The notes under the pieces: model-generated
What the model saw: only the letters and a program-made list of their open reading frames with translations
Told to the model about the DNA's origin: nothing
Database searches by the model: none
Shown here: piece by piece, positions 1 to 64,000 of the stretch
How the letters are laid out: every line of letters begins with the position of its first letter
Position numbering within the stretch: the first letter of the stretch is position 1
From: Patescibacteria group bacterium
GTDB lineage: Bacteria; Patescibacteriota; Minisyncoccia; Phycocordibacterales; UBA918
Assembly (NCBI GenBank): GCA_040386275.1
Contig: JAZKFU010000003.1
Coordinates: forward strand, 46,554-110,553
Direction: 5' to 3'
Length of the DNA: 64,000 bases
Translations under genes and position numbers: made by a program

Positions 1-948
1 TTTACTGTAGAGCTGGGCAATATGAGAACCGGCAGTGACCGCAAGCAACGGTAACGCGAGCGTGAGAATGAGGGCAAAGGCACATAACACAATCAATCCG
101 ACCAAGAAGCCAAGAATACTGACCAGGAGAATCGTAATAAGTAGCGGCGCCATAAACACACAAACAAATCCAATAGCTGTTTTTACAAACACTCCCGTAC
201 GAACTGTACGTGCAAAGGTTTCGATATGACGTCGGAAAATCAAATAGAATGACAGCGTCGCAAATAACGACACCAAAAATGCAACGGCAAGCGAACGAAG
301 TGCCTGGGTGTTATCAGTCTCAACCGTGACATCGTTTTTTACAAGCGCACCCGAAATCGTGGCGCCCGGCGCTCGCACTACTTCACGATCACTGGTGTAC
401 GCAATATCTCCTGTCACGTTGGCCTGTTCACCGAGAGTGAGGGTGTGCACTGACACATCAATACCGCCTTTTACCGGACCATCCACTCGAACACTTTCCG
501 AGCTACCTAATAGCTTTCCATCAATTGCTCCTTCCACAATTAATTCTCCACCGTAAAAAAGGACATCACCTTTGATAGTGGCCTTTGATGAAATATTTAC
601 TTTACCACCCACCACAACCAAGTTACCGTCGATATTTTCCGTAATGGTCACTTGCCCGGCGATAATTCGAACGTCTTCTTTCACGGGAGACTGGATATTT
701 ACCGTACCGGCGAGCACTGCCAAATCTTCAGTTACTTCCCCACCAATAGTGACGTTACCGCCAATGACCGTGGTATCTCCTGTTACTTTACCGGCGAGGG
801 CCACCGTTCCCCCTACTACATAAAAACTCCCCTCAATAGACTGGTTTTCTGCCAAGGTAACTGTTTCTCCCGATCGGACCACTGTATTTGCAAATATCAG
901 CTGTACCGGCAACAGCACCAACAGACAACCCCATATAATATGTTTCAT
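1..948 (-). CDS. Secreted beta-helix repeat protein (bactofilin/DUF4097-like GxVxG repeats) with C-terminal TM helices; 3' end runs off the window
   Basis: Minus-strand ATG at ~948 gives MKHIIWGCLLVLLPVQLIF (signal peptide), then repeated VTGD/VIGGNVTIGGEV motifs and 2-3 hydrophobic C-terminal helices. Not in the ORF track because it is truncated by the window edge. The plus ORFs 35-957 are antisense artefacts. Confidence 0.5.
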   Translation of the reverse strand, partial: MKHIIWGCLLVLLPVQLIFANTVVRSGETVTLAENQSIEGSFYVVGGTVALAGKVTGDTTVIGGNVTIGGEVTEDLAVLAGTVNIQSPVKEDVRIIAGQVTITENIDGNLVVVGGKVNISSKATIKGDVLFYGGELIVEGAIDGKLLGSSESVRVDGPVKGGIDVSVHTLTLGEQANVTGDIAYTSDREVVRAPGATISGALVKNDVTVETDNTQALRSLAVAFLVSLFATLSFYLIFRRHIETFARTVRTGVFVKTAIGFVCVFMAPLLITILLVSILGFLVGLIVLCAFALILTLALPLLAVTAGSHIAQLYSK

Positions 949-1254
949 AGTACCTAGTATTGCTTATTTTTACCTAAAATTCAATCGTCTAGAGCCAGTA
1001 TTGCAGGAACAAGAATACACCGACAACAGCAATTAATGCGAGCACTCCCAATATCAAAAACAACCGCTCCATAGTATTTTCTACGGTGTGTACACTACCG
1101 GCGACTGCAAAAAACTAATTAAAGAGAGCGCAATCACAACTACAATTATAGTTCCCAGAAAAAGCGCCACTCGCGGTCGCGAAAGTTCTTTTTTTCCGGT
1201 GTGCCAATTACGCACAAACAGAAAAGAAAATACAAAGTGCCAAAATGACATAGG

Positions 1255-1581
1255 TTATGATAATTTCTTATACAGTGTACCAGTCAAAGCCAAAATGCTA
1301 ATCCCAAGTATCAACATCAAAAACGGATGTTGATCAAAGAACACAATACTAGACACAATTTTTTCAAACGCTAAAAAGGTTGTAGCCACCCCAAAGGTAG
1401 TCAAAAGCGAAAATAAAATGGGAAATCGCGTCAACACTGACGTACGTAACGGTGCGATGTATCCATCCATGTCTTTGGTAGCTTTAGTAACCACTCCATC
1501 TACAGTCTGTATAGCGCGCCCGGTTAAATCAACACTAGAAGACACCAGGTGAGTTTTGGTTTTAGTAATTGGTTCAAACAT
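1255..1581 (-). CDS. Small membrane protein (2 predicted TM helices), hypothetical
   Basis: 108-aa ORF on the same strand as its neighbours, with hydrophobic helices. Followed by two further short hydrophobic minus ORFs (1081..1251, 56 aa; 989..1072, 27 aa) below the ORF-track size cutoff. Confidence 0.35.
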   Translation of the reverse strand: MFEPITKTKTHLVSSSVDLTGRAIQTVDGVVTKATKDMDGYIAPLRTSVLTRFPILFSLLTTFGVATTFLAFEKIVSSIVFFDQHPFLMLILGISILALTGTLYKKLS

Positions 1582-1584
1582 ACA

Positions 1585-2598
1585 TTATTCTGGATTATAT
1601 GCGCCAAATACTTCTTTACCGCGCTCCCACATTGCTGGTTCATTTTGCAGGAGTAACCAATACCACCATTCACCACCCCAGAGATACTGCGTCGGGTACC
1701 GCGTATCGCGTGCGTACTCTAAAATATCATTGAATTTTTCGACATCCATGCGGGTAAACTGCGTAGCGAGGTCTACTTCAGTCACCGGCGCTACGAGCCA
1801 GGGTTCGGCTGAGAGCTCAATCAAGTAGGTTGGCTTTTCTCCGTACCGCAACGCAATAACTTTTTCCTTAGCGCGGTAAAACCATGGTGGCAAAAATGTT
1901 CTAAATTGACCCAACTCCGGATTCCAAAAATGTACGTACACACTGGTTCCAAACGCATCGCCATGACGATACGCTCCTTCCCATGTACCGAGATTACCGC
2001 TATCAGTGACGAGCACCGGTCTCGTACCATCAAGTGATTTAATTAAGGCGATTTCTTGCTCCAAAAATGCCTCATCCAAAGCGCCACAGTGTTCAAATGC
2101 AAATAGACTAAGGTATGGTTCATTTTCCACTTGCCACATTGTAATAGCAGGACTATCTTTATAGCGATTAATGACCGTTGTCATGTACTCTACAATCTCA
2201 GCCTTTTGAATGTCCCAACTTTGTTCCCGTGCCCAATCAGGCACATGACATTCAGGCCACCGTGGCAAACGTCTGCCTACCGCTAACACGACTGTCGCGC
2301 CAACTTCTTCGGCTTTTATTACCTGGTAATCCAATTCTTCAAAATTATAAATATCTTCACGTGGCTCAATCATCGGCCAGTGTGCCGCGAGACGCAAATG
2401 GCGTATTTGCATTTCATCAAGTAACGCGTCATACGTCTGTTTCCAATCAAGACCCAATTCTCGAGCGTACATAGTATTAAAAGACATACCATAGGTAATA
2501 GTTTCCGGAACCGGTTTGCGCGCCAACACCCACACAATAATACTGAGTACCAGTATCAAAATGATAAGACCAACCACAACCCGTTTAAACCATTTCAT
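1585..2598 (-). CDS. Membrane-anchored glycoside hydrolase, clan GH-A (GH5-like)
   Basis: N-terminal TM anchor. QVENEPY motif (the catalytic acid/base NEP of GH5-type TIM-barrel hydrolases). W/Y-rich. Confidence 0.65.
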   Translation of the reverse strand: MKWFKRVVVGLIILILVLSIIVWVLARKPVPETITYGMSFNTMYARELGLDWKQTYDALLDEMQIRHLRLAAHWPMIEPREDIYNFEELDYQVIKAEEVGATVVLAVGRRLPRWPECHVPDWAREQSWDIQKAEIVEYMTTVINRYKDSPAITMWQVENEPYLSLFAFEHCGALDEAFLEQEIALIKSLDGTRPVLVTDSGNLGTWEGAYRHGDAFGTSVYVHFWNPELGQFRTFLPPWFYRAKEKVIALRYGEKPTYLIELSAEPWLVAPVTEVDLATQFTRMDVEKFNDILEYARDTRYPTQYLWGGEWWYWLLLQNEPAMWERGKEVFGAYNPE

Positions 2599-2649
2599 AA
2601 ATTGATGTTTAAGTATTACTAATATTTAATAAATCATTTAACTCGCAAT

Positions 2650-2768
2650 GACTTTCAGAAACGAGTACAGTGCTAGGCGCGCAAGGACTTTTCTTGTAGA
2701 CGTACTTCTTGTACGGCGGAAAGAAAAGTATCGCAGCGCAACAACGCAATGTGCCGTTTCTGGAAGTC
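2650..2768 (+). repeat. MITE-like intergenic repeat, copy D (short form, ~120 bp) with terminal inverted repeats TTTCAGAAACG...CGTTTCTGGAAG
   Basis: Shares its left end (ctttcagaaacgagtacagtgctagg) and right end (caacaacgcaatgtgccgtttctggaag) with the copies at 5155, 14850 and 18340. Internal hairpin CGTAC-TTCTT-GTACG. Fills the spacer between two minus-strand genes. Confidence 0.7.
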
Positions 2769-2771
2769 ATA

Positions 2772-3704
2772 TCAAGTGAATAAGATGAAATAGCCTGCGG
2801 TAATTACTAAAACATACAGCACCCGCCGCATGACTTCTTTTGGCTTCGCCTCATGAGTGGCGACACTATCGGGCAATAGTGAAGCAAACACAATCGTGAT
2901 TAATAAAATAAATACAAATTTCACTCCATCAAGCGCTTGCACTACCGCCACGTCTCCCAAGTCTGTTGCTTTAAGCAAGAGGAAGGCGGCAACTCCGGCT
3001 AGAATTTTGGCGAGTATCACTAATGCACCGGTCTTTTTAGTAGTTGTACCGGTTTGTTCACGAATTTTTTTGTAGTAGGTAGGGACAAGTAACAGTGAGA
3101 GCGCGAAGAGTACAAAACAGACGCGCGACCAAAAGAAACCATCGTCAAAGTTTGTTTCGAGGAACAAACCCTTCATGGTAATAAAGTGGAGCGCAAAAAA
3201 TAATCCACTGTGAAAAACATGGATGACGTCTTCCATCTTAGGAATGGTTTGTGCTACCAAAAGTGTTCCTAAAGACAGAACTACCACACCCCACATAAAA
3301 TTGGGCGAAAACGCCACATCCAAAAACAAATACACCATTCCGAATGACGAAATGGCCGACACTGCCCCAATCACCGGCATCACGTTTACTGCCTCTGCGT
3401 TACGCAAAGCCGAGTACATCGATACGAGGGCCATAAAAAACGTGTAGGCAGCCAAAAACGACATTGATACCACCTGAATAGTCGGCGACTCAACATTAGA
3501 GAAATGAGGAAACCCGACGGATCGTAACCCGGGAATAAACCCCACCAAATAAATCACCACCCAACCACCAGTTAAAATACACGAATAAAACGCGTAGACG
3601 AAGGGTCGTGGTAGAGCCTTATCGTCAGAAACAATATATTTATCGAGGAATGCCACCAACGCATTAAGGAATTGCCCGAGAGTTGCGAGTAATATCCATG
3701 CCAT
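2772..3704 (-). CDS. Polytopic integral membrane protein (about 9 TM), hypothetical; possible transporter in the glycoside hydrolase locus
   Basis: 310-aa ORF with multiple hydrophobic helices; no recognisable motif. Confidence 0.55.
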   Translation of the reverse strand: MAWILLATLGQFLNALVAFLDKYIVSDDKALPRPFVYAFYSCILTGGWVVIYLVGFIPGLRSVGFPHFSNVESPTIQVVSMSFLAAYTFFMALVSMYSALRNAEAVNVMPVIGAVSAISSFGMVYLFLDVAFSPNFMWGVVVLSLGTLLVAQTIPKMEDVIHVFHSGLFFALHFITMKGLFLETNFDDGFFWSRVCFVLFALSLLLVPTYYKKIREQTGTTTKKTGALVILAKILAGVAAFLLLKATDLGDVAVVQALDGVKFVFILLITIVFASLLPDSVATHEAKPKEVMRRVLYVLVITAGYFILFT

Positions 3705-3711
3705 TATACCT

Positions 3712-4935
3712 CTATTCTACTACAGCATTCGTGATACAAATTTGTTTATACACGTACGCAGAGGAACGAGGGGTTCGCTCTTGCGTAGCGTAATCTACCG
3801 CAATTAATCCAAAGCGCATTCCAAAGCCTAGTGCCCATTCGTAGTTATCAAGCAATGACCAGTACATGTGCCCGCGTACGTCAGCTCCTTTTTCAATGGC
3901 CCGCCAGGTTCCTAACACTTGTCCTTTAATATATTCAGCCCGCATACTATCAGCAGCGTCAGCAACGCCACCTTCTGACACAAACAAAGGTTTGTTGTAG
4001 CGCGCGAGCATCATGAGCGCTGTTTCAATTTTTTCTGGCGCAAAATTCCAATCCATGTCAGTCTTCCGCCAGGTTCTGTCGTCACCAAACTGCGTATAAA
4101 AATAATAATTAAGACCAATCGAATCACAACAGTCTTTCGTGCGATTCATAAATTTGTAGGTCCAATTGTAGTTTGCGATACGGGCTTTGATTTTATTAAC
4201 GAGACTCTTGTTCGCATCAAACACAATTACATGGTGCACAAAACTAACTTCCGTAGTTGGGGAAACTTTTTTAATGGCTTTGTAGGCTGCATTGTGACTT
4301 TTGGCCAAATTTTTCATCACCCGCAAATACAGAAATAACGGATTGATGCCTTTACTCGCTCTTGAATCAAGCATTTTGCCAGAGTTCGTAATAGAAATTA
4401 CATCCGTTACCGCAAAGCGTTTAAATGGAGGCCAACTACCGCGCAACCAGCCGTTACTCGCAAATACATTCGGTTCGTTCATGGTAGAAAAGTGATCACA
4501 AAGGTCACCTAATTGCTCCACTACGTACGCACAATACCGCGCAAAAATTTCGGGTGAATTTTTTTGTTCAAAGCTCCCTTTTTCAGAAAACCATAGTGGT
4601 TGAGTAAAATGCCAAATTGTAACGTAGGGTTTTAGTCCGCGTGCATGTAGGGCCTCGAGCACCTTTCGGTAGTGAACTATTGCCTCTTCATTAAATTTTC
4701 CTGGGGTAGGCTCAATCCGCGCCCACTCGACAGATAATCGGTGTGCGGTGTGGCCAAGCGATTTAGCTAAATCAAAATCAGCTTCGTACCGATTATAGTG
4801 ATCACAAGCGATTCCACATTCAGGCACGCGTCTTGCCCGAGCCGCTTCGGCCCAGTCGGTGTTATCAATACCGCCTTCGACTTGATAACTTGCCGTAGCC
4901 GAACCCCAGTAAAATCCTTCGGGAAATTTTTTCAT
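3712..4935 (-). CDS. Beta-glucosidase, glycoside hydrolase family 1
   Basis: N-terminal FPEGFYWGSATASYQVEGG. TMNEPN (acid/base) and FVSEGG (nucleophile region) motifs. Length 407 aa. Confidence 0.9.
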   Translation of the reverse strand: MKKFPEGFYWGSATASYQVEGGIDNTDWAEAARARRVPECGIACDHYNRYEADFDLAKSLGHTAHRLSVEWARIEPTPGKFNEEAIVHYRKVLEALHARGLKPYVTIWHFTQPLWFSEKGSFEQKNSPEIFARYCAYVVEQLGDLCDHFSTMNEPNVFASNGWLRGSWPPFKRFAVTDVISITNSGKMLDSRASKGINPLFLYLRVMKNLAKSHNAAYKAIKKVSPTTEVSFVHHVIVFDANKSLVNKIKARIANYNWTYKFMNRTKDCCDSIGLNYYFYTQFGDDRTWRKTDMDWNFAPEKIETALMMLARYNKPLFVSEGGVADAADSMRAEYIKGQVLGTWRAIEKGADVRGHMYWSLLDNYEWALGFGMRFGLIAVDYATQERTPRSSAYVYKQICITNAVVE

Positions 4936-4944
4936 AATTAAATG

Positions 4945-5035
4945 TTTCTCTTCTTACAGAAGCTGTACACCTTGTCAGTATTTTTTACAAAAATACTAGG
5001 CAAGGTCTTGCGAAAGTGCCTATGCACTTTCTCAC
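4945..5035 (+). repeat. Hairpin element core, copy A (same family as the tRNA-linked elements)
   Basis: cttcttacagaagctgtACACCTTGtc-agtattttttacaaaaatact-aggCAAGGTcttgcgaaagtgcctatgcactttc aligns with the tRNA-linked elements at 41634-41710 and 58001-58066. Flanked by an ~18-bp direct duplication of the GH1 start region (4917-4934 vs 5049-5067). Confidence 0.65.
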
Positions 5036-5154
5036 CCCAATAGAATTCTTCGGGAAATGTTTTTTTCAACCCGTTAGAAATTTGTTTGTCCATATGAATT
5101 GTAAATAAGTCTAACAGATTAAATCATTTTAAATATTTGTCATTATACCCTAAA

Positions 5155-5380
5155 GACTTTCAGAAACGAGTACAGTTCTAGGTGAGAAGTGACTCAATGT
5201 CACTTCGCAAGACTCATTGAGAGATTTTACAAAAATATCCAATGAGTGGACAGCTTCTGTAAGAAGGGCAAGGAAATTGTACAAAATGCGGTCCAGCGAT
5301 TTTCCTTAGGAGGAAAAATCGGGACATAAATTCAGAATAATCGCTTCGCTCATTTCTTCATTTGCCATTTGTGAAAGTTC
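5155..5380 (+). repeat. MITE-like intergenic repeat, copy B (long form, ~225 bp) containing an inverted copy of the hairpin core
   Basis: About 85-90% identical to 14850-14960 over the first ~110 bp, homologous through ~aattcagaat. Internal segment 5172-5262 is the reverse complement of element A. Hairpin GAAGTGAC-tcaat-GTCACTTC. Confidence 0.75.
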
Positions 5381-6012
5381 TAGACTAGACTAACAATCAT
5401 TAAGGTAGCTGCCACCAAGAATAATGAATACTCTACCACAGACACCCAATTTGGACGTAAATACCAGTAGATAATCCAATCATCCACCCCAAATCTAGTG
5501 ATGTAGTCCTGTAATTCATTTTCGGTCCACGACACCATAAAGCGTAATTTTGTTTCTTCAATCGGTAATTGTTTTAAATACCCACCGTCTGCGAGCATAG
5601 AACGTAAACGATTAGCGCGGCGTCCAAAAAATTTGTAATGACGCGTCGAAAGTGGCCACAGCAATTGAAGCCCCCAGCCAGTACCATATAAATCATTTAA
5701 TAAATGGAGCGTCACGGCGAGCACAATAATCAATCCCCAAAATCCGCCCCACAGAAGTACTGGTGTAAAAATAAGTAACGAAATGATTGGATAATGCAAA
5801 AATGTCCGGTGGTCTCGGGTGTAGCTGGCGTCAGTACTGACTTTCCCTCGTTTTAGTATCTCCGGAATCGCATCAATATCAGGCAACATCGCAAGCGGTA
5901 GCCCGATTAAAAAATACCACCAGAGTGGTTCGATATCATAGACAGCACACGCAATCAACACTGCAAAAATTCCATTCGCAAAATCCGCCAACAACGCCAG
6001 AATTGATTTCAT
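5380..6012 (-). CDS. Membrane-bound metal-dependent hydrolase-like protein (DUF457/YdjM-like)
   Basis: 210-aa polytopic protein with LAMLPDID and HLLNDL histidine/aspartate motifs, reminiscent of the YdjM family; weak call. Confidence 0.45.
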   Translation of the reverse strand: MKSILALLADFANGIFAVLIACAVYDIEPLWWYFLIGLPLAMLPDIDAIPEILKRGKVSTDASYTRDHRTFLHYPIISLLIFTPVLLWGGFWGLIIVLAVTLHLLNDLYGTGWGLQLLWPLSTRHYKFFGRRANRLRSMLADGGYLKQLPIEETKLRFMVSWTENELQDYITRFGVDDWIIYWYLRPNWVSVVEYSLFLVAATLMIVSLV

Positions 6013-6064
6013 ACTAAAAGTATAACAAAAGGCGCGCTTTGTGGGCGCACCTTTCCTTTATAAC

Positions 6065-6484
6065 TTACACCCAGGCAATTTCACCTAAGTCTTTAATCAT
6101 CGATACACTGGAAGAATCTTCTGATGAACGATCAGGTCTGAAACGATGTGCCGGCACCATTCTGCCATTCCGGATCAGTTCGCCTGCGACACCTTTGGTA
6201 TTCTCTACCCAAAAGCTTACCGGTTCAGTTCCTACTCGAACCATCACAAACCTAGTCCGAAGCACTTTCCGATACCGCATCTTATGCAAGCCTGATGCAA
6301 AAAAGAGACGATACCCACCATCATGGCCATGACCGTGCCAACCCATCACTTGGAGACAATGCCAGTCTTGCATAAAGCGCCACAGTATTGGCACCCTTTT
6401 AGACACCGCTGATTTGTCAGCCGAAAAGGTCACTGCCGAAGCAAAAGGTACCTTATCGTTTACCTCTTCCCACCATAGTCCCAT
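6065..6484 (-). CDS. Hypothetical protein; possible degraded metallophosphoesterase fragment (WHGHGHDGG)
   Basis: 139-aa ORF with no clear domain. His-rich GHGH segment only. Could be a gene remnant. Confidence 0.25.
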   Translation of the reverse strand: MGLWWEEVNDKVPFASAVTFSADKSAVSKRVPILWRFMQDWHCLQVMGWHGHGHDGGYRLFFASGLHKMRYRKVLRTRFVMVRVGTEPVSFWVENTKGVAGELIRNGRMVPAHRFRPDRSSEDSSSVSMIKDLGEIAWV

Positions 6485-6531
6485 TTGAATATCCCCTTGA
6501 TGTTTCTAAAGGAATTAAACTACAAAAAACA

Positions 6532-7263
6532 TTAAAAATCAAGGGTGGCCAAGAAATTAACCGGCGCTAAGTTTTTAAGCCAGACGGTATACAATTCTTT
6601 AATCGCCACTACATCCTTCAGATTATAGAGAGCAATATCACGAAATTGTTTTTTAGAAAACAAATTTGCTACTAGCGTTCCTCGTATCCCATCTAGATTC
6701 GGGCTGGTGATTCCATATGAGCGGCACAAGAGGTGCAATGTTGGTCGGTTACGCATCGCACCGTACCAGGTAAGTTCATCGAGCACATCAATATGATACG
6801 GCATTGATTGCTGAGTCAGGTAGCGATATTTCATTAGCTCTTGAGTCGGCTGAATACCATGCGAAAGCGAACGATGGATAATGTACGGCATAGCAAACGC
6901 ACGGCCGTTAAACGTAACAAACGTGTCGTACTCACGCGCCCCTTCCCAAAACTCTTCCAAGAGTGAGGCTTCTGAACGATTTTTTAAAATAAAGTCTCCC
7001 ACCACTTCGTCTGATTCCCCGCCAGTACCGACATAATACACAGCCCCGTGGGCTCGTTCCAAATCGTATACTCCTAAAGCCACAATTCGTCCGGTAAACG
7101 GTGACAAGCCTAGTTCGTTTTGCACAGTAGTGAGTAACCCCTCTCGTTCTTCGTTAGTGCGTACCTTACGGTCAATCCATGCACGCAAACTGTTTTGGGT
7201 AACCGCATCCAGACTATCCCACGATTCGCCCACTGTTTCTATATCCAAGATAAGTGTGCGCAT
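6532..7263 (-). CDS. RNase H-like 3'-5' exonuclease (PolB exonuclease-domain-like, COG3298/YprB family)
   Basis: N-terminal MRTLILDIETVGE, the acidic Exo I motif typical of DnaQ/PolB-exo-like folds. Confidence 0.55.
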   Translation of the reverse strand: MRTLILDIETVGESWDSLDAVTQNSLRAWIDRKVRTNEEREGLLTTVQNELGLSPFTGRIVALGVYDLERAHGAVYYVGTGGESDEVVGDFILKNRSEASLLEEFWEGAREYDTFVTFNGRAFAMPYIIHRSLSHGIQPTQELMKYRYLTQQSMPYHIDVLDELTWYGAMRNRPTLHLLCRSYGITSPNLDGIRGTLVANLFSKKQFRDIALYNLKDVVAIKELYTVWLKNLAPVNFLATLDF

Positions 7264-7273
7264 ACTCCATAGT

Positions 7274-8050
7274 TTAGAGGGCCACTGGTATCGCTACAAA
7301 ACAATTAAGCAACATGTCTCGTTCGGGAGAGAGATAGTACCGATACACACCCCCTACGGTAGCCCCGCCACATTCATCAGTATCAATACTTGAGGTTTTG
7401 CCAAACAACGTTAACCCGTCAATCGTGTAGCCAATCAACGTACTTTCCCCACTACCACTATACGCAGCCACGTCAGAGTTACGAATCGGCATTCCCGTTG
7501 GTGAAACCGCCACAATATCCGACGCAATACAATCAGTCACTCCCAAATCACCTGACCGGAGTGGTAACGTAAAGACAATGGTAGGACTGGTGGTTGTAAT
7601 AGTGCTCGAGGCATCTCCCATGACAGTTTCCATTTTAGAAAACGTACGTTGTCCCGCTGATTCACTGTAGAGTAATCCACCGGTTAATTGCGGCACATTA
7701 ACTGCTCGATAATTTGCACACAACTGCACGGTTGCGACTGTTTCTGGCTCTGTTTCCTCACTAGTGGTAGCAGTCACGTCAGGTTCTGTATTTACTTCCT
7801 CTGGAGTGGGCGCTAGCGCCACATCGGTAAAGGTTGATAGTTTCTTGCGTAACGCTTCTAATCGGCTTTGTTTATCATCAGTCGGAGTGCCGATTTCTGC
7901 TGTCATGGTTGCAGTTTCAGTCCCAAACAACATCTCTCGATAGCTCGTAGTTGAACTACCGTCAGCGGAAAACCAAAGCGTCAGCACAATACCGGCAAGC
8001 AAAAACGCCAGCAATAAAATAAACAAAAAGAAATTCCGCGTCCGTATCAT
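7274..8050 (-). CDS. Hypothetical membrane-anchored secreted protein (T/S-rich)
   Basis: ORF 7274..8098; likely start at MIRTRNFF, followed by a TM anchor. No known domain. Confidence 0.45.
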   Translation of the reverse strand: MIRTRNFFLFILLLAFLLAGIVLTLWFSADGSSTTSYREMLFGTETATMTAEIGTPTDDKQSRLEALRKKLSTFTDVALAPTPEEVNTEPDVTATTSEETEPETVATVQLCANYRAVNVPQLTGGLLYSESAGQRTFSKMETVMGDASSTITTTSPTIVFTLPLRSGDLGVTDCIASDIVAVSPTGMPIRNSDVAAYSGSGESTLIGYTIDGLTLFGKTSSIDTDECGGATVGGVYRYYLSPERDMLLNCFVAIPVAL

Positions 8051-8109
8051 AGTACTATCATAACAAAGATAGCGGGCTTTGCCCGCTATCGTATCCACCT
8101 TTAAGGAAG

Positions 8110-9390
8110 TTACTTAATCTTTATTTTAACCAATTGCTCCACTCGCCTAATATCAGCTAACAATGCGCCTCGATTAGTGTTACTCATATATAAATTAAAG
8201 ACTGATTTACCACCATTTCGAGCAAACATTGCACGGTCACCAATTTTTTTATTGATTTCAATTTTATAAAACGATTCTAATTGTTCAATTTTTTTTATTC
8301 CCGTCATTGAAGTAATGACACCCTCTTTGGGTAAAAACCATTTCATGTACACAGCGGTGCCACTACATTTTTTTGGTATTTTTGGCTTACGAGGAATGCG
8401 AATTAAAATATCATTGAGTGGGTGATCAATATTACAACTAAGAGAATAGAGCTTATCTCGTGCACCGCCCATACGTGGACCAACTTCAATCACTTTAAAT
8501 TCCCCATCGATTTTCATTAATTCAGTGTGCGCTGTAGTACTTCGCAACCCTAAGGCATGAATAGCAGTCTCAGCCACCCGCTCAGCGCGTTCTATTGTAT
8601 CTCGCTTTAATATAGTGGGGGTCATCTGTTGATAGCCATAAAAATCTTGATGTCCAATATCTTTACCGGTTTTTACGCGCACTAATGGCAAATGATATAC
8701 CCCACCTCGTGAATTAACATAACTATCAATGGAATAGATATCCCCCTCCATATATTCTTCAGCAAGAAGTTTAGGCTCTTCTAGACGCTTATCTTTTTCG
8801 TAGGCTTTTCGAATTTTACGAAAACAGGTCGCTAGTGCTTTCTTAAGTTCATCTTCGTGGTAGCAAATTGAAACAAACAAACTACCCGACAAATTTGCCG
8901 GCTTAATTATCATGGGAAAACCAATTTTTTCAATGAGGCGTTTACTTTCTTTTTCAGAAACGTCTTTAATGAGTGTAAAACGAGGAGTCATTTTTGGGTC
9001 GTACACTTTAAAACGCTTACGCATTTCATATTTATCAGTGGACCATGACAAAGAATCACTGGTTGGTGTCCGCAAATACGGCACATGAGGAATAATTTTT
9101 GCAAACCGGGCAATATTTGTTTCAGTACGACAGGTTATTGCGAGCAGTTCATCTTGGTATGGAAAAAGAGCTTCGCTAATTTTACTTGGTTTTGTAAAAT
9201 CTATTTGTAATACAATATCAAAACGATCTGCATTTACCGGTAGCGGTGTTTTATTGTCCCAAATTAACATCAATCTATATGCAGTTTTGGTATCTTCGGC
9301 GTATTTTTTAAGACTGCGTACAGAAGAACCGTGAGCACTCATCACAAAAGCTATGATATTTTTTAAATCAGCTTTTTTCATAGCGGTCAA
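8110..9390 (-). CDS. ATP-grasp family carboxylate-amine/thiol ligase
   Basis: MIIKPANLSGSLFV, EEYMEGDIYSID and VIEVGPRMGG segments match the ATP-grasp central and C-terminal subdomains. AT-rich (~38% GC). Confidence 0.7.
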   Translation of the reverse strand: MTAMKKADLKNIIAFVMSAHGSSVRSLKKYAEDTKTAYRLMLIWDNKTPLPVNADRFDIVLQIDFTKPSKISEALFPYQDELLAITCRTETNIARFAKIIPHVPYLRTPTSDSLSWSTDKYEMRKRFKVYDPKMTPRFTLIKDVSEKESKRLIEKIGFPMIIKPANLSGSLFVSICYHEDELKKALATCFRKIRKAYEKDKRLEEPKLLAEEYMEGDIYSIDSYVNSRGGVYHLPLVRVKTGKDIGHQDFYGYQQMTPTILKRDTIERAERVAETAIHALGLRSTTAHTELMKIDGEFKVIEVGPRMGGARDKLYSLSCNIDHPLNDILIRIPRKPKIPKKCSGTAVYMKWFLPKEGVITSMTGIKKIEQLESFYKIEINKKIGDRAMFARNGGKSVFNLYMSNTNRGALLADIRRVEQLVKIKIK

Positions 9391-9492
9391 TAATTAGGAA
9401 ATGAAGGTTAGAGAGTGGGAAGTTTGCTTTTTTTGCGCTCCCAAATTTGATTTATAATACCACATATGTTATAAAATAGCAACATTTAACCT

Positions 9493-10242
9493 ATGATAAT
9501 CCACCATACTGAAAAACATCGCTGGATTAAAGAAATTGACCCCTCAATATTCCCTGATTTTGGAAAAAATAATTCTAAGAAAATTCAATCCCTCCTCAAA
9601 GACATTTCCACTACGACCATTACCCATTCGTTTGAATTACTGACGACAGAGCATATTTCCTGGTTTGAAAAACTCTATAATGCTAATTTAGCAACGAAGC
9701 ACAACCCTCGTCCGTATGATGTATATGGGACAACCTTAGGGAAAGACATTATTATACATCCCTACCACATTTTAATCCTCTACGAAGCAGGAGTCCCAAT
9801 TGGTGGTACAATTTTCACATTACGAAAAGAACGCCTTTCGATGGTGTATCGTACCTACCCTTCTGACTGGTCTTTGCATTCATTCAAATGTTCACCCGCA
9901 CTCTACGCAGAGTATATTGCCACTGAACATGCCTTAGCGAACAAGCTACCGTTTTTAGTCCACGGTGTGGATTTAAACCCCTATGGAGTCCATTCAAATG
10001 TTGGGGTGGCAATTTTTAAATTATCGACTGGATGTCATCCCGAGATTAAACCTAGCTATTCGATTCACGAAACGGACCTCAACACACTGCCTTATAACTC
10101 TCTTATCCTTGAGGCTCCTGTAGCGGGGAATAAAATTATACAGGGGTATATAATTGGAAATGAAGAAACTGCTCAAAAATACGAACAACTATTTAAATAT
10201 AGTGATCAGCTACAGGTGACACTCTATACTCCCACTCTATGA
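9493..10242 (+). CDS. FemAB/BioF2-like GNAT-fold transferase domain protein, paralog 1
   Basis: Paralogous to 10239..10973 (HSFELLTTEHISWFEKLY vs YTIETLTRDHLAWFEPMY; VGVAIFKLSTGCHPE vs IGLAIFKISLGYKPY). The FK..G signature is reminiscent of FemAB-type peptidyl transferases. Divergent from the ATP-grasp gene, with a TTGATT-17-TATAAT-like promoter. Confidence 0.45.
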   Translation: MIIHHTEKHRWIKEIDPSIFPDFGKNNSKKIQSLLKDISTTTITHSFELLTTEHISWFEKLYNANLATKHNPRPYDVYGTTLGKDIIIHPYHILILYEAGVPIGGTIFTLRKERLSMVYRTYPSDWSLHSFKCSPALYAEYIATEHALANKLPFLVHGVDLNPYGVHSNVGVAIFKLSTGCHPEIKPSYSIHETDLNTLPYNSLILEAPVAGNKIIQGYIIGNEETAQKYEQLFKYSDQLQVTLYTPTL

Positions 10243-10973
10243 TAATTACTATTCCTGATAAAGTAAGTTGGCGAAAAACTATCGGCACCGATAGTTTTTC
10301 TCACTACAACAAAACCAACGCAAAACGTATCCTCAAAACGTTTACTCATCAAATGAGGGACGAGATTGCCTACACGATTGAAACACTTACTAGAGATCAT
10401 CTAGCTTGGTTTGAACCAATGTATGTTGCCAAAATTGCTCAAAAAGATAATCCTCAAATTATTAATCTCTATGAGACTACACTCAATAAAGTGAAGCGAG
10501 ATTTTAAAATTTTAATCATAACTGAAAGTGAGGTTAAATTAGGAGCTATTATTTTTTCAGAGAACGCTACCGAAGTAAATATTAGCTATAAAATTTTTGC
10601 CGACACCTGGAATATGAGCACTCTTCCAGCGGGTCCTTCATTGTATGCAGATTTTTTACTCACAGAACATGCAGCACGGTCACAAAAAATTACCATAAGC
10701 CATGGAAAAGATAGAAATGGTTATGGCATGACTTCAAGTATTGGTTTGGCTATATTTAAAATCTCTCTAGGATACAAACCCTATCTTCCAAAAAAATATG
10801 AGTTTATAAGTATGGATGACACCCAAATTACAAAAGATTCTTTATATTTTACGGTTACTTCTGAAGATTCTTCACTGGTAGGTAATTTATACACAACTAA
10901 AGACACACAGCACCAGTGGGAGCGATTAAACAGTTACAAGGATCAAGTAGTAATTAACTGGATTATCCGCTAA
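10239..10973 (+). CDS. FemAB/BioF2-like GNAT-fold transferase domain protein, paralog 2
   Basis: 4-nt ATGA overlap with the upstream paralog (operon). Same conserved blocks. Confidence 0.45.
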   Translation: MIITIPDKVSWRKTIGTDSFSHYNKTNAKRILKTFTHQMRDEIAYTIETLTRDHLAWFEPMYVAKIAQKDNPQIINLYETTLNKVKRDFKILIITESEVKLGAIIFSENATEVNISYKIFADTWNMSTLPAGPSLYADFLLTEHAARSQKITISHGKDRNGYGMTSSIGLAIFKISLGYKPYLPKKYEFISMDDTQITKDSLYFTVTSEDSSLVGNLYTTKDTQHQWERLNSYKDQVVINWIIR

Positions 10974-10983
10974 GCACATCGCT

Positions 10984-12318
10984 TTACGTTATTCCAATAG
11001 ACTGCAGAAAGTGAACATGTTGTTCATTAGTGGGATCAAATTTCCCCGCATCAATAGTAATGTCGGGTAAGGTATTATTTTTCACCGCCTCCCAATGACG
11101 CATATTTCCTTTCCGATATATTAAATCTTTGGTAAACACTACACCCGGAACCATACCTGAAGTCCCTCGAAATATTCGCACACATCGATTCCACGCCAGT
11201 TCTTTTGCATGTTCAATTGAGGTATTTTCCGTTATGAGAAAATAATCAGTCATCAGTGCATGAGTTTGAGAAAAATTTCGCGGATGAGCACCATCAGATC
11301 CAAGTGCCAAACCAATAGCCAAATATGCCTCTAACCCCGAATATCCTTGCAAAGATTGCGCTTGTTGCTCACGATAGGTTGCTAGTCCTTCTTCACCTTG
11401 CTCATACTGATGTAATCCCACTCCTAATAATTTTAATACGGAACGTTCCCCCCGTATCTTACGAACGACGTGCGTTCCAATTTCATGAGCAATCAGTCCC
11501 CGCACTCGTGCTTCTGTTAACCGTTTACGTTTACTTCGTTTAATTAATTGTTCACTACTTGGTAAATAAATTTTCTGTAAATTATAAGAAACAGAAACAG
11601 TCGAACGAGCACCTTTACTATCGACTACTACACTCCAGCTGTCGTCTATACCATACTCTTTAAATCCTTCCTCAAAAATATTTTTAAGGAGGCCTGCATC
11701 AGTAACCGCAGGTGTTCGAGACACTACAATTCGCGGAGTCACTTCAAGACTTACGAAATGAGGATGTGACTTTTTATAAAATGAAAATAAAGCTTTTAAT
11801 CGTTCTACAGATGGTGTATGTTCGTTATTAAAATTTGGTTTAGCTATCATTCTATTAATTTCTCGCTCAGCTGTCTGCATCACTTTTAAAAAAATGTCGG
11901 CATCAACAGTACCATACAGTTGCTTTGAATACTCGAGAAATAAACGCATGCTCATTTCTGGATTAACATCTCGACCCAGGGCCTGTGTTTGACGAAGTAA
12001 TTTGATTTTAGATAATCGTTCTTCTATAGCTAGATGGTATTGCTCTTTAATTACCTGAGGCAATTCATCATCGTGAGCAAGATCTTTATGGAGCTCATGG
12101 AGCAAACCCTCTGGTTTGTCATAATTATTACGATTATTTTTAGTATACGTAAAAATTGGGTGTGGGATTTCACCTCGCAAAAATATTTCCTTACCTTTTG
12201 TAAGACAATACAAGTCCGGTCGAATACTACTTAACACTGAAACTTTTGCGTGTTGATATTTTTTAAATATTTTTTCGTCAAACGCTTCGTTATCAAAGGT
12301 ATTGCCCGTATCACGCAT
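10984..12318 (-). CDS. Zincin-like metallopeptidase-fold protein (HExxH; DUF1704/QEGLA-family-like)
   Basis: LIAHEIGTHVVR HExxH motif and downstream EQGEEGLATY, resembling the QEGLA motif of DUF1704 proteins that accompany ATP-grasp ligases. Confidence 0.45.
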   Translation of the reverse strand: MRDTGNTFDNEAFDEKIFKKYQHAKVSVLSSIRPDLYCLTKGKEIFLRGEIPHPIFTYTKNNRNNYDKPEGLLHELHKDLAHDDELPQVIKEQYHLAIEERLSKIKLLRQTQALGRDVNPEMSMRLFLEYSKQLYGTVDADIFLKVMQTAEREINRMIAKPNFNNEHTPSVERLKALFSFYKKSHPHFVSLEVTPRIVVSRTPAVTDAGLLKNIFEEGFKEYGIDDSWSVVVDSKGARSTVSVSYNLQKIYLPSSEQLIKRSKRKRLTEARVRGLIAHEIGTHVVRKIRGERSVLKLLGVGLHQYEQGEEGLATYREQQAQSLQGYSGLEAYLAIGLALGSDGAHPRNFSQTHALMTDYFLITENTSIEHAKELAWNRCVRIFRGTSGMVPGVVFTKDLIYRKGNMRHWEAVKNNTLPDITIDAGKFDPTNEQHVHFLQSIGIT

Positions 12319-12323
12319 AGACG

Positions 12324-13046
12324 TTAAATCCCAAACTGTACAGCGGGAGCACTTGAACTAGCTGAACCTGTTGCCTGTCCTTCTACTGGTATCATTTGCA
12401 ATTCTTCTTGGGGGAGATTGAAATTAATTTGTGGATTCACGGCGACGGCAATTTGCGCTTTAAAGTCATCGTATGAGGACACTTCCATCTTGGTCCCATT
12501 AAGGTAAAACGATGGTGTGCCGGTTAACCCTAAATCTCGAGCTTCATACATGTTTGTTTTTATATTGTCCTGGAGCAGGCTTGATTTTTGGTGTTGGGCG
12601 AATTTTTCCAAATCAAGCTCAAGTTCTTCAGCATACTTTTTAAAGAAACCAGTTGGGTTTGTTGATTTAGACCATTCATCTTGACCGGCAAATAGTTTAT
12701 CGGCATATTCGAAGAACTTTCCTTGTTGCCCAGCCGCTTCAGCAGCGCGTGCGGCCGGTTCGGCAAACGGATGGATTTGCACTAACGGATAGTGTTTGTA
12801 TTCAAATTTAACTGAGTCACCAAATTCTGTCATCACTTCATTTACCACCGGTTGGAACGCTCCACAGGCTGGACACTGAAAATCACTGTACTCCACGAGT
12901 GTGACCGTCGCGTTTTCATTACCTTTAATATGGCTTTGCACTGTTACTCCTTCATTGGCTTTTTCTGACACACTTGATGAATACCAGATTGCTCCCCCAA
13001 TCAACACAAACATAATCACCGCAATTACTACCCATGGATTTTTCAT
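12324..13046 (-). CDS. DsbA-like thioredoxin-fold thiol:disulfide oxidoreductase (membrane anchored)
   Basis: FQCPACGAF CxxC motif in a thioredoxin-like context with an N-terminal TM anchor. Start chosen at MKNPWVV. Confidence 0.8.
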   Translation of the reverse strand: MKNPWVVIAVIMFVLIGGAIWYSSSVSEKANEGVTVQSHIKGNENATVTLVEYSDFQCPACGAFQPVVNEVMTEFGDSVKFEYKHYPLVQIHPFAEPAARAAEAAGQQGKFFEYADKLFAGQDEWSKSTNPTGFFKKYAEELELDLEKFAQHQKSSLLQDNIKTNMYEARDLGLTGTPSFYLNGTKMEVSSYDDFKAQIAVAVNPQINFNLPQEELQMIPVEGQATGSASSSAPAVQFGI

Positions 13047-13142
13047 ATCGCATATTGTAACAAATAAATTCAATTGATTGGAAACTTTTCACCTTGTAAA
13101 ATATGGATTTTTATGCTGTAATGTAAATTCATTTTAAAAACT

Positions 13143-13883
13143 GTGGCAAAACGACCCTTCATACGAAAACAAAAAAAGAAAACTCACGGGACTACGTTTT
13201 GGGATAACGAGTATAAAAATGCTGACCACCTCAAACTCTCTACTGATCACAGTGAGGATCTCGAAAAGTTCACCCGATATATCATCCGTCAAAAACGGGG
13301 AGATATATTAGCAGTGGGCGCCTCGGTCCTTGATGTTGGGTGTGGTAATGGACGTAACTTAATTTTCTTAGCACGCGAGTTTGGGATGAAAGGAGTTGGC
13401 TACGACATCAGTGCCCAAGCCATCGAACAAGCCAAGCAGGCCTCAACGCAATTTGATCTCACCTACGAGGCCCGCAGTATTGCTGGCTTACTCACCGTAC
13501 CAGATAACTCGCAGAGTCTGGTGCTCGACATGATGACCTCACACTTTTTAAATAAAAAAGAGCGCGAGTTTTTACGCGATGAAATATTTCGTGTCCTCGT
13601 ACCAGGCGGGTTTATGTTTATGAAAACCTTCCTCGCCGACGAAGACCTCCACACCAGACGACTCCTGCGTGATTTCCCCGGCAAAGAAGCCGGCGCCTAC
13701 GTCCACCCCGTTATCGGAGTAGATGAATATGTCTACTCTGAAGAAGTGTTAACCGATTTCCTCGCCGAAAAGTTTATCGTCCATAAAATCTACAAATCCC
13801 ACCGCCATGTGTTGAAGGGAAAGGCGAGAAAGCGACGGACTGTATCCATATACGTAGAAAAAGACTACCAAACGGACAGGTAA
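13143..13883 (+). CDS. Class I SAM-dependent methyltransferase
   Basis: LDVGCGNGRN glycine-rich motif I, and acidic motif II (GYDIS). Confidence 0.8.
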   Translation: MAKRPFIRKQKKKTHGTTFWDNEYKNADHLKLSTDHSEDLEKFTRYIIRQKRGDILAVGASVLDVGCGNGRNLIFLAREFGMKGVGYDISAQAIEQAKQASTQFDLTYEARSIAGLLTVPDNSQSLVLDMMTSHFLNKKEREFLRDEIFRVLVPGGFMFMKTFLADEDLHTRRLLRDFPGKEAGAYVHPVIGVDEYVYSEEVLTDFLAEKFIVHKIYKSHRHVLKGKARKRRTVSIYVEKDYQTDR

Positions 13884-13926
13884 AAATAGCATATCCCGTT
13901 GTCGTTGTTCATAAAATAAATTTCAA

Positions 13927-13950
13927 CGTACAAAAAAGTACGTCTCAAAT
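13927..13950 (+). terminator. Rho-independent terminator candidate (ACGTAC-aaaaaa-GTACGT + T-run)
   Basis: Perfect 6-bp hairpin followed by ctcaaattatttt, 45 nt after the methyltransferase stop. Confidence 0.45.
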
Positions 13951-14112
13951 TATTTTATTCCATCTCCTAGGGCTATATCTATTTTTCACTGTCCTAACTA
14001 ATTCTCTTAGATTTATCAAACATTCCTTGCGCGCCTAGGACTAAATCTATTTTTGACAATCCTTCCTTTTCAGAGAGAGTTTAGATTTTATTGAGCTGCT
14101 AGATTACATTAT

Positions 14113-14156
14113 AAAAATACCAAGTAGGAGGTTTTGTCTCTTACTTGGTATTTTGT
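14113..14156. terminator. Bidirectional terminator hairpin (TACCAAGTA...TACTTGGTA flanked by A/T runs)
   Basis: aaaataccaagtaggaggttttgtctcttacttggtatttt lies between convergent genes. Confidence 0.5.
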
Positions 14157-14175
14157 GGTGTAATTTTGCGTAATG

Positions 14176-14445
14176 TTACTGAGAAAACATTTCTTCGTCG
14201 GGGGTTGGAAATTCCATACCTACGTCACTGTGACCGGTTACTGAACTTGAGGCGGTGAGAGGGTCAACGGGTGGGTTACTGGTTGGCGGGGTGTAACCTT
14301 CTCGTGGTTCTCCTTCTGCTGGCGCGGTTGGGATTGGAGTTACCGGTGGTTCTACCACTACTTCAGTTTTTGGATTACTAATCAGATACACGTAGTAACC
14401 TAAGGCCACAATAATCAACGATTGAATAATGATAATAAGTTTCAT
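14176..14445 (-). CDS. Small proline-rich secreted/membrane-anchored protein, hypothetical
   Basis: 89 aa; N-terminal TM helix then a P/T-rich segment. Confidence 0.4.
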   Translation of the reverse strand: MKLIIIIQSLIIVALGYYVYLISNPKTEVVVEPPVTPIPTAPAEGEPREGYTPPTSNPPVDPLTASSSVTGHSDVGMEFPTPDEEMFSQ

Positions 14446-14490
14446 ATGCCCTATTATACCCTGCTTCTTAAAGCTAACTGTATTAATTCA

Positions 14491-14730
14491 CTATTTCCCC
14501 GCTTGTTTTTGTTGTCTTTTTATTGTTTGAAGATACAGTTTTTCTACTTTTTCCCGAGCCCACGGTGTTTTGCGTAAAAATACCAGACTAGAATTAAGGC
14601 TCGGCTTATCAATAAAACAATTAATGGCAATCTTCTCCCCCAACTTCGGAAACCCATACTCAGCAATTAAAAATTCCAAAATTGCCTTCAAAGTAACCCC
14701 ATGCAACGGATTTTTCGGCTGTTCATTCAT
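14491..14730 (-). CDS. VF530/DUF2132-family small protein (putative DNA-binding four-helix protein)
   Basis: NPLHGVTLKAILEFLIAEYGF...SLVFLRKTPWAREKVEKLYL resembles the conserved core of VF530 (DUF2132) proteins. Confidence 0.5.
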   Translation of the reverse strand: MNEQPKNPLHGVTLKAILEFLIAEYGFPKLGEKIAINCFIDKPSLNSSLVFLRKTPWAREKVEKLYLQTIKRQQKQAGK

Positions 14731-14849
14731 AAATTTATAGGTGTAAGTATACTACCACTAAATTATTATTTTTTTATTTTTCTAAAATAAGTTATGTTCA
14801 CTCAAACGTTTTCCTAAATTATATGCAATCTTTTAATTTACCGGTAGGG

Positions 14850-15085
14850 TTTCATAAACGAGTACAGTTCTAGGTGAGAAGTGACTCAATGTCACTTCGC
14901 AAGACTCATTGAGGGATTTTGCAAAAATAACCAATGAGTGGACAGCTTCTGTAAGAAGCGAAAGGACAAAGACGGCAGCTGGTCCAGCGATTTTCCCAAG
15001 GGAAGAAAAAATCGGGACAGAAATTCAGAATTGTCGCTACACTCTGTTCTTCATTCCACAACGAAATGTGCCGTTTCTGGAAGCC
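14850..15085 (+). repeat. MITE-like intergenic repeat, copy C (long form) containing an inverted hairpin core
   Basis: Near-identical to copy B over ~110 bp. Right end caacgaaatgtgccgtttctggaag matches copies D/E. ORFs 14909..15142 and 14938..15168 inside it are judged spurious. Confidence 0.75.
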
Positions 15086-15094
15086 GTCTCCCTT

Positions 15095-16360
15095 TTAGAT
15101 ATTTCTGCCCGCGACGGCGCCCGTCGACCACGACAACTGTAAACTATACCCCCCTGACGGTCGATTAATATTTAAAACATCTCCGACCACATACAACCCG
15201 GGTACGAGTTTTGACTCCATGGTTTTAAAATTTATCTCGCGTAAATCTACTCCGCCTGCGGTGGCCACTGCTTTATCTGAACCAAGCAAACCGGTAACGG
15301 TTAAAGGGAGCGCTTTGATGGTGACGCCAATTCGTTTTCGGTTACTGGCCGAGACACTATGAACGGGAGTTTCTCCATCTATATCGAGCGAGTTTAGCAG
15401 TGGTATAACGAGAGCAGTTTTAATCATCTCACTTAAAACATTTTTTAGTTTTTTATTAGGAGTCTCAGTAAATTTACTGAGCAACACTTCCTGCACTACA
15501 CTCGCGTCGATTTCAGGAACCAAATCAATTTTTATTGTCACTTCGCCTTCTACGAGTACGTCTCCGATGAGTTTGCTTTGATTTAAAATAAGCGGGCCTG
15601 ATAGTCCAACATGGGTGAATAATAGTTTACCCGTAGCTTTTTGTCGCTTCACACCATTGCAATATATCGATATCGAAGCATCGGGAATACTCACTCCCCC
15701 TAATGTTTTAGTCCAACTTTCCTTAACGGCGACCGGCACGAGCGTATCGTTACCTTTGTGAATGGTGTGCCCTAGTTTCTGCAACCAAACATACCCATCC
15801 CCCGTTGAACCTGTTTCTGGTCGGGCTGTCCCGCCGGTTGCTACTATTACTGACTGAGCCCGTACCTCACTGTATGGAACTAGTGTAATTACAAATTCAG
15901 TAGTGGATTTTGTAATAGCCACTACTCTTTTACCGGTCTGTACGGTTACCTTTTGGTTTTTTAACTCATTTTCTAATACTAAAAATACTGATTCCGCTTT
16001 TTGGGTGTGCGGAAACAAACGACCTTCATTTTCTTCAATAAACGATAAATCGCGTTCAGCAAAAAAAGTAATCGTGTCGGTCACTCCGTACTGCATAAAG
16101 GTCGAGAACAAAAATTTTCCCGCTTCTTTGTACTGGCTGAGCATCTCTCGCACGACGGGTTTATTATTGGTGACGTTACACCGTCCCCCGCCAGTAATCA
16201 AAAGCTTTTTCCCGAGTCCAGGATTTTTTTCAATAAGTAGTACCCGCTTGCCACGCTTACCCGCTTCAATGGCAGCCATCATCCCTGCCGGTCCGCCACC
16301 AATAACCACGACATCAAAGATATCGATACTGAAGTTTTGTTGAGTACGAGGCTTGGCCAT
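15095..16360 (-). CDS. HI0933/YhiN-family NAD(P)/FAD-binding flavoprotein (aminoacetone oxidase family)
   Basis: DVVVIGGGPAGMMAAIEA Rossmann dinucleotide motif. Length and central GGGRCNVTN match HI0933-like proteins. Confidence 0.85.
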   Translation of the reverse strand: MAKPRTQQNFSIDIFDVVVIGGGPAGMMAAIEAGKRGKRVLLIEKNPGLGKKLLITGGGRCNVTNNKPVVREMLSQYKEAGKFLFSTFMQYGVTDTITFFAERDLSFIEENEGRLFPHTQKAESVFLVLENELKNQKVTVQTGKRVVAITKSTTEFVITLVPYSEVRAQSVIVATGGTARPETGSTGDGYVWLQKLGHTIHKGNDTLVPVAVKESWTKTLGGVSIPDASISIYCNGVKRQKATGKLLFTHVGLSGPLILNQSKLIGDVLVEGEVTIKIDLVPEIDASVVQEVLLSKFTETPNKKLKNVLSEMIKTALVIPLLNSLDIDGETPVHSVSASNRKRIGVTIKALPLTVTGLLGSDKAVATAGGVDLREINFKTMESKLVPGLYVVGDVLNINRPSGGYSLQLSWSTGAVAGRNI

Positions 16361-16362
16361 AC

Positions 16363-18264
16363 TTAATACGACAAACCAGCATACCGCGGGAATAATACTG
16401 GCGTACCATCAGCCGTAATCCCGTTTACGTCAATGGGTAATTGCTCGGCTGTTTTAGGCCACGGTAGGGGCAAGGTGCCCATAAATAGTTTGTCACCAAA
16501 CAACACATCACTCACGCCCGCTCCTTCACTGCCCGGGAGCCACGCTGCCACGAGCGCGTCCCACGAATCTACTTCGTTACTAATTAACAGAGGTCGACCG
16601 GACACAATGATGACCACAACCTGATTACTATTAGCTTGCAAATTTTGAATAGTTTTCAAATCTTCATTAGATAAAATGGGGTACTCTCGATCACCCCAGC
16701 CTTCGGCATACGGCACTTCTCCGACCACTGCAATACCCACGTCGGCTTTTTGGCCAGCAGTTTTGTATTCCCCCATCAAACTGTATTCAAGAATAGTTTG
16801 CGGTGACACAGCGTCCTTAATGCCCTGCAAGATTGAGGTACCCGGGGTAAGGACGTTACCATCGACACCCTGCCACTCTACCGTCCAGGCACCAGATTGC
16901 CTTCCAACATTATCAGCCGCACTGCCGGCTACACGAATATGACGCGTGGTTTTAGATAGGGGTAATACATCGTTAGTGTTTTTTAGTAACACCAGTGATT
17001 GTGCCACCGCGGTTCGAGCGAGCGCTTGATCAGACGCAAGCGATGGCACTACTGCCTCTCTTGAATCAATACCGTCAAACATCCCAAGAGCAAATTTAGC
17101 GCGCATGATTCTCGTGACTGCATCATCAATGCGAGCGGTAGAAATTAGTCCAAACCGATGCGCCCACGTCACATGTTTTATAAACGTTTTGTAATCAAAC
17201 GGCAACATCACCATATCCACTCCTGCATTAATGGCGCGAGTGCTCGCTATAAATTTATTCAACACTCCTTCATAGACACCATACCAGTCAGAAACCACAA
17301 ATCCCATAAATCCAAGCTCTGTTTTCAATTCCCCCGTCAGGATGGATTTATTTCGAATCAGTCGATTATTGCCCCACTCGTTTAAACCAACCATAACCGA
17401 CAACGCACCTGCGTTGATGGCGGATTTAAATGGTGGCAGATATTGTTTTTCTAAATGTTCGATATCGTCATTGGTTTTCCCTTGATCAATAGAAAAATTT
17501 TTGTTGGTTGAGGTCTTCCATTGCATTGCCCCCACGCCTACAAAGTGTTTGAGTGTAGCAAGCACCGGCATCGTTTCGCTGTTGGCTTGCGGATAGGTTT
17601 GTAAGCCTTCGACATAGGCACTCCCTAAGCGTGCTGCTAAGAGTGGGTCATCTGAATACGCTTCGTACACCCGTCCCCAACGAATATCACGCGGCAAATC
17701 TAAATTTGGAGCATAATTCCAATTGGCACCCACCATTTGTAAATCACGAGCGGTCACCTGAGCTATTTGTTTCACTAAGGTGGCGTCTCCAGTTGCTCCT
17801 AAGGCAATTTGATGGGGGAACACTACGGTCCCTGGCAATAATGCGTGCCCGTGCACCGCATCAACTCCGTAGAGAATTGGAATTTTTAAACGATTGGACT
17901 GAGCCTGAGTTTGAAACGATTCAATCATCGTGCGCCAGCCGTCGGCAGTATTTTGTTCCGGCTTGGCTCCCGCACCACTTAATACTGCCCCTAATCCGTA
18001 GGTAGCAATATCAGAAGGATTGGTCAAGCTGTTTTTTTCAACCAGCGCCATCTGGCCAATTTTTTCCTTTAGCGTCATCTGTGCCACTAAATCCTGTATT
18101 CGTGTTTCAACCGGAAGACTAGTATCCAGATATTTTGTACTCAACGGTGGGACATTATTTTCTAACATACTATTTCGAACCACAAATAACCCCATAATCA
18201 CTACCGCCCCTCCAATCAATAACAGTAAGGTACGCCACACCCCGAACGACAATAAGGACTTCAT
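16363..18264 (-). CDS. Glycoside hydrolase family 3 beta-glucosidase (BglX-like), N-terminal TM anchor
   Basis: GFVVSDW nucleophile motif and the GH3 N- and C-terminal domain layout; 633 aa. Confidence 0.9.
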   Translation of the reverse strand: MKSLLSFGVWRTLLLLIGGAVVIMGLFVVRNSMLENNVPPLSTKYLDTSLPVETRIQDLVAQMTLKEKIGQMALVEKNSLTNPSDIATYGLGAVLSGAGAKPEQNTADGWRTMIESFQTQAQSNRLKIPILYGVDAVHGHALLPGTVVFPHQIALGATGDATLVKQIAQVTARDLQMVGANWNYAPNLDLPRDIRWGRVYEAYSDDPLLAARLGSAYVEGLQTYPQANSETMPVLATLKHFVGVGAMQWKTSTNKNFSIDQGKTNDDIEHLEKQYLPPFKSAINAGALSVMVGLNEWGNNRLIRNKSILTGELKTELGFMGFVVSDWYGVYEGVLNKFIASTRAINAGVDMVMLPFDYKTFIKHVTWAHRFGLISTARIDDAVTRIMRAKFALGMFDGIDSREAVVPSLASDQALARTAVAQSLVLLKNTNDVLPLSKTTRHIRVAGSAADNVGRQSGAWTVEWQGVDGNVLTPGTSILQGIKDAVSPQTILEYSLMGEYKTAGQKADVGIAVVGEVPYAEGWGDREYPILSNEDLKTIQNLQANSNQVVVIIVSGRPLLISNEVDSWDALVAAWLPGSEGAGVSDVLFGDKLFMGTLPLPWPKTAEQLPIDVNGITADGTPVLFPRYAGLSY

Positions 18265-18339
18265 AATCCCCAGTATACCATCCCTCGCCCCATCTAAACT
18301 ATTTTATAAATTTATTTATTCTCCCTCAGCAAGGGTAGA

Positions 18340-18488
18340 TTTCAGAAACGTCGTGATTAAAATTTCATATAGGGTCATTAAAATGAGTAGGATTCTAGGC
18401 GCTCAAATGAAATGGTGCGAGCCGTACTTCTTGTACGGTGAGTATCATTTCGTGCAGAGCAACAACGAAGCCTGCCATTTTTATGGCC
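18340..18488 (+). repeat. MITE-like intergenic repeat, copy E (~150 bp)
   Basis: Left end tttcagaaacg, ttctaggcgc, hairpin CCGTAC-TTCTT-GTACGG, right end agcaacaacgaagcctgccattttt. Lies between the GH3 start and the P-type ATPase stop. Confidence 0.65.
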
Positions 18489-18493
18489 CTCAC

Positions 18494-20404
18494 CTATTTA
18501 AGCAACAACCTTAGTCCATTTAGGACAACCAACAAAGTTCCTCCTTCATGACCGATTACCCCCAAAGGCAACGGCAAATAAAAGAAAGTAGTAACGATCA
18601 CCATAATGACGAGAATCCCGAGCGCAAAGATAAGATTCTGCTTAATGATACTGTTGGTTTTTTGCGACAACTTTCTCGCCGCTACTATCTTTTGTAAATC
18701 ATCAGACAAAAGCGCTACATCTGCTGCTTCTAGCGCCACATCACTACCGGCGGTACCCATAGCTATGCCAATTTGGGCAGTCACGAGGGCAGCCGCATCA
18801 TTTACCCCATCTCCTACAAAGGCCACTCTGCCCACTGATTTTAGCTCTTCAACTACTCGAACTTTATCTTCTGGCAGTAATTCAGCGTAGACATCTTTTT
18901 CATCAATCCCCACCGCCCGCGCAATATGATGCGCAGCCCTGATGTTATCTCCCGTTACCATCACAATCCGGGTAATCCCCGAAGCGCGCAGGGCAGCTAC
19001 TGTTTCTTTAGCAGTAGCGCGTACACTATCGGCGATGGCAAAAATTCCTAAAAGCGTATCGCTGGCAACCAGAATAGTTGTATAGCCTTCAGTTTCATAC
19101 GCCTCAATGCGCGCTTCTGTTGCATTATCAATCGATACGTTCATTGAGCGAAGCAGTGCCCTATTTCCTGCGCCATACGTGCGCCCATCAATGGTAGCTA
19201 CGATTCCTTTACCCGGTACCGCTTTTGCATTAGTCACTACTAATTCTGACGTGTTGTGTTCGCGAACATACGTTACTACACTACGCGCCAACGGATGCTC
19301 CGAGTGCACTTCAAGCGCAAGGGCGATACGCATTAGTTCTGCCTCCTCCACAGACACAGCTTCCATCGCCATCACTTGCATCTTTCCTGTTGTCAGGGTA
19401 CCGGTTTTATCAAAGGCGATAGTATCAATATGGGCAAAGGTTTCAAGCGCCGCTCCACCTTTAAATAACATACCTTGGCGCGCTGAAGCAGCTAACGCTG
19501 AAAGGATAGCGGCCGGCACAGAAATCACAATCGCACAGGGACTCGCTACGACTAGTAACGTAGCGGCTTTATACAGTGCGTCCGAAAGCGAGAACCCGAC
19601 CAATAGAAACCCAATCAAACCAAGCGTACTTCCCACGAGCACCACTAACGTGTAGCGTTCTCCAAACCAATCACTAAACCGCTCACTCGGTGACCGTTTG
19701 GCTTGAGCTTCTGTTACTAAGGTAATCATCCGCGCGAGTGTGGAATGACTAGCGGTTTGTGTAACTACTACTTGCAACACACCGTGTCCGTTTACCGTAC
19801 CGGCAAACACGGTGTCTCCAATTATTTTATCAACCGGAACAGATTCCCCTGTGATTGAGGATTGATCAATACTACTTTCTCCGAAGGAAATTTTTCCATC
19901 AATCGGTACCCGTTCTCCTGGCTTGATAACAACTACATCTCCAATAACCAAATTTTCTACCGGCACGACAGTAATTTCTCCTGATAGACTCAGACGGTTC
20001 GCTTCATCAGGACGAATTTTCATCAGGGACACAACCGCCTTTTTGGTGTTCCCGAGCGCATAGGATTCAAGGGTTCCGGCGAGACTAAAGAGGCACAATA
20101 AAATCGCTCCGTCACGAGGAGCACCCACTAGCGCCGCCGCGATTGCAGCCAAGACCATGAGTAAATCAATGTCTAATTTACCCGCAAGCAAACTTTCAAC
20201 AGCTTGCTTTGCTGGCGCAAGTCCCCCGGCGAGGAACGACAACCCAAAACCAATCCACATAAACAGAGACGGAGCTTCAGTGACTTGGACGTAGATTCCA
20301 ACTGCTAACCCGACAAAGGCTACCAGCGTTAAAAACGCATCTTTATATAACTCTTTTTGTTCGTCTGCTAATTCTTGACGTAATGTTTCGGCGGGATTTT
20401 TCAT
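18494..20404 (-). CDS. Heavy-metal translocating P1B-type ATPase
   Basis: DKTGTLT phosphorylation motif, SPC membrane motif, VGDGVNDAAAL hinge. No N-terminal CxxC metal-binding domain. Confidence 0.9.
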   Translation of the reverse strand: MKNPAETLRQELADEQKELYKDAFLTLVAFVGLAVGIYVQVTEAPSLFMWIGFGLSFLAGGLAPAKQAVESLLAGKLDIDLLMVLAAIAAALVGAPRDGAILLCLFSLAGTLESYALGNTKKAVVSLMKIRPDEANRLSLSGEITVVPVENLVIGDVVVIKPGERVPIDGKISFGESSIDQSSITGESVPVDKIIGDTVFAGTVNGHGVLQVVVTQTASHSTLARMITLVTEAQAKRSPSERFSDWFGERYTLVVLVGSTLGLIGFLLVGFSLSDALYKAATLLVVASPCAIVISVPAAILSALAASARQGMLFKGGAALETFAHIDTIAFDKTGTLTTGKMQVMAMEAVSVEEAELMRIALALEVHSEHPLARSVVTYVREHNTSELVVTNAKAVPGKGIVATIDGRTYGAGNRALLRSMNVSIDNATEARIEAYETEGYTTILVASDTLLGIFAIADSVRATAKETVAALRASGITRIVMVTGDNIRAAHHIARAVGIDEKDVYAELLPEDKVRVVEELKSVGRVAFVGDGVNDAAALVTAQIGIAMGTAGSDVALEAADVALLSDDLQKIVAARKLSQKTNSIIKQNLIFALGILVIMVIVTTFFYLPLPLGVIGHEGGTLLVVLNGLRLLLK

Positions 20405-20468
20405 GTAGCCTATCCTACCGTGATTACGCTCATATGAATAGATGTCCTCTGGGCGTTATGATGACCAA

Positions 20469-21077
20469 TTACTTCACAAGGTACCGATACACATTAAAGC
20501 CAACAATTGCCCCAACGACAGGACCTAGGAGATACATGATGGAAATTGCATTAAGCGCAAACGCAACGGCCGGGTTCAAAATGCCCAACGAGCCGGTAGC
20601 GCTGGCTATTAAAATTCCTAGTAGTAATGACCCACCGATAACTACTCCTGAGAGTGCGTTTGAAACTCTGCCATACACCACAGCAGCAATTCCAAACGTA
20701 AAAAAGAAAGCGCCAAGCGCCTCGGCAAAAAAGAAGGGGGCGGCAAATCCCGGTGCTGTAGCAGACGGAATAACCATCCCGAGGGTTCGCACGAGCACGA
20801 TGGCTACCGCGGCGGCAAATACTTGAAAGAATATATACCCCACCGCATCTTTACTCGATATTTTTTTAATAGACCAGACGCCGATTGTCACTGCCGGATT
20901 CAGGTGCGCTCCAGAGATTCCACTAATAGTGTACACAAATAATCCTAACGTCAGACCAGCAATCAACGCGAGCGGGATGGGAGATGGTTCAAGCTTAGAT
21001 ACAGTGGCTAATATTATAAATGAGAGTGCAAACGTTCCAATAAATTCAGCGAGGTATTTATTTTTCATGTGATGCAT
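20469..21077 (-). CDS. MIP-family channel (aquaporin/glycerol facilitator-like)
   Basis: Two NPA boxes (HLNPAVT and ILNPAVAF) in a 6-TM protein. Confidence 0.85.
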   Translation of the reverse strand: MHHMKNKYLAEFIGTFALSFIILATVSKLEPSPIPLALIAGLTLGLFVYTISGISGAHLNPAVTIGVWSIKKISSKDAVGYIFFQVFAAAVAIVLVRTLGMVIPSATAPGFAAPFFFAEALGAFFFTFGIAAVVYGRVSNALSGVVIGGSLLLGILIASATGSLGILNPAVAFALNAISIMYLLGPVVGAIVGFNVYRYLVK

Positions 21078-21177
21078 TAAACCTTAATAACTACCCTCTA
21101 AGTATAAACCCAATGTACCTATTATTTCCATCGGTGTGGTACTAAAAACCCGAATTTTATGACAAAAAATACGTATA

Positions 21178-21600
21178 TTACAGCATTGCGAGAATGTAGT
21201 GGCCAAAAATAAAGAACCCACAGATTAAGGCGGTGGTAGCAGCTATTAACACCGCCGCCGCAGCCACGTCTTTAGTATCCCGAGCATACGGATGGTATTC
21301 CGGTGAAGTTAAATCAATATCAATTTCAATGGCGGTATTAAAAGCTTCCGCACACAATACAAATCCTCCAGCGAGCACCAACACCATCCATTCCACCACT
21401 GTAATTGAAAAGTACATACCCAGAAATATCGCGGCCGCCAAAAATACTAAATGTATCCACGCATTGTGGGTGCTTTTTACAAAAATCCATACTCCCCTCC
21501 CGGCATGCGTAAAACTTTTTGCACGTTTTACTATCGAAAATGAATCATTAAGCGCAGCTGGTTTTTCCATAAGTATTGAAGTTATGACAATATTATACAT
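21178..21600 (-). CDS. dgkA: Diacylglycerol/undecaprenol kinase (DgkA family)
   Basis: Conserved EAFNTAIE motif in a 3-TM ~120-aa core. Confidence 0.7.
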   Translation of the reverse strand: MYNIVITSILMEKPAALNDSFSIVKRAKSFTHAGRGVWIFVKSTHNAWIHLVFLAAAIFLGMYFSITVVEWMVLVLAGGFVLCAEAFNTAIEIDIDLTSPEYHPYARDTKDVAAAAVLIAATTALICGFFIFGHYILAML

Positions 21601-22549
21601 CCATCATTATGTCTCGGGTGAGGGTATTATAGATACCACTCGCAATAAGTTTATTATTAGTTTGATATTCAGCGAGCGCCGCTGTGGTTGCAGGTCCAAA
21701 ATACCCGGTAGCGCCACTAAGCGCGAGCGTGTCACGAGCAGGGCCGGTACTCGAAAATAGTAGGTATAGTTGTAACAACGATACCGAGGCGCCCGTATCG
21801 CCAGTTTTTAAATCTGACATGAGGACACTTGGAATGGTTGCGATGATTTTTTGTAACGCGAGTTGCGCATCTATTGCTGTTCCTAATCCGGATTTTTTAA
21901 GTTCCGTATCAATCGCAGTCGGCAGGTCATACCCTAACCGCGCAGCCTCCATTATTTCTTTAGAAAAAGTGCTGGTGAGAAAGGCGGCGTACTCTCCATC
22001 ATTTCTGAGCTTTTTAAAATGCTGCGGTAAAAATGAAATTTTTTGCTTCAAGGTAAAGTCAGCTCCTAATCGTACATACGGATCGGTAGCTTTATTATCA
22101 TCGTCGCGGACTTCAAAGTGCAAATGGTACACCCCATCTGGAGCATTCCCTGTATCACCCACCGTCCCAATAATATCTCCTACATTTAATCTATCGCCAC
22201 GTCGTATGGGCGCTATTGTATCGAGGTGCATGTAGCGAAAAACTTCACCGCCCGGGTTGGAAGTGTACACAAACTTTCCCGCACTCTCGCCATTTCCTGT
22301 AGCAATCACGGTGGCTTTGGTCGGAGACACAATCGGCGTGCCTTTAGGAGCAAACATATCTTGCCCTTCATGACTTCGCGTCCCGTTACCGCGTGGTTCA
22401 CCAAAATCAGATCGTACTGACGAAGCCGTCACCCCAAACAAAACAGGCACTGAAAATGTTTCCCCGGTAGTCGCTCCATACGCAGTCTTACTCCCGAGCA
22501 ACCCTCCGACTACTAGCGTCAAAGCAAAGGCAAAAATTGAGTATTTCAT
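21593..22549 (-). CDS. M23-family peptidase (LytM-like) with C-terminal peptidoglycan-binding domain
   Basis: HEGQDMFAPKGTPIVSP and GNAPDGVYHLHFEV (the HxH zinc-binding motif). C-terminal YFGPATTAALAEYQ is PG_binding_1-like. Start at MKYSIFAFA. Confidence 0.8.
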   Translation of the reverse strand: MKYSIFAFALTLVVGGLLGSKTAYGATTGETFSVPVLFGVTASSVRSDFGEPRGNGTRSHEGQDMFAPKGTPIVSPTKATVIATGNGESAGKFVYTSNPGGEVFRYMHLDTIAPIRRGDRLNVGDIIGTVGDTGNAPDGVYHLHFEVRDDDNKATDPYVRLGADFTLKQKISFLPQHFKKLRNDGEYAAFLTSTFSKEIMEAARLGYDLPTAIDTELKKSGLGTAIDAQLALQKIIATIPSVLMSDLKTGDTGASVSLLQLYLLFSSTGPARDTLALSGATGYFGPATTAALAEYQTNNKLIASGIYNTLTRDIMMDV

Positions 22550-22615
22550 ACGGTAGTAAGTATACCACTCCCTTCTAACCGCTTTGCAGAACACCACAAC
22601 CCTACAAGAAGGTAC

Positions 22616-23428
22616 TTATTCGTACCAGCCCAATAATTCAACTTCAATGTCTTTGTTCCCCGCCTCAATTAGAGATTTGAATTTTTCTACATCCGCAAAC
22701 CCATCTGGTTGTCTGTAGTGATACGGAATAACTTTAGTAGGAGCAAACGCGAGCACTGCTTGTGATGCTTCTTCTACACCCATGGTGTACGGCAAGTTCA
22801 TCGGTACAAACGCCACATCAATGTCAGTCAACGCCATCATTTCCGGAATTGGTCCGGTATCACCCGCAATATACACCCGAGTATCTTCAACGGAAACCAA
22901 GTACCCATTACCCCGTCCTTTTGCATGTCGACTGTCAGCCGTTTCTGGAACGTTATACATCGGCGTAGCCGTAATAGACAAACCTTGTTCGGTACGCGTA
23001 TCATCATTAGCCATCACTGTTACTCGAGACGCAAGCGACGCCGGAAGCAATTCTTGTACCGCCTGTGGAGCAATGAGAGTAGTTGTGTCTCCCATCACTG
23101 CCTCTAACGTTGAAGTACTCAAATGATCGCCATGAATATCAGTTACCAATACAATATTTGCTGGTGGTTGCCCCGCAAAAGCTTCTGCTCCTCCCACTGG
23201 ATCGACATATACCACTACCTCACCAAACGTCAACACCATCGTTGCGTGCGAAATAGGCGCTACAACTACTGCTTCGGCATTAGTAGTCGCGAGCGAATCA
23301 ACAACCGGAGCCCTCGGGGTTTCTGTAACTGTTTCCGCTTGCTTTTCAGTAAAAATATAATCATTAAGTGCATAAAACCCCGCAATTCCGACCGCTACTA
23401 CGGCCACAAAAATGTATATTAATTTCAT
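22616..23428 (-). CDS. Metallo-beta-lactamase-fold hydrolase, secreted
   Basis: LVTDIHGDH (HxHxDH motif), later D/H ligands. N-terminal signal anchor. Confidence 0.65.
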   Translation of the reverse strand: MKLIYIFVAVVAVGIAGFYALNDYIFTEKQAETVTETPRAPVVDSLATTNAEAVVVAPISHATMVLTFGEVVVYVDPVGGAEAFAGQPPANIVLVTDIHGDHLSTSTLEAVMGDTTTLIAPQAVQELLPASLASRVTVMANDDTRTEQGLSITATPMYNVPETADSRHAKGRGNGYLVSVEDTRVYIAGDTGPIPEMMALTDIDVAFVPMNLPYTMGVEEASQAVLAFAPTKVIPYHYRQPDGFADVEKFKSLIEAGNKDIEVELLGWYE

Positions 23429-23499
23429 AACTCTATTATATCGCATATCTTTGATTGAGTCATAATTTTGACTTACTCTAATTTTCTTTACTCAATTAT

Positions 23500-23534
23500 A
23501 AAAAAGGAGCCGGCCCGTATGCGGGGCAAGCTCC
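23500..23534 (-). terminator. Rho-independent terminator (GGAGC...GCTCC hairpin + T-run on minus strand)
   Basis: GC-rich hairpin ~30 nt downstream of the 23565..23933 stop, followed on the minus strand by TTTTTTAT. Confidence 0.55.
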
Positions 23535-23564
23535 ATTGGCACGAGACACCTCCTAGAGGCCACG

Positions 23565-23933
23565 TTAATCTTTTTCATCACACGAGGCGTCGCTTTGCAG
23601 TGAACCGCCCAATCCTTTGCTAAATAACTTTTGCAGTTTTGGATCTTGAAACTGGGCCACTAGCCCATCAGCCTTCTGGTGCGGAGTGGTTTCAAAAACG
23701 CCATTTCCTTTTGCATGAGCGTTCATGACAGTTACTGTCATACGCGCTTTGCGCACTGGGCGAAATGTTGGAACATGAGACACCTCTTTACCTTGCAAAG
23801 AACTAAGAACTGCTTCTGCCACAGTAGTACATTGGGGTGATTTTTGTTTTTGTACTAATACTTTCTTTCTAACGATGTACCCCAGCACAAATCCCAGCAC
23901 CACCATGCTTACAACCCATTCAACACTCATCAT
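23565..23933 (-). CDS. Hypothetical membrane-anchored protein
   Basis: 122 aa with an N-terminal TM helix. No domain recognised. Confidence 0.4.
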   Translation of the reverse strand: MMSVEWVVSMVVLGFVLGYIVRKKVLVQKQKSPQCTTVAEAVLSSLQGKEVSHVPTFRPVRKARMTVTVMNAHAKGNGVFETTPHQKADGLVAQFQDPKLQKLFSKGLGGSLQSDASCDEKD

Positions 23934-23997
23934 CTCTCCTCCTTTACGTCATATTCCGTCAATTACATTACACCATATTATATCAAAAAAATCAATT

Positions 23998-24927
23998 TTA
24001 CGCAGCACCGTTTAAGGCCGCTTCCAGGGTTGCTATATCAAATTTTTTCATTGGTAAAAAGGCTTGGACCACACGATCAATCTGCTCAGGTGTGCCTGAC
24101 TGCATAATCGTAATCATGGCGGTTGGAGTAATTTGCCAGGAGACGCCGAATTTGTCTTTAAGCCAGCCACATTGCTCGGCTTCTGGTACCGCCGACAATT
24201 TCTCCCAGTAATAATCAATCTCCGCTTGAGTATCACAGTTCACAATAAATGAAACAGCCTCCGAAAATGCGAAGTCATGATCACGAGCACTGTCCATAGC
24301 GGCAAACCATTGCCCTTCTAATTGAAAGTCGCTATACATTACACTCTCCTGCGTATCAGAGTCATTTTCGGAAGGAGACATTACTAACGTAGCGGGAGCA
24401 GCGTTTTTGAATACTGAACAATAGAAATCACGCGCGGCTTTGGCATTACCTAGCGCTTTACCGGTAAACAATATTGAGGGAATAATGTTGGGACGTATTT
24501 CATCAGCTTTTTGTGAGGTATACGATAATTGCCACGAAACACCAAATTTATCTTCAACCCAACCATAGCGTTCACTAAATGGATAGGTATCAAGCTCCAT
24601 CATAATCTTCCCGCCGTCTATCAATTTTTCCCACGCCGAATCAATAAGGGTTCGAGCGTTTTCATAGATTGCTTCGTCAAAAGTAACCATAAACGAAATC
24701 GAAGGATTGATCACAAAATACGGACCCGCACTAATAGACATAAAGGTATAGCCCATGATTTCAAACTTCATAACATCACAGTCTCCTGATGGAGTATTCC
24801 GCATCACGGTGTGACTGATTATTTTTGCATCAGGAAACACGCTGGCATAAAATTCAGCGGCTGGTTTTGCCTCGGTATCAAACCAAAGATGCGGAACAAT
24901 TTTTTGCATACTCTTATTATACAACAA
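23998..24927 (-). CDS. VOC-family protein with tandem PhnB/3-demethylubiquinone-9 3-methyltransferase-like domains
   Basis: KIVPHLWFDTEAKPAAEFYASVF and the repeat IPSILFTGKALGNAKAARDFY are the N-terminal signatures of PF06983-type glyoxalase-fold domains. Confidence 0.7.
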   Translation of the reverse strand: MLYNKSMQKIVPHLWFDTEAKPAAEFYASVFPDAKIISHTVMRNTPSGDCDVMKFEIMGYTFMSISAGPYFVINPSISFMVTFDEAIYENARTLIDSAWEKLIDGGKIMMELDTYPFSERYGWVEDKFGVSWQLSYTSQKADEIRPNIIPSILFTGKALGNAKAARDFYCSVFKNAAPATLVMSPSENDSDTQESVMYSDFQLEGQWFAAMDSARDHDFAFSEAVSFIVNCDTQAEIDYYWEKLSAVPEAEQCGWLKDKFGVSWQITPTAMITIMQSGTPEQIDRVVQAFLPMKKFDIATLEAALNGAA

Positions 24928-24953
24928 TACGACCCTAAACGATTCAACAAAAA

Positions 24954-25559
24954 TTATTGTAGGACAGCACTTCCTATAATGCGACTAGCGAGTTCATCCA
25001 CCGGAAACGCGGCCTGTTCTGACTGACACTCACTTTGGCGCGGTTCATCATAGTTCATACATTGTGGAGTTTTGAGAGTAAACAATACACTTACAACAAA
25101 ATCACCTCGCTTGGTCGCATACTGATACTGAGTATAAGAAGTGCCGGCCGCCCCTTGTTTTGACTCACTGACACAATAGCTTTGATTATTAATTACTCGT
25201 TGGGTGGAACTTGTAACTTCTCCACTATGTGAGGCCATGTCACCTTCAAGACATGATACCGTCCCTTCTGTCACAACTACCTGGGGTGGCCATTCAACGG
25301 CAGACACATAGATTGTAGGGAGTGGATTAGGATAGTTGAATTGAGTCCCCGAAGCAGAAGTAGTGGCGTACACCCAGTTCCAAGTGTCTATACCTTCTGC
25401 AGTAGTGGTTGCAGTTTCAGGTAGCAGAACCGTTTGGGGTGCATCTGATTCCCAATCAAGAATTGTATCTACCAAGCGCGGTAACCAGTAGGACTGAGTG
25501 ATAAGCAAACCAAGACCGATTACAATCAGCACTCCCAACACAATTCGAATTGTTTTCAT
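24954..25559 (-). CDS. Hypothetical secreted protein (N-terminal TM anchor)
   Basis: 201 aa, signal-anchor, several Cys. No domain recognised. Confidence 0.45.
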   Translation of the reverse strand: MKTIRIVLGVLIVIGLGLLITQSYWLPRLVDTILDWESDAPQTVLLPETATTTAEGIDTWNWVYATTSASGTQFNYPNPLPTIYVSAVEWPPQVVVTEGTVSCLEGDMASHSGEVTSSTQRVINNQSYCVSESKQGAAGTSYTQYQYATKRGDFVVSVLFTLKTPQCMNYDEPRQSECQSEQAAFPVDELASRIIGSAVLQ

Positions 25560-25586
25560 ACTTTGAGTATACTCCTCTTTCTCATA

Positions 25587-26123
25587 TTATCTTACCCGTC
25601 TAAGATGTAGATACAATATGATTAAAAACGCAAACGTTACCGCTGACAAAAAAGGAAACGTCACAAAGCCAAATTGATTAATAATCTTAGCGGCACAATC
25701 GGCGCTCCCATCGGCGAGACACGGCATAAAACCGTCCTTTGTTTCCGTTGGTATCATTTGATAGATATAGTGATACACCGCTACCAAAAGTCCGAACATT
25801 GATAAGCCAATACTATATAGTGGGAAAAATACTCGCTCCTGGGCACGCACTGCCATCAATGCCATGAGGGCCTGTGGGTAAAGTGCGATGCGTTGCAGCC
25901 AGCACAACGAACACGGCACAAATCCAAAATACTCAGAATAGACCAGGGAGAGGGCCACACTCCCCACCGTCGTCACCACCATAATCGGCCACACGTAGAT
26001 ATGCACCCAGCCGTTGTATAACGTACTGCGATTCCAGATGTAATCAATTACCAAAACTATCGTCGCTACTAGTAAACCTAACCCGCCAATCGCTACCAAA
26101 AAATTTAATGTGAACAAATCCAT
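25587..26123 (-). CDS. Disulfide bond formation protein B (BdbC/DsbB-like)
   Basis: 4-TM protein with CSLCWLQR CxxC in the first periplasmic loop and a second Cys pair CLADGSADC. Confidence 0.65.
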   Translation of the reverse strand: MDLFTLNFLVAIGGLGLLVATIVLVIDYIWNRSTLYNGWVHIYVWPIMVVTTVGSVALSLVYSEYFGFVPCSLCWLQRIALYPQALMALMAVRAQERVFFPLYSIGLSMFGLLVAVYHYIYQMIPTETKDGFMPCLADGSADCAAKIINQFGFVTFPFLSAVTFAFLIILYLHLRRVR

Positions 26124-26200
26124 ACCGGTTTAAATTATGTAAATATCGTTTGTATTCTTCGAGTCTATACGTACTAGTATATCAAATTGAAACTACCCAT

Positions 26201-26240
26201 AAAAATAAGCCTGCGCACGGGTGCACAGGCTTATATTTTT
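26201..26240. terminator. Bidirectional terminator hairpin (AAGCCTG...CAGGCTT flanked by A- and T-runs)
   Basis: aaaaataagcctgcgcacgggtgcacaggcttatattttt, about 25 nt downstream of the 26252 minus gene. Confidence 0.5.
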
Positions 26241-26251
26241 AGCGATAGGGC

Positions 26252-26530
26252 CTAATCACCCCTACTAGCATCGTACATGTTCTGCTCGGACGTGCGAGCG
26301 TTCTTGACCACCATGGTGTCGCCCGTGCCAGCACGGTGAGAAAGTGGATACACCTGAGGGTGAGTCGCATCCGGCATTGGATCAGACGGTTGCTCAACAG
26401 TGCGCCGAGATTTGAACGTGGCCGGCACATTCAAAGCGTTTTTCTCAGCCCGATCGACAAATTCACTAAAGTGCAGATAGATGATGTACGCCGACTCTGC
26501 CGCAACGATAAACCATAGGAACTTTTCCAT
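26252..26530 (-). CDS. Small hypothetical membrane protein on a GC-rich patch
   Basis: GGAGGA RBS 6 nt before the MEKFLWF start. Local GC ~57% vs ~45% in the flanks. Confidence 0.4.
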   Translation of the reverse strand: MEKFLWFIVAAESAYIIYLHFSEFVDRAEKNALNVPATFKSRRTVEQPSDPMPDATHPQVYPLSHRAGTGDTMVVKNARTSEQNMYDASRGD

Positions 26531-26604
26531 GTGCGTCCTCCTAAAAAACACGGATTTTCTTCTCTAACACTATAAATTAAAAATATTGTATGTCAAGGTA
26601 TCGT

Positions 26605-27042
26605 CTACTTCCGCGTAAGTTTACTCCCTTTGATGATTTTGTTGTCAGTATCAAGCACATAAAGACTATCGGGCTCTGCAGTTAACCGTACATACCGAAT
26701 ATGTTCTCCTTCCGGTTTTTGCCAATTAAGTACATACACACTGGCATCAGTATCGTTCTCAAATCCCCGCTCACTATTCATATCTCCTTCTCGAACTAAA
26801 TCATTAGTTTGTAATCGAAAGCGACGATAGTCCCACTGTTCAAAGATGACATTCACTCTATCCACTCTCGCCTCATAGCGTTCAGTGACCGGCTGATTTA
26901 CTGTATTTTCTTCGTTTGTCTCACGTAACGGTTCTAGCGTTTGCATCTGAACGGGAGGCGTACTTGATTGATTTGTACGCACAACAAACATCACGATACT
27001 CGCGACGAGCACCAAAAGCCCTAACGAGACCGTTGTTCGCAT
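26605..27042 (-). CDS. Hypothetical membrane-anchored protein
   Basis: 145 aa, N-terminal TM. No domain recognised. Confidence 0.45.
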   Translation of the reverse strand: MRTTVSLGLLVLVASIVMFVVRTNQSSTPPVQMQTLEPLRETNEENTVNQPVTERYEARVDRVNVIFEQWDYRRFRLQTNDLVREGDMNSERGFENDTDASVYVLNWQKPEGEHIRYVRLTAEPDSLYVLDTDNKIIKGSKLTRK

Positions 27043-27045
27043 ACC

Positions 27046-27288
27046 TTACTCTAAAGCATCTTCATCATTGTCAAGAGCGAGTGAACCCATTTCCTTTTCA
27101 ATTTCTTTAAATTCGTTTTCAATTTGCGCCAAGCGAGCTTTTGATTCTTTAATAAGCGTCGCGGCCGACCGAACTTTTTCTAACCCTTGCTCGACATCAA
27201 CATTCTCCTGTTCATCAAACCAATTCACAATAGCCGTGAGTTCTGAAAGTGAACGTGTGAGATTAATTTCTTGTTTTTTTGCAACCAT
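27046..27288 (-). CDS. xseB: Exodeoxyribonuclease VII small subunit
   Basis: 80-aa helical protein immediately downstream of xseA, with a typical XseB length and charge pattern. Confidence 0.7.
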   Translation of the reverse strand: MVAKKQEINLTRSLSELTAIVNWFDEQENVDVEQGLEKVRSAATLIKESKARLAQIENEFKEIEKEMGSLALDNDEDALE

Positions 27289-27294
27289 AGTATT

Positions 27295-28686
27295 TTATTG
27301 TACCTTTTTAACCTCGGTAGTAAAGCTTCCGTCATGGACCCGCACTTCTACTGTAGAACCCTCGTGCACATCAGCGGTGGAGCGAATAATTTTACCGCCC
27401 ACATAGGACAAACTGTACCCCAGCCGTAACGTTCGCGCCGGATCAGCAATTTTTATGGCTTGCTCACTTTGGGTCAGTCGCTGCCCGGCGGTAGCAATAA
27501 TGCGTCTCTGCTCGGCTGCTATATACCGCCCGGTACCCAAGAGCTCGCTGTGTGATTCCTTGAGAACCAACCGTAATTTTCTCCGTATCAAACTCTCAGA
27601 TTGCTTCAATCCTCGCTGTACTGATTTCATTTCAGCTTGAAGAATAGTGACTACATTCTGGAAGGAAAGATTGGCTTTAGTAATTATCGTTTCAATGGTG
27701 CGGTACGCGTGTTCAATGGCGCGGGTAGTTCCGGTGAGTTTCAATCGAGCGTTAGATATAATGGCGTCATATTGTCGCAGTAGTCGTGCCTGGCGACTAT
27801 CAATGGTACTACCGACTTCAGACAACCGCTGTTGTAATGAATTCATAATTTTTACTTCAGCCTGTTCAAGCGAACTTTGTAACGTGTCCCAAGTTTCATT
27901 TAATGCTTCCGCCACGGCGGTAGGTGTAGACGCTCCTCGATCGGCTACCAGTTCGGCTAACGTTACGTCCACATCGTGACCAATTCCCGTGAGTACCGGA
28001 CAATGAAAGCTGGCTATCGCTCGGACAACTGATTCCGTATTAAACGGTTGCAATGACTCCCACGATCCACCCCCGCGCATAATCACCAGCACTTCTATAT
28101 CCTGCTTGCGCATGGTTTTTAACGCCGCCAACAATTCATGTATCGCATCTTTCCCTTCAACACGGGAATCAACCATCGTTATCTGAAAACCGTACCGACC
28201 CAAATTTGAATTAAAATCTTGTATCACTACGCCGGACCGCGAAGTAATCACGCCGATACGACGAGGGTAGAGCGCCAGGGGCCGCTTCCGCTCAGTCGCT
28301 AATAACCCATCGGCCTCAAGCTTTATCTTAAGTTCGTCATAGGCTTTTTTTAGCTGTCCTTCGCCTGCATATTCAATGGTATTGACCTTCATCGAAAATG
28401 ATCCGCGGGCGGCATAAATTTCTGGAGTCCCGGTAACAATAATTTTATCCCCCTCTTTAATACGCACACCATTTTGCACGTAGATAGATTTCCAAATAAC
28501 ACACGAGAGTAACGCGTCTTGCGTTGTGTCCTTAATACTAAAGTACACTGCCGTTGGGTAGGTATCTTTAACACTCGTAACTTCCCCCTCAACCCGTCCA
28601 CTATGACGAGCAAGCGTGCTATTAATACCCGACAAAAACTCCGCTACCGATTGAGTTTCAGTTTTAGAATCATAAAACTCTTGCAT
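27295..28686 (-). CDS. xseA: Exodeoxyribonuclease VII large subunit
   Basis: N-terminal OB-fold region (VTSVKDTYPTAVYFSIKD), central catalytic region and C-terminal coiled coil. 463 aa. Confidence 0.9.
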   Translation of the reverse strand: MQEFYDSKTETQSVAEFLSGINSTLARHSGRVEGEVTSVKDTYPTAVYFSIKDTTQDALLSCVIWKSIYVQNGVRIKEGDKIIVTGTPEIYAARGSFSMKVNTIEYAGEGQLKKAYDELKIKLEADGLLATERKRPLALYPRRIGVITSRSGVVIQDFNSNLGRYGFQITMVDSRVEGKDAIHELLAALKTMRKQDIEVLVIMRGGGSWESLQPFNTESVVRAIASFHCPVLTGIGHDVDVTLAELVADRGASTPTAVAEALNETWDTLQSSLEQAEVKIMNSLQQRLSEVGSTIDSRQARLLRQYDAIISNARLKLTGTTRAIEHAYRTIETIITKANLSFQNVVTILQAEMKSVQRGLKQSESLIRRKLRLVLKESHSELLGTGRYIAAEQRRIIATAGQRLTQSEQAIKIADPARTLRLGYSLSYVGGKIIRSTADVHEGSTVEVRVHDGSFTTEVKKVQ

Positions 28687-28764
28687 TACCTTACTGTACC
28701 AAAATTACTGACAATAATAAAACCTGGGCTGTATACCTCAACTAAAGCAAGCTGTTTTTAGCAA

Positions 28765-29286
28765 TTAGTTTGAAATTTCAATGAGACTCGACACTGACTC
28801 ACCCATCGCATCTGTCGCTTTTGCATCACTCGCTTCATTAAATGAGCCGTCATCGTTAGATTCGCGAAATAGAAAGGCCCACACTTGTTCCCCAACCAAC
28901 GTAGCTCGAGAGAGCGGCACGCTTACGTTACTACTACCTCCAGCCGGCAACCATACACTTGAACCGAGCATCGTTGTAGCATTATCATCAACGTTTTCAT
29001 ACACCACTACATATCCTGGTTCAGCTAGATTCACTTGGGAAATAGTGATATTTTTGCCCGCACGTTGCGCGCTTGCATCAATGAAAATTTCACCCACTGA
29101 ACTATTTTCCGATGGCACAAAATCTGTTTCCCCTTCGTTGCCATCCTCGCCGATAATCACTTGAGCATTCTCGTCACCAGGGTTACTACCTACATTTTTA
29201 GAAAAATCCACACTTTGACTCTCAACGTAAAAATATAATCCGCCTAGTAATAAAAAAACAATAATGAAAAAGGTTGATTGTGACAT
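28765..29286 (-). CDS. Secreted acidic protein, paralog of 33959..34489 (uncharacterised family)
   Basis: Shares LGGLYFY, PGYVVVYEN, LGSSVWLPAGG and LSRATLVGEQVWAFLFRESNDDGSF blocks with 33959..34489. Confidence 0.5.
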   Translation of the reverse strand: MSQSTFFIIVFLLLGGLYFYVESQSVDFSKNVGSNPGDENAQVIIGEDGNEGETDFVPSENSSVGEIFIDASAQRAGKNITISQVNLAEPGYVVVYENVDDNATTMLGSSVWLPAGGSSNVSVPLSRATLVGEQVWAFLFRESNDDGSFNEASDAKATDAMGESVSSLIEISN

Positions 29287-29361
29287 ATTGTTTAGTATAG
29301 CAAATACATTTTAAAAAAAATGTAGTGTGCACTCTTTAATGACGAAGCCGTGGTAATACCA

Positions 29362-29700
29362 CTAACTTACGTTTATATTCACTGCCATCACTTCAATTGA
29401 TCCTCCCGGAATTGCAAAATGCGGATGGTTAACAAATAAGCTTGCTGCGGCCTCAAGTGAGTCTGCCTCTACAAAGGAGTACATCATAATGTCATTTCGT
29501 GCGTCTTCAATTCCTGAGGCCGTAATACGTTTTGGTCTCCCTACCCCGGCGGTTTCTTTGATAACGTCAGTATGATGTTGCATCCAGTCATTCCACTGTG
29601 ATTGCATGACCGCTTCTTGAGTTTTACGTTCGGCTTCAGGTAACCCCATCCAGGCATCAAGTCCTTCGTGCGGCATTTGGTACGTGACGATGAATTTCAT
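29362..29700 (-). CDS. Hypothetical small protein (possible alpha/beta-barrel stress-protein fold)
   Basis: 112 aa, no signal peptide. No confident motif. Confidence 0.4.
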   Translation of the reverse strand: MKFIVTYQMPHEGLDAWMGLPEAERKTQEAVMQSQWNDWMQHHTDVIKETAGVGRPKRITASGIEDARNDIMMYSFVEADSLEAAASLFVNHPHFAIPGGSIEVMAVNINVS

Positions 29701-29805
29701 ATACAGTAATTATAACCCACCGGTGATTGTTAATACAGCCTCCGACCTGTCCCTGATTTCATTTCAGAAAACAAAAGGCCTCATCTATTATGGTAAAATT
29801 TCTTC

Positions 29806-30171
29806 ATGAACGCCGATACAAAAAAGATTCCCCGGATATATACCATGAGCTTTGCGAGCGTCTATGTTTTGTATATCAAAAAAGTCGAACGGAAAGGTCG
29901 GAGTAAAGACGAAGTTGATACCGTTATCAAATGGCTCACCGGTTACACCCAAGCAAAATTAAACAGCCAAATTAAAAAGCAAACCAATTTTGAAGACTTT
30001 TTTAATCAAGCGCCAAAACTAAACCCATCTCGGCAATTAATTACCGGGGTTATTTGTGGTGTACGCATTGAAGACATTACCGACCCTCTTATGCGCGAAA
30101 TTCGCTACCTCGATAAACTCGTAGACGAGTTAGCGAAAGGCAAAGACTTGGCTAAAATTTTACGGAAATAA
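29806..30171 (+). CDS. DUF2200-family protein
   Basis: [37 protein letters not shown] closely resembles the DUF2200 conserved core. Confidence 0.5.
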
Positions 30172-30172
30172 A

Positions 30173-30979
30173 TTAGAACAACGCCACTAGTCGTTCAAAA
30201 AACCACACAATTGCAATTACCGAAATAATAATTGCGACTATCTTTACCGCCCGTGGATACCAGGTTTTTTGTTTACAATACAGCAATACTGGCAGTGCGA
30301 TTACAATAATCAGCAACTGTCCCAGTTCTATCCCAATATTGAATGACAACAATGAGGAGAGAAAGGTTTCTTTAGGTACTGAAATTTCGGTGAGTAACCC
30401 AGCAAACCCTAAACCGTGAAATAAACCGAAGAAAAAGACCAAGGCTGTCTTGGCCCACTGATGCGCCATAACTCGCAAATGTCCAAAAAATGTCGTTACT
30501 ATTGCCACTACTGCAATAGATAAGGCTATCACCGGCTCAACAATAGCAGATGACAAAACCAGAGTTCCCGTTCCTGCCAAAATTAACGTGAGTGAATGCG
30601 CAATAGTAAACGTAGTGACCAATCTAAATATTTCACCCACCGATACAAACATCAGCAGTAACGAGAGCACAAACAAAATATGGTCGGGACCAGCGAGAAT
30701 ATGCTCAATCCCTAACGAGACAAAATCTTTAGCATTATGAAAAAATCCCGCATCATTATTTTGCGTTAAGAGCGTAATATCATCAGCAGATGATACTCTA
30801 ATTTTTTCCGCCACTTCCGGACTTTGTGTTTCGGCAAATTCATTAATTTCCTCACTGGTAGCATCGGGATTTTCTTTTAGGAAATTAATAACCTCTTGAG
30901 GCAATAGTTCATGGGCTTTAACCTGTATCGTAACGGTAAACAGGAACATCAAGATAGTTACAGCCAGTACGTATTTCAT
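30173..30979 (-). CDS. HupE/UreJ-family membrane protein (putative Ni/Co transporter)
   Basis: GPDHILFVLSLLL histidine motif at the start of a 6-TM core, preceded by a signal peptide. Confidence 0.6.
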   Translation of the reverse strand: MKYVLAVTILMFLFTVTIQVKAHELLPQEVINFLKENPDATSEEINEFAETQSPEVAEKIRVSSADDITLLTQNNDAGFFHNAKDFVSLGIEHILAGPDHILFVLSLLLMFVSVGEIFRLVTTFTIAHSLTLILAGTGTLVLSSAIVEPVIALSIAVVAIVTTFFGHLRVMAHQWAKTALVFFFGLFHGLGFAGLLTEISVPKETFLSSLLSFNIGIELGQLLIIVIALPVLLYCKQKTWYPRAVKIVAIIISVIAIVWFFERLVALF

Positions 30980-30989
30980 ATACTCTATT

Positions 30990-32255
30990 TTAATTAGTAA
31001 AAACGGTCGAGTTTAAAAGCGCCCCGTACGTCGAAAGATTTTTTGCTGTAGCAGCATACGACTCAGCCTGTTTTGTATTATTGTTAGCAGCATATATGGT
31101 ACTCGCGAGCATTACAATATCCGGGTCATATTCACCGATCCTCATAGCCTCGGTAATTTTTTCCTCAGCTTCAGTTAGTTTATTATTTTTATATAATGCA
31201 AACGCATACGTGTAGGCAGCAAATAGTGACGGACGCGCATCATACGCCCGGCTAGCCCGTGTGAGTGCCTCCCCTCCATCCCCGTGTCTGGCCAAAAAGT
31301 AGGCGTATTCCAAATCAACATTTACGCCTTTTGAATCTCTATAAGCAAGGTCAGCCAGGGTATAGTATTGCTCCGCTTTCCCAACCTCTTTTTCAAGAGT
31401 GTAATAGTCACCCAAGGTCGTGGCGTACTGAGCTATAGGTAACACTTCAAATGCTTTAGTAAAATAAAGTAAAGCTTCATTTTTATCTCCTGCATCATAC
31501 GCAACTCGTCCTAACCCCTCCAGCGCCGGAGCGTAGTTAGGATAGAGCGCTAGAGCCTGCTCAAATTGTTTTTTCGATTCATCTGTAGCGGTGCCAAATA
31601 AAAGTTTACCCCATTCAACGTGCGCCCAAGCAATGTTTTCAGTGTAGACACTTCCGGCTGAAATAGCTGCTTCAAGAGCTTCACGTGCTCCTTCCTTATC
31701 TCCATATAATTCTCGCACGTACGCTATCCGTGTATAGGAACTGAAATTCGGTTTTAGCGAAACCATTTTTTGCAGTGATTGTTGAGCTGCTTCATACTGA
31801 CCCAATTCAATCTCTGCATCGGTTTTAATCCCATAATACGTTGCAGCCGTATCATCAAGGGCAAGCGCCTCGTTTATCAGTTCTAAGCCTTCGTTAAATT
31901 CATGACGACCATTAGCTAGCTCCGCACGTTTAGCCAGCACTCGGGCATCGGTTGGACGAGCAGATTGGGCCGTAGTCAAAACGGTATCAATTTTTTCATA
32001 CAATCGAGCATCTCCCGTCTCCCGAATAGTTTGCAGGTACAATTCAGATAATGATAACGCTATATTTACATTAGTGGGATCAGCTGCTAATTGTGCTTCT
32101 ACTGTAGCGACGCGTGCACTTGTAGCAGTAGGTATTTCAGCTACAACCTCACTTTTGGCGTCGTTAATTTGTGACCAAATATAAAGTCCGCTACTCACCA
32201 TAGCTATGCTAGCGACGAGGGCAAAAAGTGTATTACTGGTGAGTGTCTTAGACAT
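30990..32255 (-). CDS. TPR-repeat protein, membrane anchored
   Basis: Multiple 34-residue A/L/Y-rich repeats (ALALYPNYAPALEGLGRVAYDAGD). Confidence 0.7.
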   Translation of the reverse strand: MSKTLTSNTLFALVASIAMVSSGLYIWSQINDAKSEVVAEIPTATSARVATVEAQLAADPTNVNIALSLSELYLQTIRETGDARLYEKIDTVLTTAQSARPTDARVLAKRAELANGRHEFNEGLELINEALALDDTAATYYGIKTDAEIELGQYEAAQQSLQKMVSLKPNFSSYTRIAYVRELYGDKEGAREALEAAISAGSVYTENIAWAHVEWGKLLFGTATDESKKQFEQALALYPNYAPALEGLGRVAYDAGDKNEALLYFTKAFEVLPIAQYATTLGDYYTLEKEVGKAEQYYTLADLAYRDSKGVNVDLEYAYFLARHGDGGEALTRASRAYDARPSLFAAYTYAFALYKNNKLTEAEEKITEAMRIGEYDPDIVMLASTIYAANNNTKQAESYAATAKNLSTYGALLNSTVFTN

Positions 32256-32327
32256 ATGTGAATAGAGTAATTGTACGGAATACTATCCGAAACACGAGCG
32301 TCAATGCGCCCGTGTTCCAAATACTAT

Positions 32328-33815
32328 TTACTGTTGATGCGGCACTGATTCAAAACCACTCCATGGCAGCGCGAGGTACGGGAAAGTAGTTCTAAATTCA
32401 GCATCGTTTTTATCTACCCCATCACCCAACTGTGCGGCGAGTGGGTCTGCGTTAAATTCTGGATGAAAGAGTGGGTAGGCGGCTCCGGCCACTGCTTTAA
32501 TCGAGATATCAGTCACATCGTCAGCGAGTCGACGGCCGTTTGGATACCCTTGATTATCGCCAGCAACTACTCCGAGACTATTTGGAGTCACGGTTGGAGC
32601 TACAGCGAGGTTCAATCGAAGTTGTTCAGACGGAGTTACGGTAGCTGTCTTAGTTAACCCGGGGATACCGGTAAGGAAGATGGCAATTAAGTCATCACGT
32701 TGCTTGTCTGTTCCAAACGCTCCTTGAGGTGGAACTTGGATGTTATACAACGCCTTAAGGAGATTACCGAGTTCTGGATTGGCTACGTATTGAGCAAATT
32801 GTGCATCGTCACTTGGCTTTGATGCGTTCCATACATCTTTATCACCGAGCGGGATAACCACTTCGTTCACGAGCGGTGCACCCAACCGTGAGACTTGCAC
32901 CCAGTCACCTTTATCTTTATTGTGTTTTGGATCCTTATCTTTTGCATTGCGCAATACATTCATTGCTTGTCGTGAAGAGGTAGTCCAGACACCAACTACA
33001 GCATTATCTGCTTCTACTTGAGTTGGCACTTTTCCGTCCTTAGATAGTTCTGTGATGGGTACTTGAATAGCAATTGATTGCACATTGTATCCTTTGAGAC
33101 CATCTACACCTCCACCATCATTACCCGGCAACTTTCGAATCGTTAGAAGATCAAACAATCCTCCTAAATCAACAAAGAATGGATCATCACTTTGTCCGGC
33201 AAATACCTTCCCACCACTTGATAGTGGCGTTATAGCCATGTCTTGTAGTTTCTTGTAGTCAGGAGTTGATTTTGGACCAACGTTTGAGGGTGGTACTGGC
33301 ACATTATCTCCAATCACAATACTTTTACTTTTACCTTTATCGTCATACGCCACCTTGGTCACGGTGTATTTCTGACGGACATTAAAGTCTGGATCATTTA
33401 AGGCAGTGATTGCTCCTGTGTTATAGAGGAAGGTGTTTTTGTTATTTATTGTAGTTGTAAATCGAAATTGGTAGGCAATGTCTTCTTTTGCATCACCATC
33501 GTTATCGATTTTAATTTCGTACAGTACATTATCATCAAACGAGTAAAAGTTTGGTCCTCCACCCGGTTCTTGAAATGGTAGGTAGTTAGCGATAATGGTT
33601 GCAGTTTTTGCATTATCGGGACTCACAAACGCAAAGAGGTCAGTAGCGTCAGCTTTCGGGTCGCCACTAATCATCGGTGCTTCGCGGTGACTCGAAGCGC
33701 TGGTGAATTGACTTACTCCCAGCAACCCCGCTACGGTTCCCGCAATTAATACGAGCGTCACTCCTTTTGTACCTATTCTTTTAACATCACTTTGATAATT
33801 ATTTATATGATACAT
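32328..33815 (-). CDS. DUF4331-family secreted protein
   Basis: SSHREAPMISGDPKADATDLFAF, the N-terminal SHREAP signature of DUF4331. Signal anchor. 495 aa. Confidence 0.65.
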   Translation of the reverse strand: MYHINNYQSDVKRIGTKGVTLVLIAGTVAGLLGVSQFTSASSHREAPMISGDPKADATDLFAFVSPDNAKTATIIANYLPFQEPGGGPNFYSFDDNVLYEIKIDNDGDAKEDIAYQFRFTTTINNKNTFLYNTGAITALNDPDFNVRQKYTVTKVAYDDKGKSKSIVIGDNVPVPPSNVGPKSTPDYKKLQDMAITPLSSGGKVFAGQSDDPFFVDLGGLFDLLTIRKLPGNDGGGVDGLKGYNVQSIAIQVPITELSKDGKVPTQVEADNAVVGVWTTSSRQAMNVLRNAKDKDPKHNKDKGDWVQVSRLGAPLVNEVVIPLGDKDVWNASKPSDDAQFAQYVANPELGNLLKALYNIQVPPQGAFGTDKQRDDLIAIFLTGIPGLTKTATVTPSEQLRLNLAVAPTVTPNSLGVVAGDNQGYPNGRRLADDVTDISIKAVAGAAYPLFHPEFNADPLAAQLGDGVDKNDAEFRTTFPYLALPWSGFESVPHQQ

Positions 33816-33958
33816 AATTGTTACGATTATTATTACTTAATAACGTTAACTAATTATACTATACTTAACTAAGTTAAGTATATTGCCAAGGGGATATTTC
33901 CGTATCATAAAAAGCACCCTCGAGTATACGGGTGCTTATGCACTTATTAGCATGTACC

Positions 33959-34489
33959 CTACAATGTAATTCCCGCGCTCTCTTCGGCGGCAGCGTTTAT
34001 GGTAAACCACCCAGCAATGGGTTCCCCGTTACTGCCCTCAATCGGAGTATCTATTGACGGGTCAAACGTGTCATCACCATTAGATTCACTATGTAGCATC
34101 GCCCAAAGTTTCTCACCGTCGCTTGCGTCTCGACTCAATGCAACAAAAACGTCGTCATTTTCTCCCGCCGCCAACAGTGAACTTGTGCCGAGGATATCTC
34201 CCGGTTTCCCATTACCATCAGCGTGGATTACTACATACCCCGGCATTTTCAAATCTACCTTGTTTACTTGAACACGTGCCCCCGGACGTTGCTCCATAGC
34301 AAACACGGCGTTATCTTCCATTTGCAAACCACTCGTGGTGTCTCCACTAGTCGCAGTGGTTGAACTTTCTCCACCAAAAATATCAGGCATCTCTACCCCA
34401 CTCGTAAGTGGGTTTTCACGATTACTCATAAAATAATACAATCCACCGATAACAATTAGGGCAATAAGGATAAATACGATATATCTCAT
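33959..34489 (-). CDS. Secreted acidic protein, paralog of 28765..29286
   Basis: See 28765..29286. Sits at the head of the DUF4331-TPR-HupE gene string. Confidence 0.5.
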   Translation of the reverse strand: MRYIVFILIALIVIGGLYYFMSNRENPLTSGVEMPDIFGGESSTTATSGDTTSGLQMEDNAVFAMEQRPGARVQVNKVDLKMPGYVVIHADGNGKPGDILGTSSLLAAGENDDVFVALSRDASDGEKLWAMLHSESNGDDTFDPSIDTPIEGSNGEPIAGWFTINAAAEESAGITL

Positions 34490-34598
34490 ACAATAATTAT
34501 AACAAATCAGAGTAACAAAATCACAATCGAGCTTCGCGCTACACTACAAACAAAAAGACCCACCACCACAAGCAGGTCTTTCTGCTGTGCACAGTAGG

Positions 34599-34883
34599 TC
34601 AGTGCCGTAAGTGAACATAGGGTGAAAGTGCGTCGAGGAATCGTTGCCGATCTTCCTTTTTGCCACCGGTTGCAATAGCTACAATTCGATAATTCAATGC
34701 ACCATCAGAAATGACACGCAAGGTTGTTCCGACCGTTTCGCGCCATACACTCACGATAAACGTGGAGTCTGGAAACAAAAGCTGGTTCTTAGTTTCGTCA
34801 CCCAGCCACCAGGTAGATTGCCCAATTGTTCGCTCTTTCATGTGTGGTGGTGAATAAAGAATCATTACTAATCGCATGTGCAC
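34599..34883 (-). CDS. Hypothetical protein
   Basis: 94-aa ORF; the alternative plus ORF 34644..34853 is also possible. No domain recognised. Confidence 0.3.
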   Translation of the reverse strand: MHMRLVMILYSPPHMKERTIGQSTWWLGDETKNQLLFPDSTFIVSVWRETVGTTLRVISDGALNYRIVAIATGGKKEDRQRFLDALSPYVHLRH

Positions 34884-35036
34884 CTCCCCTGTATCCGTTT
34901 TAAATAATACTCTTCAGACTTGAAAACTTCAAACATTACCTTAATAAAGAAGCGTCAAAATCCAGACCCAGTGCAGTTGACATTTATAAATATTAATACA
35001 TAATATTAAAAGAAGCACATTGTTAGGAGGACCACC

Positions 35037-36329
35037 ATGACCCGCAACGCTCGTCCTACCCCCGGCCAAATACTCAGCCGACGCACCATTTCTGAAGTGC
35101 GTCGCTACAAGGTCTGGGACTGCTCGAGCTGTGGCGTCACTGGCCTCAACTCAAAAAAATGTAAACAGTGCCCTCAGTGTGGGAACTCAAAAGACGCCAG
35201 CGACAACGAGGAGCGTTCTGTTACCGAAGTTGACGCGAACTACAAACATGAAGGGGCCGACATCACCTGTGAATTCTGCCAGACGGAAAATGAAAAGCGT
35301 TTCAGCTGCAAGCAGTGTGGCGCAGCGCTTAATTCAAAATTCGCCAAACAGGTACAGGGGTTTACTCACGCCCAGGCACTCATCATACCCACGCGCGAGG
35401 TACAGATTGACGATACCGGCTTTCTGCCTGATGCCGTTGAAACACCCTGGAACGATGGCTCTGCGCCGGTTGTTCTTAAAGAGCCGGCACCGGAAGTCCA
35501 CGCGCTTGAGCCGTCACCTCCTGAAGTAAAACCAAAGCGCTCTACTGCCGCTCCCCAAAAAGTCTGGGTAACAGAAACCAAAGAGGTGATAAGCGAGAAA
35601 CGTCCAACGTTTTGGATTGCTATCGCAGTGGCAGTGGTTGTAGTGTTGTTCATCTTTGGCATGTTTGTGTACAACCAATTGCACACGTTCACGCCAACAA
35701 CCGCTCGTGTAGCTTCTGTTTCCTGGACCTACTCTCAACCGCTTGAAGACTACGCGGCCCGGAATCATTCATTTGAAACCGAGCACGCCTTCTGGCGACC
35801 GCCCAATGATGCGTATGACATCAGGGACGATATGGTGATTATGCGTTCCGAGCCGATTCTCGAACAAGTGTGGGTTTCAAAGTCCTGCACGCGTACAGAA
35901 AACAGTTCCTACGATGACACCGATGGTACCTGGGTACAAAAGTCTGAACTCGTCACCTACGACTGTTCGGAATACGAAACCAAACAAGTGGGCACCACTC
36001 CAATTATGGGCACCCGTTGGACTTGGAAAGAGATGGAGTGGGCACCCACAACACCTCTAACCGCCCGCGGGGATAGTCACACCGTGACCTACCCGCAGTT
36101 TGTTCCAACCAACACCCTGAGGCGGGGCGGAACCGCTACCACCACCTTTAGCGTCCTGTTCACGTATACGGACGATGATGGTGAGATTCAGTCTGCCAAG
36201 CGTGACTACTCTCGACCCATCTGGGAACAGACAAAAGTCGGCATGACCTTTGATGGACTGGTAGACGGTTTCGACCGTCTCAAAGCTATCAAAGGTCTCG
36301 ACCCTGAGTACACAGAACTGATGAAGTAA
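35037..36329 (+). CDS. Double zinc-ribbon membrane protein with extracytoplasmic C-terminal domain
   Basis: AGGAGG RBS. Two CxxC...CxxC ribbons in the first 100 aa, one TM helix (FWIAIAVAVVVVLFIFGMFVY), then a 210-aa W-rich domain. GC ~54%. Confidence 0.6.
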   Translation: MTRNARPTPGQILSRRTISEVRRYKVWDCSSCGVTGLNSKKCKQCPQCGNSKDASDNEERSVTEVDANYKHEGADITCEFCQTENEKRFSCKQCGAALNSKFAKQVQGFTHAQALIIPTREVQIDDTGFLPDAVETPWNDGSAPVVLKEPAPEVHALEPSPPEVKPKRSTAAPQKVWVTETKEVISEKRPTFWIAIAVAVVVVLFIFGMFVYNQLHTFTPTTARVASVSWTYSQPLEDYAARNHSFETEHAFWRPPNDAYDIRDDMVIMRSEPILEQVWVSKSCTRTENSSYDDTDGTWVQKSELVTYDCSEYETKQVGTTPIMGTRWTWKEMEWAPTTPLTARGDSHTVTYPQFVPTNTLRRGGTATTTFSVLFTYTDDDGEIQSAKRDYSRPIWEQTKVGMTFDGLVDGFDRLKAIKGLDPEYTELMK

Positions 36330-36395
36330 CTTTCATCACTTACCCACGGCCGGTGCGTACCCACGCTCCGGCCTTTTTTAATATTGTCTCAACCT

Positions 36396-36995
36396 TTACC
36401 GAGCCTCCCCTTCAAAATTTGGTTCAACAATTGCCCACATCATCGTGTCGGTATCGAGTTTTAGATACGCACTTGTTCCCACTGAAGGAGGAGTTGTCAT
36501 TGGTTCGCCTTCTCTCCGCTTGGCATAATTAACCACCACTACATTTTTATGTCGCGGGTTTGGACTGTTTTCAATTGTTTGTGGCGCAATTCTGTCACCC
36601 AACAAAAAACCATCAGAACCCGTGTACCCGCTTTCAGTCTTAAGTGCAGCTACTGCATAATAAAATACGCCACTGCCTCCCGTTTCTTGCGTGAGTAAAA
36701 ACACCACATCCTCCTTGCCGTCATTATTTACATCACTTCGATATTCATTACCAAAATAACGCGTAGTAATCATTAAAGCAGAATCAGGCGCTGCGGAGTT
36801 TTCTGCCATACCGTTAGTAAGCTTGATACTCTTTCCATCAATGGTGTACGCAATATTTTTATAATCAATTTCAATTGGGATTGGCTGCTCCTTTTCACTA
36901 GTAGTTGTTAGTTCTGCAGGAGGAGAAGGTTTGAGAAAATAAAGGATGATAATAATTCCTACTATTACTACAATCCCTGAGATGATTTTTTTCAT
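36396..36995 (-). CDS. Hypothetical membrane-anchored secreted protein
   Basis: 199 aa with an N-terminal TM. No domain recognised. Confidence 0.45.
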   Translation of the reverse strand: MKKIISGIVVIVGIIIILYFLKPSPPAELTTTSEKEQPIPIEIDYKNIAYTIDGKSIKLTNGMAENSAAPDSALMITTRYFGNEYRSDVNNDGKEDVVFLLTQETGGSGVFYYAVAALKTESGYTGSDGFLLGDRIAPQTIENSPNPRHKNVVVVNYAKRREGEPMTTPPSVGTSAYLKLDTDTMMWAIVEPNFEGEAR

Positions 36996-37085
36996 TACTA
37001 TAAGCCTACCATAATATAAAGACTCCCTCTCCAGTATCGGTTACAAACGACGACTTTAATTTAAAAATAAAATATTGACCTGTCA

Positions 37086-37355
37086 ATGAAAGACCGGGCT
37101 GTATTACGCGTAATAAAAAGTGGACGTCCGCATTATAGAAACTTGAGATTATTTAAACTAATCAACTATACTATGACTAACACTAACCGTGGATCTGCAA
37201 CAATGGATGAACAAAAACAACGTCAACAAACAGCTCAATCTGGACAAAGCTCGGGAAAAGAAAATAACCCTGGAAACTTTGCTAATGACCCCAAGCGGGC
37301 GTCTGAAGCGGGTAGAGAAGGTGGAAAAAACAGCAAAGATGGCGGTCGAAGTTAA
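37086..37355 (+). CDS. KGG-repeat general stress protein (YciG-like); true start may be internal (37173 or 37203)
   Basis: GNFANDPKRASEAGREGGKNSKDGG matches the KGG stress-protein repeat. Confidence 0.5.
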   Translation: MKDRAVLRVIKSGRPHYRNLRLFKLINYTMTNTNRGSATMDEQKQRQQTAQSGQSSGKENNPGNFANDPKRASEAGREGGKNSKDGGRS

Positions 37356-37463
37356 TACTTAAATTAGCATGGTGACACAAACAAGAGAAAAACCTCCGGC
37401 CGGAGGTTTTTCTAATTTTTCCTATACGCGCGTCTAGGTCTCTCCCTGATGGAACACTATCTT

Positions 37464-38243
37464 TTAAATAGCAGCTCCATCAAGACCACGATCGCTTATA
37501 TACTTTTCAAATACTTCAGGGTGTTTACCCTCAATGCAGTCTGTAACAAATAAATCTGAAGCTTCACTACTTTCAAACGTCATATACGCGAGCGCTCCTT
37601 CACATACAATTTGAGGATTGAGTTTTCCTGCCATTTGCGCTGGCTTGTTTGGGGTAAATTCAAACGAATTAATCCAGGCCTCATGTTCAGTATAGGTGCG
37701 GGCAGTTTCATCCATAAACGATACCTGAGCGACATAGATTAGATTAGCCTGCGCAATTACATATACCTGCGTTGGATACAGTCCATCAATCCGGTACGTC
37801 ACGGCATTAGCTCCCCCCACTACTGCTTCAACGGGTTGACCCATTGCTAAAGGAATATTAGAAACATTAGGCACAGCCTCAACCCATTGGGCTGGTTGTA
37901 GTTTTTGGTCGTTAGCATAAATAGAAAGCATCCATGATGGTGAACCTTCTCCCCCCACACGACTCTGTTCATCTTGGTAATCTGAGGTTGGCAGTAATCG
38001 TAGTGTCCGAACGGGCATTGGCTCGCTAACAGTATCCGGCATTTCAAGCACGGTATAGCCATCATCCCCTACTGGATAGTCAAAGGTTAACCCCTCCTCT
38101 GGTAACGTATAGGTTTCAGTCTGTACGTCTGCAGTGGTTTGGATTTCATCTCCTTGCTTTTCATTATAAATAAAAGTATTAAACGCAAAAAACAAAACCC
38201 CCAACCCTACTATTGTAGTCACAATGATCAAAATGTATTTCAT
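37464..38243 (-). CDS. Hypothetical secreted protein (N-terminal TM)
   Basis: 259 aa. No domain recognised. Confidence 0.45.
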   Translation of the reverse strand: MKYILIIVTTIVGLGVLFFAFNTFIYNEKQGDEIQTTADVQTETYTLPEEGLTFDYPVGDDGYTVLEMPDTVSEPMPVRTLRLLPTSDYQDEQSRVGGEGSPSWMLSIYANDQKLQPAQWVEAVPNVSNIPLAMGQPVEAVVGGANAVTYRIDGLYPTQVYVIAQANLIYVAQVSFMDETARTYTEHEAWINSFEFTPNKPAQMAGKLNPQIVCEGALAYMTFESSEASDLFVTDCIEGKHPEVFEKYISDRGLDGAAI

Positions 38244-38332
38244 AAATATAAGTGTATGCCGATAAGACGATACACTTAGAGAACTCTTACACCAGCAAAA
38301 GTAATTTAGAAAAACCCAGTCGCAGTGACACG

Positions 38333-39535
38333 TTACTCCATCACTATCCGCACCAAAGACACCTGGGCTCCCTCCACCGCTACATAGACTGCTCCATCGG
38401 TGGGACCAACCGCTACATCCCGCACCCGCCAGCCTTCTTCTTTTAAGAGTGGTGCTTCTTCTATTAAACCTAAGTTAGTAACGGTAAAGCGAGCGAGGTA
38501 GCGACCGGCGAGACCACCGACTAATAAACTACCGCGCCAGGCTGGAAACATGTCACCGGTATAAAAAGTCATCCCCGCCGGCGGAAATCCGCTGGTACCA
38601 CATGACCACACAAACACTGGCGGCACGGTGTCAGGACGCTCTGCCGGCAACACCCCAAACGGTCGTCTCGTTACATAACTACACGCTTCGTGCGCTTCGG
38701 GCCATCCGTAGTTACCACCGGCTTTTATTATGTTAATCTCATCTCCTTGAAACTCGCCATGTTCACTGGACCATAGTTCATCAGTGTCCGGACGAAGCGC
38801 TAACCCTTGCGGGTTGCGGTGACCATACGAGTAAATCTCATTCAATATCGATTGATTAGTTACAAACGGATTATCAACGGGAATACTCCCATCCCGGTTC
38901 AACCGAATAATAGAACCATACGGATTTTGGGTATTTTGTGCCGTATGATCTTCAAAATTTTTATCTCCTCTGTCTCCTAACGTGAAATAAATGAACTGAT
39001 CTTTAACCACCAGCCGTGACCCAAAATGAGTCCCGCCGCTTTGATACGGTGCCGTATACAAGTCAGTCACATTATTCAGACTCTTTGTGGCGCTATCAAG
39101 TTGTGCACTTGCTACACGTGTAGCTTTACCACCCTCGCCCGCAACAGCATAGGTAAGGAAAATCACCTGGTCTTGCGCAAACTCAGGCGACACCGCCACA
39201 TCAAGCAATCCTCCCTGACCCTGAGTAGTAACCGCTGGTATATTTTCAATAGTGGAAATTTCTTTTGACGCAGTATCAATTAGATAGAGTTTCCCTAATC
39301 TTTCCGTAGCCAGCAACTGTGTTGTACCCGGAATAAACTCAAGCCCCCACAACTGCCCCACCCCTTCCGCCACCGCCTCAACCACTACCGACCCCACGTT
39401 CTCCATCTCCTGCCGCACCGGCAAAGCCACCTCCGGCACAGACGTGCGATTAGAGTAAGCAATATAACCCAATACACCCACCCCGATACTAACGAGCAGT
39501 AAAACCAAACCAAGAATTTTTAATCCCAATTTCAT
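38333..39535 (-). CDS. PQQ-dependent sugar dehydrogenase-like beta-propeller (soluble glucose/sorbosone dehydrogenase family)
   Basis: LWGLEFIPGTTQLLATERLGKLYLID and EHGEFQGDEINIIKAGGNYGWP motifs. Signal anchor. Confidence 0.7.
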   Translation of the reverse strand: MKLGLKILGLVLLLVSIGVGVLGYIAYSNRTSVPEVALPVRQEMENVGSVVVEAVAEGVGQLWGLEFIPGTTQLLATERLGKLYLIDTASKEISTIENIPAVTTQGQGGLLDVAVSPEFAQDQVIFLTYAVAGEGGKATRVASAQLDSATKSLNNVTDLYTAPYQSGGTHFGSRLVVKDQFIYFTLGDRGDKNFEDHTAQNTQNPYGSIIRLNRDGSIPVDNPFVTNQSILNEIYSYGHRNPQGLALRPDTDELWSSEHGEFQGDEINIIKAGGNYGWPEAHEACSYVTRRPFGVLPAERPDTVPPVFVWSCGTSGFPPAGMTFYTGDMFPAWRGSLLVGGLAGRYLARFTVTNLGLIEEAPLLKEEGWRVRDVAVGPTDGAVYVAVEGAQVSLVRIVME

Positions 39536-39636
39536 ACCTCCATTTTACATTAATTGAACAATGTTGAAATCTTTATAATTTTTAATATTTCTCTTTAACC
39601 TTGAGTATTCTAGAATAACTATAATATAATCATTCT

Positions 39637-40623
39637 ATGAGCTTAGATATTTCTCTAAAACATGTTCTAGGCATTTACCGCTCACCAAACCTTATTGTGT
39701 ATAGAAGTTTTTCTAACAAAGACACTATCACTATCATCGGTCGAGTCGTTGAAAGTATTGAAAAATCAACACCATCTTCACTTATAGGAAACGCTCTTTC
39801 ATTGCTACGTAATTACCTAGCCAAGCCGTACAATAATATTGAGGTGACTATCATTTCAGATAGTAGCATCACTAAATCCATCACCAATGTTAATGGTATT
39901 TTTGAAGTAGTAGTCCCATTTGCAGAGAATATACGCGTGAAGCTCGGGGAGAAAATTCTATCAGTGGAAATTGCGGCCTCGTCTAATAATGCCGCGTATG
40001 GAATAATCTCTGATATTGATGACACTATTCTTATTTCAAATTCGGCTCGAACATTGAAACTTCTCTATCTCCTCTTTACAAAAAATGCACACTCTCGGAA
40101 ACCCTTCCCCGGAGTGGCCGAATTCTATCAAGCCTTAGTAGAAAATAATAATCCGATTTTTTACGTATCATCAAGTGCCTGGAATATCTATAACCTTCTC
40201 ATTGAGTTCATGGAAATCAACCATATACCGAAAGGTCCGTTACTTCTAAAAGAAGTCGGTGGAGTTCGTTCCATATTCAAGACGGCGGGAAAACACGGAC
40301 ATAAAAGTGAACGCATCAAAATGATTCTTGAGAAGTATCCTCATCTACCGTTCATCCTTATTGGTGACAGTGGCCAGCGTGATGCCGAAATATACAGCCT
40401 CATCGCCAAAGAATACCCTGATAGAATAAAGGTAATTTATATCCGTGATGTAACCTTGCGTGAAAATGAAATTGTAAAAAAAGCTATTAATACCTTAGAA
40501 AATAAAGTCGAGTTGGTACTTGTAAAAACTTCAAAAGAAGCAGCCGACCACGCTCTGCAAAAAGGATATATTACAAAACGAGAGAAAGAGAATATTAAAG
40601 AGGGTGTTGTGATGGAACAGTAG
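39637..40623 (+). CDS. APP1-family phosphatidate phosphatase-like protein (DUF2183, HAD-like)
   Basis: GIISDIDDTILISN (the SDIDDT catalytic motif of App1-like phosphatases). Confidence 0.55.
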   Translation: MSLDISLKHVLGIYRSPNLIVYRSFSNKDTITIIGRVVESIEKSTPSSLIGNALSLLRNYLAKPYNNIEVTIISDSSITKSITNVNGIFEVVVPFAENIRVKLGEKILSVEIAASSNNAAYGIISDIDDTILISNSARTLKLLYLLFTKNAHSRKPFPGVAEFYQALVENNNPIFYVSSSAWNIYNLLIEFMEINHIPKGPLLLKEVGGVRSIFKTAGKHGHKSERIKMILEKYPHLPFILIGDSGQRDAEIYSLIAKEYPDRIKVIYIRDVTLRENEIVKKAINTLENKVELVLVKTSKEAADHALQKGYITKREKENIKEGVVMEQ

Positions 40624-41524
40624 TTCGAGGAATAATCATGCACAATGACTGGGGAATTATCTTGTAACGTAATGGAGTCTGTAGCTTTATAACTTCCCCA
40701 TCGAGTGAAACCCATACCTTGGACTTATTAGCATGTATTTCAATCTCATCAATCGCAGTTGTCGTAAACCCTAATTGGTTCTTTACATCCATAAACAAAG
40801 AACGGAAAGCTAAAAGAAATATCCTCCATCTGCCCATCTCCTTCGCTATTGAAAGTTGAAGCTTGCCTGAAGTAAAATCCTGCCTGCTTGATAATACATC
40901 CAGTCCACCAAAATCAAATATATTGTTTCCTACAAATATGAGCGGTGTTCGCACCTTCATTTCTGAATCATTTTTTTTAATCACAAATGAATACGACGAA
41001 TATTCTTTCATACATTCATACATCGACATACCAAAAGCGGGCCATTTTTTCCATGATTTTTTCTGATAGGCTGTCCTTCGTTTTATAATTTGCGTATAAA
41101 ATCCAATACAAGAGAAGTTTACAAACGTTCGGCCGTTCACCTCAGCCGTATCAATATTGATAGTTTCACCCGTCATGACAGTGTCAAAGGCTTGAGGAAT
41201 ATTAGTACCGATACCAATATGTTTTGCAAAATGATTGAAGGTTCCTGCTGGAATGACCGCCATACGAATGGATGACCCGGTGAGGTAATTTGCAACCAAG
41301 TTAACCGTCCCATCACCCCCTACAGCAATAATGGTTCCTGGAGATAGTGACTCCACTTTTTTATCAAACATTTCTTTTTCCAGAATATCTTCAACAGATA
41401 CAGTAGTCACTTCAAAACCATATTCTGTAAGCGAGACTATCCCCTCCTCAATTTCTTTTTGTATTTTCTGCTCACCCAAAGCAAGACCAGATTTTGAGTT
41501 CCTAATAAGAAGGATAGGTTCCAT
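40595..41524 (-). CDS. DAGK_cat-domain lipid kinase (YegS/BmrU family)
   Basis: IIAVGGDGTVNLVAN glycine-rich ATP-binding motif. Its 3' end overlaps the convergent APP1-like gene by 29 nt. Confidence 0.8.
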   Translation of the reverse strand: MEPILLIRNSKSGLALGEQKIQKEIEEGIVSLTEYGFEVTTVSVEDILEKEMFDKKVESLSPGTIIAVGGDGTVNLVANYLTGSSIRMAVIPAGTFNHFAKHIGIGTNIPQAFDTVMTGETINIDTAEVNGRTFVNFSCIGFYTQIIKRRTAYQKKSWKKWPAFGMSMYECMKEYSSYSFVIKKNDSEMKVRTPLIFVGNNIFDFGGLDVLSSRQDFTSGKLQLSIAKEMGRWRIFLLAFRSLFMDVKNQLGFTTTAIDEIEIHANKSKVWVSLDGEVIKLQTPLRYKIIPQSLCMIIPRTTVPSQHPL

Positions 41525-41610
41525 ATAAATTTATTGTAACATTTTGGCGTACCACATTGGCCTTATGGGACGATGTTAGAACTTTTTTAATTGAAAACAA
41601 CTAGTATATA

Positions 41611-41769
41611 GAGCTGCCGATCAGGGACTCGAAGCTATACAGCTTCAGTACACCTTGTCGCTCATTTGTTTCCTATCGTAACAAAAGAGCTGGCAAGGTC
41701 TTCGAGTCCCTAATCGGACTAGCAATGGCAAAGGCCACAAATGTATTCACATTTGTGGCCTGCCTTTGC
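41611..41769. repeat. tRNA-Gln-linked hairpin element (copy F) plus spacer hairpin
   Basis: 41613-41633 (gctgccgatcagggactcgaa) duplicates the tRNA-Gln 3' end at 41770-41790. Core 41634-41710 has the ACACCTTGTC/GGCAAGGTC stem and ends in ttcgagtccctaatcgg, an inverted copy of the tRNA 3' end. Perfect hairpin GGCCACAAAT-n-ATTTGTGGCC at 41732-41760. Confidence 0.7.
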
Positions 41770-41839
41770 TGCCGATCAGGGACTCGAACCCCAATGACTT
41801 CCTCCAGAGGGAAGCATCCTACCATTAGATGAATCGGCA
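41769..41839 (-). tRNA. tRNA-Gln (anticodon CTG)
   Basis: Minus-strand cloverleaf: acceptor TGCCGAT/ATCGGCA (U1-A72 as in bacterial tRNA-Gln), D-loop with GG, anticodon stem CTTCC/GGAAG with loop CTCTGGA, T-arm TGGGG-TTCGAGT-CCCTG. Ends are +/-2 nt. Confidence 0.7.
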
Positions 41840-41850
41840 AAATTTTGTAA

Positions 41851-41880
41851 GTACGAGGTTAAACCTCGTACTTTTTCTTT
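41851..41880 (+). terminator. Hairpin + T-run (GTACGAGG-ttaaa-CCTCGTAC-TTTTTCTTTT); terminator-like on plus strand or a processing hairpin upstream of tRNA-Gln
   Basis: Perfect 8-bp stem then a T-run. No obvious plus-strand gene upstream. Confidence 0.3.
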
Positions 41881-42000
41881 TAATTTGGTTTGAAAGCGGT
41901 GGCTCTATAGTGCCAGAAATTGGGGAAGTTTCAAGGTAAGGATGTTTGGTTGGTACAAGATGGAGGGGTAACAAGTTCGAGGTCTCGCCTCGAACTTGGA

Positions 42001-42633
42001 TTAAGTGTGGTGTAATAATTTCCAGCCGGTTTTGTGGTGTTTTTGTTGGTTCTCAGTGGGTTTTGTGTAGCGGACGTGGGTTACGCTGCTGTTGCGCATT
42101 TTTAGGATTTTGAAGAAGAGAATGAAGGCGCGCCAGAGATTTAGTTTTTCGGGGTGAACCATGTGTTCGGTGAAGAAATTAATGAAGACTGAGTGTGAGA
42201 CTATTACCACCTCACTATCGTCGGGCATTTTTTCTAGATGACGACGAGCATGCCCGAGACGATGGACAAAACTGGCGTAGGTTTCGCCGTCATGCATTGA
42301 GCTTTTTTTGTAGCCTAAAAACCACGCTATCATATATGATAGCGCCTTGAATCCAGTCAGTCGCTCCCCTACTAATGATTTTGGTTGGTGGAGTTCTTCA
42401 AACGGTGGGTAGGTTTCCGGAGTAAGTCCGGTAAGCTCTGCGATATACGACGCACTTTGAATAGCGCGCACGTTGGTGCTTACAATAATGTGAGTGGGTT
42501 TTTTGGCAGCGACTTTGATGGCGGCGGTTTTGGCTTGGGCTGTCCCCACTTCATTTAATTTTGTTTCCGGGTGCTGATGTCTGTTAGCAACATTGCCATC
42601 AGTGCGTCCGTGCCGTACGAGATAAACTTCCAT
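42001..42633 (-). CDS. Histidine phosphatase family protein (phosphoglycerate mutase-like)
   Basis: VYLVRHGRTDGN RHG catalytic motif at the N terminus. Confidence 0.8.
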   Translation of the reverse strand: MEVYLVRHGRTDGNVANRHQHPETKLNEVGTAQAKTAAIKVAAKKPTHIIVSTNVRAIQSASYIAELTGLTPETYPPFEELHQPKSLVGERLTGFKALSYMIAWFLGYKKSSMHDGETYASFVHRLGHARRHLEKMPDDSEVVIVSHSVFINFFTEHMVHPEKLNLWRAFILFFKILKMRNSSVTHVRYTKPTENQQKHHKTGWKLLHHT

Positions 42634-42635
42634 AC

Positions 42636-43676
42636 CTACACAGACGCGGCAGTTGCTTCAACTATCATTACTTCTAGTGGTAACTGCGGGAGAGGGCTTT
42701 TGGTAGTTTGATCACAGACTGTAAGGAGCTTGAGGAGCATATGTGAATTTAATGGAGTTGTAGCAGACGCTGCGATAGTGGTTAAAGTAGTACGAATGGA
42801 TTCGCTAAATGACGCGATGATGACGTCTTTTTGTTCGGGACGATTACGCAGTAACATTACAGCCCGCACGTGCTCGAGTACCACGCGCACCAGTAGCTTC
42901 ATCTCTACATGACTCGTGACTGCAGCCTCAACCGCCGCTAAAGCGGCGTCAGTTTTTTTCTCGTGCAATGCCGTGAGCAACGCCTCGATAATCGCGAGTT
43001 TCGGCGCACCGATAATGGCTGCTACTTCATCACTACTACCAATCGTGTCGCCTGACGCCATGATGACTTTTTGGGTAATACCTAAGGCATCACGAAACGA
43101 TCCGTCAGCGGCTACGGCAATTAAATCAGCGGCATCGGGACTAAGGATAAATCCTTCACGTGAAGCAACGTCTGTGACGGTAGCTGAAAGAATAGTACGG
43201 GTGGGAGCGCGGAGTTTAAAGACCTGCAATCGTGACAAAATAGTGTCTGGCAACTTTTCTTCCTCGGTCGTGGCGAGCATAAAGACTACATGCGCGGGTG
43301 GCTCTTCGAGGGTCTTTAATAACGCGTTAAACGCCTCTTTGGTGAGCATGTGGACCTCGTCGATGATGTATACCTTGTACTTTGATTCAAAGGGTACCGT
43401 ATGCACGGCTTCGCGTAGTTCACGAATGTCATCAATCCCCCGGTTACTAGCGGCGTCAATTTCGTAGAGGTCAACGGCACTTGTGCCTATCTCGCGCGCA
43501 AAGATGCGTGCAAGCGTCGTTTTACCGGTTCCGCGGGAGCCAGAAAATAAGACGGCGTGCGGAATAGATTTTTTGGCAATGGCACCTTTAAGGACGGTCA
43601 CGATGTGTTCCTGGTCACGGACTTCATCAAAGGTGTTGGGGCGATATTTACGATAGAGGGCTGCGTGTTCTGGCAT
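42636..43676 (-). CDS. dnaX: DNA polymerase III subunit gamma/tau, short form
   Basis: Walker A GSRGTGKTT and DEVHML Walker B / sensor motifs of clamp-loader AAA+ subunits. 346 aa with no tau extension. Confidence 0.8.
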   Translation of the reverse strand: MPEHAALYRKYRPNTFDEVRDQEHIVTVLKGAIAKKSIPHAVLFSGSRGTGKTTLARIFAREIGTSAVDLYEIDAASNRGIDDIRELREAVHTVPFESKYKVYIIDEVHMLTKEAFNALLKTLEEPPAHVVFMLATTEEEKLPDTILSRLQVFKLRAPTRTILSATVTDVASREGFILSPDAADLIAVAADGSFRDALGITQKVIMASGDTIGSSDEVAAIIGAPKLAIIEALLTALHEKKTDAALAAVEAAVTSHVEMKLLVRVVLEHVRAVMLLRNRPEQKDVIIASFSESIRTTLTTIAASATTPLNSHMLLKLLTVCDQTTKSPLPQLPLEVMIVEATAASV

Positions 43677-43693
43677 TCTTTGATTATAGCAGA

Positions 43694-44560
43694 TTAGTTT
43701 TCAGTTGCAGAATTGTGGACACTATCGCGTAATATTTGCATGTCAGCTTTGAGATTAGTACTACCTAAAATGATATATCCCAGGGTGAGGGTGCGACCAT
43801 CAATTTCTTCGTTAAATACAGCGACGGCGGTGCGGCCAGCGGCAGTGGTGTATCCATGTTTACCCCCTTTATACCCCTCTAACCCCACAAACGGATTGTT
43901 ATTCATCCAACCAGTCTGCGTTCCGATATATTGGGGCAGTAAGGTAATATCAAACACATGAGGTTGGTTGCGGTAGACAGAAGCAACGAGCACCTGCAAA
44001 TCATTAACGGTAGAAACGGTATCATCGCTAAATCCTGACGGGTCGGTAAAGAGTGTGTCGGTTGCGCCCACTGACTGACTGAGCGTATTCATTTTTTCCA
44101 GTATTACACCCTTTGAGGCCCGCCCTAACGTTGCAGCGGCATCATTGGAGGACTCAAGCAGTAACGGGAACAAAAGTTCCTGGTAAGAATATTCATCCCC
44201 ATGAGTTAGTTTCCCTGCTCCCCCTTCGGCTTCTAAATCGGCAAAGTGAATAGTAGTCGTAGCATTAAGCGGACCGTGAGATACCAACGCCGCTCCCGCA
44301 AATAATTTAGCCACGGAAGCTATCGGCACGATAGTGTCTTTGCCACCTGCCACAAGCATCGCACCACTAGATACATCAAACACACCAAAGGTAGTGGTGG
44401 TCAGTTCGGGAGTTACTACAATAACGGGCAAGGGGGTGGTCGCTGATATGGCCAATTGTTTACTGACCCCATCGTGGTGCAAAGAAAAAACCCCAATCAA
44501 AAACACCATGATGGAAACAAAGACAGCCACATGCGTATAAAACCAAAAGCGACGAATCAT
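43694..44560 (-). CDS. Serine-type D-Ala-D-Ala carboxypeptidase (peptidase S11, PBP5/6-like)
   Basis: SVAKLF (SxxK), LLESSNDAA (SxN) and a KGG(K) triad. N-terminal TM. Confidence 0.7.
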   Translation of the reverse strand: MIRRFWFYTHVAVFVSIMVFLIGVFSLHHDGVSKQLAISATTPLPVIVVTPELTTTTFGVFDVSSGAMLVAGGKDTIVPIASVAKLFAGAALVSHGPLNATTTIHFADLEAEGGAGKLTHGDEYSYQELLFPLLLESSNDAAATLGRASKGVILEKMNTLSQSVGATDTLFTDPSGFSDDTVSTVNDLQVLVASVYRNQPHVFDITLLPQYIGTQTGWMNNNPFVGLEGYKGGKHGYTTAAGRTAVAVFNEEIDGRTLTLGYIILGSTNLKADMQILRDSVHNSATEN

Positions 44561-44602
44561 TACGTTCTATGATACCACTCGCACGGAATGTATGAAGAAC
44601 GG

Positions 44603-44642
44603 TAATAAACAAATACACAGGCACCATGTGTGCCTGTGTATT
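44603..44642. other. Strong intergenic hairpin (16-bp perfect stem ACAAATACACAGGCAC/GTGCCTGTGTATTTGT)
   Basis: Perfect inverted repeat between 43694..44560 and 44662..45120. No clear U-tract. Confidence 0.5.
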
Positions 44643-44661
44643 TGTTGTATGGTTACTATAA

Positions 44662-45120
44662 TTATTCAGCTTTCTTCGCTGGAGCTTTCTTTGCAGCAGT
44701 TTTCTTAGCGGGAGCAGCTTTTTTAGCTGGAGCTGCTTTCTTTACCGCTTTGGCTACCGCTTTTTTCTTTGGGGCCGCTTCTTTTTCAATTTTATTCCAA
44801 TAGTCTTTCATTTCTTTTTTGAATCCAGAAATGTCGACTTTAGAGGCTTGTTTCATGTCGGTGTATACACCGGCTACGGTATCAATTACTTGTTCGTATT
44901 CTTCTTTAGACATTTGTTTGGCTTGCTCAAGCTTTTCGAGAACTTCAGCTTTGGCTTTAAGCGCCCAACTCTTTACCACCTGTCGATTTTTACTAGCGCC
45001 TTTACTTCCGTACAAAAAGTACGTTCCGGCTGCTGCGACGGCAGCTGCAGTTAAGCCAACTCCCAAACCAATTTTTTGTCCGTCAGTTAACACTTCTCCG
45101 TTTGATTTTTTTGTTGCCAT
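44662..45120 (-). CDS. Membrane-anchored protein with histone H1-like Lys/Ala/Pro-rich C-terminal tail
   Basis: N-terminal TM (IGLGVGLTAAAVAAAG), central helical region, C-terminal (A)KKAAPAKK repeats. Confidence 0.55.
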   Translation of the reverse strand: MATKKSNGEVLTDGQKIGLGVGLTAAAVAAAGTYFLYGSKGASKNRQVVKSWALKAKAEVLEKLEQAKQMSKEEYEQVIDTVAGVYTDMKQASKVDISGFKKEMKDYWNKIEKEAAPKKKAVAKAVKKAAPAKKAAPAKKTAAKKAPAKKAE

Positions 45121-45130
45121 ATAAACAATA

Positions 45131-45448
45131 TTATTCTTTATCAGTTATAACAAGTTCTTTTTTAACGCGTGAGGAACGACTTTTGCGACCACCGCCTGAA
45201 AAGCGCGTCGCAAAACGAATGAGATGCGAGAGTATGCCTCCATTTGCAACAAAGGCACGCGCAGCGCTAATATCTTCCGCAATCAAATCACTACCCGCCT
45301 CAATTTTGGATAAAATTGCGCGAATAGAAGAAATAATTTTTATGACTCCATACATTGCAATGAATACCATAATTGAAAAAATTATAGTCGCAATGCTTGC
45401 AATCAAGAAGAAAATATTCGCATGCAAAATCTCTGACATCATTATCAT
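45131..45448 (-). CDS. Small hypothetical membrane protein
   Basis: 105 aa, one TM. The overlapping plus ORF 45102..45740 is judged spurious. Confidence 0.35.
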   Translation of the reverse strand: MIMMSEILHANIFFLIASIATIIFSIMVFIAMYGVIKIISSIRAILSKIEAGSDLIAEDISAARAFVANGGILSHLIRFATRFSGGGRKSRSSRVKKELVITDKE

Positions 45449-45507
45449 TATACTATACCGACAGATATTACTTAAATTATTTCGGGGACAAAATATTTTT
45501 TACACTA

Positions 45508-46605
45508 CTACAGAGAGTGTTGGGCGAGAAATTTTGCTACGACCGCCTCGACTTCGCTTGGGGTATCTTGCGCCATTAATTCTTGTCGCAGCGGGACGGC
45601 ACCCGGAAATCCGTTTACGTACGCTTTGTAGTGTTTTTTCATCACGGAGAAATTTTTGTGGGGTAATAATTCACAAAAGAGATAACTATGCTCCACCATC
45701 ACCCGCAACCGTTCCGGGATTGAAACGTACTCAACGGTAGTATCAGACGTATCGTTAGCTGAAATATCTTCCAAGGGCACCCCATGGGTAGGCAACACTT
45801 TAAACCGTAAGGGCAAGCCTTTGGTCGGGTGGAAAAACCACGGGTTACCAAATAACGCCCGCCCCACCATCGCTCCATCAGCGCCTGAGTAATTAATTTT
45901 AGCCAAAGCATCAGCTTGTGATAAAACGTCTCCATTGCCAATAATTTTAGTTTCGGGCGCGAGCTCGTTTCGTAATTCAACGACGCGCTTCACCCGTTCC
46001 CACCGTGCGGGCACCTTACTCATATCTTTGCGCGTACGGGCGTGCACAGACAATGCAGCAACATGTTCGTTAAGTAACACCGGAATCCAATCTTCTATTT
46101 GATCTTGGTTGTACCCCAGTCGCGTTTTTACCGATACCGGAATTCCTCCGTCGTCACTTTTAGCCCCACGTTTGGCGGCCCGAATAATTTCCACTGCTAA
46201 TTCGGGGGTTTTTATCATCGCCGCTCCACACCCTTGATCGATTATCGCTCCAGCCGGACACCCCATATTTATATCCACGCCATCAAACCCTAATTCAAGA
46301 CACAGCGCAGCTGCATACTCCATATGCTCTGGGTTACGGGTAAAAAGCTGGGCGACTAACGGGCGCTCTATTTCGCTATAGAGCAGGTCCATCATGAGTT
46401 TCTTTTTTCCTTCCGGGGTAGCCCGGACCAATCCGTCAGCGGCGACAAATTCCGTCCACATCACATCAGGACCACCCACAGTGCCGTCGGCTCTAGTATG
46501 CCGGGAATAGGTGGCTATCATTTTTCTGAAGGCAGCATCAGTCACATCCGCCATCGGCGCTACAGCGAGAATGGGAGTATGTATGCTCTGCCAAAAATTA
46601 CTCAT
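45508..46605 (-). CDS. dus: tRNA-dihydrouridine synthase
   Basis: LAVAPMADVTDAAFR and GFDGVDINMGCPA FMN-binding TIM-barrel motifs. Start set at MSNFWQS; the longer ORF to 46713 has a non-conserved leader. Confidence 0.85.
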   Translation of the reverse strand: MSNFWQSIHTPILAVAPMADVTDAAFRKMIATYSRHTRADGTVGGPDVMWTEFVAADGLVRATPEGKKKLMMDLLYSEIERPLVAQLFTRNPEHMEYAAALCLELGFDGVDINMGCPAGAIIDQGCGAAMIKTPELAVEIIRAAKRGAKSDDGGIPVSVKTRLGYNQDQIEDWIPVLLNEHVAALSVHARTRKDMSKVPARWERVKRVVELRNELAPETKIIGNGDVLSQADALAKINYSGADGAMVGRALFGNPWFFHPTKGLPLRFKVLPTHGVPLEDISANDTSDTTVEYVSIPERLRVMVEHSYLFCELLPHKNFSVMKKHYKAYVNGFPGAVPLRQELMAQDTPSEVEAVVAKFLAQHSL

Positions 46606-46950
46606 AGTGTTTGCGAAAGCTTTGCTTGCAGTGTACTGTACAAGAAGAAACGATAAACGCAAGGGACAAAGGGATGAGTAAACTAGAAGTAGCCAAGGCA
46701 ACCGTACTGGCAACTGCCTCAGGATTCAGTACCTACTTTACCCTCAAAGGATTTGCCGATCTCCTGCAAATCTACGTATTTCAAATTCTTGGTCTCTATT
46801 TTTTAATCAAGTTTTTGTTGGTCGCATCTCATGGCATATTTTGCCTTCTCGGTGAAAAAGGTGGCGAGGAATTTCAAGAATATGCCTGTCGGATTCTTAA
46901 AATCAAATAAACTCCTTTGAGCTCGCCATAGCAGACTATGGCGGGCTTTT

Positions 46951-47916
46951 TTATACGGGCAACTCTTCTTCAGCCGGACGTGGCGGGAGTGCTGGTGTAG
47001 CGGCGGGAACAATTTGTTTTTTGGTACTGTCTTCAGTTACTGGTTGTGTTGTCGTAGCAGTGGTAGTGCCGACTCCACCCACCTCTTCATTTACAAACAC
47101 TTTGTTACCAAAGCGCAAATCAATGTACTGAAAATTACCAGGTCTAATATCGCTAAACTCTTTTGATGCTAAAATGGTACGCAGGTTATCAAAAACTTTT
47201 TGCGCATCATCCTTTAAGGTGGCTTTAAATTCTCCTCCGCCACCCACGATATAAAATACATCCCCCGCTGTATCGGTTTCAATTTGTGTGATAGCAAAGG
47301 GCAGATTTGATTCTACCAAACTTACAAACGTCTCCATCGTGGTGAGTTCTGTTGGCTCGGCCATCGAAGCGCCCACTTTCATATCTCGGCCTAGGGTTCG
47401 GTATCGTAAAAATGCTCCCCCGGATAATTTTGGAGCAGCTCCAAACGCATAGCCCGTGATATCAACAAAGACACAGTCACTACTGGTTCTATCCGCACAC
47501 CACAGCGCGTACGGTTGGTACTCGTCAAAACTTATAGTGAGTAACCGACCACCGTCACGTTCAACAATGGGATTTTTCATCCGGGGAATTTCAGAAATTG
47601 CTTTTACAATCTCTGTTTGCGGGTACCACCAGGCAAATTTCCGCGGAATAATGCCGAGGTACGTCCCTTCTAACTTTTCGCGCGCCAATTTTTCTACCAC
47701 CGTATGAGGAATAGTTTCTCCCCCCGCTACCGCAACCTCAGTAATCGTTAAAAACGAAACCCGGGTGCCGTACCATACGACACTAACTAAAAACCCCAAT
47801 ATGATAAATAGCAATAGCCCAAACGCCAGCTGCTTGAGCAGCATAATTTTACTTGGATCAACTACTCTTCGTTTGACCTTACCTTTTTTGTGAACGGCAC
47901 TCGTCTTTTTGAACAT
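46951..47916 (-). CDS. ftsQ: Cell division protein FtsQ/DivIB-like (POTRA-containing, bitopic)
   Basis: Basic cytoplasmic N terminus, one TM, then LTITEVAVAG (POTRA start) and a beta-rich periplasmic domain. P-rich C terminus. Confidence 0.5.
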   Translation of the reverse strand: MFKKTSAVHKKGKVKRRVVDPSKIMLLKQLAFGLLLFIILGFLVSVVWYGTRVSFLTITEVAVAGGETIPHTVVEKLAREKLEGTYLGIIPRKFAWWYPQTEIVKAISEIPRMKNPIVERDGGRLLTISFDEYQPYALWCADRTSSDCVFVDITGYAFGAAPKLSGGAFLRYRTLGRDMKVGASMAEPTELTTMETFVSLVESNLPFAITQIETDTAGDVFYIVGGGGEFKATLKDDAQKVFDNLRTILASKEFSDIRPGNFQYIDLRFGNKVFVNEEVGGVGTTTATTTQPVTEDSTKKQIVPAATPALPPRPAEEELPV

Positions 47917-47974
47917 TGCCTCTATGCTATCACATCTCTCTGCGTGCGCAGTAACTTAAAGGTCTTACTTTCGA

Positions 47975-48232
47975 TTAAAATTGAGGTACGTAATCCGCGA
48001 TCGCAATCACAAAAAACAAGAAAGAGAGGACATACATGGATCCTTTGATAAACGTTGAGCGTCTGACCGTTGGTCTAAACGCTTCAATGGTAAAGAACAC
48101 TGACCCAGCCAATTGAATAAGTAAATTAAGGCCTGAGTCTTGCGCTATAACTGACCAGTTAACCAAGTTCCAACTAATTAAGAGAATCATCACCCCAATA
48201 ATCCCCCACCACTGGAATGCAAATAAAGACAT
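47975..48232 (-). CDS. Small membrane protein, hypothetical
   Basis: Start at MSLFAFQ gives an ATGA overlap with the serS stop. Two TM helices. Confidence 0.4.
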   Translation of the reverse strand: MSLFAFQWWGIIGVMILLISWNLVNWSVIAQDSGLNLLIQLAGSVFFTIEAFRPTVRRSTFIKGSMYVLSFLFFVIAIADYVPQF

Positions 48233-48233
48233 A

Positions 48234-49511
48234 CTAGCCAATTTTATTACTGCCAAAATATTTTTGTAAGACTTCAGGGATGGCAATAGAGCCGTCCGCT
48301 TGCTGGAAGTTTTCTACCAACGACACCAAAATCCGTGGCGTTGGGATAGCGGTACAGTTTAATGAGTGAGCGTAACGCATCACACCACCTTCATCTTTAT
48401 AGCGAATGTTAAAGCGACGGGTTTGGAAATCGTGGAAGTACGACGCCGAACTAATTTCGCGGTAGGTTTTTTCACCCGGCACCCAGAGTTCAATATCGTA
48501 TTTTTTCACCTGACCTTGCCCAATATCACCACCACAATTTAATACGGTGTGGTATGGAATGCCGAGAGATTCAATAAATTCTTCAGTATTGCGGTTTATC
48601 TCTTCGTGTAATCGGACACTCTCTTCGTGAGAGGCTTCACATAACACCACTTGTTCCACCTTAAAAAATTCATGCACCCGGATGAGGCCACGAGTATCTT
48701 TTCCATGACTACCGGCTTCACGTCGATAACACGGCGAAAACGCGAGGTGTTTAATCGGAAACATTGATTTATCCAGTACCTCATCAGCGTAAAAGCCCAT
48801 GGTTGAGACCTCACTGGTACCAATCAAGTAATCATCATCCTGAGTTTTGTATACGTCCTCTGCATCATTAGGGAGATGCCCCGTACCATAGAGGTTACTT
48901 TTACGTACTATAGTTGGCCCGAGCAATTGATCAAACCCTTTCGCACAGAAAAAATCATTTGCGTAGTTCCAAATTGCCCAGGACAACCGCGCGCCGGCAC
49001 CCGTCAGGAAATAGCCACGGAACCCATGCACTTTTACTCCCCGTTCAAAATCTACCATCTTTAAATTAGTCATCAATTCCACATGGTCTTTCATTGGAAA
49101 TGGCAAAGGGGCCGGAGTATCGGTTGAACCATTTGGGTTCCAAACTTTTACTTCCACGTTATCGGCGTCACTATCACCATCGGGTACCGACATATCCGGA
49201 ATGTTGGGTACTTGGAGCATGAGCGCTTTCCACTCATCCATAATTGGCTTGAGTTTTTCCTCATCAGCTTGAATCGACATCTTGAGGTTTTGCATCTCTT
49301 CGATTAATTGCGTGCGTACTTCAGGAGATGCTACTGCCACTTGACCAGACACCTGATTTTGAATGGCTTTTTTATTTTCAAGTTCAGTCATCACTGACTT
49401 ACGCGCTTCATCGAGGGACACCAACCGATCGAGATCAACTTTGATTTTCTTCTTGACCGCTGCCATCTTTACCAAGTCCACGTTCTCCCGAATAAATTTG
49501 ATGTCTAACAT
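48234..49511 (-). CDS. serS: Seryl-tRNA synthetase
   Basis: N-terminal coiled-coil arm (MLDIKFIRENVDLV), class II motifs 2 and 3 (FRGYFLTGAG, GSASYFHDFQTRR). 425 aa. Confidence 0.95.
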   Translation of the reverse strand: MLDIKFIRENVDLVKMAAVKKKIKVDLDRLVSLDEARKSVMTELENKKAIQNQVSGQVAVASPEVRTQLIEEMQNLKMSIQADEEKLKPIMDEWKALMLQVPNIPDMSVPDGDSDADNVEVKVWNPNGSTDTPAPLPFPMKDHVELMTNLKMVDFERGVKVHGFRGYFLTGAGARLSWAIWNYANDFFCAKGFDQLLGPTIVRKSNLYGTGHLPNDAEDVYKTQDDDYLIGTSEVSTMGFYADEVLDKSMFPIKHLAFSPCYRREAGSHGKDTRGLIRVHEFFKVEQVVLCEASHEESVRLHEEINRNTEEFIESLGIPYHTVLNCGGDIGQGQVKKYDIELWVPGEKTYREISSASYFHDFQTRRFNIRYKDEGGVMRYAHSLNCTAIPTPRILVSLVENFQQADGSIAIPEVLQKYFGSNKIG

Positions 49512-49562
49512 AATTCCCTTAGAATACTAGAAATTCACAGTAATTCAAATTTAAAGTGTTGC

Positions 49563-49592
49563 AAAAAAACAGCGTCTGCTAGACAGACGCTG
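49563..49592 (-). terminator. Rho-independent terminator (CAGCGTCTG-ctaga-CAGACGCTG + 7 U on minus strand)
   Basis: Perfect 9-bp stem preceded on the plus strand by aaaaaaa. Sits just upstream of the serS start. Confidence 0.6.
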
Positions 49593-49837
49593 AATGAGAA
49601 GCTGAGGGTGTATAGATGTGTTGTGTCGGCTGAGCCCCACATCACACCCCCAGCGCAGCTTTTAGACGGAAAAGCCGCAAACAAAACCCAACTTCGAGCC
49701 AAGGACACACTTGGCTTATATCTCCATATACATGAGTCACGGGAGGGAGAATGTCTATGCTCCCAGCGCTCACAAAGAGGTCAAGCAACCTCTTTGATTT
49801 AAAATATAATACTACCTTAATACAATTTTGTCAATTA

Positions 49838-49866
49838 TAAAAACGGCGGGCTGTTAAAGGCCCGCC
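49838..49866 (-). terminator. Rho-independent terminator for the beta-barrel gene (GGCGGGC...GCCCGCC + U-run)
   Basis: Hairpin 11 nt past the stop at 49877, followed on the minus strand by GTTTTTAT. Confidence 0.6.
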
Positions 49867-49876
49867 GCGATACATC

Positions 49877-50575
49877 TTAAAAATTGTAGCTCAGCGTCAA
49901 GCCGAACGTCGTCTGCTTAATTTTTGCCTCAAGCGTTTGGTTACCCATCTGCCCCAGACCAAACGGCTTGTTGGCATCAAACTGCATCTGAGTGGCCTTA
50001 AGTCCAATCGAGAAACGGTCTGAGACTGCGTACTGCACACCGATGGTGTACAAAGCACCCAATGCACCGCCTTCCTTGAAATCAGCCCACGAGCCAAAGG
50101 GTGTATCAAGCGAAAGCCCCATCGACAGATTGGTCGCCACCACTCCGGCGCCGACGTACAGATACACGCGCTCTTGTTTGCCCAGCACGAGTCCCAATTC
50201 ACCACCAGCCGATACCCGCAGGTCCGACGCAATGGTGAACGCCGCAGTCGATTTGTGGTCGTGCCAGTACTTGGCCCCACCGATGCTCCCATCATGAAGC
50301 GAAGCGTTCACTCCGAGACGAAGCTTGCTCTGCCCGAGCGGGAACCGATAGCCAAGCTCATAGGTAGTCACGTTTCCCGTCAGCGGAACATCGAGAATTT
50401 CCCCGAGGGAAATTATCGGTCCATAGTGCGAGAGCGTGAACTCACCATCGCTTTTGCTGGTACCCAGTGAAGCATAGACCCCCGTATAGGGACGCTTCGC
50501 TTCAGCGTTGGAATCGGTTGCGCCCGTCATCAGGGAAACAATCGCCACAGCCAGCATCATCACAACTTTTTTCAT
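49877..50575 (-). CDS. Outer-membrane beta-barrel protein (OmpA-like TM / OmpW / PF13505-like porin family)
   Basis: Signal peptide MKKVVMMLAVAIVSLMTGATDSNA. 8-10 amphipathic beta-strands (TTYELGYRF, LRLGVNASL, VYLYVGAGVVA, LYTIGVQYAVS, FSIGLKATQMQF). C-terminal LSYNF aromatic signature. GC ~56%. Confidence 0.7.
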   Translation of the reverse strand: MKKVVMMLAVAIVSLMTGATDSNAEAKRPYTGVYASLGTSKSDGEFTLSHYGPIISLGEILDVPLTGNVTTYELGYRFPLGQSKLRLGVNASLHDGSIGGAKYWHDHKSTAAFTIASDLRVSAGGELGLVLGKQERVYLYVGAGVVATNLSMGLSLDTPFGSWADFKEGGALGALYTIGVQYAVSDRFSIGLKATQMQFDANKPFGLGQMGNQTLEAKIKQTTFGLTLSYNF

Positions 50576-50691
50576 AGTCCTGCCCTCTTTTTATGCTCAT
50601 TGTGAGCGTTCTACCAACTTATATAATAGCATAAATAATCAAAAAGTCAATGTTTGCACCGTCTCCTACTCATGGTGTGGTAGAATTTTGT

Positions 50692-51558
50692 ATGAGTTCG
50701 TTTACTATACGAAAGCTACTCTCTGAAGAATTTCCGCCGTTATTGGCAGAAATTCCCCAGCCACCAAAGGACTTATGGCTCGCGGGGTCCCTCCCTCCCC
50801 CGACGATTACCTTATTGTGTGTCGTTGGTTCTCGTAAATACACTACCTATGGTAAACAAGTGATTGATCACCTTATTGGCGGGTTGGCGGATTATCCAAT
50901 TGGTATTGTGTCGGGTTTGGCGCTTGGGGTTGATGGCCTGGCTCACGAAGCGGCCTTACGACATGGACTGTACACTATGGCGGTACCTGGTAGCGGTTTG
51001 GATGAATCCGTACTCTACCCCGCCAGTCACCGAAATCTCGCGCGCACCATCGTTGATAGCGGTGGTGGCTTACTCTCGGAACTGGCGCCAGAAACTCGTT
51101 CGGCACTCTGGACGTTTCCGCAACGGAATCGCATTATGGCCGGAATGTGTCCGGCCACGTTATTAATTGAAGCGGGTGAAAAATCAGGTACCTTGATTAC
51201 CGCCCGAATGTGCGTGGACTATAATCGCGAACTCTTGGTGGTGCCCGGGAATATATTTTCTCCAACCGCGCGCGGTACCCATCAATTTTTAAAACTCGGC
51301 GCCACCCCCGTGACTGACGCGACCGATATTTTGCAAGCGCTTGGGATAGATATCGAAACTGCAGCGGCTCCCAAAACACTTCCGTTACTTTCTCCCCTTG
51401 AGGCCAAGGTGATTTCATTACTTCATGAACCAACAGACCGCGACACGTTAATTCGACAACTTAATCTCCCAATTAGTGAAGCCGGCGTCATACTGATGCA
51501 AATGGAAATGCTCGGCTTAATTACTCTTGAATCTAATATCTACACCACCTTAGTCTAA
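50692..51558 (+). CDS. dprA: DNA processing protein DprA (Smf)
   Basis: GSRKYTTYGKQV...GIVSGLALGVDGLAHEAAL Rossmann-like DprA core, plus a C-terminal winged-helix-like tail. Confidence 0.8.
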   Translation: MSSFTIRKLLSEEFPPLLAEIPQPPKDLWLAGSLPPPTITLLCVVGSRKYTTYGKQVIDHLIGGLADYPIGIVSGLALGVDGLAHEAALRHGLYTMAVPGSGLDESVLYPASHRNLARTIVDSGGGLLSELAPETRSALWTFPQRNRIMAGMCPATLLIEAGEKSGTLITARMCVDYNRELLVVPGNIFSPTARGTHQFLKLGATPVTDATDILQALGIDIETAAAPKTLPLLSPLEAKVISLLHEPTDRDTLIRQLNLPISEAGVILMQMEMLGLITLESNIYTTLV

Positions 51559-51615
51559 AGCTATTAATTGACAGAATGAAGGAAAGCTAGTATTTGTTAC
51601 AGAACTAACCTATAT

Positions 51616-53991
51616 ATGAGTATTACCACTAAAGCCAAAACCACCCTGGTGATTGTTGAGTCACCGGCCAAAGCCAAAACTATTGAAAAGTATCTGGGGA
51701 CTGGTTTTAAAGTGATGTCTTCAATTGGACACGTGCGGGATATCCCTAAAAGTAATAAAGACGCCGTTGATATTGAAGGCGGGTTTATTCCTCACTATAT
51801 TATTTCCCCTGGCAAAGAAAAAGTCATCGCCGGACTACGGGCAGCAGCTAAAAGTGCAGACACCGTATTACTGGCGTCCGACCCCGACCGTGAAGGTGAA
51901 GCGATTGCCTGGCACGTAGCTGAACTCATTAAAGACGTAAACAAAAAACTCAAACGAGTGGTTTTTAATGAAATTACTGAAGACGCCGTGAAAGCCGCTA
52001 TTTTGAAACCCCGCGATATTGATATTGATTTAAAAGAAGCTCAGGAGGCACGACGTATCCTCGATCGGTTGGTGGGCTACGATTTGTCGGGACTGATTTG
52101 GAAAAAAGTTCGGTACGGACTTTCTGCCGGACGGGTACAATCTCCAGCGTTGCGCATTGTGATGGAACGCGAGCGCGAAATCCGGGCCTTTATTCCGGAG
52201 GACTATTTTGTGCTCACGGCCCATACTACTGCCAAGAAATTAACCATTCCGTTTTTATGCACCGTTGAACCAAAGGAAGAGGTTGAAGCCAACCGCATCA
52301 AAAAAGTTGGTGAAAAAAGTGACTGGGCGGTGACCAATATTAAAGAAACTGATACCAAGCGCGTACCAAAGCCGCCATTTACCACCTCGACCTTGCAACA
52401 GGTAGCTTCGACGCGACTGGGGTTTTCGCCCTCACGCACCATGGGCGCAGCACAAAAATTATATGAAGCGGGACATATTACCTACATGCGTACCGACAGT
52501 ACGAATTTAAGTGAAGTAGCGTTGGCAAGCATGCACCAATTAATTGAAAAAGACTACGGTAAAAATTATCTCACGCCCCGCCGGTACAAAACCAATAGCA
52601 AGTCTGCTCAAGAGGCACACGAGGCAGTGAGACCGACTAATTTTAGAAAAATGAATGTTGGTGCTACGGCCGATCAAAAAGCGCTCTACGACTTGATATG
52701 GCGTCGTACCGTAGCTTCACAAATGGCAGACGCCGCCATGTTGCGCACAAAAGTCCTTGCCAATATAACCAACGCCAAAGAAACCATTCCTGATTTTGCC
52801 GTTAACGGTTCTCGCATTACGTTTGATGGCTGGCTTAAGGTAGACACCCGCGCGCGTGGTGAGGATACTGAAGTGCCAAAATTAATAGTTGGTGATGCCT
52901 TGGCGGTACAAGAAATTGCCATTGAAGCTAAACAGACCCAACCGCCAAGTCGTTACAGTGAAGCGGGTTTAATTAAAGAACTTGAAAAGCGCGGTATTGG
53001 TCGCCCATCAACCTACGCGAGCATCATGAAAACAATTACCGACCGCGGGTATGTATTAAAAGAAGGCCGAACTTTAATTCCGACCGACACCGGGGACGTT
53101 GTGTCGAGTTTCCTCGAGCAATATTTTGCTGACTATATTTCTGATACGTTCACCAGTGAAATGGAGGACCAGCTCGACGGCATCGCCGAAGGTACCCGCA
53201 CCTACAAAAAGACGCTAAAAGACTTTTATGGCCCGTTTCAAAAAGATGTGGCGAGTAAGGAAAACATTCCCAAGCTCACCAACCTTGGAGCCGGACCTGC
53301 GCAATTCCCCTGCCCTTTGTGTGGAAGCAAGATGGTTATCAAACTGGGTAAAGCCGGCACCTTCTTATCGTGTGATCGTTTCCCTGATTGTAACGGAGCT
53401 CGGATGATTGACGGCAGTGAATTAAAACCCGACGCACCAGTGGGAACTCATCCTGAAACTGGCGAAGATATATTTGTCATGAATGGTAAATTTGGACCGT
53501 ACGTACAGCTCGGCCCTAATCCCGAAAAAGTAAAAGGTAAAAAGATGCCGAGTCCCAAGCGCGCTAGCTTACCGGCGGGCATGAAGCCTGAAGACGTTAC
53601 ACTTGCTGATGCGGTGAAGTTCTTGCGTCTACCCCGCGAGTTAGGAGCCCACCCCAAAACAGGTGAACCGATTATTGCTAATACCGGGCAGTACGGCCCG
53701 TACCTGGCGCACGCCGGAGATTTTCGGTCACTCAAAGGTGCTGACGACCCATACGAAATTACCTACGAGCGAGCCTTAGAAATTTATGCTCAGGCCAAAA
53801 CCGCCCGCAAGGGAGAAAAGCTTCTCAAAGAACTCGGACTCAATCCCCTCACTAAAAAAATGGTTAACGTCTTTGAATCAAAATCAGGCAGATACCTCCG
53901 AAAAGGATTTAAACGCATTAGCATTCCTGAAGATATTAAAACTGAAGATTTGACGATTGAAGTTGCAATAGATTTACTAAAAGGCGGATAG
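51616..53991 (+). CDS. topA: DNA topoisomerase I with C-terminal zinc-ribbon domains
   Basis: Toprim (LVIVESPAKAKTIEKYLG), DPDREGE, active-site region with Tyr, Cys4 ribbon CPLCGSKMV...CDRFPDC. 791 aa. Confidence 0.95.
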   Translation: MSITTKAKTTLVIVESPAKAKTIEKYLGTGFKVMSSIGHVRDIPKSNKDAVDIEGGFIPHYIISPGKEKVIAGLRAAAKSADTVLLASDPDREGEAIAWHVAELIKDVNKKLKRVVFNEITEDAVKAAILKPRDIDIDLKEAQEARRILDRLVGYDLSGLIWKKVRYGLSAGRVQSPALRIVMEREREIRAFIPEDYFVLTAHTTAKKLTIPFLCTVEPKEEVEANRIKKVGEKSDWAVTNIKETDTKRVPKPPFTTSTLQQVASTRLGFSPSRTMGAAQKLYEAGHITYMRTDSTNLSEVALASMHQLIEKDYGKNYLTPRRYKTNSKSAQEAHEAVRPTNFRKMNVGATADQKALYDLIWRRTVASQMADAAMLRTKVLANITNAKETIPDFAVNGSRITFDGWLKVDTRARGEDTEVPKLIVGDALAVQEIAIEAKQTQPPSRYSEAGLIKELEKRGIGRPSTYASIMKTITDRGYVLKEGRTLIPTDTGDVVSSFLEQYFADYISDTFTSEMEDQLDGIAEGTRTYKKTLKDFYGPFQKDVASKENIPKLTNLGAGPAQFPCPLCGSKMVIKLGKAGTFLSCDRFPDCNGARMIDGSELKPDAPVGTHPETGEDIFVMNGKFGPYVQLGPNPEKVKGKKMPSPKRASLPAGMKPEDVTLADAVKFLRLPRELGAHPKTGEPIIANTGQYGPYLAHAGDFRSLKGADDPYEITYERALEIYAQAKTARKGEKLLKELGLNPLTKKMVNVFESKSGRYLRKGFKRISIPEDIKTEDLTIEVAIDLLKGG

Positions 53992-54186
53992 CTTGAACGC
54001 GCACAAACGGTACACTTCTTTGTTGTGCTACGGTAAGTAAACATTCACCGTACAGAAGTACGGCTCATGATTACTTCCTTGCACGCCGCGAATTGTACTC
54101 ATTTGAGCGTGTTCAAATACAGAAAATGAATTACCGTCAACGATTTTATTTTCCTTGCTAATCATCCTTAAACTCCATACAATGGA

Positions 54187-55731
54187 ATGATGAAAACAGC
54201 TGAAGATATCATTGGTCAAATCCATTCTAATCTCGTAAGCGACAAAGAGCTGATTGTAAAAGCGTATGATTTTGCTACCAGTGCTCATACTGGTCACAAG
54301 CGATATTCCGGAGAACCGTACATGGAGCATGTCTCTCATGTGGCGTTTAAACTGGCCCAAATGGGGATGGGACCGCGCACGGTAGCGGCCGGGTTACTGC
54401 ATGACACTATTGAAGACACCCCGGTAACCATTACTGATATTAAACGAGAGTTTGGGGATGAGATTTTGTTTTTGGTAGAAGGGGTGACTAAGTTGAGTTC
54501 TGTTCGCTACTACGGAACTGACCGCCACAATGAATCCCTCCGGAAACTATTCGTCGCCACGAGCCAAGACATTAGGGTACTCATCATTAAATTAAATGAC
54601 CGCCTGCACAATATGGAAACACTGAACCATGTTCCACCAGAAAAACAATTACGCATTGCCCGCGAGACCTTAGAAATTTATGTCCCGATTGCACACCGTT
54701 TAGGAATGGGTAAAATTCGTAAGGAACTGGAAGATTTGGCATTTCCCTATGTGTACCCTGAGGAGTTTAAAAAAGTTATCACTTTAATGGAAAAACGGAG
54801 TGGCAAATTTAACGAACTTCTGGAACGTGAACGAAAGGTCTTGCAGAAACGGTTAGCCGACGCAAAGCTTTTAGATTTTCATACTTCATACCGCGTTAAA
54901 GGTTTATTCAGTTTGTACCATAAACTAAAACGAAAAGATTGGGACGTGGCTTCAGTCTATGACTTGCTCGCGATGCGAGTGGTCGTCAGTAACATGGAAG
55001 ATTGTTACCGCACCCTGGGTATCATTCATGAACTCTGGCGCCCATTACCAGGTCGGGTAAAAGATTATATTGCCTTCCCAAAACCCAACGGCTACAAATC
55101 CATTCACACTACTGTGACCACCCAAAACGGGATTATTTTAGAGATTCAAATTCGCACCAAAGACATGCATCAAGAATCCGAATTTGGTGTTGCCTCCCAC
55201 TTGATGTATAAGCCCCCGGTAATATCGGAAGGTACCGCGAGTAAATTTTCAAATCTTATCCCGTCGCTTTTCCGACCTTTTTCTAAGCGCGTAGTGGTTG
55301 ATGAAAAAATTAAAGAAAATAGCGCTGTCGCCCATAAGGACAAAATTCCTAATTGGATTAGTCAAATTAGTTCCATGTACACCAAAGACCAAAGTTCAGG
55401 AACTGAATTTATGAATGATATGCGAGAAGACTTTTTCTCGAATCGAATCTTTGTGTTTACCCCCAATGGAGACGTGGTAGATTTGCCGGTTGGCGCTACT
55501 CCGGTTGATTTAGCATTTGCCATTCACTCGGAAATTGGCAATCACATGGCGGGAGCAAAAGTGAATAAAAAGTTAGTGCAGTTTGATACGGTACTTCGTA
55601 ACGGAGACATTGTAGAAATCGAAACCAAAAAATCAGCCAAACCGACCAAAAAATGGCTCGATTTTGCTAAAACCTCAGTAGCTAAACGACACATTAGAGC
55701 CACCCTTGAAGCAGAAAACCCTACTACCTAA
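54187..55731 (+). CDS. RelA/SpoT-family (p)ppGpp synthetase/hydrolase (HD + synthetase + TGS), short form
   Basis: HD hydrolase motifs (HD...LHD), synthetase motif (RVKDYIAFPKPNGYKSIHT), TGS (IFVFTPNGDVVDLPVGATPVDLAF). 514 aa with no ACT domain. Confidence 0.9.
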   Translation: MMKTAEDIIGQIHSNLVSDKELIVKAYDFATSAHTGHKRYSGEPYMEHVSHVAFKLAQMGMGPRTVAAGLLHDTIEDTPVTITDIKREFGDEILFLVEGVTKLSSVRYYGTDRHNESLRKLFVATSQDIRVLIIKLNDRLHNMETLNHVPPEKQLRIARETLEIYVPIAHRLGMGKIRKELEDLAFPYVYPEEFKKVITLMEKRSGKFNELLERERKVLQKRLADAKLLDFHTSYRVKGLFSLYHKLKRKDWDVASVYDLLAMRVVVSNMEDCYRTLGIIHELWRPLPGRVKDYIAFPKPNGYKSIHTTVTTQNGIILEIQIRTKDMHQESEFGVASHLMYKPPVISEGTASKFSNLIPSLFRPFSKRVVVDEKIKENSAVAHKDKIPNWISQISSMYTKDQSSGTEFMNDMREDFFSNRIFVFTPNGDVVDLPVGATPVDLAFAIHSEIGNHMAGAKVNKKLVQFDTVLRNGDIVEIETKKSAKPTKKWLDFAKTSVAKRHIRATLEAENPTT

Positions 55732-55770
55732 TATAAAAAAGGCCCGAGAAATCCCGGACCTTTGTTGAGC

Positions 55771-56133
55771 TTACCGCTCGGAATGAACTTTTACATCAGA
55801 GTGTACCACTCCGGTCGTAGCAGACTTGATAGCACGTGCTATCAACGAAGCCTGCATCGTCACGACCTTGGGCTCACTTGATTCAATCTCGGGAGGCGCT
55901 TGCACCTCATGTTTACGTTGATAAATCCACCGACTCGTCACACGGTCAATCAGGGCATTGCTGTTTGGGTCAGCAACATACTGATTGGTACATCCCCCTT
56001 TACACGGCATCATAATCGCGAGCAATTCTTCTCGCGAATATTTCGTACTGTCCCCTGGCAACATGTAGAAGACTGGGTCTTCCTCTTCTTGGTTGTCGGT
56101 GGTTACGGCTTGTTTTTTTGCTTCGTAAGCCAT
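55771..56133 (-). CDS. Hypothetical protein
   Basis: 120 aa. No domain recognised. Confidence 0.4.
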   Translation of the reverse strand: MAYEAKKQAVTTDNQEEEDPVFYMLPGDSTKYSREELLAIMMPCKGGCTNQYVADPNSNALIDRVTSRWIYQRKHEVQAPPEIESSEPKVVTMQASLIARAIKSATTGVVHSDVKVHSER

Positions 56134-56266
56134 TATTTCCTCGTTCTTCTTTGGTTAAAGTTTCTGTTTTTCCGATAGTCTAATACACACCGGAAAGGTT
56201 TTTATATCAAACATACGCCCACCTGGCAAGGTTGGCGTATGTCATCGACTCGTTAGAAATCTCACC

Positions 56267-57808
56267 TTAAATAGAAAAGTCCCGAATAGAATACAGATCA
56301 CTCTCGTCTTTTACCGGAATTGCTGGCGATTGTGATACTACTTCTGCCGGTACAACTGCAGGTGGAATTGGCTCACTAGGTTGCGGAACAGGAGCTGCTG
56401 CCGGAGTAAATGATACTGGCTCAGGATTCGACGGCACTGGATTAGGCATGGCCGGAGCCATAACCGGTGCATTACCCATCAAGGACGCTAGTTGGTCTCT
56501 TAGTGAATTACTTGAAGCAACGGGAGTCGGCGCAGGAATGTGATTATGAGCAACATTCTCCGTGGCTGGGTTAGGTACAGCTGGTGCGATGACCTCTGAT
56601 TGTGGTGACGGTGACCACGTTTCAGATGGTGATTCTACTGCAGTGGTATCGATAACCAGTTCAGAAGTTACGACAGTGAGAGAATGGTCTGGGACAGGAA
56701 GGGTTGGTTCAGGAGTTTCAACTATTTCTGGTACCGAAAGGGGTATAAATGATGAAGCAGGTTCGGACATACCAGATGGCACTTCATTTACCCTCGGCTC
56801 CATCCACTCTGACTTTGGCATATTTGTCGGAGTATAGATAGATTTTTCTGGCACTAATTCTAAACCAGTTCGTTCAGTTAACGTTGCCAAGGCTTCAGCC
56901 TGTGAATCTGCGGGCGTGACCATGACTGCACCGACGCCGGCGACAACGGCCGCACCACTGACAGTAGCTCCTGAAGCAACTTTTTTAGCTTCACGTCGCA
57001 TCCCTTCCAGTATTTCTTCTAGGTCCTCTTGAGTAAAGTAATCAATGGACAACCGTCCGCCAAATTCAGTTTTAGTGATACTAACGCGAGTACCGAGAGT
57101 TTCCGTAAATTTCTTTTCCATCTCGAGCAAATCCGCGTCGTAATCATTCTTCTTCCGCATTTTTTCAGTCGCAATCCCCCGACTAATCCGCTCGACATCT
57201 CGTACCGATAGTTTTTTAAGTAGAGTCTCTCGAAACACTGTATCTTGTTCTTCGGGCCGGTCATTAAGCATCAACAATGCTCGACAATGCCCCTCAGAAA
57301 TATCACCCATCCGCAAAGCGGTCAGCATGTAATCAGGTAGTGCGAGCAACCGGATGGAGTTAGAAACGTACTCGCGACTGCGACCCATTTTTTTCGCTAC
57401 TTGAGAATGTGAGAGCCCGAACACATCCGCGAGCTGACGAAACGCAATGGCTCTATCAACCGCATTAAGATCTTCTCGTTGCAGGTTTTCGATAATCGCG
57501 AGTTCAAGCTTTTCCTGTTCACTTTGTTCCCCTTCACGAATAATCACCGGCACTTGGGCTACTCCGGCCATCTTACTCGCCCGCAGACGTCGCTCTCCGG
57601 CAATCAATTCATACTCACTGCGAAACGAACCATCTTCATTTTGAATTTCTTTTCGTGTGACGGTAAGTGGCTGCAGAATTCCGTACATCCGTACCGATTC
57701 AGCCAGCTCTTTTAATTTATCTTCATCAAATTCCCGCCGTGGTTGAAACGGATTGGGAACAATTTTTTCTACCTCAACCCAGAAAATTGAATCGCCTTGA
57801 AATGCCAT
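56267..57808 (-). CDS. parB: ParB/Spo0J-family partition protein with ~230-aa Pro/Ser/Val-rich low-complexity C-terminal extension
   Basis: ParB-N domain with GERRLRAS box and an HTH region, then a long disordered tail. No adjacent parA. Confidence 0.8.
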   Translation of the reverse strand: MAFQGDSIFWVEVEKIVPNPFQPRREFDEDKLKELAESVRMYGILQPLTVTRKEIQNEDGSFRSEYELIAGERRLRASKMAGVAQVPVIIREGEQSEQEKLELAIIENLQREDLNAVDRAIAFRQLADVFGLSHSQVAKKMGRSREYVSNSIRLLALPDYMLTALRMGDISEGHCRALLMLNDRPEEQDTVFRETLLKKLSVRDVERISRGIATEKMRKKNDYDADLLEMEKKFTETLGTRVSITKTEFGGRLSIDYFTQEDLEEILEGMRREAKKVASGATVSGAAVVAGVGAVMVTPADSQAEALATLTERTGLELVPEKSIYTPTNMPKSEWMEPRVNEVPSGMSEPASSFIPLSVPEIVETPEPTLPVPDHSLTVVTSELVIDTTAVESPSETWSPSPQSEVIAPAVPNPATENVAHNHIPAPTPVASSNSLRDQLASLMGNAPVMAPAMPNPVPSNPEPVSFTPAAAPVPQPSEPIPPAVVPAEVVSQSPAIPVKDESDLYSIRDFSI

Positions 57809-57940
57809 AAATAATAGATATACAGAAAATTACCTGAGCGTATCACCTCCCAAAAACCCTAACGGGTGCTCAACAGCTATTGTATCATACTACCCATTTT
57901 GGGGTGTTTATAAGTTTTTGTAACCCTTTAAATCTTTAAG

Positions 57941-58068
57941 CAAAACAAAATACCCAAGCAAAGCTTAGGTATTTTATTTGTGCTGGAGGAGGGACTTGAA
58001 ACTTACAGTTTCAGTACAGGTTGTCGCTATTTTTTCAAAATAGCTGGCAACCTTTTCAAGTCCCTGGG
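57941..58068. repeat. tRNA-Leu-linked element (copy G): 60-bp direct repeat (spacer hairpin + tRNA 3' end) flanking a 66-bp hairpin core
   Basis: 57941-58000 is identical to 58069-58128, which runs into tRNA-Leu. Core 58001-58066 is acttacag-tttcagtACAGGTTGtc-GCTATTTT-ttc-AAAATAGC-tgg-CAACCTtt-TTCAAGTCCC. Terminator-like palindrome AAAATACCCAAGC-AAA-GCTTAGGTATTTT in each repeat. Confidence 0.8.
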
Positions 58069-58108
58069 CAAAACAAAATACCCAAGCAAAGCTTAGGTAT
58101 TTTATTTG

Positions 58109-58189
58109 TGCTGGAGGAGGGACTTGAACCCTCAAGCCTTGCGGCATGCGATTTTGAGTCGCACGTGTATACCATTCCACCACTCCAGC
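58109..58189 (-). tRNA. tRNA-Leu (anticodon CAA), class II with long variable arm
   Basis: Acceptor GCTGGAG/CTCCAGC + A73, anticodon stem TGCGA/TCGCA with loop CTCAAAA, variable arm GCC-GCAA-GGC, T-arm GAGGG-TTCAAGT-CCCTC. 81 nt. Confidence 0.85.
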
Positions 58190-58326
58190 GGTGTGGAAAG
58201 AGTGTAGCAAACTATTGTCATTTCGACTAGACAGTCAATATAGATTTACAGGGACAGGAGTTCTACCCAAGACTAGTGGTCATTTCTTGTATTTTTTGTA
58301 ATTTTCAGGTACCCTACACCCATCGC

Positions 58327-58989
58327 CAAATGGCCGAGTTCAAGACTTTGGTCTGGACCGACACCCCCTTTCGTCTCAACAGCGGTGTCTACAGCAACGT
58401 CTATTTCTTCGGACGTGAAGACCTGACTGACAATCCAATGTACTCCAAGTTGTTCGGGAAGTTTCTCGGCCGACAGGTCTGCGAATATTTCAACGGCGTT
58501 AGCGAAACGCGTCGACCAATTGTCATCGGAGTGCCAACAGCTGGTAACGGTTTCGCAGCAAGTGTGACCCACTATGACGCAATGCCTCAGCTAAAGGTGA
58601 CCCCGCCTGGCTTCCGTGTCATGCGCGAGAAGCTCAAGGAAACCCACGGCTCCACCAGCCAAAAGGGCTACTGGGTCAATGGCCGATCGAAACCGGAGAC
58701 TGAATGCTACGCCACCATCGAGAATGTCGTCACAAGTGGCGAATCGCACTTCAAAGCAATAGATCGTCTGAACAGTGATGGCTACCCCACGAAAGAAATG
58801 CCTCATTTTGTCGTTATGGATCGTCAACAGGGTGGCGTCAAAAAGATGCAGGCTGCGGGCTACAACATGATCCCAATCTTCTTGCTTCTCGACACAATTT
58901 GGGCATTTAAAACCCTTGGTGTCGAAGGTTGGACCGATGAACGAGTTGCAACCGTCGAAAACGAAATTCGCACGAAGCAAGTTGCATAA
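58327..58989 (+). CDS. Orotate phosphoribosyltransferase-like type I PRTase
   Basis: FRLNSGVYSNVYFFG (cf. PyrE FTLKSGRKSPYFFN), PRPP loop TIENVVTSGES, FVVMDRQQGG. GC ~52%, richer than its neighbours. ORF 58276; start set at MAEFKTL. Confidence 0.6.
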   Translation, partial: QMAEFKTLVWTDTPFRLNSGVYSNVYFFGREDLTDNPMYSKLFGKFLGRQVCEYFNGVSETRRPIVIGVPTAGNGFAASVTHYDAMPQLKVTPPGFRVMREKLKETHGSTSQKGYWVNGRSKPETECYATIENVVTSGESHFKAIDRLNSDGYPTKEMPHFVVMDRQQGGVKKMQAAGYNMIPIFLLLDTIWAFKTLGVEGWTDERVATVENEIRTKQVA

Positions 58990-59065
58990 AAAAGTTTTAA
59001 CGTCGCGCTTTCCTTACGGATTGCGCGGCGTTTTCTTTTACCCATTCATTTGCTACACTCCCCCT

Positions 59066-59977
59066 ATGACTCACTCTCAAAAACCAAAAGCCATAGCCAT
59101 TGTTGGTCCGACGGCATCGGGCAAAACAGCCCTTTCGATTGCCTTAGCTAAAGAATTTAACGGTGAGATTATTTCAGCTGATTCCCGGCAAGTGTACCGC
59201 GGACTTGATATTGGCTCGGCTAAAGTAACTCAAAACGAGATGGACGGAGTGCCCCATCACCTCATCGATATAGTAGCGCCAACTACGGTTTATACTGGTG
59301 CCGATTTTAAAAACGATGGTGAACAGACACTTAATGACATCAAGGAACGTGGCCATCTCCCGATTGTAGCGGGTGGTACATTCTTTTATTTAGAATTACT
59401 TAAAGGCACCATGCAAAGTGCCCCTGTTCCTCCCAACCACACACTTCGAGCAATGCTAGAAGAAAAATCTAACGAAGAATTATTTAGTGAACTACAAACA
59501 AAAGACCCGCGACGGGCTGAAACTATTGACCCTGACAATCCGCGGAGACTTATCCGTGCTCTAGAAGTAATTGATGCAATTGGTGTCGTACCTGAAGTAC
59601 AGACCCTCGAACTTCCCTACAATTGGCTCACAATTGGTATTGATGTTCCAACAGAAATTTTAAACGAACGTATCCATCAGAGAATTATTGACCGGTTGAA
59701 AATAGGTATGATTGAGGAAGTGGAATCGCTCCATAAAAACGGACTATCCTGGGAGCGACTCGAAGCAATTGGTTTAGAGTATCGCTATCTGGCGTACTAT
59801 TTGCAAAACAAACTCTCTAAAGAAGATATGGTCGAACAGCTAACCAATAAATCCCGACAATTCGCCAAACGCCAACGCGTCTGGCTCAAACGCGACCAAA
59901 CCATCCACTGGCTCCCTTTTCCCGCTGATACTAATGATGCAACCGCGCTCGTTAAAGGATTTCTAGCTAAGGATTGA
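59066..59977 (+). CDS. miaA: tRNA dimethylallyltransferase
   Basis: P-loop AIVGPTASGKTALS, ISADSRQVYRGLDIGSAK, DIV motifs. ORF from 58916; start set at MTHSQKP. Confidence 0.85.
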   Translation: MTHSQKPKAIAIVGPTASGKTALSIALAKEFNGEIISADSRQVYRGLDIGSAKVTQNEMDGVPHHLIDIVAPTTVYTGADFKNDGEQTLNDIKERGHLPIVAGGTFFYLELLKGTMQSAPVPPNHTLRAMLEEKSNEELFSELQTKDPRRAETIDPDNPRRLIRALEVIDAIGVVPEVQTLELPYNWLTIGIDVPTEILNERIHQRIIDRLKIGMIEEVESLHKNGLSWERLEAIGLEYRYLAYYLQNKLSKEDMVEQLTNKSRQFAKRQRVWLKRDQTIHWLPFPADTNDATALVKGFLAKD

Positions 59978-60050
59978 GTCACATTATTATCATCAAACAT
60001 AGATTGATTTTAAACCAATTTTCCACTACTATAGAGCAACAGCAAAAAAC

Positions 60051-60121
60051 GGGCCTATAGTTCAGTGGTAGAATACCGGTTTCCAAAACCGTTGACCGAG
60101 GTTCAAGTCCTCGTGGGCCCG
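60051..60121 (+). tRNA. tRNA-Trp (anticodon CCA)
   Basis: Acceptor GGGCCTA/TGGGCCC + G73, D-arm GTTC-AGTGGTA-GAAT, anticodon loop TTCCAAA, T-arm CGAGG-TTCAAGT-CCTCG. Confidence 0.85.
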
Positions 60122-60182
60122 CTGAATAAACGAAGTGAGAGCAGAGGGACCACGATAGCAGCTTTTGAAAAAAGCGTTGCGC

Positions 60183-60278
60183 GGACTTGAAGAGGTTGCC
60201 AGCTATCTTTTTGACGAAGGAGAAAAGTAGTGACAACCTGTACAGAATTCGTAGAATTCAAGTCCTCGTGGGCCCGCC
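60183..60278. repeat. tRNA-Trp-linked hairpin element (copy H)
   Basis: Starts with GGACTTGAA (inverted T-loop). Core AGGTTG-cca-GCTATCTTTT...AAAAGTAGT-ga-CAACCT-gtacag. Ends with ttcaagtcctcgtgggcccgcc, a direct copy of the tRNA-Trp 3' 21 nt. Confidence 0.75.
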
Positions 60279-60288
60279 ACCGAAAACT

Positions 60289-60327
60289 AAAATACCACCA
60301 GCAAAAAAGCTGGTGGTATTTTAGTTT
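60289..60327 (+). terminator. Rho-independent terminator (AAAATACCACCAGC-aaaaaa-GCTGGTGGTATTTT + T-run)
   Basis: Perfect 14-bp palindrome directly after element H, analogous to the hairpins after the Leu and Gln elements. Confidence 0.6.
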
Positions 60328-60494
60328 AGCAAGTGCCCAATGGCACTTGCGGCGGTGGCGGGAGACGGAAGCATGTTGCGTTAGCAACAGCTGAGTCGGG
60401 GTCGCGGAAATTTCTGAAAGAAATATATTTATCTGCCTATACCTCAGTATACATACATTAAAAGTAGCTTAGAAGTCAAACTCACCAAATCATT

Positions 60495-61211
60495 TTACGA
60501 TTTAGTATCAAACAATAACTCTTGAGCCTCCAATAAACAGTTTACATCACCACTAAATAAAAGTTCATCTCCAACAAAAATGTAGTGCATAAATCCTTGT
60601 GAACCGTCAGAAAAAAGAACATTTGCTCGACGTACAGTTATATAGTCTATGTCAGTCATTGTCGTAAAATCTGCCTGTTGAATTATCGTTCCTTTACTAC
60701 TTTCCTTAGGAAAAATAATTGGGGCAACATCTGCTACAAGGCTTTTTTCCCATTCTTTTAAATATTTCATTTGATCTGCATACAAATCACCTTGATAGTT
60801 AAATTGCAATTTAAAACGAAGGGACATAACTACATTTGAGTTTTGTGATGCAGTAGCACACTTGTATAACTTCCAATCATTTACATCAATTAGACTACTG
60901 ATGTTGCTATTTATTTTCCCATTTAAAACTGTCGCAAAAGTTTCAATCGATATATTCCCTTCATTACCCGCAAATGCAGACCAAGTATTTTCTGTTTTAG
61001 TTGCACTTAGAAATTCAGTAAAGTTATTTTTCAAGTCCTGGTTAAATTCATTACTATTGTCATCAATGACCGTTTCGAATGCCACATAGTCGTTTTCAGA
61101 ATCAAGTTGAGTTACGGGAGTTGTAGATCTTTTTTGCATAATCGTTACCACTATTAAAATCAGTAGTACGGTTATTGTGAGGAAAAAAAACAATATAATT
61201 TTTTTATTCAT
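60495..61211 (-). CDS. Hypothetical membrane-anchored protein, AT-rich (~33% GC)
   Basis: ORF 60495..61232 with start at MNKKIILFFF and an N-terminal TM. No domain recognised. Composition differs sharply from its neighbours. Confidence 0.45.
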   Translation of the reverse strand: MNKKIILFFFLTITVLLILIVVTIMQKRSTTPVTQLDSENDYVAFETVIDDNSNEFNQDLKNNFTEFLSATKTENTWSAFAGNEGNISIETFATVLNGKINSNISSLIDVNDWKLYKCATASQNSNVVMSLRFKLQFNYQGDLYADQMKYLKEWEKSLVADVAPIIFPKESSKGTIIQQADFTTMTDIDYITVRRANVLFSDGSQGFMHYIFVGDELLFSGDVNCLLEAQELLFDTKS

Positions 61212-61222
61212 AGTGGATATAA

Positions 61223-62284
61223 TTATCTGCAAAAAGTTGATGCTCGCAATACTCTGTATCGGCTATCACTGTAATAACCACTGCCATTACTAATAATAAT
61301 TCCTCTGTTTGTTCCTGCAGCATGGATAACTTGTGAACAACCATTATTCATACAAATTACCACATGACCTGCGCCATTAGTTCTATGAATCAATGCATCG
61401 CCAGTTTGAAGACTGCTAGGGCTACCGATGGGAGCGGAGTAGCGTATCATATCTCCCGTATAAGTACCGATTCGACGACATCCTGCTGCAGCATATGCAT
61501 CGTTAACAAGCTCAGAACAGTCTGTATAGCCCGGACTACCAGTACAAGAATTTCGAAGAGGCTGACTATATTGGCATCGTCGTTGTCGTTGTGCTTCCGC
61601 AAACCGTACAATAGCACTATTGCCTCCAGTACCAATTGGAGCTACATAATCTCCTCCACCGCCGCCCGCACCACCACCACCTAACTCAGACCCAGGTACA
61701 GCTACCGCGGTTGGATCTGGCTCTTCTGCCTCAAGGTATTCTACTTCATCTTGCTCGACCTCATTAAATACAGTTTCAACTTGGTTCTGGCAAGTTACCT
61801 CACTCCAAAACAAATACCCAGAAGCGGTTCCGCCCGCGACAATTTGCCCAGGATTACCATCTGTTCCAACTAACGCCCGCATGATGGTGTCTACAATAAG
61901 CCAGGCAGCTAAAATAATCATAAAGCCAACAATGGCGTTTATAAATGAGGACTTGGCTTCATCGAGCGCATGATGATTCCCCCCTGACGTTACCAACTTC
62001 ACTCCCGCAATAGCGAGCAAAAGTGCGAAGATAACAAATAGTATCCCAATGAGCCAGGTAATTAATCCATTGGCCATCGACACAACATTACAAGCGCTAC
62101 AATCTAAACCAGTACAACCCGACAACTGCGCTAAACCAAGGTCACCTGCAAACGCAGACGGCACAAAAAACCCAAACAGAAAGACTAGTAAGAATATTAT
62201 GGGAACTATTTTCATATTATAGTTTGGCAGTATCGGGACAGAAACTAAACCGGTAATCAAACCCAGAAGCAACTTCATCAACAT
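61223..62284 (-). CDS. VirB2/TrbC-pilin-like double-TM module fused to a CHAP/NlpC-P60-type peptidoglycan amidase/peptidase domain
   Basis: Signal peptide (MKIVPIIFLLVFLFGFFVPSAFA), Cys-rich loop CTGLDCSAC, two hydrophobic helices around KLVTSGGN...EAKSS, Gly-rich linker. C-terminal DCSELVNDAY (Cys) and GHVVIC (His) resemble a CHAP catalytic pair. Start may be the internal Met. Confidence 0.55.
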   Translation of the reverse strand: MLMKLLLGLITGLVSVPILPNYNMKIVPIIFLLVFLFGFFVPSAFAGDLGLAQLSGCTGLDCSACNVVSMANGLITWLIGILFVIFALLLAIAGVKLVTSGGNHHALDEAKSSFINAIVGFMIILAAWLIVDTIMRALVGTDGNPGQIVAGGTASGYLFWSEVTCQNQVETVFNEVEQDEVEYLEAEEPDPTAVAVPGSELGGGGAGGGGGDYVAPIGTGGNSAIVRFAEAQRQRRCQYSQPLRNSCTGSPGYTDCSELVNDAYAAAGCRRIGTYTGDMIRYSAPIGSPSSLQTGDALIHRTNGAGHVVICMNNGCSQVIHAAGTNRGIIISNGSGYYSDSRYRVLRASTFCR

Positions 62285-62714
62285 ATCCCGGAACCGTAAC
62301 TACATATGATAGTTGGCACATTTCCTCTTCATCTATTTTTAATAAATCTTTTAAATAGACTTCGGCTGCTAGCCTACTTTGAGCAAATGGTTTTTGAAGA
62401 AGCGCTATATTAAAGGTGCCAGTATTTTTATCAAACATGACAACGTAGTTAGGTAGTTTGCTCGGAGTTTCTGCAGAAGGGAAAGTATTGCCCAAGGAAT
62501 ACAAACCAGGGTTTTGAACATCCGGCGCTACGGATTCATCTTTCAAAAAATTATTGGTTACTACATTACCTTCGGTAGACGGAAAGGTGACTTGCGAATC
62601 AGTGTATTCAACAGTAGTTACTGGTGTTGAATTATTTTTTGTATATATAATTCCCCCAATCACTATTACAAGCACAATGATTACCGCCAATATGATATAT
62701 ACGTTTTTATTCAT
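62217..62714 (-). CDS. Hypothetical membrane-anchored protein
   Basis: 165 aa with an N-terminal TM, lying between the two pilin-like paralogs. Confidence 0.4.
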   Translation of the reverse strand: MNKNVYIILAVIIVLVIVIGGIIYTKNNSTPVTTVEYTDSQVTFPSTEGNVVTNNFLKDESVAPDVQNPGLYSLGNTFPSAETPSKLPNYVVMFDKNTGTFNIALLQKPFAQSRLAAEVYLKDLLKIDEEEMCQLSYVVTVPGYVDEVASGFDYRFSFCPDTAKL

Positions 62715-62725
62715 GTTGTTTTATG

Positions 62726-63862
62726 TTAGCCACCATAACGCGTAATACATTGCATCGCTCGTGAATTGCAATTGGCACATGTCCAATCATTATACCCATT
62801 ACGCCTTACTATATTAACTGCTACCCTGGTATTACAACTGGCATTCTGACAACTTGTAGCATGGTCACTACAGGAACCCCCAACGTTATATAAATTCCAG
62901 GTCGTTCGCACAATTTGAAATAGCCCACAAGCACTAGAATTAGAACCAGGATGAGTAACATTATATGGTGGAGTTGCGGGGTTACCCGAGCTCTCGGTCA
63001 TAGCAATACACGACATTACATTTGCCTGTGTAATAGTCATGCCAGCCGCGCGTAACGCAGGGACGCTACAGTAGGTATTAGTACATTGCGGTAAACTACC
63101 CCCTGTCCCACCACCACTGACTTGTCGCGGAGCACACAGTACAGCACTTCCGGCAGCGTTAAGGGTTGGCGTACCAGGCGCAGCGCGACACTGTGCTTCT
63201 TGAGCCGAACAATCATACTCATTTACTCCCGGCGGTCCTGGCAGAAGTCTACAGGCGGCATTATAAGAACCAGCTGGAGCTGAAGAACCTCCTGCAGTAC
63301 TCCCCGCCGGCACCCAACCCTGCACACCACCCAGCCCTTCCTCAAGCGAAAGGTACTCAATAGCATCTTGTGTAACGGTAATCGAGCGAGCCAGTGGCTG
63401 ATCAACACAGCTTATTTGATTCCAGACACCAAAACTATATGTCCCATCTTGAAGCAACAAAGCGCGCAACCCATAGTCGAGCACCAACCACGCCGCTAAC
63501 ACAATTAAGTATCCAATCAACAAATTAGTCATGGAACTTTTCGCTTCTTCTTTCGCACTAGAATTACCCGCTGACGTTACTAATCGTGCCCCCGCCACAA
63601 CGATCAAAATCGCCGCAATCACCCCGAGTATCATCACGAGCCACCCCACAACATTGTTAACCAATACCACCACATGACATGCCTGACACGGCGGTTCACC
63701 TGCTCCGCCACACGCTGGCACCAAACCAGCCGCCCCGACCGACACCGGAACAATAAATATACAAACCATTACCACAAGGGCTACCAGGAGTTTCTGCATT
63801 ACCAATAAGCTTACCACACAACCCCTTTCTAAATACCCGAAACTGTGATAATTTGTACCCAC
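62726..63862 (-). CDS. VirB2/TrbC-pilin-like double-TM module fused to a lytic transglycosylase (SLT) domain
   Basis: N-terminal module paralogous to 61223..62284 (RLVTSAGN...EAKSS...VLAAWLVLD). C-terminal IAMTESSGNP and GLFQI, the ES / GLxQ signatures of family-1 lytic transglycosylases. Cys-rich. Confidence 0.6.
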   Translation of the reverse strand: MGTNYHSFGYLERGCVVSLLVMQKLLVALVVMVCIFIVPVSVGAAGLVPACGGAGEPPCQACHVVVLVNNVVGWLVMILGVIAAILIVVAGARLVTSAGNSSAKEEAKSSMTNLLIGYLIVLAAWLVLDYGLRALLLQDGTYSFGVWNQISCVDQPLARSITVTQDAIEYLSLEEGLGGVQGWVPAGSTAGGSSAPAGSYNAACRLLPGPPGVNEYDCSAQEAQCRAAPGTPTLNAAGSAVLCAPRQVSGGGTGGSLPQCTNTYCSVPALRAAGMTITQANVMSCIAMTESSGNPATPPYNVTHPGSNSSACGLFQIVRTTWNLYNVGGSCSDHATSCQNASCNTRVAVNIVRRNGYNDWTCANCNSRAMQCITRYGG

Positions 63863-63893
63863 GCGATTTTGACCAAAATCGCTCTAAATAACC

Positions 63894-63976
63894 GCGTCGG
63901 TACTCAAGCGGTCAACGAGGGGAGACTGTAAATCTCCTGGCATCTGCCTACGAAGGTTCGAATCCCTCCCGGCGCA
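63894..63976 (+). tRNA. tRNA-Tyr (anticodon GTA), class II
   Basis: Acceptor GCGTCGG/CCGGCGC + A73, D-loop AAGCGGTCAAC, anticodon stem GGAGA/TCTCC with loop CTGTAAA (as in E. coli tRNA-Tyr), variable arm GGCATCTGCC, T-arm GAAGG-TTCGAAT-CCCTC (one mismatch). Confidence 0.75.
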
Positions 63977-64000
63977 CGCGTATAAAAAACAGCTCAGGCA

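Follow-up and report, generated by a model that had tools for sequence, protein, structure and literature searches.

Introduction

The locus considered here raises the question of why an intact tRNA-Trp gene is followed, after a short structured sequence, by a second and identical copy of its own 3' end, and what this intervening sequence is. The genomes of Patescibacteria are very small, and few mobile elements have been recognised in them. The locus belongs to a stretch of 64,000 nucleotides, all of which was analysed and is designated below as the window; the other genomes compared are metagenome-assembled genomes (MAGs) or contigs. A preliminary description had read the sequence behind tRNA-Trp as the third copy of an element lying also behind tRNA-Leu and tRNA-Gln. 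The present analysis identifies the element (E) as a family of small structured elements, about 70-135 nt long and non-coding, and considers with modest confidence that it is a non-autonomous mobile element mobilised in trans, that is, a miniature integrative element that brings a replacement gene end.

The element at the tRNA-Trp gene

The intact tRNA-Trp(CCA) gene occupies positions 60051-60122 of the plus strand (ARAGORN; Rfam tRNA model at 60051-60121, 66.4 bits), and its last 21 nt, tRNA positions 54-74, constitute the first repeat copy X1 (60102-60122, +). The second copy of nt 54-74, X2 (TTCAAGTCCTCGTGGGCCCGC; 60257-60277, +), is identical to 60102-60122 at 21/21 positions and is followed by the original CCA of the tRNA gene (60277-60279), and the sequence 3' of it corresponds to the trailer found in relatives whose site is empty. 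Between these copies lies an insert of 134 bases (60123-60256), in whose sequence no ORF was found.

The insert, read on the plus strand, begins immediately 3' of the tRNA with the leader TGAATAAACGAAGTGAGAGCAGA (60123-60145, with GTGAG at 60135-60139), and leaders of this type (..ACGAAGTGAG) also follow other tRNAs in loci L019, L049, L097, and L116. Then come the segment X'a, read from the sequence as GGGACCACGA (60146-60155, +), which is antisense at 9/10 positions to the 3' strand of the T-stem and the start of the acceptor 3' strand (TCGTGGGCCC); the hairpin Px, GCAGCTTTTGAAAAAAGCGTTGC with a GAAA loop (60158-60180, +), with homologous hairpins at the equal position in L049, L061, and L067; and the segment X'b, GGACTTGAA (60183-60191, +), which is the reverse complement of the T-loop/T-stem bases TTCAAGTCC and is antisense to the T-loop and the start of the T-stem 3' strand. 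The same split antisense layout is shared with L008, L038, L046, L064, L066, L076, and L080. The preliminary description had let the element start at GGACTTGAA; this segment does stand 60-61 nt after the tRNA, but the start has to be moved upstream to the leader. The 3' part consists of the hairpin P2 (60194-60238, +), built of GGTTG, a CCA-GA internal loop, an upper stem, and CAACC; the junction TGTACA (60239-60244, +), whose TGTAC is invariant in an alignment of 96 sequences; and the hairpin P3, GAATTC-GTA-GAATTC (60245-60259, +), with an invariant GTA loop and with its final 3 nt being T54-C56 of X2. The covariance model R1 matches this copy at 60190-60260 with 69.7 bits. An outward sigma-70-like promoter (GTGACA-16-TAGAAT) was considered inside the Trp copy and rejected as a chance match, because only 7/96 cores meet the same criteria.

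Downstream of X2 stands the tRNA-Trp terminator, a perfect 14-bp hairpin with a T-rich tail (60289-60327, +), which a simple terminator scan did not call because its T run is interrupted. A homologous hairpin lies directly 3' of tRNA-Trp in L104, and the terminator is ancestral flank outside the element. It is followed by a GC-rich structured module (60329-60404, +) formed by a hairpin and then GGGAGACGG..CAGCTGAGTCGGGGTCG. Its existence and strong folding (z = -4.9) were described correctly, while its suggested role as cargo of the element was not upheld, since it occupies the same place in relatives without the element, 3' of tRNA-Trp in L104 (3 copies) and L019 (2 copies); it is ancestral flank too and a separate repeat family independent of the element. 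Thus all the features reported for the locus, namely the tRNA, X'b, the P2 stem, the 21-nt copy, the terminator hairpin, and the GC-rich segment, are present.

That the element is an insertion, as had been proposed, agrees with L104 and L019, where tRNA-Trp runs straight into the terminator and then the GC-rich module, with no element in between. L104 is a close Kaiserbacteria relative with MiaA of 78% amino acid identity and the same miaA-tRNA-Trp-...-tRNA-Tyr synteny, and its Trp site is empty. The ORFs that fill its Trp-Tyr interval are homologous to those of the window (70%, 58%, and 33% amino acid identity). According to this conserved synteny around an empty site the element is an insertion, while the whole tRNA-Trp to tRNA-Tyr interval (60330-63890), earlier suspected to be an island, is not one.

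Other copies in the window

The core pattern of the element has 4 matches in the window against 0.00 expected, and the covariance model scores these four canonical copies at 69-77 bits (E-values 1e-15 to 1e-17). The Trp element is a genuine third copy of one element together with the Leu and Gln copies, and 3/3 window tRNAs with visible downstream sequence carry it. The copy at tRNA-Leu(CAA) (57940-58128, -; R1 77 bits, fold z = -5.3) includes on the minus strand X1 with the terminator (58068-58128), X'b (58055-58064), P2 (58019-58052), P3 (57997-58013), and X2 with the terminator (57940-58000), the duplication extending over 61/61 nt with the terminator included. The copy at tRNA-Gln(CTG) (41613-41788, -; R1 69.4 bits) has a duplication of 21/21 nt and consists of X1 (41768-41788, -), an element-borne hairpin (41727-41767, -), X' (41701-41721, -), P2 (41653-41698, -), P3 (41630-41647, -), and X2 (41613-41633, -), and L093, at an empty tRNA-Gln site, has a trailer similar to the flank 3' of this X2.

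A search for further copies in the window, which had been recommended, found a fourth canonical one without linkage to a tRNA and two divergent ones. The fourth lies at the 5' end of a GH1 beta-glucosidase gene (4904-5066, -, with the element at 4948-5034; R1 71.7 bits) and comprises the displaced first approximately 12 codons (5035-5066, -), TGAG-Px-CGC (5010-5034, -), P2 (4970-5005, -), P3 (4950-4964, -), and the restored gene start (4904-4935, -), an arrangement which recurs in L004, L016, and L053. The first divergent member, E' (5181-5266, +; R1 28.1 bits, E-value 5e-5), has P2 of the form CTCATTGAG..CAATGAG and a TGGAC junction, and its subfamily is also found in L016, L035, L071, and L115; the second E' copy (14873-14958, +; R1 27.7 bits) lies, like the first, in a repeat unit of the same kind, roughly 230 nt long.

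Fold, conservation, and distribution of the family

The genome scan with the core pattern yielded at least 119 loci, and about 100 among the matches listed are true copies, nearly all of them in Patescibacteria MAGs. The core is composed of two covarying hairpins, P2 and P3, and of the invariant junction bases AAGA, TTGCC, GACAA, TGTAC, and GTA. Read on the gene-sense strand, the fold has an optional 5' Px after (G)TGAG, the AAGA junction, and P2 with a CCN/GA internal loop, followed by the TGTAC junction and P3 with its GTA loop. In the 96 aligned copies P2 helix 1 is 99.6% paired and helix 2 is 95.6% paired, with GG..CC and CC..GG forms in a ratio of 46:49, and 6/7 pairs of P3 changed on both sides. 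The covariation score was 0.514 versus 0.163 for shuffled alignments, with 0/500 shuffles as high and slid controls at or below 0.145. The Px stems of 43 gene-inserted copies pair at 6.3/7 positions versus 4.2 with shuffled partners. The folded strand is the tRNA-sense strand (G-U 73 versus A-C 28), and loops of GNRA type occur in the fold.

The identity of copies within a genome is 0.71 versus 0.64 between genomes; within-genome copies are barely more alike, and therefore there is no sign of recent bursts. Core identity reaches 92% when a Kaiserbacteria copy is compared with a Saccharibacteria copy located at another tRNA. No match to the element was obtained in Rfam 15: the window and 12 loci, scanned at the gathering threshold, and three element regions, scanned at E-values up to 10, gave only tRNAs and hairpin noise; the core pattern had no match in the phage and plasmid collections, and its 5 matches in viral contigs were all due to chance, lacking AAGASS and P2/P3. 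No description of the element was found in full-text literature searches, and the paper on Patescibacteria tRNA group I introns concerns anticodon-loop introns, a different thing (PMC13011429). Hammerhead, hairpin, and twister ribozymes and group II domain V were rejected by eye because required core bases are missing, in agreement with Rfam, and a diversity-generating retroelement with template and variable repeats was also rejected, the differences between repeat copies being by eye not adenine-specific.

These data bear on the alternative that the repeats are scars of integrase islands (att remnants), chance repeats, or assembly artefacts. Direct repeats reaching from the T-loop to the 3' end of the tRNA are a classical att signature at tRNA genes, as Williams is said to have described in 2002. 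However, in about 100 loci among the matches listed, drawn from dozens of independent assemblies, the repeats enclose the same conserved 70-nt core; its size is uniform, no integrase accompanies it in the window or within 8 kb in 91 loci, and the model E-values are 1e-15 to 1e-17. With 4 versus 0 matches in the window, at least 119 loci, and the covariation, this alternative is effectively refuted and retains practically no probability.

Target sites, duplications, and antisense arms

Close relatives lack the element at the corresponding site, and it is present at many different targets. It was found downstream of tRNAs of at least 11 amino acid specificities, and among the matches listed all 36/36 tRNA-linked copies within 130 nt lie 3' of their tRNA and co-oriented with it on either genomic strand, as the preliminary description had generalised from three cases. 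The data are compatible with its further idea of a link between the element and the tRNA transcript. The element is not limited to tRNAs and also occurs at protein-gene 5' ends, in tRNA 5' parts, and in other repeats. Among the tRNAs in element-bearing loci 61/117 do not carry it, and it was never found at tRNA-Thr or tRNA-Met in the sampled loci.

The tRNA-linked copies are preceded by antisense copies of the T-loop, T-stem, and acceptor strand of their own tRNA and followed by a sense copy. Both joints lie at constant positions, one after nt 74 and the other before nt 54/55. The 3' end of the tRNA itself remains complete, while X2 is contiguous with the ancestral flank and is still attached to the CCA, trailer, and terminator that originally belonged to the gene. 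X'a and X'b match the adjacent tRNA and are split by Px at about nt 65/66. For X'b and its own tRNA in 36 loci 88.8% of cells are paired and 7/12 pairs changed on both sides, including T-loop positions 57 and 59, and X' is complementary to the real tRNA even where X2 has decayed. The predicted X':X2 closing helix is strong at Gln (z = -7.6) and Leu (z = -5.3) and weak at Trp (z = -2.0), and leaves a 3' tail like a tRNA end.

Such conservation may be expected of a host-functional, tRNA-linked non-coding RNA, in which the element with X' and X2 is cut from the tRNA read-through transcript as a stable minihelix mimic (the X':X2 acceptor/T-stem helix). The targets of such an RNA would be tRNA maturation, tRNA turnover, or a factor binding tRNA, and ancient origin followed by loss would account for the scattered distribution. 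The strong structural covariation, the deep sequence conservation across Patescibacteria classes, the occupancy of all three window tRNAs with visible downstream sequence, the invariable co-orientation, the complementarity of X' that outlasts X2 decay, and the closing helix with its tRNA-end-like tail all agree with this, and selection for host function could alternatively account for the 92% cross-lineage core identity and the X'-tRNA matching. Nevertheless, the same core is also inserted, sometimes disruptively, into a P-loop codon, the 5' ends of protein genes, 5' parts of tRNAs, and other repeats; it is missing at the same tRNA in close relatives, forms nested and tandem copies, and is lacking at tRNA-Thr and tRNA-Met in the sampled loci, and a host RNA is on the whole rather unlikely.

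Gene-inserted copies begin with (G)TGAG, 3' of a conserved ...RGG^TGAG target, and have no target-matching antisense segments. Significant flanking repeats accompany most copies, and the host gene stays whole because the element is nearly always flanked by a direct target repeat. The length of the duplication is not fixed: it is 0 in clean insertions (the repeat module of L104 and the kinase gene of L110), 17 nt at a ribosome-binding site in L043, 21-22 nt at tRNAs, 30-68 nt at GH1, msrA, tRNA-fMet, tRNA-Pro, and P-loop kinase, and 79 nt at the longest. To our knowledge such lengths of 0-79 nt match no known transposase. Some insertions disrupt the host sequence, and nested or tandem copies were seen in L106, L095, L059, and L019. 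The displaced fragment differs from the functional copy in the manner of another allele: the differences between the GH1 and kinase repeats, counted by hand from the sequences, are almost all synonymous, and those of tRNA-Pro are confined to stems. In L019 it is X1, not X2, that the tRNA body matches, an outcome not predicted by simple T-loop integration.

In L110 removal of the element restores the kinase reading frame GAGKG|TVVEYL, which together with the conserved 5' GUGAG, the GUA-containing 3' hairpin, and the GNRA-type loops could suggest an intron-like element excised from the transcript (5' G^GUGAG ... GUAAG 3'). Any clean insertion, however, equally restores the frame; the kinase gene of L110 has a stop codon in frame, Rfam detected no core of a group I or group II intron, and most insertions in essential genes come with a second copy of the gene end that has a start codon of its own, needless if the element were spliced. 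This explanation is very improbable.

Search for a mobilising enzyme

No recurrent ORF family was found within 8 kb of the element in 91 loci, where only housekeeping families clustered. Pfam analysis of 59 window ORFs revealed no transposase, integrase, reverse transcriptase, or HNH protein, and neither tnpA/tnpB, nor a DEDD recombinase ORF as in IS110, nor a reverse transcriptase was present in the 64-kb window or the 91 loci. Neither a circular junction nor an excision product was observed. The competence protein DprA is among the window ORFs.

These results weigh on two further alternatives. The first is a miniature element of IS200/IS605 type (single-strand, HUH) or similar, with Px and P3 as subterminal hairpins and RGG^T as target motif; P2/P3 might be an omega-RNA-like scaffold with X2 as guide for a TnpB/IscB-like protein encoded elsewhere, and the long repeats would be secondary repair products. 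It agrees with the subterminal hairpins and the lack of element-owned terminal inverted repeats (the inverted segments are local tRNA copies differing from locus to locus), with the conserved 5' target ..RGG^TGAG, the duplication-free insertions in L104 and L110, the strand-specific fold, and the scaffold followed by a 21-nt target-identical 3' segment. Against it stand the long target repeats of most copies, which this family never makes, the missing tnpA/tnpB in the window and near the 91 loci, the absence of Rfam similarity to IS605-orfB or HEARO even at E-values up to 10, a replication-strand bias that is only weak (68:40), and a guide identical to the adjacent intact tRNA, which would be self-targeting. 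Such an origin is unlikely.

The second is retro-mobility, in which a trans-acting reverse transcriptase copies the element RNA, priming on or template-switching to tRNA 3' ends, and the hybrid cDNA integrates at the tRNA gene by homologous recombination. Integrated Mauriceville/Varkud variants lie at tRNA genes and are bordered by tRNA sequence on each side, and Chiang and colleagues reportedly found in 1994 variant Neurospora retroplasmid cDNA integrated at a tRNA gene. The strict co-orientation suggests dependence on host transcription, and the RNA-type fold features (GNRA-type loops, G-U pairs), the joints at tRNA-defined positions (nt 74 and nt 54), the variable repeat length, and the antisense tRNA 3' segment resembling a primer-binding site are also consistent with retro-mobility. 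According to PMC9925561, which cites Chiang and Lambowitz 1997, the Mauriceville reverse transcriptase starts at tRNA 3' ends. On the other hand, no reverse transcriptase was present in the window or the loci, the junctions have no CCA or A-tail, X1 ending at C74, and the order X'...core...X differs from a simple tRNA priming product, which leaves this route with little probability.

Proposed mechanism

In the preferred reading, a miniature integrative element mobilised in trans, the incoming unit would consist of X, a leader or hairpin, X', and the core at tRNAs, and of the core, a spacer, and X with its own start codon at 5' gene ends. The recombination site would be GG^T, which in the T-arm is G53^T54, with the native end being displaced and the element being read through from the host gene. 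A trans-encoded enzyme might recognise the element fold, either as RNA or as single-stranded DNA, while X' may pair with the tRNA 3' end sequence into an acceptor/T-arm-like closing helix, possibly for target recognition. Spread between genomes could occur by natural transformation with the duplicated conserved segment as homology arm. A Campbell-type model does not explain how one core gained matching ends and antisense arms at at least 11 tRNA specificities and several protein genes.

A more specific proposal, which we put forward tentatively and regard as rather unlikely, is a programmable RNA-structured homing element, where X'a/X'b and the P3 strand paired to the start of the 3' flank would guide a trans-encoded Patescibacteria enzyme to the region between T-loop and 3' end in a chosen tRNA gene and the sense copy would repair the gene.

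Comparison with known systems and significance

The element resembles tyrosine-recombinase islands and prophages in the tRNA T-loop (also phage 21 and e14 in icd) in the direct repeat from the T-loop to the tRNA 3' end, in a gene kept functional because one copy replaces the displaced native end, in the allele-like differences of the displaced copy, and in serial stacking, seen for the element in L019. Unlike these islands it measures about 70-190 nt and not kilobases, has neither integrase nor ORF, and combines an RNA-type fold and an internal antisense target copy with one core for many tRNAs and protein genes. With the small non-autonomous repeats known from reduced or compact genomes, such as MITEs, REP/REPIN, Rickettsia palindromic elements, and IS200/IS605-derived PATEs, it shares a short, non-coding, structured, multi-copy, and lineage-restricted character, mobilisation in trans if at all, and occasional location within genes; it differs in having no terminal inverted repeats of its own and no fixed short target duplication, and in its target-healing long gene-end duplications, target-matched antisense arm, and deeply conserved unpaired junction bases.

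A conserved scaffold adjoining target-identical sequence is likewise typical of the IS110 bridge RNA/seekRNA and the TnpB/IscB omega-RNA, and X'a-Px-X'b presents two target-matching segments around a hairpin as in the bridge-RNA binding loop. In contrast to these guide RNAs no recombinase or nuclease gene is attached, the gene-inserted copies lack target-matching segments, and the segments (about 10 + 10 nt antisense and 21 nt sense) are mutually complementary and match one stretch. The Neurospora Mauriceville/Varkud retroplasmid variants are similar in their joined tRNA 3' sequences and in recognition of a tRNA-like end (tRNA-initiated cDNA, PMC9925561), while they represent a mitochondrial plasmid encoding its own reverse transcriptase, and the element has neither a reverse transcriptase nor a CCA junction.

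The element, which is conserved, folded, and roughly 100 nt long, adjoins a large share of Patescibacteria tRNA genes and lies inside several gene 5' ends; being absent from Rfam, it can mislead the annotation of tRNAs, pseudogenes, and gene starts, and as a dispersed repeat it may drive rearrangements. As a mobile element it would be unusually small, would carry a target-matched antisense arm, and would never kill its target because the gene end is duplicated or replaced; a natural retargetable recognition system and a trans-acting enzyme would then be possible. If the homing proposal were true, mobile RNA/DNA elements that bear guides and heal genes would form a new class, with natural retargeting across at least 11 tRNA specificities; if the element is a host RNA, a quarter of bacterial diversity would have a new class of RNA linked to tRNAs.

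Structure of the Element at tRNA-Trp

The element studied here (E) belongs to a family of folded insertion elements of about 70–135 nt and lies at 60123–60256, directly 3' of the tRNA-Trp(CCA) gene (60051–60122, +; Rfam 66.4 bits). The preliminary observation is confirmed, and there is more to it than first described. The copy is of the full-length type and contains, in order, a leader (..AACGAAGTGAG, 60125–60139, +), the arm X'a (GGGACCACGA, 60146–60155, +; 9/10 antisense match), an upstream hairpin Px (60158–60180, +), the arm X'b (GGACTTGAA, 60183–60191, +), which is the reverse complement of T-loop/T-stem bases of tRNA-Trp, the core hairpin P2 (GGTTG...CAACC, 60194–60238, +), the junction TGTACA, the core hairpin P3, and X2, a sense copy of the tRNA end (TTCAAGTCCTCGTGGGCCCGC, 60257–60277, +). 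Downstream of X2 are a 14-bp hairpin whose tail is T-rich (60289–60327, +) and then a GC-rich segment (60329–60404, +). The T-loop inverse, the stem, the terminator hairpin, and the GC-rich segment of the preliminary description are all present, and its 21-nt duplication is exact, X2 being identical to 60102–60122. The leader recurs behind other tRNAs in four further loci (L019, L049, L097, and L116), always starting after nt 74. A sigma-70-like match (GTGACA-16-TAGAAT, 10/12) at 60230–60257 (+), facing X2, was rejected: it is composed of the invariant GACA and GTA of E and is probably due to chance, since only 7/96 cores meet the same criteria.

The claim that this is the third copy of one element holds, the minus-strand copies behind tRNA-Leu(CAA) and tRNA-Gln(CTG) being equally real: the core pattern (TTGCC..GACAASSTGTAC-N7-GTA) gave 4 matches in the window versus 0.00 expected, and with R1, a covariance model of the core, the four copies score 69–77 bits. 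The fourth one (4948–5034, −) carries TGAG-Px-CGC as a local 5' hairpin and lacks the antisense arm. R1 also detects two divergent members (5209–5268 and 14901–14960), which belong to a subfamily E' with a different, still complementary P2. Each E' core is part of a repeat unit of about 230 nt (5181–5330, + and 14873–15020, +) with a conserved 3' extension, GGTCCAGCGATTTTCC..GGAAAAATCGGGACA; both units are intergenic and antisense to the flanking genes, and the first is head-to-head with the copy at 4948–5034.

Distribution and Conserved Fold

Further copies are abundant: scanning one genome per species with the core pattern yielded at least 119 loci, and among the matches listed about 100 are true copies with AAGA/AAAA and SS upstream and the same hairpins, nearly all from Patescibacteria metagenome-assembled genomes (Saccharibacteria, Kaiserbacteria, Paceibacteria/Parcubacteria, Nomurabacteria, and Zambryskibacteria), while about a dozen listed matches in other phyla lack the fold and are attributed to chance. 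Several E-bearing genomes are labelled Flavobacteriia or Actinomycetota (L019, L055, L066, and L101 from JBLHQB, labelled Patiriisocius; L015, L059, and L076 from JBLIMJ, labelled Acidimicrobiales); they show Patescibacteria-type synteny (miaA, parB, and T4SS-pilin genes) and many E copies, and the labels probably reflect mis-binning or mislabelling.

In the alignment of 96 cores the unpaired bases AA.A, TTGCC, GACAA, TGTAC, and GTA are invariant, and 91.9% of cells in the two hairpins are paired versus 71.9% in shuffles. Changes on both sides occur in 16/20 hairpin pairs, the base of P2 swaps GG..CC and CC..GG in a 46:49 ratio, and the covariation score is 0.514 versus 0.163 in shuffles (0/500 as high; slid-register controls ≤0.145). 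Since G-U exceeds A-C in the stems (73 versus 28), the folded strand corresponds to the sense strand of the host gene. That sequences with such covariation are scars or artefacts is hardly credible. No match to E was obtained in Rfam 15, even at E ≤ 10, no copy was found in the viral contigs, phage records, and plasmids scanned, and no description was found in the literature searched; E is a widespread structured element family found in neither Rfam nor that literature.

Copies at tRNA Genes

Among the matches listed 36 copies are tRNA-linked, 46–95 nt downstream of tRNAs of at least 11 amino-acid specificities, and all are co-oriented with the tRNA, in line with the fixed orientation proposed previously. 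X2 directly follows P3, whose 3' strand already contains T54–C56 of the tRNA copy, and extends in sense from T54/T55 to nt 73-74, the joints being fixed at positions 54 and 74; at three loci the repeat is longer and takes in the terminator as well (window Leu, 61 nt; L079, 72 nt; L103, 79 nt). X'b, directly 5' of the AAGA junction, is antisense to the T-loop and the T-stem 3' strand; when it is matched against its own tRNA, 88.8% of cells are paired (36 loci), with double changes at variable T-loop positions. Full-length copies also have X'a, antisense to the acceptor 3' strand, upstream of X'b, with Px between the two arms. Predicted folds suggest a long X':X2 closing helix round a three-way junction (Gln, z = −7.6; Leu, z = −5.3), with a weaker signal for the Trp copy (z = −2.0). 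A host RNA linked to tRNA, to be considered beside this constant arrangement and the copies at other sites, is unlikely. A retro-mobile element that exploits the 3' ends of tRNAs, for which the Mauriceville retroplasmid (PMC9925561) offers a comparison, is improbable.

Empty Sites

The insertion of E at tRNA-Trp is evident from relatives. The window and L104 (Kaiserbacteria) have in common miaA (78% aa), tRNA-Trp, three homologous minus-strand ORFs, and tRNA-Tyr; in L104 the terminator and the GC-rich module directly follow tRNA-Trp and E is absent, and L019 is likewise. In the window it is X2, not X1 (the tRNA's own 3' end), that is continuous with the ancestral context, encoded CCA included. 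At tRNA-Gln the flank 3' of X2 resembles the trailer of the empty site in L093, so the hairpin 41727–41767 is part of the insert. In element-bearing loci among the matches listed 61/117 tRNAs are without E, and tRNA-Thr and tRNA-Met never carry it.

The same comparisons rule out two earlier suggestions, an island in the Trp-Tyr interval and the GC-rich segment as cargo of E. The segment is a structured module in its own right (z = −4.9; −6.5 for another fold) without an Rfam match, present downstream of the tRNA-Trp terminator in one copy in the window (60329–60404, +), three in L104 (2108–2540), and two in L019 (~5380–5640, oriented). Its layout is a hairpin, then GGGAGACGG..hairpin..CAGCTGAGTCGGGGTCG, to which relatives add GAGAACACTTAGTAG..GTGACCGC; one L104 copy hosts an E insertion at GTCGGG^TCGAG.

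Two secreted proteins between tRNA-Trp and tRNA-Tyr (61223–62284, − and 62726–63862, −), conserved in relatives, combine an N-terminal T4SS_pilin domain (PF18895) with NlpC/P60 or SLT_3 lysozyme-like domains, and a ParB homologue (56267–57808, −) has a proline/serine/alanine-rich C-terminal extension of ~240 residues past ParB_C. Relative to parB, the tRNA-Leu(CAA)+E segment has opposite orientations in the window (56267–58189) and in L019, where two serial elements follow tRNA-Leu and the 3' end of the tRNA is not identical to the displaced copy; rearrangements may be mediated by dispersed E copies.

Copies at Other Sites

For the copy at 4948–5034 the insertion point is ..TGGGG^TGAG, behind codon 12 of a GH1 beta-glucosidase gene; 3' of a spacer these first 12 codons recur and are continuous with the gene, as also in L004, L016, and L053. 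Two copies of the target likewise flank E at msrA (L073; three tandem units in L095), at the tRNA-fMet leader plus nt 1-8 (L003, L052, and L113), the tRNA-Pro(GGG) 5' half (L111), a ribosome-binding site (L043, 17 nt), and a P-loop kinase gene (L040, 41 nt). The consensus 5' joint is ..RGG^TGAG, similar to G53^T54 of the T-arm, and Px stems of gene-inserted copies are paired at 6.3/7 positions versus 4.2 with shuffled partners. Repeat-free insertions occur in the GC-rich module of L104 and in L110, inside Walker A codons of the kinase gene (4830–5470), whose ORF also has an in-frame TAA; in L040, with E at the same codon, the gene's initial 41 nt are present twice (3 synonymous differences). 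An intron-like element, considered beside these clean insertions and the target repeats, is very improbable. In L106 one E is nested in P3 of another.

In L095 (minus strand, ~5500–6000) the three units are perfect 160-nt tandem repeats, each combining 68 nt of the msrA 5' end with E; they precede the intact msrA gene as an array-like amplification. In L003 (minus strand) the tRNA-fMet downstream of E breaks past the anticodon loop (..GGCTCATA|GGAAACTGTGACCC..), which suggests a candidate anticodon-loop intron.

Where tRNA-end copies differ, X2 is the decayed one, often with small indels in the T-loop part, and X' there retains 12/12 complementarity to the real tRNA. For the GH1 and kinase genes, the functional copy departs from the displaced fragment almost only by synonymous changes (counted by eye), and tRNA-Pro repeats differ in stems only. 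Such a pattern is to be expected from an allelic origin of one copy, through an incoming replacement end or later allelic replacement; a local duplicate decaying at random would not be expected to show it. The displaced fragment of L040 adjoins the native upstream gene.

Origin and Significance

The comparisons show a conserved fold, sites with and without the insertion, target repeats that keep the gene intact, joints at fixed positions, and antisense arms matched to the target. No enzyme is encoded in cis by E in the window and loci examined. On the whole E is more likely than not a non-autonomous mobile element with a replacement gene end and an enzyme supplied in trans, the details being less certain. 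Such an element would carry along, or generate, the replacement end like integrative elements at tRNA T-loops, would be read through by host gene transcription, and would have its fold recognised by an enzyme encoded elsewhere; a miniature element of the IS200/IS605 kind, possibly with a guide-RNA scaffold, is quite unlikely. The duplicated conserved segment could serve as a homology arm in spread between genomes; DprA is encoded in the window, and Saccharibacteria are naturally competent according to PMC10633639 and PMC10187176.

Several points count against the mobile-element reading: copies resemble each other hardly more within a genome (0.71) than between genomes (0.64), nearest neighbours are often at other tRNAs and in other classes, a recent burst signature is absent among the copies compared, the deep conservation of E could mean function, the reading does not account for how the many target-specific arms arose, and we know of no enzyme that makes repeats of 0–79 nt. 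A naturally retargeted, guide-bearing homing element is a tentative and minor possibility. In summary, E is filed with the small non-autonomous insertion elements, where its gene-healing repeats and target-matched antisense arm make it unusual.

Follow-up and report, generated by a model that had tools for sequence, protein, structure and literature searches.

Gram-positive VirB1-like bifunctional hydrolases, such as PrgK of pCF10 and TraG of pIP501, carry SLT and CHAP activities on one polypeptide, are tethered to the membrane outside the cell by a single TM helix, and are presumed to open the wall for the type IV secretion system (T4SS). Classical T-pilins are cyclised head to tail. In Southlakia epibionticum, a member of the Patescibacteria, a phylum that represents a large share of bacterial diversity, the VirB2-like pilin array SEML1_0014-0019 is essential (Wang 2023, PMC10633639; Quinonero-Coronel 2025, PMC12102498). 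The essential T4SS cluster of this species also includes, beside VirB4, an unfused lysozyme plus Cys-proteinase protein and an M15B-like protein (PMC10633639, PMC12102498). The T4SS and VirB2-like pilins of Patescibacteria have been tested in a single species, where they proved essential, and the role of the system is unsettled (PMC11665869, PMC12857230); polymerisation of even the short pilins into a pilus is not yet demonstrated (PMC12857230). Among the six short pilin genes of Southlakia, we saw the PF18895 annotation for 0014-0016, 0018 and 0019. The literature that we searched makes no mention of a fusion between a pilin and a hydrolase.

The stretch of DNA that was analysed (64,000 nucleotides, hereafter the window) encodes two such fusions. 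The source is a Kaiserbacteria-like Patescibacterium, and the two genes lie on the minus strand in a four-gene chromosomal operon with the order PIL1-lysozyme, mid, PIL2-NlpC/P60 and down. The features are as follows.

63894..63977, plus strand: tRNA-Tyr(GTA), conserved flank upstream of the cassette
62726..63817, minus strand: PIL1, pilin module plus C-terminal lysozyme-like/lytic transglycosylase domain (PF18895, PF18896 SLT_3)
63407..63712, minus strand: PIL1 pilin module, with Cys cluster CGGAGEPPCQAC, helix 1, polar loop RLVTSAGNSSAKEEAKSS, helix 2 and WNQISC
62780..63052, minus strand: PIL1 SLT_3 catalytic domain, with TESSG at 62984..62998 and GLFQI at 62912..62926
62217..62714, minus strand: mid, 165 aa, N-terminal TM anchor plus an outside domain of ~110 aa
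61223..62215, minus strand: PIL2, pilin module plus C-terminal NlpC/P60 endopeptidase
61790..62116, minus strand: PIL2 pilin module, with CTGLDCSAC, helix 1, loop KLVTSGGNHHALDEAKSS, helix 2 and WSEVTC
61634..61789, minus strand: PIL2 linker, rich in Gly, Glu and Pro, predicted disordered
61226..61633, minus strand: PIL2 NlpC/P60 domain, with C233 at 61514..61522, H284 at 61361..61369 and H298 at 61319..61327
60495..61211, minus strand: down, 238 aa, TM anchor and two conserved Cys
60051..60122, plus strand: tRNA-Trp(CCA), conserved flank downstream of the cassette

A first-pass annotation, made from the letters of the window, had claimed open reading frames at 61223..62284 and 62726..63862 on the minus strand, and both are real in the ORF listing. 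PIL2 probably starts at ATG 62215 (330 aa), with its reading frame open up to 62284. The likely start of PIL1 is GTG 63817 (363 aa), in a frame open as far as 63862; ATG 63799 is an alternative start. The GTG start is supported by a 363-aa protein of a public assembly (P0001) that is 100% identical to PIL1. Promoter and terminator scans performed no better than on shuffled sequence.

PIL1 and PIL2 have a common layout: they begin with a Sec signal peptide and a Cys cluster, continue with a helix-loop-helix hairpin of VirB2 type and a flexible linker (~50-110 residues), and end in a peptidoglycan hydrolase domain. Their N-terminal ~165 aa share 40% identity in a 163-aa alignment whose E value, 2e-28, lies far outside what chance would produce. 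Both proteins indeed contain the Cys cluster, (K/R)LVTS(G/A)GN...EAKSS and ILAAWL(I/V) motifs described at first pass, where the module was read as a VirB2/TrbC-type pilin layout. The T4SS_pilin family PF18895 (gathering score 26.6) is matched above threshold by PIL2 (36.4 bits) and PIL1 (40.2 bits), and likewise by 40 of 40 PIL1 and 39 of 40 PIL2 orthologues. Neither window protein matches PF04956 (TrbC) at E<=1; nine of the 40 PIL2 orthologues do match it, the best at 4.4e-7. When the module was compared by hhalign with seven genuine VirB2 proteins, collected by tblastn, the alignment covered both helices over 63 columns (probability 67%, E 5e-5). The pilin assignment holds at the level of PF18895, and the two proteins depart from the PF18895 type in being enzyme fusions of 330 and 363 aa, neither small (~100-150 aa) and standalone nor beside a virB4 cluster. 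A near-full-length match to the NCBIfam Mycoplasma-ICE pilin-like conjugal transfer protein scores below its threshold.

An AlphaFold (AF2) model of PIL2 places the hairpin helices at residues 37-76 and 81-116 (pLDDT 80-87), and hydropathy segments concur. No secondary structure is modelled in residues 117-194, where pLDDT falls below 50 at 170-194, and values are also low around C142. A profile of the module matched nothing among PDB sequences, pilins included, and the top 50 Foldseek matches of the full PIL2 model were to NlpC/P60 proteins only.

The pilin module behaves as an autonomous unit. Standalone pilins of 126-160 aa, encoded at the same clpB-adjacent locus, terminate exactly at GPWNxIC, and one protein with the module bears an adhesin-like passenger on its N-terminal side, an arrangement consistent with both termini of the hairpin lying outside the cell. 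Furthermore, module identity reaches ~70% between proteins with non-homologous enzymes, and G, K, N, W and C residues are invariant. Conservation of the module far exceeds that of a simple anchor.

The C-terminal domains are predicted to be a lytic-transglycosylase-like or lysozyme-like domain in PIL1 and a peptidoglycan peptidase in PIL2. The C-terminus of PIL1 scores 32.7 bits against PF18896 SLT_3 (cutoff 27) and 18.3 against PF01464 SLT, below the cutoff of 21.3 for that family. Its catalytic motifs TESSG and GLFQI are intact, and conservation of the E-S and G.FQ positions across 40 PIL1 orthologues is 90% or higher. For PIL2, the match is to NLPC_P60 (PF00877; 31.4 bits, cutoff 23), the Cys-His-His motifs DCS (C233), GHV (H284) and IHA (H298) are intact, and the domain is modelled at pLDDT 89-96. 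The earlier proposal of two different wall-hydrolase types, one SLT-like and one a Cys-His peptidase, is therefore correct, except that the peptidase is NlpC/P60 proper and not CHAP. Top Foldseek matches of the PIL2 model (E 6e-6) are MepS/Spr, SagA, LytE and RipA. These NlpC/P60 D,L-endopeptidases, from E. coli, E. faecium, B. subtilis and M. tuberculosis, respectively, are alike in fold and catalytic triad, whereas they are targeted by a lipobox, LysM or coiled coil and PIL2 by its pilin hairpin. An M23 peptidase with PG_binding_1 (21593..22597) is a further wall hydrolase encoded in the window.

How does this arrangement compare with the described systems? PrgK and TraG offer the same pair of activities, namely a lytic transglycosylase or lysozyme and a Cys-His peptidase of the NlpC/P60-CHAP clan. 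In contrast to those proteins, the activities here are divided over two polypeptides, as the first-pass annotation had claimed when it contrasted the split with VirB1-like proteins; the separate proteins are confirmed, again with NlpC/P60 as the peptidase. Other differences are the pilin-like hairpin that serves as anchor in place of a single TM helix, the use of a LAS metallopeptidase as the peptidase in most relatives, and the location of the genes away from any T4SS operon; PrgK itself found no match by phmmer.

The short Southlakia pilins come from the same phylum; PIL1 and PIL2 match their Pfam family above threshold and have the same signal peptide and two-helix hairpin. However, the Southlakia pilins measure ~125-140 aa, whereas PIL1 and PIL2 are fused through a long linker to a hydrolase of ~135-170 aa, number exactly two, each with its own fixed class of enzyme, do not adjoin virB4, and contain a conserved Cys cluster and WxxxC motif. 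Relative to classical TrbC/VirB2 proteins (PF04956; Agrobacterium T-pilin, RP4 TrbC), topology is alike and the hhalign match spans the whole mature pilin, although sequence similarity is marginal, the loop is ~7 residues longer, and large passenger domains are present. No counterpart of T-pilin cyclisation is known for the PIL proteins, in which conserved Cys residues at both ends could hypothetically staple the hairpin instead.

PIL1 and PIL2 are ancient paralogues whose division of labour is fixed. For 70 of 71 modules compared, the nearest neighbour falls in the same positional class (PIL1 or PIL2). Among orthologues, the PIL1 enzyme is always a cutter of glycan strands and the PIL2 enzyme always a cutter of peptide stems, which is NlpC/P60 here and a VanY/M15 LAS metallopeptidase in most relatives. 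The PIL2 enzyme has been exchanged among non-homologous peptidases.

In 36 loci, the genes follow the order PIL1-lysozyme, ~170-aa membrane protein, PIL2-peptidase, with flanks that include tRNA-Tyr, tRNA-Trp, clpB, miaA, parB, relA and topA. At least 11 other genomes have the cassette between the same two tRNAs, and in about 40 it adjoins the same housekeeping genes. It is a conserved core operon that has been vertically inherited rather than acquired as an island.

Secretion genes were sought on the chromosome around this operon. A Pfam scan of 30 window ORFs recognised no VirB4, VirB6 or VirD4, and no phage structural gene was recognised in the window either. In relatives, a survey of about 70 loci to 10 kb on either side likewise recognised no VirB4, VirB6, VirD4 or other T4SS gene and no gene for a phage structural protein. 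PrgJ, PcfC, PrgH, PrgI, PrgK and PrgL of pCF10 had no phmmer match among all ORFs of 74 loci, in a screen run without a positive control and thus of uncertain sensitivity. As a complement, ORFs of at least 480 aa were clustered and their representatives scanned with Pfam, which returned ClpB, IF-2, RelA/SpoT, TopA and similar proteins and one weak VirD4-like match, in locus L010. The first-pass annotation had suggested that the remaining apparatus may lie beyond base 64000. We judged that region from a syntenic relative (L001/L004) as a proxy, which gave this placement no support: past the equivalent position, L004 encodes Sua5, UvrC-like, GH6 and PMT_2 proteins, together with two ORFs of ~220-230 aa and one of 305 aa without Pfam matches, and no T4SS gene was recognised there.

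This lack of linkage to T4SS genes would fit another function. PIL1 and PIL2 might be housekeeping autolysins, a glycosidase and an endopeptidase for the cell's own growth and division, with the hairpin a mere anchor, mid a regulator, and no link to a T4SS or pilus. Vertical inheritance of the cassette within the core genome, between clpB/tRNA and miaA, parB, relA and topA, fits this idea, as does the need of even reduced genomes for one glycan cutter and one peptide cutter. Regulated endopeptidase pairs are also known, and LytE-IseA and MepS-NlpI are among the structural matches. However, a plain anchor would hardly keep up to ~70% identity and invariant polar residues while its enzyme is swapped, and the same module also occurs as a standalone short pilin and with an adhesin-like passenger. 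Moreover, the same enzyme types reside within the essential T4SS cluster of Southlakia, and the window already supplies a wall hydrolase in its M23 peptidase. On balance, we consider an autolysin function rather unlikely.

The remaining two genes bear on a different alternative. The family of the mid protein has no annotation, comprises about 2,100 clusters, is found between PIL1 and PIL2, and is seen only within this operon. Its residues R114, C133 and C159 are invariant and an FSFCP motif is conserved. The down gene occupies fourth place in the operon of the Kaiserbacteria-like clade, evolves fast and is absent elsewhere; beyond the TM helix, the mid and down families show no homology. A weak match to TipC2 was not reproduced by Foldseek. 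Conceivably, hydrolase-pilins on a pilus or released from it digest the wall of a host or prey cell, with the TM-anchored mid and down, whose genes each follow a hydrolase gene, as cognate immunity proteins or inhibitors that shield the producer's wall. We regard such a weapon as improbable, given the weakness of the TipC2 match, the restriction of down to one clade, and genes that are orthologous and syntenic without the variability of polymorphic toxins. In addition, mid is one conserved family irrespective of the peptidase family in PIL2, as would be expected of a partner of PIL1 or of the pilin module more than of an immunity gene that diversifies. In the reading that we favour, given next, mid is most likely a partner or regulator, and possibly an inhibitor.

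The reading that we prefer, and to which we give about an even chance, is that this core operon provides enzymes, tethered on the cell surface, that cut glycan and peptide for the type IV secretion or pilus system of Patescibacteria. By Rosetta-stone reasoning, the same activities occurring unfused beside PF18895 pilins in the Southlakia cluster would tie the PIL-hydrolases to the T4SS. If both ends of the hairpin face outward, as in VirB2, then the enzymes would be tethered on the cell surface. PIL1 and PIL2 would then be a split, pilin-borne counterpart of PrgK and TraG, and would form the wall-cutting component of a T4SS or pilus system whose other genes may reside elsewhere in the genome. 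The pilin module might target the enzymes to the site of T4SS or pilus assembly, or into the pilus itself, and the wall that is cut could be the cell's own or that of a host. Regardless of the target, a widespread, vertically inherited operon physically joins pilin modules to enzymes that cut glycan in one case and peptide in the other, and such fusion suggests a direct link of this pilin family to peptidoglycan cleavage. The operon yields candidates for the opening of a wall, either that of the cell itself when a pilus or T4SS is assembled or that of the host when the cell feeds.

A bolder proposal, which we put forward as a long shot, is that the hydrolase-pilins co-polymerise with short PF18895 pilins to form an enzyme-armed T4SS pilus that bores through the host wall. 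In VirB2-type subunits the C-terminus points outward, so that such a pilus would carry tethered glycan-cutting and peptide-cutting enzymes along its shaft or at its tip. A disulfide between the Cys cluster and WxxxC would replace cyclisation, and mid would silence the enzymes on the producer's wall. If true, such a pilus would give an epibiotic ultrasmall bacterium a way through the wall of its host.

Finally, the tRNA flanks and base composition of the interval had been read at first pass as signs of an integrated island, or of a prophage-like lysis unit. The underlying observations are sound: tRNA-Trp and tRNA-Tyr do bracket the interval, and the GC contrast is real. The 245-aa down ORF has a GC content of 0.32 and a GC3 of 0.26, the window minimum, compared with 0.45-0.49 for the pilin genes. 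An island or prophage-derived lysis cassette inserted between the two tRNAs could also draw on the duplicated 3' end of tRNA-Trp, on PHROGs matches of the hydrolase domains to phage tail lysins, and on a serine recombinase that adjoins PIL1 in three distant loci. The data already contradict this reading, which we consider extremely improbable. The first-pass annotation had itself named core-genome conservation in relatives as evidence against an island and proposed an island-boundary comparison; the interval is indeed core genome, and the cassette occupies the same tRNA-flanked site in related genomes. The tRNA-bracketed interval showed no integrase or holin and no gene for phage structure (ORFs, Pfam, PHROGs), and the tail lysin matches are at the domain level only. 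The last 21 nt of tRNA-Trp are repeated at 60257..60277 around a strain-specific insert of 134 nt, so that the repeat brackets this insert and not the cassette, and it is absent from relatives that retain the cassette. For genome scanning, tRNA flanks combined with a mosaic GC content are thus no sign of an island here. The mosaic recurs in L004, the sole relative examined, and derives mostly from amino-acid composition. Specifically, the pilin genes have an ordinary GC3 and their GC excess sits at codon position 2, and even the low-GC down gene has positional orthologues.

A scan of the window for open reading frames (ORFs) and tRNA genes reveals four closely spaced minus-strand ORFs flanked by tRNA-Tyr and tRNA-Trp. 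Two of them encode proteins with a pilin module and a C-terminal enzyme domain, which is lysozyme-like in PIL1 and a peptidase in PIL2.

63894..63977, tRNA-Tyr, flank of the four-ORF cassette
62726..63817, minus strand, PIL1, 363 aa as called in a public assembly (P0001, a public protein 100% identical to PIL1); the frame is open to 63862
62217..62714, minus strand, mid, the gene between PIL1 and PIL2, 165 aa
61223..62215, minus strand, PIL2, 330 aa
60495..61211, minus strand, down, the gene after PIL2, 238 aa
60051..60122, tRNA-Trp, flank of the four-ORF cassette

The ATG of PIL2 is located one base past the mid stop codon. In another assembly of the same organism (L002:265-1399), the PIL1 call is broken into overlapping stretches of 167 and 226 aa, indicating that, compared with the window, this contig has a frameshift or an assembly error.

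The first-pass annotation described paired pilin-like modules fused to two different hydrolases, and alignment, Pfam searches, catalytic motifs and a structural model of PIL2 agree on this architecture. Specifically, the N-terminal ~165 residues of PIL1 and PIL2 share 40% identity in a pairwise alignment (E 2e-28), and both N-termini exceed the gathering score of PF18895 (T4SS_pilin). The C-terminus of PIL1 matches PF18896 (SLT_3) and retains the catalytic motifs TESSG and GLFQI, and that of PIL2 matches PF00877 (NlpC/P60) with C233 (DCS), H284 (GHV) and H298 (IHA) intact. Thus, an SLT-type enzyme in PIL1 and a Cys-His peptidase in PIL2 were correctly recognized, with the sole amendment that the latter is of the NlpC/P60 type proper, not CHAP. 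An AlphaFold2 model of PIL2, built from 54 homologues, has four parts.

Part 1, signal-peptide helix
Part 2, residues 37-76 and 81-116, helical hairpin, pLDDT 80-87
Part 3, residues 117-194, Gly/Glu/Pro-rich linker without structure
Part 4, NlpC/P60 domain, pLDDT 89-96; its closest solved structures are MepS/Spr, SagA, LytE and RipA

Related genomes define the limits of the pilin module. Standalone pilins of 126-160 aa in some genomes terminate exactly at GPWNxIC, an ending that marks the module boundary; those at six loci (L032, L033, L036, L040, L043 and L054, the last four adjoining clpB) are 135-158 aa long and carry the same Cys cluster. The sequences suggest that a Cys-Cys staple may join the two termini of the module. 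At another locus (L018:7514-10279), a 921-aa protein begins with a TSP1/CARDB adhesin-like region and carries the module at its extreme C-terminus, ending in WYTISCV, such that the passenger is N-terminal to the module, whereas the hydrolases are fused on its C-terminal side. Given the standalone pilins and this N-terminal passenger, the module is an autonomous unit that tolerates extracellular passengers at either end.

This topology is that of VirB2. The likeness to VirB2/TrbC-type pilins noted previously is supported by PF18895 and by an hhalign comparison with seven genuine VirB2 proteins, in which the whole hairpin is aligned (probability 67%, E 5e-5). PF04956 (TrbC) is also matched by 9 of 40 PIL2 orthologues, and overall the link to classical pilins is moderate. 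NCBIfam model NF045849, the 'Mbov_0395 family pilin-like conjugal transfer protein' of Mycoplasma ICEs, matches the modules of 61223-62215 and 62726-63799 over nearly its full 80-residue profile, at 26 bits versus a cutoff of 40 bits. Given this below-cutoff match, a pilin-like relative may also occur in the MPF-FATA systems of monoderms that lack a wall.

Every homologue belongs to the Patescibacteria/CPR (Kaiserbacteria, Paceibacteria, Parcubacteria and Minisyncoccota). Species-representative genomes yielded 71 Patescibacteria loci when scanned, and a pilin-module HMM finds two module genes at 45 of these, more than two at 4 and one at the remainder. The PIL1/mid/PIL2 order is present at 36 loci, the window included. 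PIL1 and PIL2 are ancient paralogues, since the nearest neighbour of a module in another genome belongs to the same position class in 70 of 71 cases. Among 40 orthologues, PIL1 always carries a lysozyme-like domain, with E-S and G.FQ at least 90% conserved; Pfam detects this domain in just 10 of the 40. PIL2 always carries a peptidoglycan peptidase, whose family varies by genome (by Pfam, VanY 9, M15_4 3, M15_3 3, NlpC/P60 3, Amidase_5 1). Given these counts, an NlpC/P60 domain has taken the place of a LAS metallopeptidase in a minority of genomes, that of the window among them. The module itself reaches ~70% identity between proteins bearing non-homologous enzymes, and its conserved residues include C39, C42, G71, G79, K88, N93, G97, W105, W137 and C142.

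Some loci carry additional genes. After the triad, L009 (10001-11113) and L021 (10847-11518) each have a third gene with a pilin module, and a second, divergent mid-family paralogue follows PIL2 at L029:4831-5382 (E 3e-16), a position that is otherwise empty or occupied by the unrelated 'down' family.

The interval between the two tRNA genes had been read as an integrated island, but it is conserved as core genome in relatives, a condition that the first-pass annotation itself had named as refuting, so the island interpretation does not hold. In a relative with ~59% protein identity (L001/L004), the four genes are in identical order between tRNA-Tyr and tRNA-Trp, with miaA, parB, relA/spoT, topA and dprA as neighbours. 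Upstream tRNA-Tyr and downstream tRNA-Trp are kept in at least 11 scanned relatives, another clade has tRNA-Trp directly upstream of PIL1, and ClpB, IF-2, RelA/SpoT and TopA recur as large neighbours. The GC mosaic of the cassette is real and also seen in L004, where mid and down again have low GC; down has positional orthologues in L004, L005, L007, L009 and L012. GC3 is unremarkable in the pilin genes (0.34 and 0.40; window mean 0.41, sd 0.08); their GC is raised at codon position 2, since the encoded proteins are Gly/Ala/Cys/Pro-rich.

The last 21 nt of tRNA-Trp (60102-60122) are exactly repeated 155 nt downstream (60257-60277) around a 134-nt insert, with the pilin cassette outside the repeat. 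The repeat is present in one copy in L004, L007 and L009 and in two in L002, and the insert is missing in relatives that keep the cassette. This feature at the tRNA is either a small insertion specific to the strain or the remnant of an att site. Close by, another tRNA has its 3' end duplicated, tRNA-Leu(CAA), in a 74-nt direct repeat (57927-58000 and 58055-58128; 92% identity, spacing 128) that also takes in a downstream, hairpin-like stretch. In three distant genomes, a large serine recombinase is encoded upstream of PIL1, one ORF apart (L009:4870-6636, L056:6692-8155 and L072:4599-6062; the first two have Resolvase and Recombinase domains, the third is assigned by clustering only), which suggests occasional mobile-element insertion at the cassette site.

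The suggestion that the remaining apparatus lies past base 64000 fares no better, as the proxy locus from the relative L001/L004 has Sua5, UvrC-like, GH6 and PMT_2 proteins there, together with two ORFs of ~220-230 aa and one of 305 aa without Pfam match. For the proposed prophage-like lysis unit, PHROGs gives tail-lysin matches at the domain level only. Neither an island nor a prophage should be considered further.

Of 30 further window ORFs scanned with Pfam, those with a match have housekeeping or metabolic roles (such as ParB, MiaA, RelA/SpoT, TopA, DprA, SerRS, clamp-loader subunits, ExoVII and glycosidases), and none is a VirB4, VirB6, VirD4 or phage structural protein. Within 10 kb of the cassette at ~70 loci, the only T4SS-type match is a weak VirD4-like one (L010). 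Because of this core-genome location and missing linkage to T4SS genes, a substantial rival reading is that PIL1 and PIL2 are T4SS-independent housekeeping autolysins.

Why, then, would wall-cutting enzymes be carried on pilin modules? PIL1 and PIL2 are secreted membrane-hairpin proteins in which a long, flexible tether bears an intact enzyme domain, glycan-cutting in one and peptide-cutting in the other, and the gene of a conserved exported partner lies with theirs in what looks like an operon. The hydrolase domains would act outside the membrane. Our preferred reading is that they work with the T4SS/pilus of Patescibacteria, because the carrier belongs to its pilin family (PMC12102498, PMC10633639), because the carrier shows the conservation of a unit that interacts or polymerises, unlike a passive anchor, and because the essential T4SS cluster of Southlakia epibionticum encodes the same activities. 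There they are unfused (a lysozyme x2 plus Cys-proteinase protein and an M15B-like protein), beside VirB4 and six genes for short pilins, with PF18895 annotation seen for five. A fusion in one lineage is a sign that the separate counterparts are functionally associated in the other. If PIL1 and PIL2 serve the T4SS/pilus, they are a split, pilin-borne analogue of the VirB1-like SLT and CHAP proteins PrgK and TraG. Their target may be the wall of the producing cell, which would be opened to accommodate the machine, or that of the host, and the hairpin may only direct targeting to the assembly site or be part of the pilus.

The literature searched holds no description of the pilin-hydrolase fusion itself, of the fixed lysozyme/mid/peptidase triad, or of its core-genome site away from virB4. 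The Pfam families and domain architecture are already catalogued, and JGI names relatives 'Type IV secretion system pilin/NlpC/P60 family'.

Elsewhere in the window, a 232-aa ORF (49877-50575, minus strand) matches the outer-membrane beta-barrel family PF13505 (E 7e-11), which is odd in a presumed monoderm Patescibacterium. It has the highest GC3 of the window (0.63 versus a mean of 0.41) and may have been horizontally acquired.
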